A stretch of DNA of 64,000 nt from Octopus vulgaris (Eukaryota). Positions 1 through 64,000 of this stretch are shown one piece after another. Each line of letters opens with the position of its first letter. The first letter of the stretch is position 1. The notes under the pieces are model-generated. The model did not search any database, was not told the origin of the DNA, and worked only from the letters and a program-made list of their open reading frames with translations. Position numbers and translations under genes: made by a program. The DNA lies in assembly GCA_951406725.2 (NCBI GenBank), contig OX597830.1, positions 12,152,001 through 12,216,000 of the forward strand. The letters are read 5' to 3'.

Positions 1-2099
1 CTCTGCTTTTTTTTTCTTTTGCCTGCTTCACCAAAACCTATTAACAATTTAATTCTGAACAGTCAATGTATGCGTGTGTGTCTGTCTGTGTATGCATGTA
101 CATATATTAAGTACTGTGCATATGTGTGTGTGTATGTATAGTTTATTAGGCATTTCATTCTTGGTTTTATGAATTAGAAAATAATTTACCAAGTACAATG
201 AAACAAATAAATATATTTCATGCTAATCTTCCAGATGGCTTTTATCATAGATGTAGAAATGCAAATAAATTTATGGCATCAATAATATACAATGGACTTT
301 CTGAATATGGTCCAAATTACATGATGTTTCAATCTATTAATTTAAAGTTTTTGTTACGCATAGATTCTGATACATTATTATATTTATTTCAGTTTTCTTT
401 TTATTAATTCTCTTTATTTTCTTATTTGTTGTTTAATTTTCATTTTGCAATTTTATTTCTATGTTATTATTCTAACAAGAATTTTATCATTTAGATTTTT
501 AATCTTCAATTCCTAAACTACTACGGATAGTGCATTCTTTCCATATCATATTTAAAAAGATATTTATAATTACCACTTAATTATCATACTTATTTTAGGT
601 TAACCCTAATTTCCCAATTAAAACTTCCAAAGTGATTATTATTATAGCAGATCGCTGTATTACTTAAAAACTTATGTGATCTTTTTCATTTTGGAAAAAT
701 TAACAAATAGAATATTACTGTACTAATTAATAAATTATATACATTTTTTTATCAGATATTTTGTACACTGATAGACATAATAGTTGATTTATTTTGCAAA
801 ATCTCAATAGCGCTTAAAGATGGTAAGATAAACTTCAAGTAACTTAGGTGAATTATCACAGAAATGTACCCAGTTTTTAATAAAGTAAAAAAAAAAGAAG
901 ATAATTATAGGCTGAAATAAATTTAGTTTTATGCTACGACTGAAATTAATGAGCAAATCACTGAATGCTTGACAAGAATTTTTGAAGATTAATTTGATTG
1001 CATTTTGTTTGTAAATAAGTTATTTTAAGATTTCATTTTGTTTCTTTTGACAGGATTTTGATTGTCTTGAGTTACTTTTTATTTTCTTTTGTTTTCCTCT
1101 TTTGAACATTTTAAAGTCATACACCATATAAATCAGGGTATTTAGTTTCCATACATTCTGCCAGAAAGTTTTCATAATGTCTGCACAAAAACTGCAGAAA
1201 TATATTTTGAATTATACTGTAATTATTTTGCTTTGCAAATTTGATATGATGGCAATTAATAATACCAATATGAATAATTAATGATTTATTGCTGAGAATA
1301 TAAGCAGCTCCAAATGTTACTAAATATTCCTGAGTCTAATACTTAATATTTAACTGATTTTGGAAATCATCACTAAAATTGAAAGAAAGTAATATTTTTG
1401 AAGTAATTTTAAAGGGTTTCTTTTGAAACAATATGACATAAGCAATTTTAAAATATTTCTTTTGAAAATAATCATTGACTTAAAATGTTGAAAGAGTTAA
1501 TAACTGATGTTTTGATTTAAAAAATTTTTATTAAGCAATGTTGAGTACTATATTTTCAAAATGTTATATTAGATTTATTTGTTGCTTCATTATTTATCTA
1601 GGCCAATTCTACTGTAGTATACTCAATATACTATTTTTGTATGAAAACTATTTTTCTATTTCTATTTTATAAGTTATAAGAACTGATATATCATTAGTTT
1701 TAATTATGATGGTATTTCATTTTAAACAGAACTACTTTTAATATTGTTTTATTTTACGATATTTTAGTCAATAATCTCAAATTTATGTATTTCAATGATA
1801 CTTAAACTATAATATAAAATCAATACGATGCGAACTCGCCCTTTTCTTTTACTATTGATAAATATTTATCTTTTCTATTAGTAATCATATTAGGTTTTTA
1901 GTTATGAAACTTAAATGTCTATAAAATTGGTATTTTTTCTGAAATTATATACATGTTTAAGTGAATAAGCCTACGCATAGTAAGGATGAAAGGCAAAGTT
2001 GACCTCAGGGAAATATGAACTCAGAATGTAACGATGTACGAAATGTTGCTAAGCATTTTATTCAGTATGCTAACAGCTCAGCCAACTTGGTGCCTAATG

Positions 2100-2163
<64 letters not shown>

Positions 2164-2838
2164 TTATAATAAATAATGAAAGCATATAGAATATGTGATG
2201 TCACATATCTTAGATTTGGCTATAAAAACTCCAAAACCTGAATTTTTACAATTCTTTTAATTTATGATTTAAAGTTTGTTATAATTGGTTGGCCTGTGAA
2301 AGAAAGAGTAGCATCTATCACCTGTTCATACCCTCAAAAACTGAAGAATAGAGATAAATGATTAAGATTAATGAAAATATTCAATTTGCATTTGTATAGG
2401 TTAGTAATTGAAGGAAAGAAAAATAATGACAAGGAACAAGCTGTAGAGCTATCCAGATCTGAAGACAATGGATTGGATACAGTGACACAAAGTGAGAAGA
2501 GAATGAGAGCCAGGTGCACTGGGTGTATTTAGGTAGAGTTGATATTGGTTAGTGTACAGGCATTAAGCTCAAAAGGCTGAATTCACTATAAGAGTTGAAG
2601 AAGAGATACTTAGGGGAATTCGGAGTAAAATGTGGTTGGGTGACAGCTTGCCAACCAAAATTTAAATCATTCTTTGTAAATATACAAAAAAGAAAGAAGA
2701 GTATTTATTCAATACTCTTTGGTAAGAAATATTATTGTGAGTGCTAAATCAAAGGCATATTCATACCTGCTGTATGTCATATTTAAATTACAGCTTCTAG
2801 CTGTCTCCTTTTTCTTTTCAATTTCTGCATACTCCTAG

Positions 2839-2846
2839 TCCCTCAG
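2839..2846 (+). other. Candidate 8-nt microexon (TCCCTCAG) or recursive splice site (CAG|GTAAAA)
   Basis: About 40 nt pyrimidine tract (2800-2836), TAG at 2836-2838, then tccctcAG|GTAAAA donor-like junction. Confidence 0.35.
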
Positions 2847-3018
2847 GTAAAAAAAAATATTTATCATATAGATTCTGTTGCTATATTTGACAGAAGAATT
2901 TTGCTTTTGGCAAGAAATTAAGCCATTGTGATATGCACTTTTCCATATACAGAATGGTTATCATGGAAATTATGGTTACAGAAATATAGTAATTTCAGTT
3001 GTCTGTTGTTCTTGAATA

Positions 3019-3466
3019 TTAACCCTTTCGTTACTAACTCAGCTGAAACCGGCTCTGGCTCTGAGTACAAATGTCTTATTTTCATAAGTTTTAAATTAAA
3101 ATCTTCCACCAAACTTTAGTCACAATTTATGTTCCTAACAGTAGCTTAATGATAACCAAGTTATTTTACTAAATTCTTTGTTATATTTAAAGTAATTTAA
3201 CTCTTTTGTTACTGTATATATTTTGAAATGCTCTGTGTTTCTTTCAATTATTTTAAATATAACAAAGAATTTAGTAAAATGACTTGGTTATCATTAAGCT
3301 AGTGTTAGGAACATAAATTGTGACTAAGGTTTGGTGGAAGATTTTAATTCAGAACTTTTGAAAACAAGACTTTTGTATTACAGAGCTTGAGCCGGTTTTG
3401 GCCGGGTTGGTAACGAAAGGGTTAAAGAAACACAGAGCAAAATAAATACAGTAACAAAAGGGTTAA
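3019..3466. mobile_element. Two nested copies of a TTAA-specific (piggyBac-like) MITE in opposite orientation
   Basis: Outer copy TTAA-CCCTTT...AAAGGG-TTAA (3019-3466). Inner inverted copy bounded by TTAA at 3197-3200 and 3422-3425. Confidence 0.8.
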
Positions 3467-4528
3467 AGGGTGATATGTTGCTATTTGTTTGGTTTATTAA
3501 GAAGTGATTTTATTTTATGTTATGTATTGATAATTAATCAGCCCGTTGATAAGTATTTCCCTTGTAATTATTACTGGAAATGATATATATTGGATAGAAA
3601 TTTTTATGTTGTATATAGGTGAGGCATGTAGACTGAAAGTGAATGATAAATGATTGATGATTGATGCCATTTGTGTAAGTATGGTGGGGAGGGTTGGGGT
3701 TAAAGTTGAATGACTGTTGGTTGTTGAAAAGAAGAAAAGGTGTAGGATAGATAGATACATGTGTGTTGATAGACTGAATTTTGTTAAGGGATTTGTCAAC
3801 ACACTGTGGGAGGTGAACTGTTAGGAAGCTTTTGAATAAACAGTTTAGGGATGCATAGATCTCATGAAAGAAATGGATGAAGGCTTTACTGACGCTCAGC
3901 GAAACTATAATTTTCTTAATAGATCCAAAGTGTGTGAGCTAATGGGTCCATAGATTTCATTTTTTAAAATCTTAAAATAAACAGACTTTCCCCAACTAGG
4001 ATTATGTAAAGATATCAGATTAGCAGATTTGTACAACCTGAATAACCTTAAGACAGATGCGATTAGGAAACTACTAATAAACATATTTAACGAATAAAGT
4101 CTAAAAATAACTATGAACACTAATTTTTGAATCACAAAATCTTTAGACATTACATTAAGCTTGACTTCAGGTAACAATTAAGATATAGTTTATATAAACA
4201 ATGACTCTAACCATCTTGTCACAGTTATTAAAATATAAAGATGCATTCAATCTATTCTCCAATAGGAATATATTCAGTTGAGCTGTACTCTTCTATAATG
4301 ATGTATGAAGAAGAAACAACTACAAAGAAAAATAAAATGGAAATCTCACAAAACTGTAGAGCTAAGAAAAGAAGTGTGATGCAATTTATCCCTAGTCCTA
4401 AACATAAGTGTAGGTTCTAATTTAGGACTTACTTTCTTGTCCTTAATAAAATACATTTTCCTGTTACACATAAATATAATAATCTTTTCAATAAACATAT
4501 ACATACATATAATTGTATATACACATAT

Positions 4529-4818
4529 GGAGGCACATGGCCTAGTGGTTAGAGCAGTAGACTCATGGTCGAGGAACCGCGGGTTCGAATCTCAGAACTG
4601 GAGATGTGTGTGTTTATGAGCAAAACACCTAAGTGCCATGCGGCTCTGGCAGAAGGTAATGATGAAACTTCTGCTGACTCTTTCGCCACAAACTTTCTCT
4701 CACTCTTTCCTCCTGCATTTGCAGCTCACCTGCAATGGACCAGCGTCCTGTCCAGGTGGGGAACCTATATGCCAAGGAAACCGGCCCTCATGAGCCAGGC
4801 ATGGCTCGAGAAGAAATA
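4529..4818 (+). mobile_element. tRNA-derived SINE (V-domain-like body)
   Basis: A box tggcctagtgg, B box ggttcgaatc; body tgcaatggaccagcgtcctgtccagg; a related inverted fragment lies at about 40090-40240. Confidence 0.7.
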
Positions 4819-5634
4819 ATATACACATATATAAACACACACATATATAAATATGTTCGTGTACTTAAAACAAAAAAGAAGTTGATTCTTTTGAAGCTGG
4901 TAATTCACTCAGTTGCTACTGAAAATTTCCGATTACCTGTGATGCGTCAGAATAAAAATATGAATGGAAAAACTGTGGATGAAGCTAGCAGAAGAGGGAG
5001 ACCCAGGAAGATATGGGACAAAGCGGTGAAGGCTGATCTCAGGATGTTGAACCTCACAGAGGAATTGACAAGAGAATGGGATGATTGGAAATATATGGTT
5101 CTTGAGAAGACCTACCCAACTCATTTAAACTAAGTTCTAAAAGTACTCTGTGTGTGTGTGTGTATGAGAGTATGCATAAGTAGGTCTTTGTTCAGTTTCT
5201 TCCTCAAGATACCTCCATCACCCTTCATCTCTATAACTTCAGCTTTTCCTGTTAACACTAATCTTTCTCACTTCCCAGAATCATTTCACTTGATATCCAT
5301 CTCTCATCCTTAATACTGTTCTCTCCATCCATGTTTCATATTAACCCCTACTGACTCCCCCTCCCCTACCTTGAGACACCAAATCACTTTACCTTCTCTA
5401 CCCCATAGGCCTCTCACGCTTTCCATGCACTGTACACTTGCATCTCTCTTCCCCTCTCTCACAACCTTCCCAACCACTCATCACCCTTTCTCATCCTTCC
5501 CCTGTCTATTGTATTATCATTGTATTATCATTCCTATTCAGTTTTACTCACTCCCACTCCTTATCCACCATTCACTACATCTACCCCACAATTATATTCA
5601 TTATCTACAATTGTCAGCTACTCTTCCCTATTTA

Positions 5635-5868
5635 CCTATTTCTTTATTACCCACAAGGGGCTAAACACAGAGAGGACAAACAAGGACAGACATAGGTATT
5701 AAGTCGATTATATCTACCTCAGTGCGTAACTAGTACTTAATTTATCGATTCTGAAAGGATGAAAGGCAAAGTCGACCTCGGCAAAATTTGAACTCAGAAT
5801 GCAACGGCAGACGAAATACGGCTACGCATTTCGCCCGGTGTGCTAACGATTCTGCCAGCTTGCCGCCC
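5635..5868 (-). mobile_element. SINE family B (partial or diverged copies also at 1983-2095, 14872-15003, 38776-38935, 45628-45710)
   Basis: Reverse complement match to family B. Confidence 0.85.
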
Positions 5869-6406
5869 CTCTTCCCTATTTACCATCCACTCCACACTTT
5901 CATTCTTTACATTAATCCCTCTCAAACTTCTCAGCTTTCATTTTACTATACACTCTTGCGAACATTATCCACCCAAAATTGGGGGTTCACACAGACATCT
6001 CATCACCTCTGTTATATCTCTCTTTTCAGCTCTACCCTGGTTGTAGCCCCTCATCAGCAAGAAATCTATTCTGTTTTGATCTCCTTTTCTCATACTTTAA
6101 TCCCCCGTCTTCTAGCATAAAGCCTCCTCTCTTGGAATTTGTATTCTTGCAAGTTGCATGGGGACCTCACTAGTGCTGGTGGCACACACAAAAAAGATCA
6201 CCAAGGAAATTCTCCAAAGTGATTGGCATTGGGAAAGTCAGCCAGCAATTTGAAAACATGCCAAAGTGGACATGATACAATTCTCTGACCTATTGTATCG
6301 TGTCAAACTGTCCAACCTATACCAGCAGGGAACATAGATATCAAATGATCATGATGGTGATGGTTCATGATGATGATAATGATAGTGGTGATGGTGGTGG
6401 TGGGGG

Positions 6407-6465
<59 letters not shown>

Positions 6466-6768
6466 TTTTTCTTAGACATTGTGAGACTAATGACCTGGTG
6501 TAGAACTCAATATAAGTGTGCCTCAGAACGACGCATTAGTCAAATACAGAGTGCTAATAAGGAAATAAGATAACAAAGGAATAAAGGATTATCTTATGAA
6601 CTTCATTAGCTTACAACTGTTTCTGTTATAAGATGCAATGGACTCAGAGTTGAGTATCACCTTGTAGTTTCATCATAGCCTTGAATATGAAGTGCAGTTT
6701 ATTAAATAAACTACACTTCATATTTGAAGCTTCAATGAAGCTGTGAGCAAATGGAATGTGTATATATA

Positions 6769-6833
<65 letters not shown>

Positions 6834-7110
6834 GTCGTATACTGTCAACTCAATGTGACAGTCCCATAAGGGAATTACACCCGCCATTTAGCCCTAGGAA
6901 ACATCGATGTCTCCTGTTGACACACACAGATAGCTATGGGTATGAATGTGTGATAATAAATTTGCTTCCTAGCTCGGCTACATGGATCCAATCGAAACAG
7001 GGGACCTGAAATGACAAGGTTGAGAAATGCTGTTATAGATTAAGCCTAACCGAAAATGATCATAGCCACATCATCCAAACAGGCTGGGTGAAACCAGGCT
7101 TAGCTGCTAG

Positions 7111-7135
<25 letters not shown>

Positions 7136-7143
<8 letters not shown>

Positions 7144-7347
7144 AAAGGGCTTAGTAAAATAAATTACTTTGCCACATACTGAACTCATTAGAAATAGCAG
7201 CTAAAAAAATTTTTTAAAACTATTTCTAATACTTAAAGAAAATACTTAAAGTATTAGAAATAGTTTAAAAAAATTTTTTTAGCTGCTATTTCTAATGAGT
7301 TCAGTATGTGGCAAAGTAATTTATTTTACTAAGCCCTTTTATATAAT
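7136..7347. repeat. Near-perfect inverted repeat with arms of about 100 bp and a spacer of about 14 nt
   Basis: attatataaaagggcttagtaaaataaattactttgccacatactgaactc... is mirrored by ...gagttcagtatgtggcaaagtaatttattttactaagcccttttatataat. Confidence 0.95.
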
Positions 7348-7439
7348 GTAATAATTTGAATTCGCCTAAATGGTCCCTTTACATACTGAATACTTGGTGA
7401 AATTGATTAATAATTAATTAATTTTACCCTCAATTGTTG

Positions 7440-7474
<35 letters not shown>

Positions 7475-7777
7475 GTGTATACATACATACATATATATAT
7501 ATATAATTCAAACACTTACATACATACACACACACACCCTGAATACCAAAAAAATACTGAGAAGTAATGCAGTGAATTTTCAGTACTACTCTCTGGTAAA
7601 TGTACAAAATATTCTTATTCTTGTCTGTGCATTCACAGTTTATATGTTTTTGATGTTTTGTTAAGACTGTGTAATCAACACAAACAGCATGTGTAGACTA
7701 TTATCATATGCTTAGTTCATTTATATTTTTATTCTGTTTCAATATGGGTATGCTTATTTTTTTTTCTTATCTTTTAG

Positions 7778-7802
7778 TCAGGAGGGAAAGCAGTGCTCAT
7801 GA
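7778..7802 (+). CDS. Candidate alternative terminal exon of PCBP: (S)QEGKQCS* in phase 2; a second acceptor 4 nt downstream would give (R)RESSAHDQLQSL*
   Basis: Long pyrimidine tract ttattttttttcttatcttttAG (7776-7777), then an abrupt switch to non-repetitive, GC-richer sequence (7778-8021). The reading phase is assumed from the other two exons. Confidence 0.5.
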
Positions 7803-8246
7803 CCAGTTACAGAGCCTCTGATACTGTTGGGAGGGAAGAAGTTATCCTTAGACCAGAAACCTAATCCAAATGCTTGCTTAAAGGCATCCAAGATATCAGG
7901 CAGGGGTGTTAAACCAGGTGATGGGTTAAATCTACTATGTAGAACGTGGTTTGATTTGAACCCAGAATGCAAGGCATCCAGTCGAATGTTTTTCTGCAGG
8001 ATTTTGACTCAGAACTTCTAATGACTTTGCCACTCCACTACTTATGTGTTACTAAATTGCAATTAGTTTAAACTGCTTGCACCACTTTCGAGTTATTAGG
8101 CTATGTTTGTCTTTGAAAGCAAATTGTATTTGTACCAGTATTATTTTATGGTACTGTTTTAGCTATAACTTTTCATTTTGTGCATGTATAGCAACATTAT
8201 TTTTATTTCTGCTTTAATCTCATAATATTCTGCATTTATATATATA

Positions 8247-8745
8247 CTAGCAGTATTGCCCAGCTTTGCAAAATGGTCACATTTAATTCAAAGCATTAAA
8301 AATGTTATGAAAACAATTGGTATGTGTTCACAAAGTTCAAACGATTAATACAAAAAAAAACCCTCCAGGCTACATCCCGAAAATTCATTTCTTTGCCGAA
8401 TTTCTACAATGTTTACGGCGATTCGTTTTTATATCTTGATTTTTTTATTTTTCATGCAATTTACGCATGGTAAACACAGTTCACATCAAACAGCTGACTG
8501 AGTAAAGTTCACTATTCAATGCATGGGATAAGGACTAAACAAACACATTATCTATTTTTGCACTTGCGAGATGTGATTGCGGAACAGAAATAGCGCAGTT
8601 CAATTTTCATTCGCCTAAACTTTAAGTGACCCATTTTTGGTGGTTCTACAATTTGTTGGTTAGAACGAGATGTGCCGGGAAGTTAAACACACAAACACAC
8701 ACACATATACACACACAGACACACAAGTTGAGTTTTATATATATA
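8247..8745 (-). mobile_element. Diverged non-autonomous Helitron (other Helitron-like ends at 7081-7110 and 10268-10300)
   Basis: ctagcagtattgcccagc end is homologous to the 61801 terminus; ttttatatata at the other end. Confidence 0.5.
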
Positions 8746-8930
8746 TATATATATATCTCTTTCTGACAGTTTTGATAGTTATAGCTATCAAAATTATAGC
8801 TAAAGTGTGTATTCATTTTTCATGAGTTCAATATCAAAAAGCAAATTTAGCAATTCTATCAGATATTAGTTGCAATCTGGCTCTTTTGAATCACAATTTA
8901 TGTATTATCTTTACATATTATCTTTAAATA

Positions 8931-9302
8931 GGCGTAGGAGTGGCTGTGTGGTAAGTAGCTTGCTTACCAACCACATGGTTCCGGGTTCAGTCCCACTGCG
9001 TGGCACCTTGGGCAAGTGTCTTCTACTATAGCTTCGGGCCGACCAAAGCCTTGTGAGTGGCTATGGTAGACGGAAACTGAAAGAAGCCCGTCGTATATAT
9101 GTATATATATGTGTGTCGCTTGACAACCAATGCTGGTGTGTTTACATCCCCGTAACTTAGCGGTTCGGCAAAAGATACCGATAGAATAAGTACTAGGCTT
9201 ACAAAGAGTAAGTCCTGGGGTCGATTTGCTCGGCTAAAGGCGGTGCTCCAGCATGGCCACAGCCACATGACTGAAACAAGTAAAAGAGTAAAGAGTAAGA
9301 GT
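8931..9302 (+). mobile_element. SINE family A (tRNA head, internal TA/TG tract, taaaagag tail)
   Basis: ggcgtaggagtggctgtgtggtaag...ggttcagtcc head; at least 8 copies in the window. Confidence 0.9.
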
Positions 9303-9479
9303 ATATGAAATTAAGAAATGCCAATACTCATTGAACTTGTAAGTGTATAATTTCACCTTCTTGGATTTTCTACAAATTTTCATAACAATTTGTCTGTACA
9401 GTGTGAGGGATTCTTTTTATAGAATATAGTATTATAAATAACAACATAAACAAGTTTAAACAGTGATTTATGTAAGCAG

Positions 9480-10262
9480 TGGGAGTGGTTCTTTCCCTAA
9501 TGCTAAAAATATTCTTTATAGCTCCATACCATATAAGACAAATATGTTGCGTCTTTCATTGCTATCTCTAAGTAAAGCCAAGTCCTGTGTATATCTTTCC
9601 TTGGGGGTATTTCCGGTCATTCCCATGTAAGTTCTTGTGGTCCAATCCATGTCAGTGATATTGGCCTTATAAATCAGTTCTTTTTCATGGCATGTATTGT
9701 TTAGAGGACATTTACCAGGGGATCTAGTGATACAAGATTTCTGTGCATGTTCCTAGCGCTATGATTCTTATTGTAACTGAAGATGGTTGTACCTATATGG
9801 GGAAAGCAATTATAGCTAATTTTAACCATGTTTCTTTGTGGTTACTTTATGAAGCCTGCTTCATCAGCGGATATGTTGGAAACATGCCTGTTTATGCTAT
9901 TTATTGTTGATGGTGGATGGTTACAGCTGCTGTTGATACATGATGTATCCCTTGTTAGGCTTGTGGAAAACCTATATTTTCCTGTGTGAAGGTTCATGTT
10001 AACATCTAAGAAATTAGCTTCTTCGAGATAAGTGCTAACTCTAATTCTTAGATTGAGTTGATTAAATATCATGCATAACTTCTATATATCATAGCCATTC
10101 TTATTATGCCTTACTCCATCATCCCTATATAAATCTATGTTAGCATCCTTTACGACATTGTTAGGGATATGTAAGATGAAAAGGCCAACCAGATCCACTA
10201 TCTTTGCTCCATCAGGCATCCCCATAGCAACATCAAATAGTTCATCTCCATTCTTTTTCACC
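9480..10262 (-). mobile_element. Penelope-like element remnant (RT and GIY-YIG endonuclease)
   Basis: Minus strand encodes FDVAMGMPDGAKIVDLVGLFIL...LYRDDGV (RT), NFLDVNMNL, CNHPPS and LIYKANIT...TYMGMTGNTPKERY (GIY-YIG); frameshifted. Confidence 0.85.
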
Positions 10263-10665
10263 CAGTATCTCTATATATATAAATGGCAAAATGTCTGCGT
10301 GCGTGTCCTTTATACAAATCCACAATCTTTCAGTTAGAGGGCTCGCACCTTCTATGGTCATTTAAAACCGTCCAATGGTGGTCGTGCACATCTTTACATT
10401 TCCCCAGTCACTCTGCAAAGCCATTAAAAAATCAATAGAAGTGAATTTTTGGGGAATTTTCTATCCAAAACCCAATCAAAATGCCCGAAACTTGATACGC
10501 CAATTGAATGCCAGCTAGCTGTATGTGATTGGTCGGTGATTTGGACAGTACTCACGTGTATGTGTGCACGCACGCAACCGTATATGCATGCACTAGCAGT
10601 ATGACCTGTATGTATGTATGTATGTATATATGTATGTATGTATGTATGTATGTGTGTATACACAC

Positions 10666-10697
<32 letters not shown>

Positions 10698-11118
10698 GTA
10701 GATAGATAGATAGGGAGAGAGAGAGGAGAGCACTGATAGCTTTATATGGCTAGTAAAAACTAAAAAAATTACTCATATTAAGTTTGTAGAGTGTGAATAT
10801 ATTTTAAATTTTGTATAGCTTATTACTCAGAGTTTCTTACTAGAAATACTCTTCAGGTAATCTTCTTCAATTGAAGATCACTCTGAGTAAGGGCTCAAAT
10901 AGCAGGTTACATTTAGATAATAACGTAATATGTTTAACTACACATGCATACATATATATACATGCACTGATGCATACATGCATACAAGCATACTGTTCAT
11001 TTACTCAAGCAGTAGCAATTAAAGCCTAGGATGTCAACATTCACATACATTTGCATGCGTGCACACACACACACACATGATCTTCTACATCAGTTTCCTC
11101 ATGTCAGTTCCACTTACA

Positions 11119-11172
<54 letters not shown>

Positions 11173-11530
11173 CCCTGTGTATTGCTAGAGACTCACTTAC
11201 AGAACTTCAAGTTTCTATGTCAACAATATGATCATCACCACACCTCTTCAGCTGTCATAATCCTGGTGCGCTTATCATCATGAATAAATCTACACTGCCC
11301 ATGGAAAGAAAACATCCCCTTTGGGCATTAGATTTTACAAAGGAAAAACTTCTTGGCTTGATTGCCTGAACATGTCTAAAACCCCATTATCTGTTGGTTG
11401 AAATATTTATGAAGGAATAAATTAAATGATATAAATATGTAAATGAATGAAGAATAGATCACAGCTTCTTGTAAATGAAACTTTGAAAAATAGGATATTG
11501 ATGTTAAAATAGTATCATGAACCTTGGAAG

Positions 11531-11533
<3 letters not shown>

Positions 11534-11591
<58 letters not shown>

Positions 11592-11730
11592 GTATATATA
11601 TATGTATATATGTATATATATATATATGTATATGTATGTATATATATATGTATATATGTATATATATATATATGTATATATGTATGTATATATATATGTA
11701 TATATGTATGTATATATATATGTATATATG

Positions 11731-11762
<32 letters not shown>

Positions 11763-11960
11763 TATATATATATGTATGTATATATATATATGTATATATG
11801 TATGTATATATATATATGTATATATGTATATATATGTATATATATATATGTATATATGTATATATATGTATGTATATATGTATATATGTATATATATGTA
11901 TGTATATATGTATATATGTATATATATGTATGTATATATGTATATATATGTATGTATATA

Positions 11961-12002
<42 letters not shown>
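11534..12002. repeat. (TA)n/(TATG)n microsatellite
   Basis: Direct inspection. Confidence 0.95.
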
Positions 12003-12005
<3 letters not shown>

Positions 12006-12022
12006 TTTGAAACAGGATCGCA

Positions 12023-12081
12023 AATAGCGGACATATGTTTCTGGATCCACGTTTGCGATCCAGAAACATATGTCCGCTATT
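12023..12081. repeat. Perfect 25-bp inverted repeat with 9-nt loop
   Basis: aatagcggacatatgtttctggatc-cacgtttgc-gatccagaaacatatgtccgctatt. Confidence 0.95.
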
Positions 12082-12379
12082 AACGGTAAGTGATTGAATT
12101 CGTATATTTGCCACTCCGGTTTTGTGTATGTGAGCCGTAAGGGCCTTCGTTTTTGGATTCTCCACTTATAGAAATTGGAAAAACGGTCTTTGACTGCCAT
12201 TTCTAATTCCTTCGGTATGAGGTGAAACAGCCTGCTGTTAGCCTTCTTATTTTTTTCTTTACTATATACTGAATTACAAAGGTCTTGACAATTAATTTGT
12301 CGTATTTATATACGAATACCGGTAAATAATTGTTGGTTACATGATAAACCACAGGAAAATTATTTACCATTTTTATGAA

Positions 12380-12484
12380 TTATATATATATATACATATA
12401 TATGTATATATATATACATATATATGTATATATATATATACATATATATGTATATATATATATATATACATACATACGTATATA

Positions 12485-12529
<45 letters not shown>

Positions 12530-12575
12530 GTATATAGATATGTATATATATATATACATACATATACACACATAC

Positions 12576-12632
<57 letters not shown>
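12380..12632. repeat. (TA)n-(CA)n compound microsatellite
   Basis: Direct inspection. Confidence 0.95.
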
Positions 12633-12635
<3 letters not shown>

Positions 12636-13443
12636 CTTTCAAGAAACCTCATAGGTTAAAGGCTTAAAATGAAAAATATAAAAAGTTGACACTAAAATTT
12701 ACAACTGGAAATTGAAATTTAAAAAATTCAAACTAAAAGTAAACTTATGAAGTGAAATGTAAATAAATCAAAATTGAAATGAAAATTGAGAATAAAAATT
12801 TAAAATCAAAATTGAAAATTTTAAATTGGATTAAAAGTAAAATTGAAAAATAAGCAAAAAATACTATTAAACAATTAAAAAAGTTAACAGATAAAAATTG
12901 AAAGATTAAAAAAATCCTAAAATTGAAAAATTAAAAGTTTAAAACTTAATTTATGCTGTCCAACACTAGTGACCCCAATAAAATAGCAATTTACAATTAA
13001 AAAAAATAAAAATCAAGAAATTGAACATTAAAGATAAATAGATATTAAACAATTAAAAAATGTTTATGTTTTGCTTAGATAAAAATAGTTCCTGAATTCT
13101 TAAATTTAAAAATATTTCTTGACATAAGTTAAAAATATTTTAATTTCAAATTAAAAAAAAAAATTGTTACAATTTACTTTTCCAAGGAAATTTTTGATTT
13201 AATTTTAATTTAATTTTAATGTCTAATTTTTAATTACTTAACACTTAAAAAAAAATTCAATTTTGCTTTTTAACTTTTTTATTCTCAATTTTTATTTCAA
13301 TTTTAATTTTATTTGATTTTCCTTTCATAATTTTGAAAGTTTTCAATATCCTATTACTTTTAATTTAAACTTTCAAATTTTCAACTGCCAGTGTCAATTT
13401 TTCATATTTAAAAGAAGTTTTCATAAGGTTTCTTGGAAAGGCC
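12633..13443. repeat. Degenerate AT-rich foldback-like inverted repeat of about 800 bp
   Basis: A-rich left half and T-rich right half; termini cctttcaagaaacct and aggtttcttggaaagg. Confidence 0.5.
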
Positions 13444-13515
13444 TCTCTCTCTCTCCCTCTCCTCCCCTCTCTCTCTCCCTCTCTCTCTCCCTCCCCTCCC
13501 CTCTCTCTCTCCCTT

Positions 13516-13565
<50 letters not shown>

Positions 13566-13968
13566 AGCTTATTTTAACCTCAATATCCCATCTTCTCATG
13601 TTTTATTCCTAAGAAGCCGTGTGATTTTTTTTCATTATTTATATATTTATTCATTTACTTACTATATTCATTTCCTTTAATTATCACTTTATAATTATTT
13701 CAACCTACACATAATAGGGTTTTCACGAAGTTGTGACTATTAAACAAAAAATTAGTTGTTGTTCTTATAATGTCTGGAGGGGATTTTTCTTCCCACATGT
13801 GGTGTAGGGTTCTTTGTGTTTTTAATCGATGGTGCTAAGGGCATTTAGCTTACAGCAGCTGAAAAAGTGCAGTGATGAGCATATTGTTGACATAGAAACT
13901 TGAAGTTCTATATGTGAGTCTCCATAATTGTATCTTTCTATATGCATGTGTGTGTGTGTGTAATTATA

Positions 13969-14018
<50 letters not shown>

Positions 14019-14225
14019 TACATACATACATGCATACATACATACATACATACACACATACATACATACATACATACATACATACATACATCTAATGTCT
14101 TGCAAGTGAATTTGATATATATCATCTTTATCATCAACATCATCTTATTCATCTTTTAATGTCCATCCTCTGTGCTGGAAATTGATACCCTAGTCACTCC
14201 TCACCCCCCACCCAAAAAAGCCCCT

Positions 14226-14600
14226 CAGTCACAATGATTTTTTGTGCTAGTTGCTGACTCTTGAACTTCTTAGTCCACGGAAAAGTTGTGTGACCCCCAC
14301 CCCACCAATGGATTGACTCTTTGTTTCTGGATTGTAAAGATATGCCCACATTTCACCACCCACTCTCATCAGATAGGAAAAGAAAATGTTTTCTTTGGCT
14401 TCAAGCACTTCCAGGAGTTCAGAGCAGGCTTCCACCCTTCTTGCCTTCAAATGGGTTACCCTCTCAACACACACTCTCCAATATCCAGAGTTTACCACAA
14501 TCGTTTCTTATGCATTATGACCACTGTCCGGTTGTGTAGCAGGCTCATAGATTGTTACTCTTCTGTCTATGCAAATCGGTTTGGCCACTCATAATTCATG
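14226..14600 (-). mobile_element. mariner transposase remnant
   Basis: RRVEACSELLEVLE...GGEMWAYLYNPETKSQS is a decayed TGDETW..YDPETKxQS mariner motif. Confidence 0.75.
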
Positions 14601-15163
14601 TCACTGTTTACAAATACAAATAAATGTGTGTATTTTTCCCTTGTTAACAATTAACATGGAAAAAATAGATAAATATTTACCAGGGTAGCAAAAAATCACA
14701 CAAGTAAAAAGGGCGTAACCTTGTTTTTAAAGGTAGAAAAGATTACATTGTTTTACATCATTTTATTCCTTTGGAATAATACCAGTGATATCTTCGAAAC
14801 ACGTGTCGGAAGTAAAAGAAATTGAATAACACCTGCGTTTAACTCCATTTATATATATATATATATTTTTTTATTTCTTTACTGCCCACAAGGGGCTAAA
14901 CACAGAGGGGATAAACAAGGACAGACAAACGGATTAAGTCGTTTATATTGACCCCAGTGCGTAACTGGTACTTAATTTATCGACCCCGAAAGGATGAAAG
15001 GCAATATATATATACACATATACTTCTAGTATATGTGTATATCTTTATCCTAATTGAACACAACTGAAAGAACATTAAATTAAGATTGCCATGTCTCTGT
15101 TATGCTAAATGTATGAATACATATATATGCTACCATTCACCCATACATACTACCATTCACCCA

Positions 15164-15203
<40 letters not shown>

Positions 15204-16959
15204 TTCATGCACATGTCCCTATATTTGATGGTGAAATTTTAGATCTGTGTGTTCATGTTGTGGGTCCGTGTAATTTCTTCTATATTTGTTTACTTTTTTA
15301 AATTTAAATTTATGACTTGTATCTGTTGTAGTGATGCATTGTGTTGAGTGAGTGTGTAGACATCAGCAGCATGTGTATATGCATCACCAAAAAAATGGAT
15401 GATATGGGTGTGTGTATATATGACAATACAAAAAGTAAGGAACAAGAAGGCTTGTGTGCGTGTGTGCACATATAAACATGCAGGCATACACACACATACA
15501 TACATATTTGCACACACACACACAGTGTCTAATTACAAAGACAATAACCATTAAAATATCAAATACCTGTAATTCACACGTTCACCAACTGCCCTGCACA
15601 TCGCACTTCCCACCAATCAAATACACACTCTTACTCACATACACTTTCCAAATAGTAGAAATCCACTAATAAAAGTTTGGAGTCCAGCAACTCCAACCTG
15701 GAGTAATGAGTGTGTGTTAATTGATTAGGTCACATGTGACAAAGACTCTGACAAATCAGGTGACTGACTGATTGGTCAAATAATTAACCTTTGTATGAAT
15801 TTAGACAGTGGCATTTGCAAGTGTTCGCCAATAATACTCTCTGTGAAACACGTGTCTCACCATGTAGACAACAAGTGTATGACACGTGTTTATTGTGCTT
15901 GAGGATGTATGCAGGCTTGCAGCATACCCTGTGCATACATTTTAGTAATGGTGATGTAGCACTCATCAACAGGTGTGTAGTGCTCGCTACTAAATGGTGT
16001 TTTACTATAAGCACCAAGCATTCCATTATAAGCACCAAGCATTCCACCTGTAGAGCAGGCTAGAGTAAGGTAGCCACACAATTTTGTAACAGTTTTATTT
16101 CTACGTACAGGATAATATGGTACCTTGACCCACAAATGTTATCCTATTGTTCGTGAAATACTAGGGTCGACTTTCATATGGGATCTATGGAAAATTCCCA
16201 ATTTTTGGGCCTAAAACAGGGTGTCGACTTTTATATGAGATCAACTATTATTCGAGTATATATGGTATATACAATCACATATGTGCATGTGTTTGCCTGT
16301 ATGTATGTTTACAGTTTTCCAAATAACCATGCCAACAAAATCACTTCTTAATTTAAAAAAAAAAAATTATACTAGTATACTATATCATGGAAGCCCCAAA
16401 GTTATACAGCTATTTTGTCTAATAGCATTCATTCATTCAATAAATAATTTTTTACATAACGTATATAGAATAGAATTGAAATGAATATATATGAAATTAT
16501 CATTAATGAAAATAGAGGCAAGGGAGAGAGAGGGTGAGAGACTGTTGCAAATGAAAACAGAAAATTTTGCCTCCAACAAGCTAATATTGTTTATGAAATC
16601 TACTCTGCAGTGAATGCAATGAATATTTAAATTAGAGAAAAACTTCTAGTTCAAATATTCAATAAACTTCAGAAATCGAAATTACAGGAAATTTCTTGGA
16701 ACATGAATTGTATAAAAAAAATTTCCAGACGGTCAAGCCTTCAATAATTACTTTCTCCATCATATTATAGATAATTAACAAGCAACTTTCTCCATTATGT
16801 TATAGATAGATTATAGATAGATATAGTCTCTTCCATGTTGAAGTAAATGAATATTGTATTATACTGAAAAGTATTAAGTGATCTTTTAGTGCCTCCAAGC
16901 TTCAACAACCTTATCTTTGAATTACATAAATGCATAGTCAATGTCAGACTCTCTCCTAT

Positions 16960-17922
16960 ATCCCGTGGTCAGGCTGCACTGATTTGGAGGTCTTGGTCTT
17001 CATAAGGGTCCATCCCTCTCTCTCCACTGCTTCCTTTCCTCCAGCCACACCTGCTCCACCCTAGTGAGCAGCATCCTCTCCTCTCTAATATGGACCAGTT
17101 CCAACTGGGAGTTGGATGAAGCTCTCCAACACTAGCAGGAATTGGGTTTGTCTGCTCCTGAGAAGGTGGAGGACTTTCAGGCCCACAAAGCTTGGGACAA
17201 CATAATTTCGAAAGCCACCTCCAACTCCCTCCTCATCCAGTCAGACCAGCTTTCAATGTGCCGCTTACTATCTGTTAGCGCCAACTACTCAGGTGACTGG
17301 ATTGATGCCATCTCTGTGGCTAATGTTGGTGGCCTACTCAGCTTGGATGAACTTCGTGTCTCCATTGCCCTTAAAGTGGGAGCTGATGTATGCACGGGTT
17401 CGATCTGTCATTGTGGCAGGCTCCTCGACCCCACAGGCCTTCGTGGCCTTTCTTGCTACCTGAATGCTGGTTGCTTCACACGTCATACGGAGTTGAACCT
17501 GATACTCATGAGGAGCTTGACTTGGGCAAACATCCCCTCCATCTTGGAACCATCTGGATTGTCCAAATGCGATGGAAAGAGACCTGATGGCCTAACTCTG
17601 TGCCCCTGATCGGAAGGCAGATGCCTTGTCTGGGATGTCACAGTTAGCAACTCCTTTGCTTCTTCTCACATCCTAGACACTGCGGTCAGGGTGAGATCTC
17701 AAAATCCTGAAATACCGCAATCTGTCAGCCAACTACATTTTCCATCCTGTGGCGCTTGGTGGGCCCTGATCCCTAACTGCGAGATTCCTGTCTTCACTGG
17801 CAATTCACCTTGCAGAGGTGACTGATGAGGCTCGTGAAGGCACATGGCTGTTCCAGCACATCAGCCTCGTCATCACCTATGGCAATGCTGTCAGCATGCT
17901 GGCATGCCTTGATAGCCATTAG
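16960..17922 (+). mobile_element. CRE-clade non-LTR retrotransposon 3' fragment (zinc knuckle and restriction-like endonuclease)
   Basis: SGDWIDA...CHCGRLLDPTG..GLSC....RHTELN...EPSGLSKCDGKRPDGLTL..*SEGRCLVWDVTV; contains stops and frameshifts. Confidence 0.8.
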
Positions 17923-18816
17923 AGAGGTTTCCCAGTGTCCCCAACTTTTCAACACAAAGTGGTGAATTGTTTTGGTTTTTTTCTCTTTTTTCTCATTTTC
18001 TCTCTTTTTTTTTCTTCTTTTTACTTTTTAATTTTCTTTCAATTGGGTTCTCTGTTTTGTCGAATTTTCTAAATTTTGTTCAATGGTAAACATCGATATA
18101 TTTTAAAAGTAAATGTTATAAAAGTAAATCTTTATCTGTCTGTCTCCCTCCCTCTCTCTCTCTACATATATATGTATTTATATACACACATATGTATATA
18201 AATATATGTGTGTGTGTATGTATATATGTATGTATATATGAATTTAAATACAAATACACAAACAGATACACAAATCTTATTAAGATGAAACAGTATGAGA
18301 AGAAATAATGAAGAAATAATTTGGTACATTTAAATCAAGTATTTAAACTAAGATATGGATATAAAGCATGTATGAAAGACAATCACATTTGTGTATTTGG
18401 TATTTACTTTGATGATAGATTAATTCTTTTCTAATGGATTTAGTAACTTTAATTCATATGTAGTAGGAAATATTTTTAAATAGGTTGTAATTTAAAAAAA
18501 AATAATTATACTTTTGTATATATATATTCAATGTTTTAAGGTAGCTAACTCGTGCATTGAAATTGAATTAGTCACTCAAAACAAAATATGCCTCTGATCC
18601 AAGTCTTCAATTTCCTTTTTCCATTTGAAATTTACATTTTCATTTTCTAAAGGAAAGTATTAAAATATACAAATATTTGAAGAAAGATTATTAAAATATA
18701 TTTTGTTTGCTTTTGTGTTATTTTTCTTTAAGCATATTTGTTGCTTAATAATTTAGATGTAGAAATATATATGCAAGCATCAATATGTACAATGCGCACA
18801 CATGCACATGCACAAA

Positions 18817-18915
<99 letters not shown>

Positions 18916-20049
18916 TAGTGTTATTGATCATCAATAAATGACTGCAACATGAACTTCAAGAATGAGCTGGTCACTTGATTACCTATTAATCTGGTGAGCC
19001 CCAAAAAGCCAAATGCACTTCATTCTCCGCAGAAAATGAGATAAGCAGAAAATGGTAAATGCAAGGTTCTTCCATGTTGAAGAAGGTGCAATCCTATGAA
19101 GTTTAGTGGTCAGTGACTTAGAACTAGAAGAATTCAAAGACATAAACAAGTCAAGAGAGGAAGATATGGAAGGTTAAATATTCATTGGACAATTAGAAGT
19201 TTAGAAGAGTTCTAACTGAAACAATTTACTTGGAGGTAATTCAGATGTGTATCATAAATGACAACTGGAAGTAGAACAGGACAACCCATGGAGAATGACA
19301 GACCAAATCTGTGGTTCCATGGATGATATATAGGTGGTAGAACAGGGGAGAGACAGGCTTGGAAAAATTGGAAGAATGGGGGTAGCAGGAAATTATACTA
19401 GATAGCTGGAAGAGAAGCTAGGCGATAGTGTTATTTAGCAAAGGAAGAAACAGAAAGGAGATTTATCAAAGTTATACAAGTTATACAGTGTGAAGAGCAG
19501 AAGCATGAGGTGTTCTGGATTGCAAGACAGTGTATGAGAGAGAACTGAAGTCCATACAGATAATGGTACATTTGCTCTTAGTGATTCTGAAAAGAAAGAG
19601 ACATGAAAGTGGTTCTTATCATCATCATCATCATTGTTTAACGTCCACTTTCCATGCTAGCATGGGTTGGACGGTTCAACTGGGGTCTGGGAAGCCAGAA
19701 GGCTGCACCAGGCCCAGTCTGATCTGGCAGTGTTTCTACAGCTGGATGCCCTTCCTAACGTCAACCACTCCGTGAGTGTAGTGGGTGCTTTTTACGTGCC
19801 AGATGACGCTGGCAAATGGCTACAACCGGATGGTGCTTTTTACATGCCACTGGCACAGAGGCCAGTCGGGGTGGCGCTGGCAATGGCCACATTCGGATGG
19901 TTCTCTTACGTGCCACCAGCACTGGTATCACAGCTACAGTTTCTGTTATTAAATGTGAAGAATGTGTTGAAGGAAGAAAGTCTTCCCAGCATGGATCCAG
20001 CTGAGAAACCAGTCATTCTTGTTGACAGCAGGGTGATAAATAAAACAAT

Positions 20050-21210
20050 TGAGGTTCAAATGCAGAAATAACCCCTGTACTACCAGTAATTACTACCAAA
20101 TGCTTAAAATATCTAGTGGTGTAGGATACAGTCTAATTACCCATCTTGTCAATCAGGTTGTGCAGTAAAGTCTCATAACCAATGACTTACATTATAGCTA
20201 ACTGTTACAAGAATAAAGGATATGTCTTAGAGAAAGGGACTTACAATAAGCATCAAATTGCTGGACCAGGTTATGAAAGGTATTGAGAAGTCATAGCTCA
20301 ATTAATTAGAGAAAGGGTTACATGAGGGGAATGTATTGCTGATGCCTTTTCCTGGTAAAGCAACTGCAGGGAAAGTACTTGGCTAAAGTAAGCTGCTGTA
20401 CTCATCCTGGAGAAAAGCTTTGACAGAATCCCTTATTGTATAACCTAGTGTTACTGAGAAGGTTAGGGGGTGGATGAATGGCTTGTTTGTGCCATGCTGT
20501 CAATAAGATAAGTGTCAATAAGTATAGCCATGAATATAATATGCAGGTAGTCTAAGCTTGGTTTTCTGCCTCCTATTCATCATAATCCTCCAGGCTTTTA
20601 GACACAAAGTTTACATTTAACCTTTATGGTAGATGCACAGGAGCAATAAACATTAAGAATGCACAGGAAATAGATTTTCTTGAATGCCCAAGAGAATACC
20701 AAGAGGTAGTAGATAGCTTTTGTTACCTTGGTGACCTAATTAGCTTTGGAGGAAGTTTTTAAAAAATAGTTGCTAGGATAAGAAAAAGCTGGAGGAAGTT
20801 CAGAGAAATGTTTCCTGTGTTGACAACAAGGATTTTCTTTCTCAGAGTGAAAGGCAGATTGTATGATGCATGTGTATGAAGAGCAATGCTACAAGGTATT
20901 GCAACATGGGCTATGAATACAGGGGATATATCTTTACAAAGAAATGGAACTAGCATGTTAGAGGAATCAGTTGCAGTGTGCAAGAGAGAGGACTGCATTG
21001 ATATGGTCATGCAATGCATATGAATGAGAACAGTTGTATAAAGAAGTGTTAATTGCTAAATATTGATGGAACTTGTGGAAGAGGAAGACCCAGAGAGAGA
21101 GGCAGACAAGGGAAGAAGTAGTGAGGGCTGATTTAAGACTCTCATGAAGGAGATATCAAAAGACCAGAATGTTTGGCAATGTGTCACTCTAGATGACACC
21201 CATCTTGCTG
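20050..21210 (+). mobile_element. Decayed RTE-clade LINE RT and 3' end (a related 3' fragment lies at 4960-5135)
   Basis: IKLLDQVMK, LEKAFDRIP, EVVDSFCYLGDLI, ARIRKSWRKFRE, RVKGRLYDACV and GRGRP motifs. Confidence 0.75.
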
Positions 21211-22220
21211 AATCTGAGGTTCTGCAAGCATGGTCTCTATATATTTACAAATGGGCCTCTCGCCTAATTTTCTCATTAAATCTTCCCTCTACATTCTTAT
21301 TCTTTATTATTGATCTCTCCATCACCTGCCGACTGTAGTGTTTCATTTCCATGATCAAACGAGGGCAGAACTACATATCTTATCATTTCTTTCTGTGATA
21401 TCAGTTATCTATCTCACTACCTGGGACCATTCCAATGGACTTCCATCCTTCATTCTTACTTTGTCCCTCTCCATTCACTTTTTACATTGATCGCTCCACT
21501 CTTATATGCTACCTATCCTCTCTCTTCCTCTCTACTGAACCATTTCCTGTTAATTTACCTTTATCATTACATTTCTCACTCTACCCATGCACTAAGTCTT
21601 TCTCTCAATTCACATTCTTGCAACTGACCCATCCACATATCATTTATTTCTCTCTACCCTGATACTCTTCACTCTCCTCTACTGCCAATCTGCACCTACC
21701 CCCCCAACTCATATGCATCATTGATTACTCCTCCAGCATTCACTACATCCACCCCAATACGTTTTTCGATCTCTAGTCATCATTTACTTTCCCCTTTCTT
21801 CCCTTCAACTCATAGAAATTCCCCCCACCTTGTCCTTCGTTCCTCATTCAGTATATTCACACCCTCCTCCATGTCTTACCATCGTTTCCTACCTCCCTTT
21901 TTCCTCACACTTTTACCACTTCTGTCCAGCCTGCATCCCTTTTCTCCTCCCTTGGTGCCTCCTCCCCACCTCCTGGCATCATTTATATTTCTCTTTCCTC
22001 TTCCAAATCAATCACTCCCACTCACTGTTGTATAATGTCAGCAGCCGTGTATTTCTTCAGCAGCGAAAAACCTGTTCTGTTGCATTGCTTCATACTTTAA
22101 CCTTTCATCACCTAATATAAAGCTACCTCCCTTTCCCCTGTAATCCCACTTAATTGATGATGTGGACCCTAGTCTTGTGAGCATTAAGGTGGCTTCACTA
22201 ATATTGGTGCCACAAGAAAA

Positions 22221-22452
22221 GGCGGCGAGCTGGCAGAAACGTTAGCACGCCGGGCAAACTACTTAGCAGTTTTTCGTCTGTCTTTATGTTCTGAGTTCAA
22301 ATTCCGCCAAGGTCAACTTTGCCTTTCATCCTTTTGGGGTCGATAAATTAAGTACCAGTTACGCACTGGGGTCGATGTAATCGACTTAATCCCTTTGCCT
22401 GTCCTTGTTTGTCCCCTCTGTGTTTAGCCCCCTGTGGGCAGTAAAGAAATAA
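22221..22452 (+). mobile_element. SINE family B (tRNA-like head, Deu/Nin-domain-like core)
   Basis: ggcggcgagctggcagaaacgttagc...gagttcaaattcc...gcctttcatcctt..ggggtcgataaattaagtacc. The core resembles the DeuSINE/Nin domain as recalled. More than 12 copies in the window. Confidence 0.85.
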
Positions 22453-22855
22453 GAAAAAGCATCAAGTATACTTTGTAAAGTGGCTGGCATTAAAATGAGC
22501 ATAGAAACTATACCAGAGTAGACAGTGAAGTATGACGCCTTCTTCTGATCCACCGGGTCCTGTCAAACTGCCCAAACATACCACCATGGTTTGGACAGTT
22601 TGATGATATGATCACCATTTTCATTTAACATCCACTTTGCCATGGGTTAAACAGAATTTGTTCTGGCAGATTTCATATGACCAGATGCCCTTTCTGTTGC
22701 CGGTCCTCATCTGTTTTCCACTAGGTATTGTTTCCCATTTCCAGTCTTCCACAGAAGACTGGAAATGGAAACATTGTTTTTATGACGATGATGAGGCTCA
22801 TTTACATCTATCATGTAATGCCATGACAAGGGTTCACACCACCAGACACATACTG

Positions 22856-23350
<495 letters not shown>

Positions 23351-26078
23351 AGATAGTTACTGTCTACCAAATCCACTCTCTGAGCTTTAGTCAGCCCAGG
23401 CCTAGATTATAATCCTAGATTATAAGGGTGGAAGCAAATTTGACTCAGCTCCACATGGGCATTTAGGAGATGTACAACTCAGGTGTTTGAAACCTTACGT
23501 ACATATATGTATTGATATATGTATGTATGCATGTATGTGTATGTGTGTGTGTTTGTATATATACAGCATTATCATCATCATCATCATCATTTAACGTCCG
23601 CTTTCCATCTGGCATGGGTTGGATCGTTTGACAAGAGCTAGCAAGCCCAGAAGGTTATGCCAAGTTCTATTGTCTGTTTTGGCATGGTTTCTATGACTGG
23701 ATGCCTTTCCTAATATACACATAAATTCAAAATGCATATATTTATGTATGAAATTTTAAAAATATTGTACAGTTTTTGTGTAATTTTATTTTATGTACTC
23801 AAGTATTACTGCTCGCATAAAAGAAGCATTTGAATTGTCCTGTTTATTTCTCACTTGTTCTACTTTCTGTGTTCATATCCCATCAAAGTCAACTTTGCCC
23901 ACCACCTTTCCGGGTTTGCTAAATTTAAGTGCCACTGATTTAATTTACTCCAGTGTATATTGTCTCCTAGTGTTTTTCATGCATGTCACACCCAACGAGA
24001 TGTCTGAGCAAATATTTTAGGTGGCCACAACATTTGTGAGAGGAGGAACTACTCCCAGCTATTTTGAAACTACTCCCAGCTATATTGAAACACATAATGA
24101 TAGAATAACGCCACCCCAATCCTATACAGAAGGATGTTGTGCATTTGTGTGTACAAGTGCAAACTTTTAACAAATAGAAACTGAAGAAAAATGATTGCCC
24201 ATTGTGTAGGTGTATGCACCATCAAGCTATGCTTCCTGGTGTTTGGTGAGTCAACAAACATTTGTCCTGTGCTGTAGTACTTATTCCAGAGTGGCATAGA
24301 AGAAGTTTTGCTTGTGACTATTGGGCAGTGATGACCCCTTGGTGATACTGAGGCTACAATAAACATCTATTATGTTAATAGGAATTTATGAAACATATTT
24401 TCACTTCATTTATCAGTTAAGCTTTACAATAATTACATTACTTAAAATAAATTTTTATGCTAAAAACAAAAAAACAAATTGAAATATTTTTGTTGTTTCA
24501 ACAGATACATGCGTGTTTGTGTGTGTATGTGTGTGTGTGTGTGTGTGTGTATCAAACTATAAATCATTTGATAAAGTATATTTTTATTATTTTGAAAAAT
24601 TTTTATTAACAGTTGTTATAGTATTTTTTGACAAGTTGGATCTCATTGATAGTTATGTGCTTTTTCAAACTTTGCTTTATTTTTCAAAGAAGCAAAATAT
24701 AGGCAATTATCATTTCTTAATTTCTTTTAAATTCCCTTCAGAAAAAGCATGGAAAATTATTTTAATGAATCCTCTTTCAAATTAAAACAAAATCAATACT
24801 TACACTTAAAAATTATTACCAAATCAGTCTTCTAATTTTTAAAAATGTTTATTCTCTCTATAATACATTACCTAGTAGTATACTTGTCACAAATATCTAT
24901 CTATATAAGATACAAATTATAAGAAATAAAATTCTGTAAAAAACGGAAGACTATTTAGTTCATTTGGCTATACTTTTTTGGAAAAAAAAAAACTATATTA
25001 TATCACTTTTTTCATCCTCTTCAATACTATTAAAATTTTGAATGAACTAAAATATAAGCAGAAGGAGGGCAAATGGCTTTTAAAGCTGAGAGAGTATCAA
25101 AAGGTGTTGCTTTTGGCAGCAAAATTGACTTTTTCCTAGATTTGGCCTAGAGCATGGTATAGTAGGTACTCTAACATTGCTTTTATGGCTCTTTGAGAGA
25201 GTTGGCCAAAGACAGGGCTACTTGTATATCAATTAAAATCATCTTAATAAAAGAAGCAGGAAGGTAGTTGAATGCATGTGGCCCTCTCTAGATGGCTGGC
25301 TGTCTGTTAAATGGCTATTAACCCTAACCATACCTTAGATTATGCTACCTTTTCATTTCACATCTATTCATTCCAGGTCACTGTGTTTCATATATTTATG
25401 GTTACACCTTGCAAAACTTAACATTTTTTTGTGGAAAGTAATGTAAATAAATTCATCGATTTTTACATTCATGTACATATATTTGAACCATAATGAAATT
25501 AAGATAACTGATTAAAAAGTAAATTGACTTCACATCTCACTATTCTACCGTAATGATTATAAAAAGTCATTTAGTACTTACATTTAATATTTTAGATATT
25601 ATGTGTTAAAATCTTGACTTTAGCTAAATTACTGTTCTTCAGTTTATTTTTATACATCATTTGTACTTCCCACAAGAAGCTCTTAAGTTTTGTTTGACTT
25701 TCCAAGCTTCAGCACGGATGGTATTCCCGTTCCAAGTGCTAAATTGATTTAATTTCTTACTAAATTCTTATGTTGCTTTTGTTTTTGTTCTATCCTCCTA
25801 TCAACATGTTTTAAATACTTTCTTGATGTGAACACCACTGGCCGTTATTTTTCATAGAACATCTTATTTTATTTCAACTTTAATTTACTTGTGCTTATCT
25901 TTTAAACCCCACTTGATCATGTTGCATCATATTCTGTACTGCTGCTGCTGCTGACCAATCATCTGGTGTCTATTGCAGATGTATGTTTCTTATGTAGTTA
26001 CTAACATTTGTGTCCTGTGTAGTTGCACTTCGTTTTGTCTTTGTCTAATACTGATCTCCCTCTCCCATTTTTCTACAG

Positions 26079-26331
26079 CATGGAAATGCATAAGAATTTG
26101 ACCCTTGACCCGGCCTCAACCCCAACAACCACGTCCTTGACCTCTGTTCAGTCCCATCATCCCTTGGCCATCCCGCTGAATCAGTTGGTGAAACCAATGC
26201 CGTATTTAAATGTCCCAGGTGTATTCGACCTGAATAATGATCGCAAACATTTTACGGCCAAAATGCGGGTTGGGGTGACGGCTAATAGTGCATTGAAGAA
26301 AGTGGAACGAGCAAAATTTGCACCTTACTAA
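26079..26331 (+). CDS. PCBP: Alternative terminal coding exon of a PCBP/mub-family KH-domain RNA-binding protein: (S)MEMHKNLTLDP...SALKKVERAKFAPY*
   Basis: Strong acceptor ctccctctcccatttttctacAG (AG at 26077-26078) with an upstream ctaat branch-like motif. GC-richer open frame of about 84 codons entering in phase 2. The start (SMEMHKNL) and the basic-rich K/R-F-x-PY end resemble, from memory, the long C-terminal isoform of Drosophila mub (SVELQKANL...RKFNPY). No search was run. Confidence 0.8.
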
Positions 26332-26842
26332 TGTTGAAATACCACATCTACTTCTACTAAGACTTTCTAGTTCACTTGAAATGGAGTCATCCAAGATTTT
26401 CCTATGTGTGAAGACAACTATATTTATTGACAGACATTATAGAAGAAAAATGGAAAAGATTACAGTAATTGAAGAGGATGTTATTTGTCTAATATCCACA
26501 AATTTACTAGCTGAGGTCTATATTTTGTAGAAAGATATGTGCAAGATGCCAAAAATTTTTTTCTGTAAATGTGTAAAAAGTGAAATAATGATGGAATGAA
26601 GTGATAATAATAAGATATCATGTTTTGGTTTACCTACAATGGACATTTTAACAATGTAGGCCCATCTCCAACATTCCAATTATGTTGTCAGTCAGAGTAC
26701 TTTTCCTTACCAACCTTTATACCAATGCATTTTCAATATTCATTTATTTACTTCCATTATGTTTAATCACCTAATAAATTTGATTATTATGCTTTTTAGT
26801 TTATCATTTTGATTGATATTGTTACCACGGCTACCATTTTTG

Positions 26843-26845
26843 TTA

Positions 26846-26926
<81 letters not shown>

Positions 26927-27058
26927 CATTATTATTATTATTTATTGTTGCTGTTGTTATTGTTGTTGTTATTGTTGTTGTTATTATTATCCTCCTCATC
27001 ATCATCATCGCCATTGTCATCATCGCCATCGTCATCATCATCATCATCATCATTATTA

Positions 27059-27089
<31 letters not shown>

Positions 27090-27104
27090 AATTATTATTA
27101 TTAC

Positions 27105-27146
<42 letters not shown>

Positions 27147-27160
27147 CATCATCATCGTTA
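26843..27160. repeat. (TTA)n/(TTG)n/(ATC)n compound trinucleotide repeat between the two PCBP terminal exons
   Basis: Direct inspection. Confidence 0.95.
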
Positions 27161-27583
27161 TTCACTATTTTTATTTCATAGTTTTTGTAACATTGATATT
27201 TCAATAAAAGAAATGAATATTGAAATATATTATATTAGCATGTAGTTTGCACATTTTAAACTGGTGAATTTGTCTAGTACTTACTCAGTTGGCATGAGTT
27301 TTTAAAGAATAAATTACATTTTTACAGTATATAATCAACATACAAAACTTATTTTAATTAGAGCTATCTCCATTTTAACAAAAATTCTATGGATCATTTT
27401 AATATCTCATATCTATTTAAACTGACTGAACAACAAATTTGTGGAGATACCCTGGTATTTGTTTTCCTTGTTGATGTCCATTTTTCTTTTACTTTTTACT
27501 TTCATGTCACTTATGATTCTATTCCAAAGAAATTCTCTCTGCAGTTGCCCTGCAGCCTGAAGCGTGATTTTGTGTCTTTGTAG

Positions 27584-27620
27584 GATAACAACAGAAGTTT
27601 GTGGAATGGGAATTCGCTAG
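27584..27620 (+). CDS. PCBP: Alternative terminal coding exon of PCBP: (R)ITTEVCGMGIR*
   Basis: Acceptor ttttgtgtctttgtAG (27582-27583), same phase 2 as the 26079 exon. The peptide matches the vertebrate PCBP C-terminus after KH3 (recalled: PCBP3 ARLTSEVTGMGTL*, PCBP1 ARLSSEKGMGCS*). Confidence 0.8.
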
Positions 27621-28926
27621 GTAGATGACGTTTGGACCATTTAAATATCGAGATCACGAAAAGCCACTACAGCAATCTGATCTACTGTTATTCATAATGT
27701 TTATGTCTTATTTCATACATTTTCACGTGCTTGATCATGTGTACATTTAGTTAATCATTGTGTTTACCTACAACTATTTTCCACTGTGTTCTGTGTGAGC
27801 TACTGCGTTTGAGCACTAACCAAAATTTGTGGTGATGTTGGAATGTTTACCCTATCAAGTAGAAGTTTAGTTGCACCTATTTCTTAAAATATCCTGCAGT
27901 TAGAGTGGAGCGCTCAACCTTAATGTTGGCCAATATTTCACTCATCTAAATACTTAAGTCTCTGTGTGCTAGTGTGTGTGTATGTGATTTGCATGTTTGC
28001 ATACTTATCAACTTACCTTTCTAACCTTTTAGATAATATATCAATTCATATAGTAACTGAGTTGTTATTAAAACTGATGAACTTATCTGAATACATGATA
28101 CATCTACATTTATGCAGATGTATCCATGTATATACCTTTAGGTAATGATATAAATAAAGTGATAAATAAAATAAAGTAATAAATTAAATAATGTAATAAA
28201 TTTTCAATCAAATTTGCAATTGTAAAACTTAAGTCTCCAATACTTTATATTTTAATTTTATTTTCTGAGGTACTACTTTGATAATTTTATATAAAAAAAT
28301 ATCTGTGGTGTTTATTATGAAAAAATCAAATTGACTAATGAACAGAACTAGAATTTAAAATGTTCCTATATTGATAATCTAAATCCCATTTTTGTTACTA
28401 GTTACTCGGAGAAATCTTATACAATTATAAGTAGCAAATGAGGTGTATTATGATGACAAGTGTTCATAAATATTGATATCTACTTAAATACATAAATATA
28501 TATTGTGTACAAACATATACACACATACACACCACTCACACACACATTATCTATAAAATTAACCTCTACATATGTGCAGTTTCTTATGTGTAAACACAGA
28601 CCAGAGTTTGCCTTGCTTGCTATTTTATAGTATCAAATATTTTAGAAAATTTACATCATGTAATAATACATGTTGTAATAGAAGTAGTTCATTATAGTAA
28701 AAAATGTTTGCTTCTAAAACATACATTATTTTTATTGCAAGATTAATATCAGAAATCAAAGCATCTTATATCATAGTTCATCACATATGTCCTAAATATA
28801 AGTATATAGAAATTAGTTTACCTATATGTTGCTCTATAGTTATTCATAAATACTTTATTTACATACACATATTTGCATACATATGAATATATACATGCAC
28901 ATACACACACACACAGAGCAGATGTG

Positions 28927-28971
<45 letters not shown>

Positions 28972-29530
28972 ATTTGTGTGTGTGAGTATATATATATATA
29001 TATATATACATATATGTATGTATAGTCAGTCGATTCAAGGATAATTAGGGATTGATAAATCCGAAATTTCACTGGTTTAAGCTCCATCACATTAGAAGAG
29101 AGTTTCTACATTGTGTTATGGATTATAATAGGTAAAATTAATAATATAAGAAAATGGAGAGTTAAAAATGTATATTTAATTTATTTGCGACATAGTTTGT
29201 TTTTAAGAAATAAATATAAATAAAACCCTGAAGTGACTCTACAGCTTACAGCTTAAATACTTAACATTGGATTTAACTCAAATGTTTTGAATTATGTATT
29301 ACCGACGGGCTAGAATCGAAATATATGTAGGCTTCTGAGTCTTCTAGTGTGTTTTTAAAAATTTTATTTGTATTTATATCTTAAAAACAAACTGTGATGC
29401 AAATAAATTAAATATACATCTTTAACTCTCCATTTTCTTATATCACTAATTTTACATATACATACGTGTGTGAGTGTGTATATATATATATATTAATGCA
29501 TATATGTGTATATATATATATTTATGTATT

Positions 29531-29569
<39 letters not shown>

Positions 29570-29602
29570 TTATGTATATATATACATATATATGTGTGTA
29601 TT

Positions 29603-29648
<46 letters not shown>

Positions 29649-32600
29649 ATTATGTATATATGTATGCATGCATATATATAGATGTATATGTGTGTATATA
29701 ATATATATATGCTCTTGACAATTTTATACTAATGATGTAGACACATAAAAATATAGGTAGATTTGTTCATGCTACCCAGTTATTTTACTATTAGAAAATA
29801 GTCTAGATTTACAAGTTCAACCAAAATAACTCTAAACTAATAAATCACTCTTATTATTCTTTATGTATGACTATTTTAATTTGGCTAAAAGTGTGTGCCA
29901 TTCTATGATGAAATATGCTTAAACATATCGCTCATAATTCATGCATACAATTAAAATGGTGATCTCATTTAACCATTTGTACAAATATACATACAACGAA
30001 ATGTCTCTTGGACTTTAGTTTTCCTTAAACTATCACCGTTGTCAGGTGAAGTGAGACAGTACATTGATAGTGTATATAAATGATTGCAACTTTATTCTAT
30101 TTCTGTTAGAGACAATTTATATTTATATATTACTTCATGTGTGTAAATGTTTATCTCTTCTGATGTACACACACACATCATACCAAATCTCTCACATTCA
30201 TGTGTTGTATATATCAGGGTTTATTTCTTGGGGTTTCTTGATTCATTAATGAAATGTTTTCCAACAGCTGAGTCCATTTTAAATGGAAAATAAAAATCTA
30301 AAAATTCTTACATCTATTTAAAAACGTAAATGGCTTATTTTCTATTATTCTTTTCTATGATCAAGCTGTGCCAGATTTAAATCAGATTGCTGTTGAAATG
30401 TAAGCGACCAAAGAGACTAAAAACAAAAAAATTATTTAAAACTTTCTACAATTCGGTATTGTGTTGATAGATGATTTCTTTGTCAGCTCTTTATTTCTTG
30501 TGGCTGGGGTATGTTAATTAAAGTTATTTGCGAAGAAAGAAAAAAACAGCAAACAAACAAAAAAGAACAAAGATCATTTACTTTTCTTTGAGGATATCAC
30601 TTATAGAAAATATCTAATAGTTAAAATTGAATCTATTTGATGAATAACTGTAAACTAAAATTGAATTTATGATACTGATAAATACAGTATTATTTTTATA
30701 TTATAATTTGATGGGAGGAGCAAATTTTGTACTATTTCTTTAATTTTTGTAGTTTTTGCAAAATTAATTTGATAGTACTAGATGATATTTTCAGATTTAG
30801 TAGTATGAAATAAAATAAATTCAAAATGGTAAACATACCATTTCATTCCTTGTTGTAAATAAAGGGATGTAAATTAACTGTCAATAATATTTTGTTTTTT
30901 GTCTTCTCAAAAAGCATTCCTGTAAAGCACTTGTAACTACACCTTGATATCAATCACCATTTCATAATATTGTGAATGTAAACAAAAAACTTTTATCTTT
31001 TTTAACATAAAATAATATTTCAGCTCAAAATATATTTAGTTTGAAAATTAATTAATTATTGGAGTCATGGGCCAATACTTATCTTTAAAAAATATTGATT
31101 ATAAATATTTCTATTGTTAAAACTATTAGTTACCTGTGTAAATTTGACAACTTACGTTTGATAAAGCATGGTGCACCACAGTCCTTTTGATCTCTTAGAA
31201 GAAGCTACATGTGAACAATCAAAACTGAGGTATTTCTTTTGAATTCTATAATCTTCAAGGAATATATTATTTAAAAATTTAGGTTTATATCCATTTGAAC
31301 TATCTGCACTGTAGTTGCCTAATGGTTGTGTGGTTTGTAAATTTCTAGTTGGTTCTTCTTGGTAAAGAATGATTAAAATAAATTCTTTTACTCTTCAAAA
31401 GTCTTCTTATTTATCTGATAGTAGTAGTTTAAAATTTGAACATTTGCTCAACTTATTTTTCCATTCTGTCTTCCTTAAAAATGTATAAATTCTTTCTTGT
31501 AAAAATTTGTTTCAAAAATAAATTATCAGTATGGTTGTTAAGAATGGATGTTATAAAACAAGAAAGATTATAAATAAAATATTGAGAAGATTATTTTTTT
31601 ATCTTTGTGCCAAATATGGGATGTATTTGTTATTTTGATGTATGAATTTTGCAAATAATTTATCCCAAGTAGATCATATTGACTATTTTATACATTTTAG
31701 AATTTCTATAATAATTATCAACTTAAAATTTGATATCGCACACTTGAAATGTGTTGATTCATGTAAGCAATAAATCTATTCAATCTAACGGTAGCAAGGA
31801 AAAAAAATTAAGACTTCTGAGTTTTAAAAAGTTTTATCACTTTTATTTTGTCTTATTGCTTTCTAATTGTGATACCTTTGTGTGATATCTTTGTGATATT
31901 TTGTTATGTCAAGTGTTGTCTGTTGCATTTCTTGTCTGCATTGTTAAATTTAGTTAATATTGTTTGTACTATATGCAAAAATCCATGTAGTAGCTATAGA
32001 AGTAGTAAATATTCAGTTTGACAAAAAAATTACCATTATGAATGGGCTCAGCTCTCATTAATACTTAACAAAAATGTGTGCTCAGCAACAATTGCATTAT
32101 TTTTTAAATTGCAGTCTATCAACATTTTTATTCTCTTTCTCATTAAATTACAGTTCATATATTTTGTTGTATGTTCTCCTTTTTAGTGTTGTCCATTTAC
32201 TTCATAATTTACATTTCAGAATAGTATGTAATATTACTACTCTGAGAGTATTCAGTTTTCTTTTAAATTTATTGTTGTTAATAACATTATTTTTGCACTG
32301 TCTTATGAGAGTGATCTTTGGTTATTTATTGGCTCCATTTGGCAGAGAAATACAGAGTTAAAGTATTAATTAAAGAAATTGTTATTGCTGGAAATAAAAC
32401 TACAAGTAACGTGATGGACAGAAATATCAATTTTCAATGACAGATTATGTTAAGATATGTTTTGTTTTCCCAGAACAGAAAATATCACTTTACAAAAAAA
32501 AAGTAAATCAATAAATAAATACAGAAAAAAGAAAAAAAAAAGAAAAAGAAAAGAGCAACAAAAAACAAAAAAAGCTGTCAAAAAAAAACAAAAACAAAAC

Positions 32601-33400
32601 TATAAATATTATATTCTTCAAGTTGGGATAAATAGTCTATTCAAATGTTTATCAGGTTGATGATAGTAATGATGCTGATGGTTGTGGTAGTAGTCGTGAT
32701 GTTGGTGAAGAGGATGATAACAATGATAATTATGTTGAAGACTAATAAAAAAAATTAGTTATCAATACTAACTACATATATTTACATTATATTTTTTGCC
32801 TGTAAGTTTTTTTTTTTGTCTTTCATCATTAAAATTCTATAAAGATCCCTCACTAATGGAAACAAAATTTGGCTTTGAAAGACTATCAAAATGTTTTCTC
32901 TCCATTTTAATGATCACATAATGCTTAATAAACATAAAACAAAAACTAAATGTGAGTTGTAAATCACCACAAATGTACAGCTATCAATGTAAATTGTGCA
33001 AAACACTGTTCCTGAATATCTTTTTTGTGTCTTCTGAAATAGATTCTTCTATCAAAATCTCAGAAAATAATTTTATTGGTTAACTTTCCATTATGTACTT
33101 TTATTATTTATATTAAGGAATGAAATAGGTATTCACTTTCAAATTTTCACATTTTTCTCTAATTATAATTTTTGTAATTGTATTTTACATAAAATGTATT
33201 TTGATATTTTATACTTATTTATGGAAATTGAAACATGAAATATTCTCTGCTTGTGTATTCAAGAAATTCAATTGGTTAAATGAGATCCTGTGATAATTCA
33301 TGAGCCAATGAAAATCTATGCATTGCACTTCGCCTTAGAAGCACCAGCTCTTTTACAATATTTTTTTCTCTTAAGCTAGTTTGCTGCATTATGCCTTATG
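27621..33400 (+). other. Probable long 3' UTR or constrained intronic region of PCBP
   Basis: Almost free of SINEs and LINEs compared with the flanks, and U-rich on the + strand. AATAAA cluster at about 28150-28185, further AATAAA near 31770 and 32927. TGCATG and ACTAAC motifs present. Boundaries are approximate. Confidence 0.4.
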
Positions 33401-33544
33401 ATGAGGGAGTAAAGTCATACCAAGGAGTCAAAATAGGATAGAACTAGGTACTCTCACCTTATATTAGATAAATTCAAATTAAGTACTTACCTATTTGACT
33501 ATATTACATATATAAACCTTCAAGTCTAACTTTGTACTGTTGTA

Positions 33545-33566
33545 AGCATATGTACATATATATATG

Positions 33567-33608
<42 letters not shown>

Positions 33609-33723
33609 CATACATATTTGTATGTGTGTATGTATATATACATACATGCATGAATCTCTGTGTATGCATATATATATATATATGTACATAATGTATGTAT
33701 ATGTAAACCATACTAATATCATA

Positions 33724-33761
<38 letters not shown>

Positions 33762-33819
33762 CATGTATGTATATATGTATTTGTATATATATATATGTAA
33801 AACATATAATATCATAGGT

Positions 33820-33850
<31 letters not shown>

Positions 33851-34077
33851 GTATATATATGTATATATGTAAAACATATAAAACATCATAGGTTCATAGG
33901 TATGATATGCTCCATGCTTGAAAAGCTTGGTACTCTCAGCAACTTTTGTAACTTTCGGCCAATTAAATATATGTATTCCCATGCATTCGGGTCAGTTCCT
34001 TCTCTCAAACCTATATTGTATCTTACACACACACACACACACACATACACACACACATATATATGTATATGTGTATT

Positions 34078-34114
<37 letters not shown>

Positions 34115-34292
34115 GTTTATCAAATTAAATATACAATAGAAAGAGCTACTAATAGTTTCATGCTATTATGATACTTGAGCAGACATATATATAAAATAAT
34201 GTGCCATGTATCTTAAAGCAGTCTTTCAGGCTCCGTTTATCTATTTTATATATATATGTTTATATATACATATATATATATATATATGAACC

Positions 34293-34325
<33 letters not shown>

Positions 34326-34605
34326 GTGTGATTGTGTGTATATATATATTATAACAATGGTCCTTCGCACAATTTCCATCGAGCAAATTTCAACCAGGAG
34401 CTAATGGTCAAGTGGAGGCTATGGCACAGTTTATGCACTGGGATTGAATTCCAAACTAGTTATCCATGTCTCTATTGACGTATATGTGTGTGTGTGTGTG
34501 TGTGTATGTGTATATATATATGTATATATATGTGTGTGTATGTGTATATGTGTGTATGTGTATGTGTATGTGTGTGCATGTGGATATATATGCATACACA
34601 CACAT

Positions 34606-34656
<51 letters not shown>

Positions 34657-34836
34657 AGAGAAATGGGACAAAGGAAGAGTGAGAGAGTGAGAATATACAT
34701 ACATATATATATTTGTATATATGATATAAATATATATTGTATATATAATTATTGTTTAAATATTATGTATTTGTTTAGTGAAAGCATGATACAATCAGTG
34801 AATTTATCCTTGAGTCTGAGTGATGGTAGTAGTAAT

Positions 34837-34882
<46 letters not shown>

Positions 34883-34979
34883 TATACACATATATGTGTG
34901 TATACATATTTAATATATATTTATACATTGCGTACATATATATATATATATTGAATGTATATATATTTATATACACATA

Positions 34980-35026
<47 letters not shown>

Positions 35027-35135
35027 TTATATATGCATGTGTATATATATATGTGTGTGTAGACATATACATGTATGTATTTATGTGTATGCACATACAC
35101 ACACACACACACACAAATATGTATATATATTGTAC
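33545..35135. repeat. Extended TA/TG/CA microsatellite-rich block
   Basis: Direct inspection. Confidence 0.9.
34142..34234 (-). ncRNA. Hammerhead-like motif with variant core CUGAAAGA and long stem II
   Basis: Minus strand reads GGAGC-CUGAAAGA-(long stem with UGCU/AGCA and GAUAC/GUAUC)-GAAA-CUAUUAG-UA-GCUCU. A related copy lies at 46376-46453. Confidence 0.4.
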
Positions 35136-35730
35136 CTAAGTGTAGCTGTGTGAGCAGTGCTTGTAAAAATTTTATTAAACATTGTAAACATTTTATTAAA
35201 CCAATTCATATTCAAGACCTCAAAATTCATAAAACTCTTCATAAATTGTCATAGTTTTAAAAATTAAATTTCGTATACTTTTTGTTTTTGTATGGAAAAT
35301 CAAAGTGAAAGAGAAAAAATTATATTCTTAAGTGTTGTAACTGAATATGACAAATAGATATCCGATATCCATACTCACAAATGTTTTTGTAGTAGGGTGC
35401 TTTGCTGTGAATAACGTTTGTTATATTTGTGTTTGTTTTATAATACATGTATATTATTTCAACATTGTTTGAGATTCTGGTGAATTTATAAAAAAGCAGA
35501 TATGATTATACAGTAGTTATATATTTTAACATATTCTATTATTTTAATAAAGTTACATGTTTATTTTTTATTAATGTTTGGTCCCTAATCTATAAACTCT
35601 ATCGATCTAGATCTGTTATATAGGAAATTTTAAAAGTTTATTGGAAAATTAGCAGTAATCTACCTTATCTTTGACTCTACTAATCATTAAAATTATATCT
35701 AATTAACTTGGATCATAATATCGGTGCTGT

Positions 35731-35810
<80 letters not shown>

Positions 35811-35845
35811 GGATATGTGTGTTTGTGTGTGTGTGAGTGTGTATG

Positions 35846-35891
<46 letters not shown>

Positions 35892-35952
35892 TATATATAT
35901 GAACATAAATTCTATCATCTTTTAAAATATCATTTTTTCTTTTCTTTAATAG

Positions 35953-35965
35953 GTTATGGCTTTGA
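35953..35965 (+). CDS. Candidate alternative terminal exon: (R)LWL*
   Basis: Strong acceptor cattttttctttctttaatAG|G (35951-35952), followed by about 2.5 kb of repeat-free UTR-like sequence. The peptide is too short to verify by homology. Confidence 0.4.
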
Positions 35966-37170
35966 TCTTGTGCAATTATGACAAATTGTTAAATAATGGG
36001 GGTTGTGAACATTTCAGCTTGTTCTTTCCTTCTAAGGACTAACATCAGCTGATGTACATCTTTTGAACCAAGTTTGTGCCTTTTTGCAATGCATTCCTTT
36101 TTCTAGTAGATTGATTGTCAATTGACGACAGCACTGCATGTGCAATAAAGACACAAGCCCTATCAAAGCAAACATACCTTTACAAATATAACTTATTTTT
36201 ATAAAACAATTTGAAATCAAGAATAGAGTTAAAATTATAATGGATTTCTATTAGAAACATTGATCTCTTGAAGAATGTTGAAGATTTTTCATTTTGAAAA
36301 CCACTGACAATCCAGAGAAAATTTCATTAAAATTTTCTGAAATGGACAGTGCTCATCTTGCTGTCAACTAGTATAGAAACTGGTATTCAGACTGCTATTA
36401 AACATACGAATTATTTAATATTTATTAAAGTTCAGAAAAATGTTCAGTTTTGTCAATACTATATTTTGTCTTCAGAAATCATTATTGAATAATCATATTA
36501 GTAAAAAGAAAAGAAAAAAAAAGAAAGCAAAAATGTGTAAAAGGAAAGCAATAGAGAGCCTAAATGTTGTTCAAGTCATGATTACTCTACATTCATTCAA
36601 ATACCAAAATTAACTTAGTGATGTTTCTAAGCAAAGAAGTTAACTGGAGTTTCATAAATGAAAACAAAAGTCATTAAGAAGTCTTATTCCTTTTTATTAG
36701 TTTACAATATCTTTTATTTATAAGATATTTATACTTTAAAGTTTGGGACTTGAAAATTATTTAGCAATCATTGATTTGAATTTAATTTTTAATACCTGTT
36801 TTCAATAGTTTAGAAATTGACTTTCCTTCTGTACCTTTTCTAAAGAGAACTAGTCAAAATTTAAAATAAGGATGCCACTGTTTCAATAACTGTGGCCTTT
36901 ACAAATGTTGTGTGTTCCTACTTTACACTTTTAGACATCATGAATGCTTGTGACCATCAGTTTTTATTTGTATCCTGCACTAACTTTTATTTTAACTTTT
37001 GGTCCTAATAATTTACTTTCTTCAAACAATAATATTTAAATCATAATCTGTTGTTATACCATTTCATATAATTTTTAAAAACCTATTTTAATTGTTATTT
37101 ATATTTCTGGTCTGCACAGTTATTTTCATTATTTTTTACTGCATTGTTGCATGTGGAATTTGACTATTAG

Positions 37171-37264
37171 GTTGGAGCTATGCCACTCTCAATCTGCCTT
37201 GTCTTGCTGTTGTGCATGTGATCAAGCACATTGTCATGCCACATGCAGACACATTTTTTGTTAA
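37171..37264 (+). CDS. Candidate alternative terminal exon: (R)LELCHSQSALSCCCACDQAHCHATCRHIFC*
   Basis: TAG|G at 37168-37171 opens a 31-codon phase-2 frame in a GC-richer island. The pyrimidine tract is weak. The region takes part in long-range complementarity (see findings). Confidence 0.3.
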
Positions 37265-39579
37265 AAGAGCTACATTTAACTGGTCATTTCACAAAATACA
37301 TTTTAATACAAATTCTTACATAAACATATAACTGTAAAGCCATATAAAAACAAAAGAATAAAAAAAAAATCATGTAAAGTTTTTTTAAAAAATTAAATTA
37401 ATATTTAATCTTTTTTTATATATATCCTTTTGAGTAGAGGTATATTTAATTATCTAAAACATTCTATAGCAGTATTTAAAAAATAACAAATATAAATGAT
37501 CTCAGCAAAATTTCATTTGACTTTCTACACCTTAAAATGAAAATTGCACTAAATATCTTTCTAATTAATATTAACAGCTATGATATTATAATCTATTATA
37601 GTTAATTAAATCTAATGCTGTATATGACAATAATATCATGGTAAGATTTTATTTCATAATTTTAAATCCAATTATATGAACAGTTGTGTATTAAGATTTT
37701 CTAAAATAAAATTGATATTTTAATTTAAATTTTGCAATTAATTGCATTACAAATGATTATACAATCCAGAATATATTGTATGATATCCAGATATTTAAAT
37801 AACTGGAATTAGATGCTACAAGATTATTGCTCCCATATAAAAGAAAATTATTATTTTAAAATCTTTATTCATACACATGATATGTATTTAAATTTTTATT
37901 ATGATTATATTATGGATTTTAAAGTAGATAAAGTTTTTTTTTCTTTTTGTCTGAGATTTATATTTCATAAGTATTTTATTTTAAGGAAAAATAATTTTTG
38001 TCTCAAAATAATTTTTTCCAAAAGTGTTTTACCAAATTTATTAATTTTTTTTAATATAATCTCAAATATTTTTGTTCATTTTAATGAAATGTATTATTTC
38101 TTTTCCTTAAACTATAAACATTTTCTGAAATGCTTTAGTAGATTGATGATAAATAGTGTACAAAATGTTTATATAGCTCAGGTATGTTATATTAGTTAAA
38201 AGTAAATTTTGGTTTCAAATATTTAGATTAAAATTATTCACCAAAATACCAGTATTATTATGTAAAAGATTATTATTTAATTTTTTATTATTCTAAGTTA
38301 ATGTTCAGGTATTTTTTATAGCTAAATATGAATGTGTTAGTTTTTGTTTTGAAAAGCAAAGCTAGAATAATTATTGTGATTTCTCTGTATTATTATTTTG
38401 AATGAATTAAATTTAACGAAAAGTGCAAATTCATATAGTATTTATTTAAACATTCTGGATATAAATACACAGGTATATAATTATATTTATGCACACTATT
38501 ATCAATAAATATATAATGGAAATGATGCAATATGTGTGTGTGTGTGTGTATGTATTATTGAGATAATATACTATTGGTTATGATATATAACTATTCAGAA
38601 TGTTACCATCAGTTTTGTGTTCAATATTGATGACTATTCCAACATTCTGGCTGGAAGTGCATAGTCTCAGTAGGCTAGCGTTATATACACCTGGCCAACC
38701 TGTCTTTAGAGTTGCTAATATTGTCCTGTAGTAAGGTAGCGAGTGAGCTGCCAGAATTGTTACTGTGCTGGACAAAATGCTTAGCAGCATTTCTTCCAAC
38801 CTTGTGTTCCGAGGTGGACTTTGCCTTTCTTCCTTTCAGGGTTAAGATAAGCACCAGTTGAACACTGGGGTTTATGTAATCTACTTAGCCCCACTCCTGT
38901 AATTGGTGGCTTTGTGTGAAAATTTGAAACCAATATTTGGTGAGAAACTGATGGCAACATTCAGACCAATAATATCCCATAGCCAGTAATAAATATATTG
39001 TTTGAGGATATAAAAATATATATCTGTCCTATAATGTTGAGTGTGCTTTTATTTCTGACATATGGACTAACTGGAAATACATAGAAACTTACATATATAC
39101 ATACTATGTATGTACATACATACATGCATACATACATACATATATACATACACATACATACATACATATATATATATACATATATATATATATGTACATA
39201 TATGTGTATGTATACATACACATATATTTATGTATGTGTGTGTATATGTATATATATATATCACATGCACACACACACACACACATATAGTGCTGTATCA
39301 TGCAAACATTCTAATATAGTAACTGAATAATGGTGGTATGAAAAATTGTTTTCTATTTAGCAATGTAAGGTGTTTTCATTTTGTATGTTTTTGTTCAGAA
39401 TTTTAGTTTTATATGGTTTATTTCCTGTCTATACACATATGTAAGTGTGCATGTATGTATTTATGTATGTACATACATATGTGTGTGTGTTGTTGGCCAA
39501 TGATCCAGAGAACAAGTATTCAGTATAAATTTGGAATGCAACAGATTAAGCTAATCAAGTGGCCTGTTACACTGGAGTT

Positions 39580-39901
39580 GTGAGGGCGCGTGGCTTAGTG
39601 GTTAGGGCATTCGGCTCATGATCGTAAGGTTGTGAGTTCGATTCCCGGCGACGCGTTGTGTCCTTGAGCAAGACACTTTATTTCACGTTGCTCCAGTCCA
39701 CTCAGCTGGCAAAAATGAGTTGTACTTGTATTTCAAAGGGTCAGCCTTGTCACTCTCTGTGTCACGCTGATTATCCCCGAGAACTACGTTAAGGGTACAC
39801 GTGTCTGTGGAATGCTCAGCCATTTGCACGTTAATTTCACGAGCAAGCTGTTCCGTTGACCGTATCAGATGAGACCCTCGTCGTCGTAACCGGCAGAGTC
39901 T
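39580..39901 (+). mobile_element. Full-length tRNA-derived SINE with 13-bp TSD
   Basis: A box tggcttagtgg, B box agttcgattcc, body tgtgtccttgagcaagacact. TSD TTACACTGGAGTT at 39567-39579 and 39902-39914. Confidence 0.85.
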
Positions 39902-40548
39902 TTACACTGGAGTTACCATGGCATTCCACTGCTTCTTCAGAAATGTCAAACTGTTACCACTGTAGAAACTCCAGAGCAAGAAACCATTAGATCAGCTTAA
40001 ATAAACAAAAAAACACTACAGGTGTTTGTGTGTATGTGTGTATGTGTGTATGTGAGTGCGTGTGTGTGTGTATGTATGTATGTGTGTGTATATATATATA
40101 ATTTTATTTATGCGCCCTTTTCAAGCCTAGGTTCATGGGCCCGGTTTCCTGGTTTCTGTGGCGTATGTATTCCCCCCAGCTGGATGGGATGACAGTCCAT
40201 CACAGCATTACTCAAGAAACAGGAAGAGAGAGTGAGAGAAAGTTGATGCTGTTGACACTGTTGGATGATGTGGTGTTGCTTTTGATGCTGAAACCATGAA
40301 GATCCTCGAACAAGCAGCTGAAGATAGTGTATTATATTTTTATATAGCGTCTGCTTTTTTTCTTTTACATTGTTGTCTCTATTCTTTGTCACTGTTGATA
40401 GTTCCACAACTAATTTCAGAGATTTTGTTGTTTCATCCAAGGGGTTGTTAGAGTATTGTCAAGAAGCTGTTTGTGATGGGTGATAGATTTTTGTAAGGAT
40501 AGTTTTGTTTGGGGCTTTTCTTGTTTATAACAGATGCGAGGTATATAC

Positions 40549-40579
<31 letters not shown>

Positions 40580-40638
40580 TGTATATTTGTATATATCCAT
40601 ATATATATATTTTGAAAACAGCTTTTTATATCCCCACT

Positions 40639-40674
<36 letters not shown>

Positions 40675-41162
40675 TTGTATGCATATTTATGAGGTTAAAT
40701 GCAAATGAGCTAAGTGAAATAATGCTAATTGTTCTGTGGCATGGATATATACAGCAAAAGCAAATAATGGTAGAAATACTAAAATACTATACAATGAGAT
40801 TCTTGATTTATTGAAATTATTTTTTCTTAGAGAGAAGAATAAGCAAATGTCTTTTTGCCAGCCATGACTCATTGTAAATGAAATGGGAAAAATAATCTAA
40901 AGATTCAAGAATCCTTCAAAATTGATATGCCATTAAGGAGAGGACACTCTGTCTAGAGGAAATATGTAGGCACTGTTAAAGGTGTCATGATGACAGCAGT
41001 CATCAAATCCAGCAGATGAAATACTTAGACAAATACAAAAAGAACGGAACATATTTATGGCTTATGTTAATATTCATGATGCAAGTGAAATGTGCTAAGA
41101 GAAATAACTCAGAGTGGCATGGATATAAACAATGAAGACAAAAAGAGTTATATATAGATATA

Positions 41163-41366
41163 TTTTTTCTTTACATGTTTCAGTCATTTGACTGCGGCCA
41201 TGCTGGAGCAACGCCTTTAATCGAGCAACTCTACCCCGGGACTTATTCTTTGTAAGCCCAGTACTAATTCTATTGGTCTCTTTTGCCGAACCGCTAAGTG
41301 ACGGGGACGTAAACACACCAGCATCGGTTGTCAAGCAATGCTAGGGGGACAAACACAGACACACAA

Positions 41367-41405
<39 letters not shown>

Positions 41406-41564
41406 ACGGGCTTCTTTCAGTTTCCGTCTACCAAATCCACTCACAAGGTTTTGGTCGGCCCGAGGCTATAGTAGAAGACACTTGCCCAAGGTGCCATGCA
41501 CTGGGACTGAACCTGGAATCATGTGGTTGGTAAACAAGCTACTTACCACACAGCCACTCCTGCG
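41163..41564 (-). mobile_element. SINE family A
   Basis: Reverse complement of the 8931 element. Confidence 0.9.
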
Positions 41565-43228
41565 GCGAATATATTTTCAAATAAGAATTAGGTTCATTCT
41601 TTCATTACCCATATAATGATGCATATTTCCAGTTTTTTAAACATTTAACAAACAAAAGACAAGTTTCTCTCTCTGCATTTGATACTTGTTTATTACAGGT
41701 AATTTTTATCCCCTTAACTTCTCTCTGTGAGAAGTGATTCGGAATTGAATCTGCTACTCAGAGTCTCACAAGAATATGTTCAGCTTATAATCACTCAAAT
41801 AACAACAGATGAGCTGGCAATCAGATAATTTATCCACTGGTCATTTTGCTAATACAAAGAGAAACAATTAAAAATTACTTTAATTAAAATGTTATTTAGA
41901 TTGCAAAACAAAACTTTCATATTCTCATGTTTGAAAAATATATCAGTTTATATATATACATGCACACACATATATATGTCACTGTATGCATATATATCTA
42001 TATCTACATATATATATATATATACATACATACAAGTGTGTATTTGTGTGTGTATTTTCAAACTACCTCATTTGTTATGAAGAAAGCACTTCTTTAATCT
42101 TAGTTTTATTAATTATTGGCTATATATGGCAATCTATAAAATCCTAATAACCCTTTAATTTTTCATTGTGGTATGTGCAATATCAAAACATTATCTTCTC
42201 TGCTTTTCTATAGATTACATTCTGATAAAAGTAATTTTATTTTCATTAATATATATTTTTTATTATGGTGAGTTTTTTTTTTATAATACAGTAACTTTGA
42301 GAAATAAATCTGTGATCCAGTTTTGTTTCCCATTTGAAATTTCTTTAATTATGTTATTAATGCCTCTCAGAGAGGCATTAACATCAGAAATTCCCATATT
42401 CCACTTTTTATTTTTTATTATTTTCAAAAATCTATATTAAGTGTAAATTGTACTTTACATTTAGTTCTATGACCTGAGATTGCTAGTTCTGAAATGAAAA
42501 TGTGTCTGCTTGGCAAATTACTGGAAGTTGATTGAATCATGATGTATTTGTTACAAGGAGAGTTATTTTGATTGTTTCCATTTATTCTGAATATTTCTAT
42601 TACTGGTCCTGGAGCACTGCAAAGATAACAATTAAGTGTAAATCAGACAGCTATATGAATGTACTGCCAAAGATGGAATAAATTTTGATTATTTATCAAC
42701 AATATCCTATTTTTTGAAATTTATTTAAAAAAATTTATGTTTAATTCATTGAGAAAATTTCACTCTTCAAAAAAAGTGCAAATAGGCCCAAATGTGCCAC
42801 CTGTTTTAAAGCCATCAGCCCAGCATTGAAGATAACATGATTTGACATGCTCATTCTGACTGTATTTTTCCTTGTGTAGTGTCACTCTTAGTCAGAAGAT
42901 ATAAGTGGAAAAGACTACATAGTGGATACCAAAGGCCAGAGAGGACCAGGATGCAGCTACATTGGTAACGCCTTAATAAACTGCTCTATTAATTGATAGC
43001 CATGCATTCCTTCTTTTCCTTCAGAAAGCACAAAATTCCAAGACACTCACTGCAACCACCAACTTCTTATAGACATCAAAGTGGCAGTTTCCAATGACTC
43101 CTGATTTCTAGTTTCATTTACCTCTTTAATAAAGAATTACACAAATAAGAAAGTGCTGCAACTCTGGAATTAAAAGAAATCTTCTTGATAATTCTCCCTC
43201 CCCTATGCTAACATTTATGCACTATAAA

Positions 43229-43393
43229 GGCGCAGGAGTGGCTGTGTGGTAAGTAGCTTGCTAACCAACCACATGGTTCCGGGTTCAGTCTCACTGCGTG
43301 GCACCTTGGGCAAGTGTCTTCTGCTATAGCCCCGGGCCGACCAATGCCTTGTGAGTGGATTTGGTAGACGGAAACTGAAAGAAGCCTGTCGTA

Positions 43394-43436
<43 letters not shown>

Positions 43437-43625
43437 TTGTGTGTCTGTGTTTGTTCCCCCTAGCATTGCTTGACAACCGATGCTGGTGTGTTTACGTCCC
43501 CGTCACTTAGCGGTTCGGCAAAAGAGACCGATAGAATAAGTACTGGGGTCGATTTACTCGATTAAAGGTGGTGCTCCAGCATGGCCGCAGTCAAATGACT
43601 GAAACAAGTAAAAGAGTAAAAGAGT
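43229..43625 (+). mobile_element. SINE family A
   Basis: Direct match to the 8931 element, with a small internal deletion. Confidence 0.9.
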
Positions 43626-44445
43626 ATATGTTTTACAGGGATTCTTTGGGAAACCACCATAGTGTGTCCTCTCATCAAAAAAAAGGCAACTTCTGATCCT
43701 GTTATTGCATCTATTATCAGCAAAACCTTCAGTCATGTCTGGTCTTGGGATCTTCTAAATTGCCTGTGCATGGTCCTTATCCCTCCCTCATTTCTTCTTA
43801 TCATTGTATGCATTGTGTGCTGATTGGTTCATCTTTGATGCCCACTATTATTTGTGGTTTATCTCAGGGTTTAGTGATTTCTTGCACACTCTACAACCTC
43901 TTCGCTAATGACTTAATTGTTGTCTCTTCTAACAATGCACACCATTATCCCTCCTTACCTCTCCTCACACAGCATCAGTGTCATGCAACTTAAACACCCC
44001 ACACCAGACATATATATATCTTCTCCGAGCAATGCATTTGAGAACATTCTTTAATAGAGACATGATAATCTACTCTCATTTAACACAGTCACTACATATA
44101 AGGCAACTTTTTTCTCATTAGCTTATTAAGAATGCACAACTTAAACCTTTAAATACCTGCAAATGTGAATTTTTGTTACCTTTATTGAACTGCAAAGCCT
44201 CTGTTCTGTACTAGATAGGGGTCTATTCTTTCCACTCAGAGCCACCCAACATATTGGCTTTTTTTTAACTCACTTCCTAAGCCTGGCTTGAGATGCTTCA
44301 TACATTCCTTCTTTCAAATAACTGAAATCCTCTGAAATTCTCCCTGTCTACACTTTCCCTGCGAACTTGTACCTGCAAGCTGAACATGTTAAACTTAGTT
44401 TGACAGATTCTGCAAACGTCATAGAAATTGTGTCACTATCTTTCA

Positions 44446-44673
44446 TTAACCCTTTAGTATTTAAACCGGCCGTTTCCGGCCCAAATATTCTACTTATTTT
44501 ATGTTCAGACAGGCCATATTCAGCCTCTCACACCTACTCTACAATGTCATTCTAAAAATAAGCAACCACATCATCAAAATCTTAAAGCTTCAAGATAATG
44601 CATGATTACTTCAAAACAGTGTGAACCAAAAAGCATTAAATTTGATGGAGTACTCTGAATATTAAAGGGTTAA
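44446..44673. mobile_element. TTAA-specific MITE
   Basis: TTAA-CCCTTTAGTATT ... AATATTAAAGGG-TTAA terminal inverted repeats with TTAA target duplication. Confidence 0.75.
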
Positions 44674-45874
44674 TTTATTAAAAAACACTACAAAATATTA
44701 TGGTAACCTGAAAATAATCCTAAAAGATAAACAGAATTTAATGCTTTATAAAATTATTTAGTGCTTAGATTTAAATATAAGGAAAAGATTCTCAAATTTC
44801 ACAAGTTTTAAAGAAAACAAAATAAACTTTTCTAAATTTTGAAAAAGAAGGATTTAACGTGGAGGTTGGATGAGACTTTTAACTGGTTTTTATTAAAAAG
44901 AATGCTTAGTAAAGGAAAACACACCAGAGAAGAGATACAGTTCAACAAACTGGGCTACAGGTATAAAGATGCTTATTAAACATGAGGCCCTTTTTATAAT
45001 GTACCGTGATATTCATTTTTAAATACACTTTCAATTCTATGGTAAATAAAAGAAAATTGAGAAAATATTTTCCAAATATGAAGATTCTTGCTGAAGAAGA
45101 AATCTGTGAATGTGTTTTGCATGAGGATGTGTTTCAGGTGTAAACAGATGTGCAAAATGAACATTTTTAGGACACGAGATTCCTATGGAATAGAGGTAAG
45201 TCAAAATATACCATTCTTCATTGGAACCATCCACTTTACACTGAAAGGTAGGAATGCCACATTTCCTGTAGAATCTTTGTCTTTGTGTGAAGTGATTGGA
45301 TAAGTTATTTTTAACATATTTGATACATGGAAACTACTTGGGTGCAAGCATGACTGTGTGGCAAGAAATATGTATGTATGTGTGTATTAGTGTTTTTGTG
45401 TCTGTCCCACACCACCACCACTTCACAACCAGTATTGTTTATGTTCAGATAATTTAGCAGTTCAGCCAATGAAACCAATAGAAAATAAAGGTCAAGCTTA
45501 ACATATTTATGTACTGGTGTCAATTTGTTTGACCAAAACCTTCAAGGCAGTGCCTCAGCATAGCTGTTCCCCAATGACTGAAACAAATCCAAAATAAAAG
45601 GTAGAAATATTTTTATTGTGAACAAGGCAGGGAGCTGGTAGAATTGTTATCACACTGGGTAAGATACTTAACAGCATTTCATCCGTCTTTGCATTCTAAG
45701 TTCAAATGCAGAGATAATTATAAAAAGGATACAAAATGGAAAGTAAAAAGTATTGTAGGGAGTTAAGTTATTTTACATAAAATAGTTGAGATTCAGAGGA
45801 AAAATTACAAGTCAATAAAAAGATAGTTGAGCAGAAGAGAGTATGTGAGAGAGTTTGCAGTTCTATTATCTTTT

Positions 45875-46102
45875 ATTTTTACTTGTTTCAGACATTTTTG
45901 ACACCAGCCATGCTGGGGCATTGCCTTGAAAGGTTTTAGTTGAGCAAATCGTCCCAGGTCACTTTTTAAGGCCTGGTACTTATTCTGTCAGTGCCTTTTG
46001 CGGAACTGTTAAGTTATGGGGATATAAACATACCAACACTAGTTGTCGAGTGTGGGGGACAAACACTGACATAAAGATGCACACATAGATGTATACATAC
46101 AT

Positions 46103-46144
<42 letters not shown>

Positions 46145-46278
46145 GACAGCCTTCTTTCAGTTTCCATCTACCAAATTCATTCACAAGGCTTTAGTTGGCC
46201 CGCAGCTATTGTAGAAGACACTTGCCATGCAGTGGGTTTGAACCTGGAACCGTGTGGTTGAGAAGCAAGTTTCCTGTG
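45875..46278 (-). mobile_element. SINE family A, diverged (an older + copy lies at about 45340-45600)
   Basis: Degenerate match to family A along its length. Confidence 0.75.
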
Positions 46279-46654
46279 ATGCAGCCACTCATGCACCTAC
46301 AGGTAGGATCATCAAAAAAAAAAAAGTACTCCATCCTGTGAAAAATAAATATCTTCAAACATACACAATTACAAAAGAGCTAGTAATAGTTTCATGCTTT
46401 AAGATTCATTAAATTGGCAGATATGTAAAATGCGGTGTATCTCTTTCAGGATCAGTTCATAATGTTAGATGTATTTAAACAGTTAAAAATAAGGCCACTA
46501 ACTTGGCTACACATGTTTGGTCCGAAGATCAAATGCACATCATATACAATCAAGTGGAGAATTGCGGAAATTTTTACACCTATATAAATGGGTCAAAGAA
46601 ATGTCAGTTAGGTGTAGTAGAAAGATGGCACATTCTTTTTAGGTCTAAGAATTC

Positions 46655-47260
46655 CACCTATCTATCTATCTGCTCAGTCGAAGTCAACTCTCGGTTACTC
46701 GTTGGATCAGTGTCCTCCAGTCAGTTCTATCCTAGATTGGCTATGTCCATTCCGGTACCACTCTTGATGGTGCCAAGCCAGCAGGTTCTTGGTTGGCCTC
46801 TTCCTCTCTTGCCACTGACCATTCTGAGCATGATGGCCTTCTCCAGGGATTTTCTCTGCATAGTATGACCGAAATATGCCAATCTATGCTTGGTGATCCT
46901 AGCTTCTAGCGACATTTACGGCCTGATCTGCTTAAGAACTTCTCCATTGGTGAGCCTCGCTGTCCATGGAATCCGTAAAAGTCTTCTCCAACACCAAAGC
47001 TCGAATGCATTAATTCTCTTCTGGTCAGCTTTTTTTAGTGTCTAGGTCTCGCATCCATATGTTGCTATTGGGAAGACAATTGCATTCACCAATCTGCATT
47101 TGGTAGTGAGTCTGATGTCTCTACTCTTCCAGACCTTGCTCATGCTGACCATTGCCTTTCTGCCTAGTGCTATCTGCCGTCTTATTTCTGGAGTGCAGTC
47201 ACCATCTCGATTTATTTTGGAGCCCACCATACTACTTAATTCCAGATTCAAAAGTTTTAG
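46655..47260 (-). mobile_element. RTE/BovB-like LINE 3' fragment
   Basis: GSKINRDGDCTPEIRRQIALGRKAM...IATYGCET*TLKKADQKRINAFELWCWRRLLRIPWTAR...LAYFGH...KRGRGQPRTCW, ending in a (GATA)n tail. Confidence 0.85.
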
Positions 47261-47924
47261 AAAATGCGAGAACATGGGCAGGTTTCTTTCATTGAACTGG
47301 TGGACAGCACAGACTCTGACCTCCTTTCTGTTATATTATTCTGCACCAGTTACATGAATTATAGTTTCTATTATCAAGGATACTGGTTTTCTTTCTTTTT
47401 TTTCTATTTTTTTTGTTTCGCTTTCTGCATCAACCTTCTTTGTGTTTTTTCTCATGTTTTCTCATAGTCCAGGGTTTTGTTTTATAAAAATACATCCAAT
47501 GTCATGAACTAAGCCTGAAAGATTGCATGGAGATGCATGATGGTATGTTATATACATCCATCAATTTAATGTATCTTAATGCCTGAAACTAATAGTATCT
47601 CTTTTGTAATTGTGTGTGTGTGTAGATATATATTGTGACAGAAAATTTTTGAAAGGATTATTGCAAAAAGGAGAGATGATTGTAAAAGGGATTTGAAGAA
47701 GAATTCTATTAAAAAGGGATGTGTACAGAAACTACTGACAGAAAAGCTATTTTACACAGGTTGGTAGAAAGTGTTGAAATGCAATAGAGATAGTAAAGTT
47801 CCCAGTTATGTTAGAAAGTTAAAATGAATGATTTCCAATGTTGCAAGAAATACTAGAATGGTTACCAATTAGGAGGTTCGCAAGAAGAAATTGAGTGAAG
47901 TAATTCAATTAGTATGTATTGTTA

Positions 47925-48345
47925 CCTGCGTCGCCTGACTGGCACTTACACCTGTGCTAGTAGGGTGCCAAGAGCACCATCCGAGCGTGATCATTGCCAG
48001 AGCAGCCAACTGGCTTCCGTACCCGTGGCACATAAAAGGGCACCATTCGAGCGTGATCGTTACCAACGTCGCTTCACTGGCACCTGTGCCGGTGGCACGT
48101 GTAAAAAGATTCGAGCGAGGTCATTGCCAGTGCCGCCTGACTGGCCCTCATGCCAGTGGCACGTAAAAAGCACCCACTACACTCTCGGAGTGGTTGGCAT
48201 TAGGAAGGGCATCCAGCTATAGAAACTCTGCCAGATCAAGATTGGAGCCTGGTGCACCCATCTGACTCGCCAGCCCTCAGTCAAAATCGTCCAACTCATG
48301 CTAGCATGGAAAGCGAACGTTAAACGATGATGATGATGATGGTGA
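47925..48345 (+). mobile_element. Retroposon family C with (GAT)n tail (other copies at 6140-6464 +, 19618-19930 -, 22455-22610 +, 22615-22850 -, 23570-23712 -)
   Basis: Shared gtggttggcattaggaagggcatccagct...catgctagcatggaaag..gacgttaaa.gatgatgat; internal subrepeats. A microsatellite tail is typical of RTE-mobilised SINEs (inference). Confidence 0.7.
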
Positions 48346-48769
48346 TGTATAACAGAAGCAAAACCACATGTAGGTTGGTGCAAGAAGATATTGTAACAGG
48401 AATTTTGGAGGGAGAGAGAAGTAGGAGAGCGAAGCCAGGGGAGATAATATAGAGTTCATTAGCATGTGATAAATGTATGTGTTTGTATGTTAGCATATGT
48501 GTGTGTGTGTGTGAGAGAAAGCATGAAGAATGGTCAGCAGTAAGGCAAAAGGAGAGCAGTGGGTGGTTGGAGGATGAGTATAGGTGAAAGTAGGTGGGTG
48601 ATTGTGGCTTCGCATTCCAGTGCAGGTGTGTAAATAATAGAATGTAGAGTGTACGGGGTGGGGTGTAGGTGTGGGTATATGTGTGGGGTGTGATGTAAGA
48701 CGGGGGATGTGTTGAAGTGTTGGCGTAAAAGAGATTTGTGTAGGCTGGAAGAGTGGTGTGAGTATATAT

Positions 48770-48979
48770 TCTCTTTTACTCTTTTACTTGTTTCAGTCAT
48801 TTGACTGCGGCCATGCTGGATCACCGCCTTTAGTCGAGCAAATCAACCCCGGAACTTATTCTTTGTAAGCCCAGTACTTATTCTATCGGGCCCTTTTGCC
48901 GAACCGCTAAGTGACGGGGACGTAAACACACTACCATCAGTTGTCAGGCAATGCTAGGGGGACAAACACAGACACACAA

Positions 48980-49010
<31 letters not shown>

Positions 49011-49182
49011 CATATATACGACAGGCTTCTTTCAGTTTTCCGTCTACCAAATCCACTCACAAGGCATTGGTCGGCCCGGGGCTATAGCAGAAGACACTTG
49101 CCCAAGGTGCCACGCAGTGGGACTGAACCTGGAACCATGTGGTTGGTTAGCAAGCTACTTACCACACAGCCACTCCTGCGCC
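48770..49182 (-). mobile_element. SINE family A
   Basis: Reverse complement match to family A. Confidence 0.9.
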
Positions 49183-49599
49183 ATATATATATGTTTGTAT
49201 GAGAGTTTGGGGAAGGAGGCATGTTGGGAAGTGTGTGTGTGTAAGGGGTTATGTGTGTTATGATAGAGGTAAGAGGTGTGGGTGGGGATGTGTACCGATG
49301 TATACATCAGTACACATCCCCATGGGGAAAATTAAGGGTAAGAAAGCTGGAGGGGAAGGGGGGTGCATGTGAAGTGGGCAGTGAGAGGTGGTTTATGTGG
49401 TGGAGAAAGAAGGGTTGTTGGGATGTAGGAAGGGTGTGAAAGTGCAGTAGAGGGCAGAGGTTTGTGTGATTGGGAGAAGTGTGGGAAAGGTGAGTGGGTG
49501 TATGCAGGTGTGGGGCGTGATGATGGAGCACCAGGTGGCAAGGGAGAGAAAAGCAAAGGAGCTGGTAGAAGATAAAAAAAGTTAAGAGAAATTAGGATG

Positions 49600-50705
49600 G
49601 AGCTGAGGCAGAAAAGACTACAAGTTTGATGCGAAAAACAAAAATGAGCTTCTGATCCCTCTGGCGGAAGAGCTAGGAATGATGGCCAAGCTAAGTACCG
49701 AGAGAGATCGAGCGGAGTGGCTGTCGTAGCGGAGATACCTATGCAGGCGATCTGCTTCCCAGTCGGGTATCTTTGAAATGCTCCACAAATCTATCCGACT
49801 GACGTAGGCCCGTTTGCCTAATGTAGAAGAGGCCAGGGGGAATAATGGGGGTGCGTAGACGATATTGGTGGAGGTTCAACAGCAGGAGCATGGAAGGTGA
49901 TGTTGTTGGGTCCGGTAGGATGTGATGTGGAAGATATAGTTGTTGGGTCCGGTAAGGAAGATGGTCGGCGAGCTGGCAGAAACGTTAGCACGCCGGGCGA
50001 AATGCGTAGCCGTATTTCGTCTGCCATTACGTTGTGAGTTCAAATTCCGCCGAGGTCGACTTTGCCTTTCATCCTTTCGGGGTCGATAAATTAAGTACCA
50101 GTTACGCACTGGGGTCGATGTAATCGACTTAATCCCTTTGTCTGTTCCCTCTATGTTTAGCCCCTTGTGGGCAATAAAGAAATATATCTTTGAAATGCTC
50201 CACAAATCTATCAGACTGACGTAGGCCCGTTTGCCTAATGTAGAGGAGGCCAGGGGGAATAATGGGGTGAGTAGACGATATTGGTGGAGGGACAACAGGA
50301 GGAACGTGGAAGGTGATGTTGTTGGGTCCGGTAAGGAAGATGGTATAAGAAATGAAAGGACAGGTGTGACAGCGGGAAACCGAGACGGGAAGGTGGAATC
50401 CGAGATTGGAGTAGTGGAAAGAGAACAAGAAGAGTGGGCGAGAAAGCTACGGGAGTTCCAGGGACGTCTGAAGGAGGGGATGGGTGTGAGGGTGAAGAAA
50501 CAGGAAATGGTAGGGTCAAATAGAAGGCGGTGGAAGAAAGGGGCAGAATGGTGGGTAGTCGGTGAAGGGAAGGGGAATGTAATGTGTGGGGCGTCTGGAC
50601 GCGAGGTGTAAGGGGCGAGGTGTGATCAACGTTACGGACGCTGGAAAGAGCAGAGTGGATAAGGACGGGCGGGTAACCACGACGTGCCTAGCAATTTATG
50701 CGGAT
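49600..50705 (-). mobile_element. Penelope-like element remnant (GIY-YIG region, partly duplicated)
   Basis: Minus strand CPSTNIVY...LYIRQTGLRQSDRFVEHFKDI matches the PLE GIY-YIG pattern; decayed. Confidence 0.7.
49964..50184 (+). mobile_element. SINE family B inserted in a Penelope remnant
   Basis: Match to family B; flanked by a long direct repeat. Confidence 0.85.
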
Positions 50706-51170
50706 TTGGAGGAGACTACATTATGTACATTAGGGATATGAATTTTTCACAGCCCAATGACCCTATACTGTAATTCGATGAATAATTTCATATAAGTCAG
50801 GAAACTATTATTTATTTTGCTATATTTGAAAAAAAAAAAAGACGTCACCTTCAACTTAAGAAATCGATCACCACTTTTGACCCAAATCATACAAAATTCT
50901 AGTGAGGCTCATAACGCCTTGGATATATATATATATATATATATATATCTACCTGACAATTTCTTGTTAAGTTTTCCTTATTAAGTAGTTGTCCTTAATT
51001 GCTAAATTTTTATTCCGAAAAAACTTTTCCTCTCCCGAAATGCAATTCGTAAAAGTTTGCCATTTGACGGATGTAATATATGTAAACTCACCCATGTGCT
51101 TCGTTGAATGTTGAACAGTTAGCTGATCGACTTAAGCGGGGCAGGGTCGTTGTTTATTTATAATGCATTC

Positions 51171-51218
51171 AGGCCTGCTGATGAGTACGTAAGTATGAAA
51201 TCACTGTGATACAGGTCT
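51171..51218 (+). ncRNA. Type I minimal hammerhead ribozyme (Penelope-associated type)
   Basis: Stem I AGGCCUG/CAGGUCU; core CUGAUGA (51178-51184); stem II GUAC-GUAA-GUAU; GAAA (51197-51200); palindromic stem III UCAC-U-GUGA; AUA cleavage triplet. Confidence 0.7.
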
Positions 51219-51364
51219 ATATATTTTTTAAATGTCTTACTTTGAAAAATTGCATTCGGTGGGATTAGTAATATTTTTTGGTAGAAATGACTAATTGTCC
51301 CTCTTAGCGTTTGGCATGTATGTATTATGCCTTCTGGCATGTATATAATGCCCTCTATATATAA

Positions 51365-51420
<56 letters not shown>

Positions 51421-51554
51421 AAGACACATGAACATGCATAATACGGGACATAACCTATATAGACATGTCAATATCTGTAAGCACATATGGCTCTGTTCTT
51501 ATACATAAAGGATTGTTTCATATGCGTGTGTATTTATGTGTATGTACGTATGTC

Positions 51555-51926
51555 TTAAGGCTGTATCATGCTCGGGGACATAGAAATAATCGGACTGAAT
51601 ACCCGATCGCGCGGTTAAACCATTGGGAGTGAAGGACTCCCAGCCTTTGTTAGGGCATCTTTCTAGGAGAAGGTAACTCAGGCAACTGGGATAACTTCGA
51701 CGTAAAAGCTGCGGCTCAGTGGTTACCGATGATGTCGACTTGTTCTTCTTTTCGGATTATGGCTGCTGTTGCTTAGTGAGTGGGATTGACTCAGTGCACA
51801 GCCTTTCCACACTTTAAAAAAAATTCTTCTTGCACAGGCATTGCACGATAACAACATTGATTAAGCTTCGTGCAATGGCCATACTCGGTAACGAGGGGGC
51901 AGTCACCATGTATGTATGTATGTATG

Positions 51927-51960
<34 letters not shown>

Positions 51961-52030
51961 TGTATGTATGTATGTATGTATGTATGTATGTCTGTATGCA
52001 TATATGTATGTATTTATGTATGTATGTATG
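51555..52030 (+). mobile_element. Probable non-autonomous retroposon with (TATG)n tail
   Basis: GC-richer, CpG-containing block that ends directly in (TATG)n; the taggagaaggtaactc motif is reminiscent of RTE 5' UTRs. Confidence 0.35.
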
Positions 52031-52242
52031 CTTGCTTGCATATATATAGGTATTTATATAGACGTGTGGCGTGTGTATATATGCAGTACTTCTTGTGTGG
52101 ACAGGTTGCTACTGGTGAGTTTAAGTGCTCCACGTAGAGTATCATTATGCAGCCTACTTCCAGGAAAGTGGTGTGGTTACTACTCAGCAATGTTACTGGT
52201 TATGATATACTGAAGAAGTATGATAAACACAAAGTGCATACG

Positions 52243-52743
<501 letters not shown>

Positions 52744-52899
52744 TAGAAATAGTAACACAAATGGGCTGAGGTTCACTACAGTTGTTTCAGACGTGTTTTC
52801 TTTTTCAATTGATGAAATTTCATCATGGAAAAATGTTATTTTTTTCAGGTGAATTAAAATGAAATAAAATTTAACATTTAGAATTTTCTCAAAAATAGT

Positions 52900-54350
52900 A
52901 TAGGATGCATATTTGACAGATTCCTTGTCATATATATTTCACATCAGAATAGCATTCCCCATACCGAATGGTTCCGATAGGGGCCCATTCGCTCAAACTA
53001 ATGAGCAGATGTCACTGTAAGTTCCGGTTATCCCGCTGCAAAAGGCAGGACCGAGACCGGCCGCCGTGAGAACAGCCGCAAAGTATTAGTGGTCGACTCT
53101 ATCGAAAGCTTTAAATTGACCCAAGATGATCATGGCCCCACCCATGCCAGGTATTTTGCTTACCCTTTCTCTGATGTATCGCATGACTTGGAGGTTGTCG
53201 TGGATAGATCAATTCGAGACACTACACGTTTATGCATCACTAGTCCAACCCTCGACGACAAGCTAAAATCCTGAAAAAAAATTTTGGAATCTGTGTTTAG
53301 CAGTGTTATATGTTTTAAATGATCTATTTTATCCTCCTTGTTTAGGTCCTGTCTCAGCCATACTTCCGCTCCTCGATACAGAACTAGGAATTCTCCCGCT
53401 ATGTTACCAGTTGTAGTAGATATCCACTAGGAGGTCTCCAATCAAGCCTGACTTAATAAAAGTAAAAGTCGTAGGGCAGACCATCCAAACTATGTTATTT
53501 TCCCCTACCCATTTAATCCTCGCTTCAGGTATTTCTATGACAGTTATCAGCTTTTCACAACACACCGTCTCCTTTGCTGAGAGCCGCGGACGGCTGTCGA
53601 GGTAGGCACTGAAACCTATCTTACGTTCCGGTCCGTCATTCATCCCAAACAGTCAAGAGAAGAGCTAATGAAAAGCTGTGAACATAGCATGCATCCATCA
53701 TGGTACGTTAAAGACCGATTTTTTGCCATTTTGCGCTTCTTATTTCTTTACTACCCACAAGGGTCTACACACAGAGGGGACAAACAAGGACAGACAAACG
53801 GATTAAGTCGATTATATCGACCCCAATGCGTAACTGGTGCTTATTTAATCGACCCCGAAAGGATGAAAGGCAAAGTCGACCTCGGTAGAATTTGAACTCA
53901 GAATGTAGCAGCAGACGAAATATCGCTATGCATTTCGCCCGGCGTGCTAACGTTTCTGCTACTCGGACTATCAGCAGCTTTCGTTCTCCCATGTCTTATA
54001 GCACGATTGTTAACTCTGACAATGTAGCCTTCGTGCTTCGCGCTGAAAAGTTGACCGAGGGCCAATCTCACCGTGTGCACCTCGGTTGCGATGTTTTTCT
54101 CAAGGGCCACTTCTAAATTTCTCACTAAGTTTCTTTTTATTCTATTAGTTTCTTTTGCTATGGTCTTGCTAAACCTAATTGTTTCTACTCTAATGGTCCT
54201 TTTCTGGGAAAACCACCATTTGTTCTTGACGATTGACCCAAATAAACGCCACTTTACTTATTCGCTAATTCGGTCTTTGTAAGTTTGGCATAGAGGGACT
54301 GGCGCGTTTAGCTTCCGGTAACCGCGTCCCTGACTACGAAGCTTATCTAT
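52900..54350 (-). mobile_element. Tx1/L1-clade LINE ORF2 remnant
   Basis: Minus strand KWWFSQKRTIRVETIRFSK, CEKLITVIEI, DGLPYDFY, IGDLLVDIYYNW, ITLLNTDSK and KAFDRVDH. Confidence 0.7.
53740..53960 (-). mobile_element. SINE family B inserted in a Tx1/L1 remnant
   Basis: Reverse complement match to family B. Confidence 0.85.
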
Positions 54351-54399
54351 GTAAAGAAAGAATACGTTCGGCAGCTAGAGATACCCCAAAAGCGACTCA

Positions 54400-55195
54400 A
54401 ACAGCAGGTGAATTCAAAGAGATAAGAAACAACATGAAAAGAAATGAAGCTGCATGGTCAATTCATGCAACAAACCGGTTTTCATTGGCGGGTGAGAATT
54501 TGAAACAAGAAGCAGAAACTCTAATTATATTCGCTCGGGAACAAGCCCTTAAAACAAATCTGATAACGGCAAAGATCGACAAACCTCAGCCAGACAGCAA
54601 ATATAGAATCTGTAGGAAAGCAGACGAAAGTATCAATCGCATTTTGAATGAGTGCTGTATACTAGCATAAAGGGAGTATAAGCGCAGATATGACAGCATA
54701 GGCAAGAGTGCATTGGGATGTTAGCGAGTGTATGGCTTCAAAACAACAGAAAGGTGGTATGAACACGAAACATGAACTAGGGGTTGTGATAGAAAATGAA
54801 AATTACAAGCTATTGTGGGATTTTGCCATAAAGGTAGACCATACTATTGAGGCAAGAAGACAAAATAAACTATGTAAGATCATTGATTTTGCAATTCCCT
54901 TTAATAAGAGTCGATTCCAAAGAAACTGAAAAAATTGAGTAATGTTCGGATCTAGCCAGAGAGCAGAGGAGACTGGGATACCAAGAGAACAATTATTCTT
55001 GTAGTAATTGGCATACTTGACACAACACCCAAAATACTACCTGAAAGACTGAAAGAAATTGGAAGGAGACTCGTATTGTCGACCTGCAGAAAAAAGTATC
55101 ATCCTATATTCTGCAAGAAGGATTTTCGAGATTGAGAAGACTTGCTACTAAACCTCATGATAAAATAATCGCTGGTTAAATTAGCATGCACTAGC

Positions 55196-55242
<47 letters not shown>
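54400..55242 (+). mobile_element. R4/Dong-clade non-LTR 3' fragment ending in (TAA)n
   Basis: LKQEAETLIIFAREQALKTN...RICRKADESINRILNEC..LA.REYKRRYD...VIENENYKLLWDF; (TAA)n tail. Confidence 0.75.
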
Positions 55243-55244
<2 letters not shown>

Positions 55245-55469
55245 GAAGAATCCTACGCAAAATACTTTCTATGTAATCTCAAGTTTTAAAACAAACATAA
55301 TTTTCGTATGGTTTTTTTTAGACAATCACTAGTACAACACTAAATACAAAAAACCAAATATATGGCACACTAGGCATAACAACATGAACTTCCAACCTGT
55401 TGTCTCTTGCGGTCTCTGGGTGAGACTTGGAGCCAGCTTGTACAAATGTAAAGCAAAAGTCAAACATAG

Positions 55470-55523
<54 letters not shown>

Positions 55524-55525
55524 CA

Positions 55526-55558
<33 letters not shown>

Positions 55559-55879
55559 CAGCAGTACCATGTTTTTTTAAAAAAAGCACTGGGATCGAAT
55601 CGTTTGACTGAAAACCCATCAAGATGGTGTCCTAGCATGGCTGCAGTTCAATGACTAAAATGCATAAAAGATGCTTATGTGTACGCGTGAGTGCGTGAAT
55701 GCTTGCATACGTGTGCATATGTGAACGTGTATGTGTCTAGGCATGTGTGGGTGTGTGTATTCGTATGCACACTGTTTCTATATGCATACGTACATAATCA
55801 CAGCACTTACGTTAATGTGTGTGTGTGAGTGTGCGTAGGTATGCATACAAATCTTCCCATTATTTTAATTTTTTTGCAT

Positions 55880-56271
55880 TTTTTTTACTTGTTTCAGTCA
55901 TTTGACTGCGGCCATGCTGGAGCACCGCCTTTAGTCGATCAAATCGACCCCCGGGACTTATTCTTTTTGCAAGCCCAGTACTTATTCTATCGGTCTCTTT
56001 TGCCGAATCGCTAAGTGACGGGGACGTAAACACACCAGCATCGGTTGTCAAGCAATGCTAGGGGGACAAACACAAGCACACACACGCATATATATATATA
56101 CATATATACGATGGGTTTCTTTCAGTTTCCGTCTACCAAATCCACTCACAAGGCATTGGTCGGCCTAAGGCTATAGTAGAAGACACTTGCCCAAGGTGCC
56201 ACGCATTGGGACTGAACCCGGAACCATGTGGTTGGTAAACAAGCTACTTACCACACAGCCACTCCTGCGCC
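55880..56271 (-). mobile_element. SINE family A
   Basis: Reverse complement match to family A. Confidence 0.9.
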
Positions 56272-56454
56272 TATTTGTTTATTTATTTATTCATTCATTA
56301 GCCACGTGACAATGTAATTGTTCTTATAGTTTGTTCCAGAACGATCTAGAGAAATGCTATCACTGGTATATAAATGTAATTCCTTGATTTCGAACCGTTT
56401 GATAGGTGCCAAGGAACGAAAATCTCGGCCCTTAGCTCATTCTATCTTCTACCG

Positions 56455-56457
<3 letters not shown>

Positions 56458-56512
<55 letters not shown>

Positions 56513-57099
56513 CCACCTCCAGTGCTTGAAAATGACCACATCTCACTCCTCTGGAACTTCACCATTTAAACTGACAGAAAGATAGATGCAAACAGGCCAG
56601 ACATCATATTGAAAGACTTCAGATAAAGAACTTGCCTCCTCATTGATATGACTGTCCCAATTGATATAAACGTATCTGTCAAGACCTACCAAAAACTGAG
56701 CAAATATAAAGATCTCGAAATAGAAATCAGCAAAATGTGGAACCTGAAGACTGAAACAATACCTGTTGTCATAAGTGCCCTGGGAATGATAGCAAAAGGG
56801 GCTGATTGCTACCTAACTCAGATACCAGGAAACCCCAAAATGGCAGAAATTCAAAAGATAGTGCTCATGGGAACTGCTCATACCCTACGCAAAATACTTT
56901 CTATGTAATCTCAAGTTTTAAAACAAACATAATATTCGTATGTTTTTTTTTTAGACATTCACTAGTACAACACTAAATACAAAACCAAATATATGGCACA
57001 CTAGGCATAACAACATGAACTTCCAGCCTGTTGTCTCTTGAGGTCTCTGGGTGAGACTTGGAGTCAACTTGTATAAATATAAAGCAAAAGTCAAACATA

Positions 57100-57154
<55 letters not shown>

Positions 57155-57380
57155 TATTCAGACAAATACATAACAAAAACACCAGGACTTACAAACACAT
57201 ATAACATACAGAAAATTGCACTATTAGGCACTGCACACATCCTACGCAGAACACTTTCCATACAATAACCATCAGAGCATCACAACAAATCACAGCACAT
57301 ACCCAAGGCACACAGAGCTGCGCTCGGTAGTGAAGTGAAAGCACGCTATAAAAATAAAACTACTGAATAATAATAATAAT
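56458..57380 (+). mobile_element. Two R4/Dong-clade 3' fragments separated and flanked by (TAA)n; the same 3' UTR recurs at 55250-55520
   Basis: VLENDHISLLWNFTI*TDRKIDANRPDII...LIDMTVP...KLSKYKDLEIEI..MW...IPVVISALG...IQKIVLMGTAHTLRKILSM*; second fragment IQKIALLGTAHILRRTLS. Confidence 0.85.
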
Positions 57381-57381
57381 A

Positions 57382-58428
57382 ATCCTTTCTACTACAGGCA
57401 CAAAGCTTGGAATTTGGGGTTGGGAGCTAATCGATTACAACCTCAGGGCTCAACTGGTACTTATTTTATCGACCACGAAAGGATGAAAAGCAATGTTGAC
57501 CTCGGTGGAATTTGGACTCAGAACGTATCAACGGGCGAAATACCGCTAAGCATTTCGCACAACGAGCTAACGATTCTGCTAGCTCGTCGCCTTGATAATA
57601 ATAATAATAAGTCTTTCTACTATAGGCACAAGGCCTGACATTTTGGGGGAGGGATTAAGACGATTAGATCGATCCCATTACTAAACTGGTACTTAATTTA
57701 TCGACCCCGAAAGGATGAAAAGTCAAGTTGACCTTGACGGAACTTGAACTTAGAACGTAGCAACGGGAGAAATATCGCTAAGCATTTTGCCCGGCGCGCT
57801 AACGATTCTGCCAGCTCACCGCCTTTATAGTTGGAAATCATGGTTTCAAAGTTTGGAGCAAGGCCAGCAATTTTGGGTGAGGGAGTAAGTCCATTACATC
57901 GACGCTAGTGCTCAACTAGTATTAATTTATCGACCCCCAAAAGGATGAAAAGCAAATTGATCTCGGTGGAATTTGAACTCAGAACGGAAAGATGGTCGAA
58001 ATACCTATTTCTTTATTACCCAAAAGGGGCTAAACATAGAAGGGACAAACAAGGACAGACATAGGTATTAAGTCGATTACATCGACCCCACTGCGTAACT
58101 GGTACTTAATTTTTCGACCGACCCCGAAAGGATGAAAGGCAAAGTCGACCTCGGCGGAATTTGAACTCAGAACGTTGCGGCAGACGAAATACGTATTTCT
58201 TTACTACCCACAAGGAGCTAAACACAGAGCGGACAAACAAGGACAGACATACGGATTAAGTCGATTATATCGACCCCAGTGCGTAACTGGTACTTAATTT
58301 ATCGACCGACCCCGAAAGGATGAAAGGCAAAGTCGACCTCAGCGGAATTTGAAATCAGAACGTAGCGGCAGACGAAATACGGCTGCGCATTTCGCCCGGC
58401 GTGCTAACGTTTCTGCCTGCTCGCCGCC
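57382..58428 (-). mobile_element. Head-to-tail array of five family-B SINEs (two subtypes)
   Basis: Five successive aaggatgaaa.g..aa.t.gacct cores at about 57480, 57710, 57940, 58130 and 58315, all in the same orientation. Confidence 0.85.
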
Positions 58429-59324
58429 TGGTTATAATAAAACTAGAAACACATAAACACTTCAGAGTGCATCGTAAAAGTATACAGCACCTCCAAATAG
58501 AAGCATCATGCAAAATAATGGCGGTTCTCTATTTAATAAGTCACTTGATATTATTGCTGCTGATGTATAAGTTCAGGATCAGCACGAAACAAGATATCTG
58601 AAACCTTCATACCAATTAACATAGCAACTTTAACACGGTCCTATTTATACACCAGGGCAATGCATTCTCCTTTTGTTTTCTTTCTCATTGATTTCTAAGG
58701 AACTTGGGATTTGCCTTTAGAATTTTTAAGATAAGAAGGGAGTAACCATTCAAAGGGAACTGTGCTGTTAATATGCAAAGAATGACAGGTAATTCAATCT
58801 GAATCTAACGTGAATACCTTTTAGTAACACGCACATACACACCAACAACATTTTATTAATGTAATAATACTTTGTCTTAAATCCGGTCATTCATATTTCA
58901 CTTGATTATTTTCTTAGATAATTTATATCAGATTATAATTTTTGAGATTATTCTAATTATTTTCCAACAAGTACTAGTGATTCTAATCGCTTTCATTGTT
59001 GATTTTGCTGCTGTCGTTAAAATTATTCATGTTAAGCAATAAGCACAGTGGAAGAAATGTTTTCTCCTCGCTACATTTCAGCAATCCACCAGGCTAAATA
59101 TATTCTGACATTTAACAGTTGATGAAATATGTACATTCACAAAGTGATAAAATCCTGTTAAATAGCACCGCAAAATGAAATGTTGCTTTGTTCTGTTTTC
59201 TGTGAAACACACTTGCTATTCCCCTCCCATTGCTTAGAATGTGTTAATATTTCACTAAACAGAAATATGGGTTTATCATCTTCATTTATTGCTTAAACTA
59301 TATTAAGGTGTGTGGGGGGGGGGG

Positions 59325-59553
59325 GAGGCGAGCTGGCAGAATCGTTAGCACGCCGGGCGAAATGCGTAGCTGTATTTCGTTTGCTGTTACGTTCTGGGTT
59401 CAAATTCCGCCGAGGTTGACTTTGCCTTTCATCCTTTCGGGGTCGATAAATTAAGTACCAGTTACGCACTGGGGTCGATGTAATCGACTTAATCCCATGT
59501 CTGTCCTTGTTTGTCCCCTCTATGTTTAGCCCCTTGTGGGTAATAAGGAAATA
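59325..59553 (+). mobile_element. SINE family B
   Basis: Direct match to family B. Confidence 0.85.
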
Positions 59554-59644
59554 TATATGAAGGTGGGGAGCTTAAGCAACCAGAGAAGACTCTGAGAAAT
59601 GGAATATGATTAAAAGAGCGAGCGGCAGCTGAAGAGGAAAGATT

Positions 59645-59889
59645 TTGGATCTCTTCAGTTTCGATCACCGATTTTAAAATTATTTTTTAAAACTAAACAG
59701 TTTGAAACTTCGTATACTGGTGTAATTTCTCACGATAAACACGGTTTACTTTCTACATTTTTGACAAAAGTTCGTATTTTGGAAGTTATTTCGTGTTAAA
59801 GTTGTATTTTGGTAATTTTAACCAAGCAACGGCATATTTAGTAAAAGAAAAATAATTAAAAATCTGTGATCGAAACTAAAGAAATCCAA
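59645..59889. mobile_element. MITE-like element with TIRs of about 31 bp or more
   Basis: ttggatctcttcagtttcgatcaccgatttt versus aaaatctgtgatcgaaactaaagaaatccaa (3 mismatches). Confidence 0.6.
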
Positions 59890-59961
59890 GATTTCGAATA
59901 TTACCCAAGTCTGAAATAACAGAGTAGTAAATAGTTAATTCTATATGGTCTTGTTTTGATT

Positions 59962-60371
59962 TACTCTTTTACTCTTTTACTTGTTTCAGTCATTTGACTG
60001 CGGCCATACTGGAGCATTGCCTTTAATCGAGCAAATAGACCCCAGGACTTATTCTTTTGTAAGCCCAGTACTTATTCTATCGGTCTCTTTTGCCGAACCG
60101 CTAAGTAACGGGGACATAAACACATCAGCATCGGTTGTCAAGCAATGCTAGGGGGACAAACACAGACACACAACCACACACATACATACATATATATATA
60201 CATATATACGACAGGCTTCTTTCAGTTTCCGTCTACCAAATCCACTCACAAGGCTTTGGTCGGCCCGAGGCTATAGTAGAAGACACTTGCCCAAGGTGCC
60301 ACGCAGTGGGACTGAACCCGGAACCATGTGGTTGGTAAACAAGCTACTTACCACTTAGCCACTCCTGTGCC
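59962..60371 (-). mobile_element. SINE family A
   Basis: Reverse complement match to family A. Confidence 0.9.
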
Positions 60372-61028
60372 TATTAGTGGTTTTTAGGAGTTTGATCATT
60401 TTGTATTTACTACTCAAGTTAGTTCTTCTTGCATTGTTTTTTTAAAATTGTTTTTAAAAGTTAAAAAATTAAAATTATTTTTTAATTAAATTATTTCTTA
60501 ATTTTCAATTTGATTTTTAAGAAATTGTGGGTATTTTGATTTTGGTTCATCTGTGATTGTGAGACGGTGGATTTTTACATTTAATTAATTTAATTATTTT
60601 ACTATCGTTTTGATATTTCTATATCTATTTATTGACTGACCCCATGCCGCTTATAATTGATGGATAATTGTTATCTAAACAAGGTTACATAATGAAGTAT
60701 AGAATAATCACAGATACAAGTATTCACATATTTCTCAAGCACACACATACATACACATATTCAAACAGAAACTGAAATGATGTCAGTTTTTCTTTTCAGA
60801 GTTGTACGCTTCCATTACGCACACACACACTCACACATTCGCACACACACACACACACACACGGACACACTCACACACGCACACTCACACACGCACAAGC
60901 ATCACACACAAACATTCACATACTCCCCTTTTTCAAACACACACACACATATACACATATACTCACACATACTCATACACAAACAGAATTGAAATGATGT
61001 CAGTTTTTATTTTCAGAGTTATACGTTT

Positions 61029-61425
61029 AGGAGTGGCTGTGTGGTAAGTAGCTTGCCTACCAACCACATGGTTCCGGGTTCAGTCCCACTGCGTGGGATC
61101 TTGGGCAAGTGTCTTCTGCTATAGCCTCGGGCCGACCAAAGCCTTGTGAGTGGATTTGGTAGGCGGACACTGAAAGAAGCCTGTCGTATATATGTATATA
61201 TGTGTATGTATGTGTATGTATATGTTTGTGTGTCTGTGTTTGTCCCTCTAGCTGTCCGATGCTGGTGTGTTTACGTCCCCGTAACTTAGCGGTTCGGCAA
61301 AAGAGACCGATAGAATAAGTACTGGGCTTACAAAGAATAAGTCCCGGGGTCGATTTGCTCGACTAAAGGCGGTGCTCCAGCATGGCCGCTGTCAAATGAC
61401 TGAAACAAGTAAAAGAGTAAAAGAG
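61029..61425 (+). mobile_element. SINE family A, inserted in the second unit of a ~220-bp tandem duplication (60765-61550)
   Basis: Match to family A; gaaatgatgtcagttttt..ttttcagagtt occurs at about 60775 and 60990. Confidence 0.85.
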
Positions 61426-61800
61426 TGTGAGTGTCCATTACACACGCACACTCACACATTCACACACAAACACACAGACACGCGAACGCATACACACAAC
61501 AACAAACATTCACATAGCCCCCTTTTCATACACACACATATACACATATTATCACACCGAGTCAAATGGTTGTTTCTCATTCATATGTTGAGAAAACAAG
61601 ATACACTCCGCGTTCTTCTTTCTCAAACGGTTATTACTTTCTCACTCTTTCACTCTCCACCTCTCCTTCACCGTATTACTATTTTCTCTCCTCTCCCTTC
61701 ACTGATACTACTCTTTCTCTTTTTCTGTTCTACTGTTTTACTTGTAGAAGGCTATTTTGTAAACAAAAGAATTGCATTTTCTTTTTATTTTATCTCTATA

Positions 61801-62200
61801 CTAGCAGTATCGCCCGGCGTGGCTCGGGTTTGTAAGGGAAATAACTATATAAGCATTTTTAGTGAGTTATAGCCAAAAATAGGAAAAAAATGCATTAAAA
61901 ATGGAAAAAAAATGATGGTAAATTTTTTTTTAAATCGTTGACTCATCGTAGACATTTTTAGAGAGTTGCTTCCCTTATATAATAGCGAAAAAATGCATTA
62001 AAATGGAAAAAAATGATGGTAAATGTATTTTTAAATCGTAGACTCATCGTAGACGCGCGTTAATACCCAGAAGAGCTCGATATGAATCACGACTATAAGA
62101 TACCCGATTTTGGTTAAACTTCACCGCAAAATGTGGGAGTAGTTAGGAATCTAAATCGTAGGAGACAGACAGCACACAACCTCACTTTTATATATAAAGA
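61801..62200 (-). mobile_element. Non-autonomous Helitron
   Basis: Minus strand A|TCTTTATATATAAA ... CCCGAGCCACGCCGGG hairpin-like ... CTAG|T; inserted between A and T; internal tandem subrepeat of about 100 bp. Confidence 0.8.
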
Positions 62201-62384
62201 TTACCATATTATCAAGTTTGAATTAGAACATTTATTACTTTTTAGTGGATAATATATCGGTTTGTAGTTATTAATTTTTAATTTTGAGTAGATAACACTA
62301 TTATTTTAGTGGTTAAATTTTTTTCACTAATTTATTTGCCTTTTCTAGATATCGTGAAATAGAATGTTAATAAAACGCTGGAGT

Positions 62385-62920
<536 letters not shown>

Positions 62921-63015
62921 TTCAGCAACATTTAGATTCAAATGAATATAGTACTTAAGTTGATGCACCAGGATTTTGTATGGTGTTATCCATATAAATC
63001 AAATGGGATGATTAT

Positions 63016-63145
63016 AATCAAAATAAGCAACAAGAATAACTTCGGTAATTAAAACTGCTGTAATACTTACAATGTTTAGTAAAATGATGTAGCGTGAAAC
63101 GATCGTACCAAATTACCGAAGATATTCTTGCTGCTTATTTTGATT
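63016..63145. repeat. 35-bp inverted repeat (2 mismatches) with 60-nt spacer
   Basis: aatcaaaataagcaacaagaataacttcggtaatt and aattaccgaagatattcttgctgcttattttgatt. Confidence 0.85.
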
Positions 63146-63157
63146 TGTATATATATA

Positions 63158-63553
63158 CTAGCAGTATCGCCCGGCGTTGCTCGGGTTTGTAAGGGAAATA
63201 ACTATATAAGCATTTTTAGAGAGTTATAGTAAAAAATTAGCAAAAAATGCATTAAAAATGGAAAAAAAAATTATGGTAAATTTTTTTTTAAATCGTTGAC
63301 TCATCGTAGACATTTTTAGAGAGTTACTTCCCTTATACAATAGCGAAAAAGTGCATTAAAATGGAAAAAAATTATGGTAAATTTTTTAAAAAATCATAGA
63401 CTCATCGTAGACGCACGCTAATACCCAGAAGGGCTCGATATGAATCACGACTATAAGATACCCGGTTTTGGTTAAACTGCACCGCAAAATATGGGAGTAG
63501 TTAGGAATCTAAATCGTAGGAGACAGACACACAACTTGACTTTTATATATAAG
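63158..63553 (-). mobile_element. Second copy of the same non-autonomous Helitron
   Basis: Near-identical to 61801-62200. Confidence 0.8.
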
Positions 63554-63852
63554 CATGATTCGTTCCCGTTTTGAATATCTGGTGTTCTAGTTATCTTTCA
63601 TTCTATTATTAACTGTTCGTTCCCGTTAGGGCTGTGAAAAGTCCTTGTATATTTGTGTTGGTCGTAATTATTCATACCAGTATTTAATTCCCAAACGGAG
63701 AATCTAATTTTTATTTCATTAAGAGTTTTTCGTTTTTGTCTTTGGAACTAATGAGACTCCGAAACAATTTGGGGAATGTATATTGGTTCTGTGCCAACCT
63801 GAATTATAAATTAACCTTCGTCTACAACCACAATTTTTCCTTTCCTTATACT

Positions 63853-63929
<77 letters not shown>

Positions 63930-64000
63930 CAAAAACAAAAGTAGATATATATATACAAAATAAACAGATGTATTATATGCTCAGAATAGAATATATATAT

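Follow-up and report, generated by a model that had tools for sequence, protein, structure and literature searches.

Two sites 9.5 kb apart in the PCBP locus of Octopus vulgaris are predicted to pair in a 19-bp RNA helix, which is probably a real long-range pair. As modelled here, the two arms may form the outer clasp of a last exon of about 9.8 kb that folds back on itself, an explanation to which we give slightly less than an even chance. The locus lies in the window, a stretch of 64,000 nt from contig OX597830.1 (GCA_951406725.2, positions 12,152,001 to 12,216,000 of the forward strand), and positions are counted from its first letter. An earlier note on this DNA had proposed that a docking site (D) is competed for by three partners (A, B and C) in a switch choosing the last exon. 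All four site sequences were found where the note had placed them.

The PCBP locus and its alternative last exons

The earlier assignment of the gene as a PCBP with an array of alternative last exons agrees with annotated Octopus isoforms and with mollusc relatives. Eight mutually exclusive last exons could be placed, all spliced to the same KH3 exon in annotated Octopus isoforms; the shared donor (...ACCAG/GTGAG) lies 22.6 kb upstream of the window start and about 60 kb from site D. The following are referred to below:

26079..26331, + strand: alternative last exon 1, coding part (S-MEMHK...KFAPY*), 100% identical to Octopus PCBP3 isoforms
27584..27620, + strand: alternative last exon 2, coding part (R-ITTEVCGMGIR*), tail of annotated Octopus isoforms P0082 and P0087
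32346, + strand: minor acceptor (R-EIQS*), annotated Octopus isoforms
35953..35965, + strand: minor last exon (R-LWL*), tail of Octopus isoforms P0081 and P0090
42880 (in 42880..43097), + strand: last exon beyond D (S-VTLSQKI*), annotated Octopus isoforms
43025 (in 42880..43097), + strand: last exon beyond D (R-KHKIPR...SFQ*), annotated Octopus isoforms

Exon 1 (FAPY) has relatives in cuttlefish, abalone, chiton, limpet, scallop and pearl oyster, and exon 2 is the RITTEVCGMGIR* last exon found across molluscs (abalone RISTEVCGMGIR, scallop RITTEMCGLGIR, limpet RLTTEMCGMAVR). A second acceptor in the exon 2 region, at 27545, leads to S-CPAA*. A metagenome scan returned two loci from distant animals (L010 and L011), with the alignment confined to the FAPY coding part, and a scan of prokaryote genomes found no relatives of the PCBP locus. 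Control of the tail would matter for cephalopod gene regulation, since many RNAs are regulated by PCBP and both of its main C-termini are common to molluscs.

Predicted stability of the A-D helix

The two arms of the helix, named H1, are:

27727..27751, + strand: site A, 5' arm of the clasp helix H1, 106 nt past the exon 2 stop and 143 nt past the acceptor
37206..37229, + strand: site D, 3' arm of H1, with TGCATG inside at 37213 and a second TGCATG at 37148

As the earlier note had reported, 27727-27745 and 37211-37229 form 19 contiguous pairs (16 Watson-Crick and 3 G-U) across 9.5 kb, with an energy of -28.6 kcal/mol, or -32.7 kcal/mol with a 4-bp extension (19+4 bp). Local dinucleotide shuffles of the repeat-masked 25-38.5 kb region gave an equally stable helix in 1 of 81 cases and a gapless run of at least 19 pairs in 59 of 81, so the length of A-D is by itself ordinary. 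D was the best partner of A in a search over 141 kb, and among 165 stop-by-hexamer window pairs energies below -20 kcal/mol occurred only in the two containing A-D. When the first and last 200 nt were shuffled, none of 4267 trials reached the energy of A-D, and with 400 nt none of 1922 did; the boundaries of these windows were picked after the helix was known. H1 is also present in the minimum-energy fold of the whole 27584-37375, and after local structure and a loop penalty its stability is estimated at -8 to -9.5 kcal/mol.

The sites lie outside recognisable repeats, as had been stated: a 201-nt stretch spanning D and a 279-nt stretch spanning A matched only themselves genome-wide, and an 18-nt pattern covering both A and D occurs at four places in the genome, two of which are A and D themselves. 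Rfam models gave no match in 25-44 kb. That all three deviations from Watson-Crick pairing are G-U had been taken as a sign of selection on the sense RNA; this sign is weak and adds no independent evidence, since a search for gapless RNA helices picks G-U by construction. Among 16-of-19 inverted matches in the controls, on either strand, all three deviations were G-U in 2 of 117. An outer 10-bp helix beyond H1 was at chance level (40 of 669 shuffles) and was rejected, as was the idea that D folds into a local hairpin or is a pre-miRNA (z -1.08; 31 of 200 shuffles). A protein search with a reading frame spanning D gave no match, which is weak evidence.

A-D could also be without selected function, being simply the strongest among numerous complementarities that an AT-rich region holds by chance or as relics, perhaps remnants of an ancient inverted duplication, with a fall in read depth at 37368 (see below) caused by internal priming. 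The ordinary length of the helix suits this explanation, and a genome-wide scan would be expected to yield many such pairs. Moreover, a best helix of -28.6 kcal/mol or better was found in 8 of 80 strands of 40 natural 10-kb control loci (with a span above 1 kb in 3 of 80), a rate that is an underestimate because control loci retain less unmasked sequence.

Predicted nested helices and a repeat-free zone

Further predicted long-range helices are nested inside A-D:

27896..27929 / 37163..37197, + strand: H2, -30.2 kcal/mol, gapped
29024..29055 / 34794..34825, + strand: H3, -28.6 kcal/mol, both arms next to microsatellites
29949-29979 / 33269-33298, + strand: H4, -28.9 kcal/mol
30041-30073 / 32284-32315, + strand: H5, -25.7 kcal/mol
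30266-30286 / 32033-32053, + strand: H6, -28.0 kcal/mol
30835-30863 / 33104-33132, + strand: H7, -29.2 kcal/mol, crossing H5 and H6

In 27.5-37.5 kb, a window likewise chosen once the helix was known, 9 duplexes of -24 kcal/mol or better were counted (leaving out H3) against 1.9 +/- 1.2 expected, which none of 150 shuffles reached. A nested chain of five among the top eight duplexes of the same interval was found in none of 150 shuffles and in 1 of 38 control strands, whose duplex excess was at most 2.8-fold. With H1 and H2 excluded, 28.0-37.1 kb still held 4 duplexes against 0.83 expected (6 of 688 shuffles), and for H2, shuffling 200 x 200 nt inside H1 gave an equally stable helix in 6 of 467 trials. 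Against a competing local hairpin H2 retains a net -6.5 kcal/mol, and it is absent from the 25 longest-span helices of the whole-exon fold. A candidate acceptor at 37171 falls within the 3' arm of H2, which can also fold locally into a hairpin. A dispersed-repeat search with the 5' arms of H4-H7 gave no match.

The minus strand is in excess as well (7 duplexes against 1.2; 0 of 150 shuffles), and since any Watson-Crick complementarity produces such an excess, strand does not favour RNA over DNA; an excess on both strands is also what a pair without function would allow. Natural DNA in general tends to exceed its shuffled versions: 7 of 38 control strands did so for all six, and when the locus was scanned in 17 windows, two others beat all 20 shuffles on one measure. 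Nevertheless, the nested H2, the further excess inside it and the placement of the helix at both ends of the exon are poorly explained by the absence of function. The same holds for a run of 15,024 nt (23.7-38.7 kb) that is free of the common dispersed repeats; the next longest such run has 4,627 nt, and repeat cover is 0% in the exon, 17% upstream and 27% downstream. Finally, the arm spacings differ between the left (175, 1133, 926, 93 and 212 nt) and right side (about 37, 2376, 1526, 984 and 250 nt), unlike those of a plain inverted duplication. Taken together, we regard a pair without selected function as unlikely, but as an explanation to be taken seriously.

The probable far 3' end

Two regions could end a transcript containing exon 2:

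28153..28200, + strand: four clustered AATAAA, judging by sequence likely a near poly(A) site giving a short form without D
37333..37390, + strand: probable far 3' end, with TGTA at 37333, TATAAA at 37343, AATAAA at 37357, ten A and a T-rich tract

RNA does extend past 37.2 kb, as the proposed pairing presupposed, shown by a contig from run X4 that reaches 37368 and by the annotated Octopus isoforms using the exons at 42880 and 43025. X4 is one probable RNA run, its RNA nature being guessed, with reads seen across 35905-37520. Its contig 36157-37368 has a depth of 95.1 and the next contig, from 37364, a depth of 8.7, an approximately elevenfold fall in this one run; the fall lies on an A-rich tract and may reflect oligo-dT internal priming. 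D is located 127 nt upstream of AATAAA and 139 nt upstream of the depth fall, and its nearness to AATAAA alone means little because poly(A) hexamers are common here (119 in 42 kb). The X4 contig runs unbroken across D with no differing letter, which argues against strong editing there. At the R-LWL* acceptor (35953) X4 shows read-through, with no joint listed. This read-through and the repeat-free zone fit a single mRNA carrying both arms, the middle of which is inferred; one unbroken RNA would then run from 27584 to about 37370.

A proposed fold-back last exon

The clasp explanation supposes that the helices form in the cell and that the folded exon is then handled as one of normal size. Its placement was counted in favour, as A is found shortly past the stop and D shortly before the probable 3' end. 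With the clasp closed, no more than about 250-270 nt would separate the far poly(A) site from the acceptor and stop of the RITTEVCGMGIR exon. A nuclear role would consist in coupling the far poly(A) site to the exon 2 acceptor and looping out the minor acceptors at 32346 and 35953 together with internal poly(A) signals. A cytoplasmic role would lie in a stop-to-tail path shortened from 9,750 to about 245 nt. This is below the median length of octopus 3' UTRs, 350-380 nt (PMC9699675), and would blunt the decay triggered by long 3' UTRs; of the two roles we rank the cytoplasmic one slightly higher. In molecules spliced from a candidate donor at 27621 (TAG/GTAGAT), A would be intronic and the cytoplasmic role would not apply. 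A transcript ending near 28.2 kb, the short form, would lack D and require no clasp. A more ambitious version, which we think rather unlikely, is a natural multi-helix fold-back in which at least five nested helices close the 9.8-kb 3' UTR like a zip from its two ends, so that it is read as a 250-nt UTR, like an engineered NMD-blocking fold-back; TGCATG on the far arm might then serve as a latch for opening the clasp. The clasp would bear on the open question of how mRNAs whose 3' UTRs extend over many kilobases come to be cut at the correct far site and escape decay, and the locus offers exact arms for mutation and rescue.

The helices could instead be real and serve as a protein platform, not to reduce length, either as Staufen-type duplexes for neuronal transport or as a bridge bringing TGCATG at 37148 and 37213, which we take to be the Rbfox motif, to the GMGIR exon, with a D-bound protein opening the clasp. 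Background to this reading reportedly comes from Staufen1 hiCLIP and from Rbfox RNA bridges. A TGCATG in D with a second one within 100 nt is shared by 52 of 50,808 unmasked 19-mers of the window, a feature noticed post hoc. Staufen2 binds long-range 3' UTR duplexes, and these drive dendritic localisation (PMC8657808). A platform, which relies on proposed protein binding, leaves the outer helix at both exon ends unexplained; it is moreover compatible with the clasp and does not exclude it. As the main role of the helices we consider it quite improbable.

Sites B and C and the proposed switch

The remaining partners of D are:

25912..25926, + strand: site B, intronic, 153 nt upstream of the FAPY acceptor, a weak partner of D
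35962-35974, + strand: site C, overlapping the R-LWL* stop

The reported B-D duplex of 14 bp with one bulge was reproduced (-15.4 kcal/mol alone, -17.8 in 24-nt windows), and B and A share CTTGATCATGT, with 11 nt common to both. For C-D, the reported 12 of 13 pairs are correct by count, but RNAduplex keeps only 11 (-12.6 kcal/mol). B and C are the second and third best partners of D within 25-37.1 kb. Compared to shuffles, where A-D stands out, both are at chance level: of 348 shuffles, 142 yielded a best partner at least equal to B and 195 a second-best at least equal to C. Searched over 141 kb, D was not among the nine best partners of either B or C, and the best local partner of B was 34396-34419 (-24.9 kcal/mol). 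Their intramolecular binding is estimated at -4 to +2 kcal/mol, far from the value for A.

In the switch of the earlier note, D would dock mutually exclusively with B, A or C and thereby select the last exon joined to the KH3 exon. Of the three proposed selectors only A pairs beyond chance, and a switch of the Dscam or PGRP-LC type is poorly supported because the pairings of B and C with D are no better than chance and should not form according to the predictions. A hint that survives is that the two best partners of D after A both lie within 200 nt of an acceptor (15 of 348 shuffles; 6 of 348 when energies are included), and the stretch common to A and B and the mutually exclusive exons would also suit a switch. 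Since exons exist beyond D, B-D could loop out near acceptors as in Nmnat (PMC2724269). The selector positions are, however, inconsistent (B before, A after and C inside its exon), and D is transcribed 9-11 kb after A and B, beyond several poly(A) signals. No GATCAAG core occurs in the intron within 9 kb of the shared donor and no D-like core near it, and an upstream docking site at that donor was rejected; a second docking site proposed at 36.1 kb was also at chance level (25 of 144 and 279 of 361). B and C are thus probably bystanders, and the switch is very improbable.

Relation to other sequences and known systems

Exact matches to an 18-mer of D in 13 prokaryotic contigs were taken as chance, and runs X20, X21 and X23 from other organisms gave short AT-rich partial matches that left D uncovered and are not informative. 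A literature search, with most subscription journals outside its reach, found no natural fold-back of comparable span, and searches on octopus RNA pairing, mub pairing and PCBP2 last-exon pairing returned no paper matching all terms.

Staufen2-bound duplexes such as that of Rgs4 resemble A-D in being long-range duplexes in a 3' UTR; the Rgs4 duplex spans 167 nt and was shown by cross-linking, whereas that of octopus spans 9.5 kb and is predicted only (PMC8657808). Human PCCRs are likewise long-range complementary pairs (Kalmykova et al. 2021, PMC8052449), and transcript 3' ends as well as poly(A) clusters are enriched in their loops, but they are defined by conservation, the octopus pair by complementarity in one genome. 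A gene-name search of the text and five supplementary files of that study, a possibly incomplete catalogue, gave no PCBP pair. In PGRP-LC, CG42235 and Pip, alternative 3' cassettes are joined to a shared exon as in octopus, and A and B resemble each other as selectors of the PGRP-LC type do (Pan et al. 2018, PMC6191721). In PGRP-LC, however, the docking site lies upstream at the shared exon and a selector precedes each cassette, all conserved, while in octopus the shared arm is downstream and a single partner beats chance.

The layout can also be compared to that of Nmnat, where box 1 and box 2 form a long-range stem among alternative last exons (Raker et al. 2009, PMC2724269). In both, the 3' box is upstream of a poly(A) signal and acceptors are looped out; A-D encloses the acceptors 32346 and 35953 and many hexamers, an arrangement of the Nmnat and PCCR type. 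The Nmnat boxes are about 350 nt apart, conserved and proven by rescue, with box 1 in the intron before the near acceptor, whereas the octopus arms are 9.5 kb apart and A lies within its exon, past the stop.

Engineered poly(A) fold-backs suppress decay in human cells; protection was complete at 42 nt and faded with distance, which counts against the clasp (Eberle et al. 2008, PMC2689704). As in octopus, one arm follows soon after the stop and the other stands right before the poly(A) signal, which in octopus is that of the probable far 3' end, and the helices are of similar length (26 nt compared to 19+4 bp). The Eberle fold-back is artificial, with its arm 42 nt past the stop; that of octopus is a predicted, natural candidate at 106 nt, with a 9.5-kb loop that holds further nested helices, unlike the reporters. 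The function of a fold-back has thus already been shown in engineered reporters, and what the octopus locus would add is a natural candidate with a span of 9.5 kb.

Alternative last exons of the Octopus PCBP gene

The window holds, on the + strand, the 3' end of an Octopus PCBP gene. Its KH exons lie upstream, and the last of the shared exons (...ACCAG/GTGAG) terminates 22.6 kb ahead of the window. The C-terminal tails of annotated Octopus bimaculoides and O. sinensis isoforms were placed on the window; no location could be assigned to the RK tail in this mapping.

Acceptors of annotated Octopus isoform tails
4266, +, acceptor of the RNIFS tail
26079, +, acceptor of the FAPY tail
27545, +, acceptor of the SCPAA tail
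27584, +, acceptor of the RITTEVCGMGIR tail (GMGIR exon)
32346, +, acceptor of the REIQS tail
35953, +, acceptor of the RLWL tail
42880, +, acceptor of the SVTLSQKI tail
43025, +, acceptor of the RKHKIPR... tail

The exon at 26079 shares 100% identity with the C-terminal end of Octopus PCBP3 proteins. Among 92 fetched proteins, the FAPY and GMGIR tails were also found in abalone, limpet and scallop, whereas the remaining seven occurred in Octopus records only; judged from these proteins, the gene thus has two old and several minor last exons. By eye, an acceptor also follows the FAPY exon in the PCBP locus of a distant animal (metagenome locus L011:3186-3230), yielding RPVPIYETISTASC and a stop, and the two-last-exon layout is suggested to extend outside molluscs. 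In one fetched protein, P0010, the FAPY exon continues from KMR/V (26270) into (GAT)-rich sequence at 32656, and cuttlefish gene models break almost at the same place; these may be prediction artefacts or reflect an internal donor. The GMGIR stop codon and the GTAGAT directly after it occupy 27618-27626; GTAGAT might act as a weak splice donor, and its use would put the stop at an exon junction. In the long PCBP intron, a GC-rich stretch (~17200-17930) resembles, by eye, a decayed reverse-transcriptase retroelement end.

A proposed long last exon with a far 3' end

Four sequencing runs were mapped over 35905-37520. In X4, a run guessed to be RNA, an unbroken contig covers 36157-37368 at a depth of 95.1, and the next, from 37364, has a depth of 8.7. 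The drop coincides with TATAAA/AATAAA, a run of ten A and a T-rich tract and is plausibly a poly(A) site, although oligo-dT primed on the A-run would give the same picture. Another X4 contig runs unspliced across the RLWL acceptor, where no joint was listed in X4 (35905-37520 covered). A set of common dispersed repeats was derived from 40 random loci; none was found in 23715-38738, whereas they make up 17% of the intron upstream and 27% of the sequence downstream. Taken together, the depth drop, the read-through and the repeat-free zone point to a last exon of ~9.8 kb, from 27584 to ~37370, with reads covering its part from 35905 onward. The X4 contig breaks lead to two variant sites (letters not given), 36126 (C, about half-and-half) and 36156 (A, about one fifth); the latter lies 7 nt after AATAAA at 36144 and could be A-to-I editing. 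A candidate acceptor at 37171 opens a 31-codon Cys/His-rich frame (37171-37264), for which a search found no protein match. A short inverted-repeat element at 29132-29455, with 57-bp arms flanking ~210 nt, resembles a small non-autonomous transposon. Within the proposed UTR it would fold into a long hairpin, which makes it a candidate for editing.

The predicted A-D helix and its nested companions

The earlier note named four segments, A (27727-27745), B (25912-25926), C (35962-35974) and D (37211-37229), and all were located as described; the 31-codon frame runs across D. Since annotated tails map to 42880 and 43025, some PCBP transcripts extend beyond D. Segments A and D are complementary over 19 contiguous pairs, 3 of them G-U (-28.6 kcal/mol); both arms are single-copy, and the minimum-energy fold of the whole exon includes the helix. 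Within masked 25-38.5 kb it is the top gapless long-range helix, excepting the arms of the 29132-29455 element. Its energy was reached in 1/81 shuffles and its length in 59/81, and an equally stable helix occurred in 8 of 80 natural control strands (three with a span >1 kb), so that A-D taken alone is only modestly unusual. Deviations confined to G-U, previously read as a sign of selection on the sense RNA, are indeed present but add little, being inherent in a gapless-helix search.

Segment A lies 106 nt 3' of the GMGIR stop and D 139 nt 5' of the proposed end; given the proposed exon ends, 0/4267 and 0/1922 shuffles matched the helix, and among 165 stop-by-hexamer window pairs the other 163 gave none below -20, these windows having been picked once A-D was already known. 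A second helix nested inside (27896-27929 / 37163-37197, -30.2) was equalled by 6/467 shuffles; it is absent among the 25 longest-span helices of the minimum-energy fold.

A seed-and-extend scan of 25-38.5 kb gave 13 duplexes at or below -24, two or three with low-complexity arms, versus a mean of 4.1, and none of 398 shuffles exceeded 11. Under stricter masking, 27.5-37.5 kb held 9 versus 1.9 (0/150 shuffles), five of the top eight being mutually nested (0/150). Without A and the second helix, the inner region retained 4 versus 0.83 (6/688). Shuffles are a lenient null, since 7 of 38 control strands (from the 19/40 loci that kept 5.4 kb or more of unmasked sequence) exceed all six of their own; the excess here was 4.7-fold against a control maximum of 2.8-fold, and one control strand of 38 had a chain of five nested duplexes. 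Of 17 windows along the locus, 28-38 kb had the top ratio; 8-18 kb also exceeded all 20 shuffles in duplex count and 38-48 kb in nesting, and the minus strand carries the excess too. Chance complementarity of A and D is a less likely reading than the clasp proposed below.

Proposed alternative partners of D

Less probable still is the switch proposed earlier, in which D docks with A, B and C in turn to select the last exon. B and C do rank second and third among the partners of D, and both lie close to acceptors (reproduced in 15/348 shuffles), which is a hint only. Only A-D stands out, however: shuffles matched the energy of B in 142/348 and of C in 195/348, and once local structure and a penalty for the loop are counted, the estimated net binding to D is -8 to -9.5 (A), -4.4 to +1.6 (B) and -0.1 to +1.6 (C). 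The layout also differs from PGRP-LC, whose docking site is described at the shared upstream exon (PMC6191721), whereas no best partner of B or C lies near the shared donor. A candidate docking site at 36.1 kb was rejected, both its pairings being at chance level. TACTAAC, the branch-point consensus, occurs at 25997-26005, ~75 nt downstream of B and ~75 nt upstream of the FAPY acceptor.

A proposed clasp and known long-range pairings

The most economical reading, favoured tentatively, is that a long last exon folds back on itself and is clasped by A-D. With the clasp in place, the distance from the acceptor to the far AATAAA (37357) would be 143 + 127 nt, and that from the stop codon to the tail 106 + 139 nt; such lengths would be typical for octopus, where a median 3' UTR of 350-380 nt is given (PMC9699675). 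Transcription passes the near cluster of poly(A) signals (28153-28200) 9 kb before it reaches D, so D more likely serves the long form once made than decides against the short one.

The layout would be that of engineered fold-back reporters, in which pairs between the stop and the poly(A) side are described to suppress nonsense-mediated decay, with an effect falling with distance (PMC2689704). For Nmnat (PMC2724269) and for human PCCRs (PMC8052449), natural pairs are reported that place acceptors and poly(A) signals in the looped-out part. We infer that the predicted helices may form and do either job at PCBP; A-D is probably a long-range clasp in an unusually long 3' UTR, a variant of these known 3'-end pairings.

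What the first reader, a model, noticed from the sequence alone, without database searches (positions are those of the whole stretch)
27896..37197. Second, nested long-range helix that covers the candidate 37171 splice acceptor
Seen: 27896-27941 is complementary to 37153-37197 in collinear blocks separated by small bulges: GCAG/CUGC, UU/AA, AGAGUGG/CCACUCU, GCUC/GAGC, AACCU/AGGUU, AAU/AUU, GUUGG/UUGAC and AUUUCAC/GUGGAAU (about 38 bp by hand count). It nests directly inside the 27727:37229 helix, so two independent segments of the sequence 3' of the GMGIR exon zip onto one 80-nt target. The helix buries the UAG|G at 37168-37171. Inference: it masks that acceptor, or forms an ADAR editing duplex, and loops out about 9 kb.
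Basis: partly seen in the sequence, partly recalled or inferred. Interest (0 to 1): 0.75.

Follow-up and report, generated by a model that had tools for sequence, protein, structure and literature searches.

The report
Octopus PCBP3 3′ UTR fold-back helix
In an octopus RNA-binding-protein gene, two nested stretches just after a stop codon can pair with RNA about 9 kb downstream, near where the transcript appears to end, which could fold a very long untranslated tail back on itself; the proposed hidden splice site there shows no sign of use.

Summary
The complementarity is real: 27896-27941 pairs with 37153-37197 (35 bp in the ViennaRNA co-fold, 33 Watson-Crick), nested inside a stronger 19-bp helix (27727:37229). 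It beats shuffles in Watson-Crick alignments (0-69 of 5000) but is borderline in energy (p 0.05-0.11), and local hairpins compete with it. The locus is the 3′ end of Octopus PCBP3, whose last KH exon splices to at least nine alternative last exons; eight are placed here. The 37171 site is weaker than all eight, is in none of 23 RefSeq isoform labels seen, and is bridged unspliced and unchanged by a contig from one probable RNA run. That contig ends at about 37368, beside poly(A)-signal-like hexamers. The paired arms therefore sit 107 nt after the GMGIR stop and 139 nt before the apparent 3′ end. Best reading (0.45): a fold-back that compacts a ~9.7-kb 3′ UTR, like Staufen-type UTR-spanning duplexes and engineered anti-NMD fold-backs. 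Main functional rival: an Nmnat-like loop hiding minor acceptors 32346 and 35953. The 3′ arms are conserved with O. bimaculoides. Covariation and continuity of the UTR middle were not shown. Masking 37171 and ADAR editing are unsupported.

The parts
26079..26331 (+). PCBP3 alternative last exon A, coding part (S-MEMHK...KFAPY, stop TAA)
   Evidence: 100% match to O. bimaculoides/O. sinensis PCBP3 C-terminus; acceptor cag|C
27545..27560 (+). Minor alternative last-exon acceptor giving S-CPAA-stop
   Evidence: O. sinensis isoform X7, P0071
27584..27620 (+). PCBP3 alternative last exon B, coding part (R-ITTEVCGMGIR, stop TAG 27618-27620)
   Evidence: Identical tail in Octopus isoforms P0088 and P0095; same or near-identical tail in abalone, limpet and bivalves
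27727..27757 (+). 5′ arm of the outer helix (19-bp core 27727-27745, 16 Watson-Crick + 3 G-U)
   Evidence: Unique best partner both ways in 64 kb; strongest ungapped helix, -28.6 vs next -15.6
27779..27884 (+). Spacer between the two 5′ arms, conserved in cuttlefish; contains a weak local hairpin (27805-27846)
   Evidence: Cuttlefish gene model P0011 translates homologous DNA, 80% and 65% identity in two pieces; folding of 27790-27860 z -0.75, not significant
27896..27941 (+). 5′ arm of the inner helix (the finding); can instead form local hairpin 27903-27943
28149..28200 (+). Cluster of AATAAA/TATAAA/ATTAAA hexamers, candidate proximal poly(A) signal inside the loop
   Evidence: use not tested
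32346..32361 (+). Minor alternative last-exon acceptor (R-EIQS-stop), inside the loop
   Evidence: RefSeq isoforms P0090, P0093
35953..35965 (+). Minor alternative last-exon acceptor (R-LWL-stop), inside the loop
   Evidence: RefSeq isoforms P0091, P0094; placed by eye and translated; bridged unspliced by an X4 contig
37153..37197 (+). 3′ arm of the inner helix (the finding); can instead form local hairpin 37168-37196
   Evidence: no amino-acid change against O. bimaculoides ORF P0056
37168..37171 (+). UAG|G, the proposed acceptor; weak, no sign of use
37200..37229 (+). 3′ arm of the outer helix
37343..37369 (+). TATAAA (37343), AATAAA (37357) and A-run; apparent distal 3′ end at about 37368
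   Evidence: X4 contig ends at 37368, next contig depth 8.7 vs 95.1 (one run, weak hint)
42880..42904 (+). Minor alternative last-exon acceptor downstream of the loop (S-VTLSQKI-stop)
43025..43097 (+). Minor alternative last-exon acceptor downstream of the loop (R-KHKI...-stop)
4266..4281 (+). Minor alternative last-exon acceptor upstream of exon A (R-NIFS-stop)
   Evidence: O. sinensis isoform X9, P0098

Best explanation
The inner helix is the second tier of one long-range clamp in the 3′ UTR of Octopus PCBP3. In long isoforms that use last exon B (or A) and the distal poly(A) site near 37368, the 19-bp outer helix nucleates the contact and the imperfect inner helix then zips inside it. An 80-nt segment near the 3′ end is held against the first 320 nt of the UTR and about 9.2 kb loops out. 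The stop codon then lies about 250 nt of unlooped RNA from the poly(A) tail instead of 9.7 kb. The likely result is a compact, stabilised mRNA (proper termination near PABP, escape from long-UTR decay, a site for a Staufen-type dsRNA binder), and possibly easier definition of a very long last exon. Shown: gene identity, exon map, complementarity, geometry, conservation of the 3′ arms within Octopus. Weakly shown: the 3′ end at 37368. Inferred: one continuous UTR across 28100-35905, pairing in vivo, any effect on stability.
For: Geometry: stop B to outer helix 107 nt, outer helix to 37368 139 nt, span/UTR 0.975. X4 contigs cover 35905-36125 and 36157-37368 without differences, bridge 35953 and 37171 unspliced, and stop at an A-run beside TATAAA/AATAAA; X4 also holds 0.89 of the words of 25600-28100. 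Arms are mutual best partners inside the putative UTR. The outer helix pairs far better on the + strand (-31.7 vs -19.9), as G-U pairs in RNA would give. Against O. bimaculoides, 0 of 57 codons change over 37151-37320 versus 4 of 24 in the KHKI exon (Fisher p 0.006; arms only 0 of 26, p 0.046). The spacer between the 5′ arms is conserved to cuttlefish. Precedent: a 26-nt engineered fold-back from about 50 nt after a stop to just before the poly(A) signal raised half-life from 2.59 to 7.74 h (PMC2689704, passages); STAU1 duplexes spanning whole 3′ UTRs correlate with low decay (PMC10164587, passages).
Against: The middle of the UTR (28100-35905) was not examined in reads. X4 holds intronic words upstream of exon A, so its contigs may be nascent RNA; it is one run, RNA only by guess, and the end lies in a genomic A-run where oligo-dT can prime. 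24 AATAAA hexamers lie inside the loop, so many transcripts may end before the 3′ arms exist. The inner helix is borderline in energy nulls and loses to local hairpins in several settings. Conservation runs on beyond the arms to 37320, so it may reflect the poly(A) region; synonymous changes are invisible in a protein comparison; no covariation could be counted. Long-UTR decay in molluscs is assumed, not shown.
Confidence: 0.45

Rival explanations
1. The outer helix may be functional, but the inner helix is chance or a decayed inverted copy that rarely forms; its arms stay in local hairpins.
For: Energy nulls p 0.05-0.11; equally good partners elsewhere in the 64 kb; pair probabilities down to 0.01-0.2 at 18 C or with wide flanks; many single-base bulges.
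Against: Watson-Crick collinearity beats nearly all shuffles and is top of 2128 windows in 4 of 5 schemes; it lies directly inside an independent unique helix; the 3′ arm is unchanged against O. bimaculoides.
Confidence: 0.22
2. Pre-mRNA loop-out as in Drosophila Nmnat: the clamp encloses the minor last-exon acceptors 32346 and 35953 and many poly(A) hexamers, lowers their use and shifts choice towards exon B with the distal poly(A) site, or towards acceptors 42880 and 43025.
For: Both acceptors lie inside the loop and are annotated in two Octopus species; 35953 has a strong tract (0.9) yet is read through in X4. In Nmnat the boxes surround the proximal acceptor of a terminal exon and box 2 lies upstream of its poly(A) signal (PMC2724269, passages).
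Against: The conserved acceptors A and B lie upstream, outside the loop, and are transcribed 9-11 kb before the 3′ arm, so they can be used before the helix exists (inference). All minor exons give nearly the same truncated protein.
Confidence: 0.2
3. The duplex is kept mainly as an ADAR substrate that edits adenosines in or next to the arms.
For: Squid editing is enriched in 3′ UTRs (PMC9068888, passages); a bulged duplex of 55-60 bp in total is a plausible substrate (own knowledge).
Against: X4 contig 36157-37368 shows 0 other letters. The same paper reports that most UTR editing sites overlap repeats; these arms are not tandem repeats.
Confidence: 0.08
4. One reading: the helix exists to mask a splice acceptor at 37171, either a further last exon (RLELCHSQ...) or the end of a 3′ UTR intron from a donor at 27621.
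For: The AG is paired; the gene does use many weak last-exon acceptors in this phase, and 37171 opens a 31-aa frame. Perfect masking would also give no junctions.
Against: Poorest tract of nine; 77.5% of 316 YAG sites in 23-39 kb are as good or better. Absent from 23 isoform labels. Bridged unspliced in X4. Paired in the local hairpin too.
Confidence: 0.05

Closest known systems
STAU1-bound long-range 3′ UTR duplexes with high compaction score (PMC10164587; passages seen)
   Same: Intramolecular duplex that spans nearly the whole 3′ UTR (span/UTR 0.975); the outer helix is a symmetric 19-bp stem.
   Different: The long-range peak there averages 252 nt, some reach kilobases; here 9.2-9.5 kb. 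The inner helix is bulged, a feature that paper links to weaker Staufen binding. No binding data here.
Engineered 3′ UTR fold-back that suppresses NMD (PMC2689704; abstract and passages seen)
   Same: [quoted passage not shown]
   Different: Natural, two-tiered and imperfect; 107 nt after the stop and 114-128 nt before the hexamers rather than about 50 nt and immediately adjacent; no decay data; mollusc rather than human cells.
Drosophila Nmnat intron 4 long-range stem (PMC2724269; passages seen)
   Same: Boxes surround alternative last-exon acceptor(s); the 3′ box lies upstream of a poly(A) signal; further acceptors lie downstream.
   Different: The Nmnat minigene spans about 1.2 kb and the stem decides between two real C-termini; here the two mollusc-wide last exons lie outside and upstream of a 9-kb loop.
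Docking site/selector pairing in 3′ variable regions: PGRP-LC, CG42235, Pip (PMC6191721; abstract and discussion seen)
   Same: Array of alternative 3′ exons after a common donor; long-range pairing nearby.
   Different: There each selector lies upstream of its exon and competes for one docking site. Here the two 5′ arms lie after exon B's stop and pair side by side without competing; the only selector-like copy (25912-25922) is weak.
Human pairs of conserved complementary regions, PCCRs (PMC8052449; passages seen)
   Same: Long-range pairing with candidate 3′ ends and alternative exons inside the loop.
   Different: PCCRs are defined by multi-species alignment, mostly in introns; here conservation is shown for the 3′ arms within Octopus only.

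Membership tests
PCBP/poly(rC)-binding protein 3 gene (host) | Exons match annotated PCBP3 proteins with KH domains | tested here: met
   Exon A 100% to Octopus PCBP3 with PF00013; exon B and six minor tails mapped. KH exons lie upstream of the window.
Conserved long-range RNA pairing (PCCR-like) | Complementarity beyond chance | tested here: met
   Outer helix unique in 64 kb; inner helix significant by Watson-Crick alignment, borderline by energy.
Conserved long-range RNA pairing (PCCR-like) | Both arms conserved across species | tested here: inconclusive
   3′ arms unchanged at protein-proxy level in O. bimaculoides; no second-species sequence of the 5′ arms; runs X19, X21 and X23 gave no listed piece over the arms.
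Conserved long-range RNA pairing (PCCR-like) | Compensatory substitutions | not testable with these tools
   No cephalopod genome is held; the searches gave no homologous arms.
UTR-spanning (Staufen-type) duplex / NMD fold-back | Both arms in one mature 3′ UTR, near its two ends | tested here: inconclusive
   X4 holds both ends and reads through 35953 and 37171; 28100-35905 not examined; 3′ end from one run.
UTR-spanning (Staufen-type) duplex / NMD fold-back | Binding of a dsRNA protein or an effect on half-life | not testable with these tools
   Needs hiCLIP-type or reporter data.
Splice-site-masking stem | The masked AG is a usable acceptor | tested here: not met
   Weak tract, absent from 23 isoform labels, bridged in X4; rare use not excluded.
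Nmnat-type loop-out of alternative last exons | Annotated alternative acceptors inside the loop and further acceptors downstream | tested here: met
   32346 and 35953 inside; 42880 and 43025 downstream.
Nmnat-type loop-out of alternative last exons | Acceptor use changes when the stem is broken | not testable with these tools
   Needs a minigene.
Docking site/selector system | Several selectors, one upstream of each exon, competing for one docking site | tested here: not met
   Only an 11-nt copy at 25912-25922, -18.6 vs about -33 kcal/mol, outside the top partners.
ADAR editing duplex | A-to-G differences in RNA over the arms | tested here: inconclusive
Rfam families | Match over either arm | tested here: not met
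   126 matches at E up to 1 in 24000-42000, none over 27700-27960 or 37140-37240.

The most novel reading that the evidence does not exclude
A natural, conserved, two-tier fold-back clamp closes a ~9.7-kb 3′ UTR almost end to end and sets the half-life of the exon-B PCBP3 mRNA by holding the poly(A) tail next to the stop codon. The inner tier, close in energy to two local hairpins and shifting between 18 and 37 C in the model, could make the clamp tunable, for example by temperature or RNA-binding proteins, in a cold-blooded nervous system. The same clamp could bridge acceptor B to the distal poly(A) signal so that a 9.8-kb last exon is read as about 280 nt.
Probability: 0.15. Interest if true: 0.75.

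Novelty: new member of a known kind. Interest (0 to 1): 0.45.

Why it matters
How very long 3′ UTRs avoid decay, and how very long last exons are recognised, are open questions; fold-back has been shown with engineered constructs (PMC2689704) and by correlation (PMC10164587). This locus offers short arms at the two ends of a ~9.7-kb UTR, so compensatory mutagenesis would test the idea directly. My searches found no paper on octopus PCBP3 (0 papers) and only one review holding all of NMD, PABPC1, long-range, loop out and UTR; the library lacks most subscription papers, so this does not show that nothing is in print. If the inner helix proves incidental, what remains is a good 19-bp long-range helix and an unusual array of alternative last exons.

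Tried and rejected
No whole genome is held for this window. KH-motif regex and tblastn found no KH exon in the window. The generic inverted-repeat search was swamped by TA repeats. Pfam gave 0 families for exon A; Rfam nothing over the arms. The metagenome scan gave 1 locus from 293 candidate stretches, L001, a distant animal PCBP at 64% identity whose contig ends about 1.6 kb after the exon A stop; I saw no arms in it by eye. No listed holder is on record as RNA. X19, X21 and X23 gave no listed piece over the 3′ arms, and X4 had no cover over about 37576-38550; holes prove nothing and are not used as evidence. Only 35905-39070 was laid, so exon B's possible donor at 27621 and editing of the 5′ arms remain untested. 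The frame through 37171 has one relative among 1.84 billion representatives and no further one among proteins of 31-100 aa, so no squid or cuttlefish 3′ arm came this way. A 21-nt conserved-spacer pattern found 0 matches in genome and viral contigs. The O. vulgaris transcript annotation in the supplement of PMC9699675 was too large to read; it may show the real UTR ends and junctions of this gene. The original hiCLIP paper was not held. Local folds of both arms and the spacer are no better than shuffles (z -0.98 to +0.92). A third nested helix 28070-28079:36955-36964 (10 bp, -10.1) and a partner for the conserved 27848-27882 segment do not stand out from background. A docking/selector reading was set aside. 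Earlier-finding look-ups by place and sequence returned nothing.


Full report
Verdict in brief. The nested helix is in the sequence and is probably not chance, but it is the weaker tier of a two-helix clamp, and the acceptor it covers shows no sign of use. The clamp joins the start of the 3′ UTR of Octopus PCBP3 exon B to the apparent far end of the transcript.

1. The observation. Co-folding 27700-27960 with 37140-37240 recovers both helices (MFE -95.3 kcal/mol; ensemble binding -23.7). Alone it gives -34.2 kcal/mol, reached by 2 of 5000 double shuffles of the exact arms, but that ignores the search space. With the search space included, energy nulls are weak: 167 and 115 of 1500 shuffles, 35 of 313 genomic windows and 10 of 197 co-fold shuffles did as well. 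Watson-Crick gapped alignment separates it better: 0 to 69 of 5000 shuffles over five scoring schemes and two shuffle types, and best of 2128 windows in 4 of 5 schemes. I ran the alignment test after seeing the weak energy result, so it is not a blind test. In the whole window each arm has one slightly better partner (16981; 19791), both upstream of exon A; within 27584-37368 the arms are each other's best partner by 4 and 7 kcal/mol. The outer helix is unique (-33.4 vs next -26.1) and strand-specific (-31.7 on +, -19.9 on -). Over 18 settings of flank and temperature, the outer helix stayed at probability 1.0 in 15 and fell to 0.25-0.88 in the widest flanks; the core of the inner helix ranged from 1.0 to 0.03 as local hairpins 27903-27943 and 37168-37196 took over. 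These are two-strand folds and leave out the cost of closing a 9-kb loop.

2. The gene. The ORF at 26080-26328 is 100% identical to the C-terminus of Octopus PCBP3. The window is closest to O. vulgaris: it matches a predicted O. vulgaris exon at 32656-32742 and differs from both O. sinensis and O. bimaculoides in the KHKI exon. The KH exons lie more than 26 kb upstream, outside the window. RefSeq isoforms join the common ...YLINT exon to nine different tails. Eight map here: 4266 (RNIFS), 26079 (exon A), 27545 (SCPAA), 27584 (exon B, RITTEVCGMGIR), 32346 (REIQS), 35953 (RLWL), 42880 (SVTLSQKI) and 43025 (RKHKI...); the RK tail has several candidate sites and is unplaced. Tails A and B recur in gastropods and bivalves; I saw the others only in Octopus. 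The GMGIR exon is thus a coding last exon ending in TAG at 27620, and both 5′ arms lie just after its stop.

3. The 37171 site. It is in the right phase and would give a 31-aa tail, but its pyrimidine fraction at -14..-5 is 0.5 against 0.7-1.0 for the eight annotated sites, and 77.5% of 316 YAG sites in 23-39 kb match or beat it at -20..-5. I saw O. sinensis X1-X12 and O. bimaculoides X1-X11; none carries the tail. On the common stem it would be about 391 aa and would fall between X3 (416) and X4 (375) of the length-ordered O. sinensis series, where there is no gap (ordering by length is recalled NCBI practice, consistent with the lengths seen; higher-numbered isoforms may exist). In run X4, a probable RNA run, one contig covers 36157-37368 with 0 other letters and 0 gaps, and the summed depth on both sides of 37171 equals that contig's 95.1, so no second contig joins there. 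Contigs drop rare forms, so low-level use is not excluded. The AG is paired in the local hairpin as well as in the long-range helix.

4. Where the transcript ends. In X4 a 240-nt contig bridges acceptor 35953 unspliced, the 1212-nt contig stops at 37368 in an A-run after TATAAA (37343) and AATAAA (37357), and the next contig (37364-37575) has depth 8.7. This is a weak hint of a 3′ end: one run, contig depths, possible internal priming. X4 also holds 0.89 of the words of 25600-28100, including intron upstream of exon A, so part of its content is unspliced. I did not examine 28100-35905, which holds 24 AATAAA hexamers, five of them clustered at 28153-28195. If the UTR is continuous it is 9748 nt; the outer helix starts 107 nt after the stop, ends 139 nt before 37368 and spans 0.975 of it.

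5. Conservation. An uncharacterised O. bimaculoides ORF, P0056, translates this DNA: 36 of 36 residues match 37151-37258 and, after a one-base shift in a T-run, 21 of 21 match 37258-37320. The KHKI tail differs at 4 of 24 residues between the same two species (Fisher p 0.006; for the 26 arm codons p 0.046). This shows constraint on the 3′ arms and on the 90 nt after them, blind to silent changes. A cuttlefish gene model translates DNA homologous to 27779-27884, between the 5′ arms, so this UTR start is conserved across coleoids, but neither 5′ arm itself was recovered from another species and covariation is untested.

6. Mechanism. Most likely (0.45) the outer helix nucleates and the inner helix extends a clamp that folds the long UTR back, bringing the poly(A) end to within about 250 nt of unlooped RNA of the stop. 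It would work like the engineered fold-back of PMC2689704 (abstract and passages) and resemble UTR-compacting STAU1 duplexes linked to low decay (PMC10164587, passages); membership of either kind is not shown. For exon A isoforms the stop would stay about 1.5 kb away, so any effect should be strongest for exon B. Rivals: inner helix incidental (0.22); Nmnat-type loop-out of acceptors 32346 and 35953 (0.2; PMC2724269, passages), which can coexist with the best reading; ADAR substrate (0.08; PMC9068888, passages; no differences in X4); masking of 37171 (0.05). Docking/selector control (PMC6191721, abstract and discussion) does not fit, because the two 5′ arms pair side by side rather than compete.

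7. Novelty. Long-range 3′ UTR and intronic duplexes are a known kind (PMC8052449, passages). No Rfam family covers the arms, and a search for octopus with PCBP3 found 0 papers. The span and the end-to-end placement are the unusual features. An earlier AI report on a myofilin stem reached a similar verdict for another gene; I did not check it and it is not evidence here. Interest 0.45; 0.75 if the tunable fold-back reading (probability 0.15) holds.

Noticed in passing
window 4266-43097: Octopus PCBP3 has an array of at least nine alternative last exons after one KH3 donor, spread over about 39 kb; seven give 2-24-aa tails seen only in Octopus and mainly change the 3′ UTR. Five of these are annotated in both O. 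sinensis and O. bimaculoides.
   Followed up: partly
window 25912-25922: Exact 11-nt copy of the core of the outer helix's 5′ arm, about 165 nt upstream of exon A's acceptor; the only match of 10 nt or more in the window; pairs with the same 3′ arm at -18.6 kcal/mol. Possible weak competing selector.
   Followed up: partly
window 25723-25734 with 27602-27613: 12-bp complementarity (-17.4 kcal/mol) between the intron upstream of exon A and the coding part of exon B; top helix of that comparison but close to the next (-16.0).
   Followed up: partly
window 27779-27884: Non-coding segment conserved between octopus and cuttlefish; the indels inferred from the cuttlefish translation appear to fall in the loop of or just outside the hairpin 27805-27846. 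No long-range partner found.
   Followed up: partly
window 27618-27626: Exon B's stop TAG is followed directly by GTAGAT, a possible donor; use not tested.
   Followed up: no
window 26269-26274 and 32656-32745: An O. vulgaris model (P0010) and cuttlefish models (P0011, P0012, P0058) splice out of exon A at the same KMR|V position into different downstream sequence; may be prediction artefacts or a real internal donor.
   Followed up: no
L001 2103-2424: A distant animal PCBP in a metagenome contig has the same KH3-exon to exon A junction (...YLINT, then S-MELHK...KFAPY) with an intron of only about 650 nt, so exon A is old and the octopus intron is greatly expanded.
   Followed up: no
window 38600-39070 and 39586-39655: High-copy interspersed repeat (hundreds of contigs laid at great depth) and a tRNA-like match below the Rfam threshold, probably SINE parts.
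   Followed up: no
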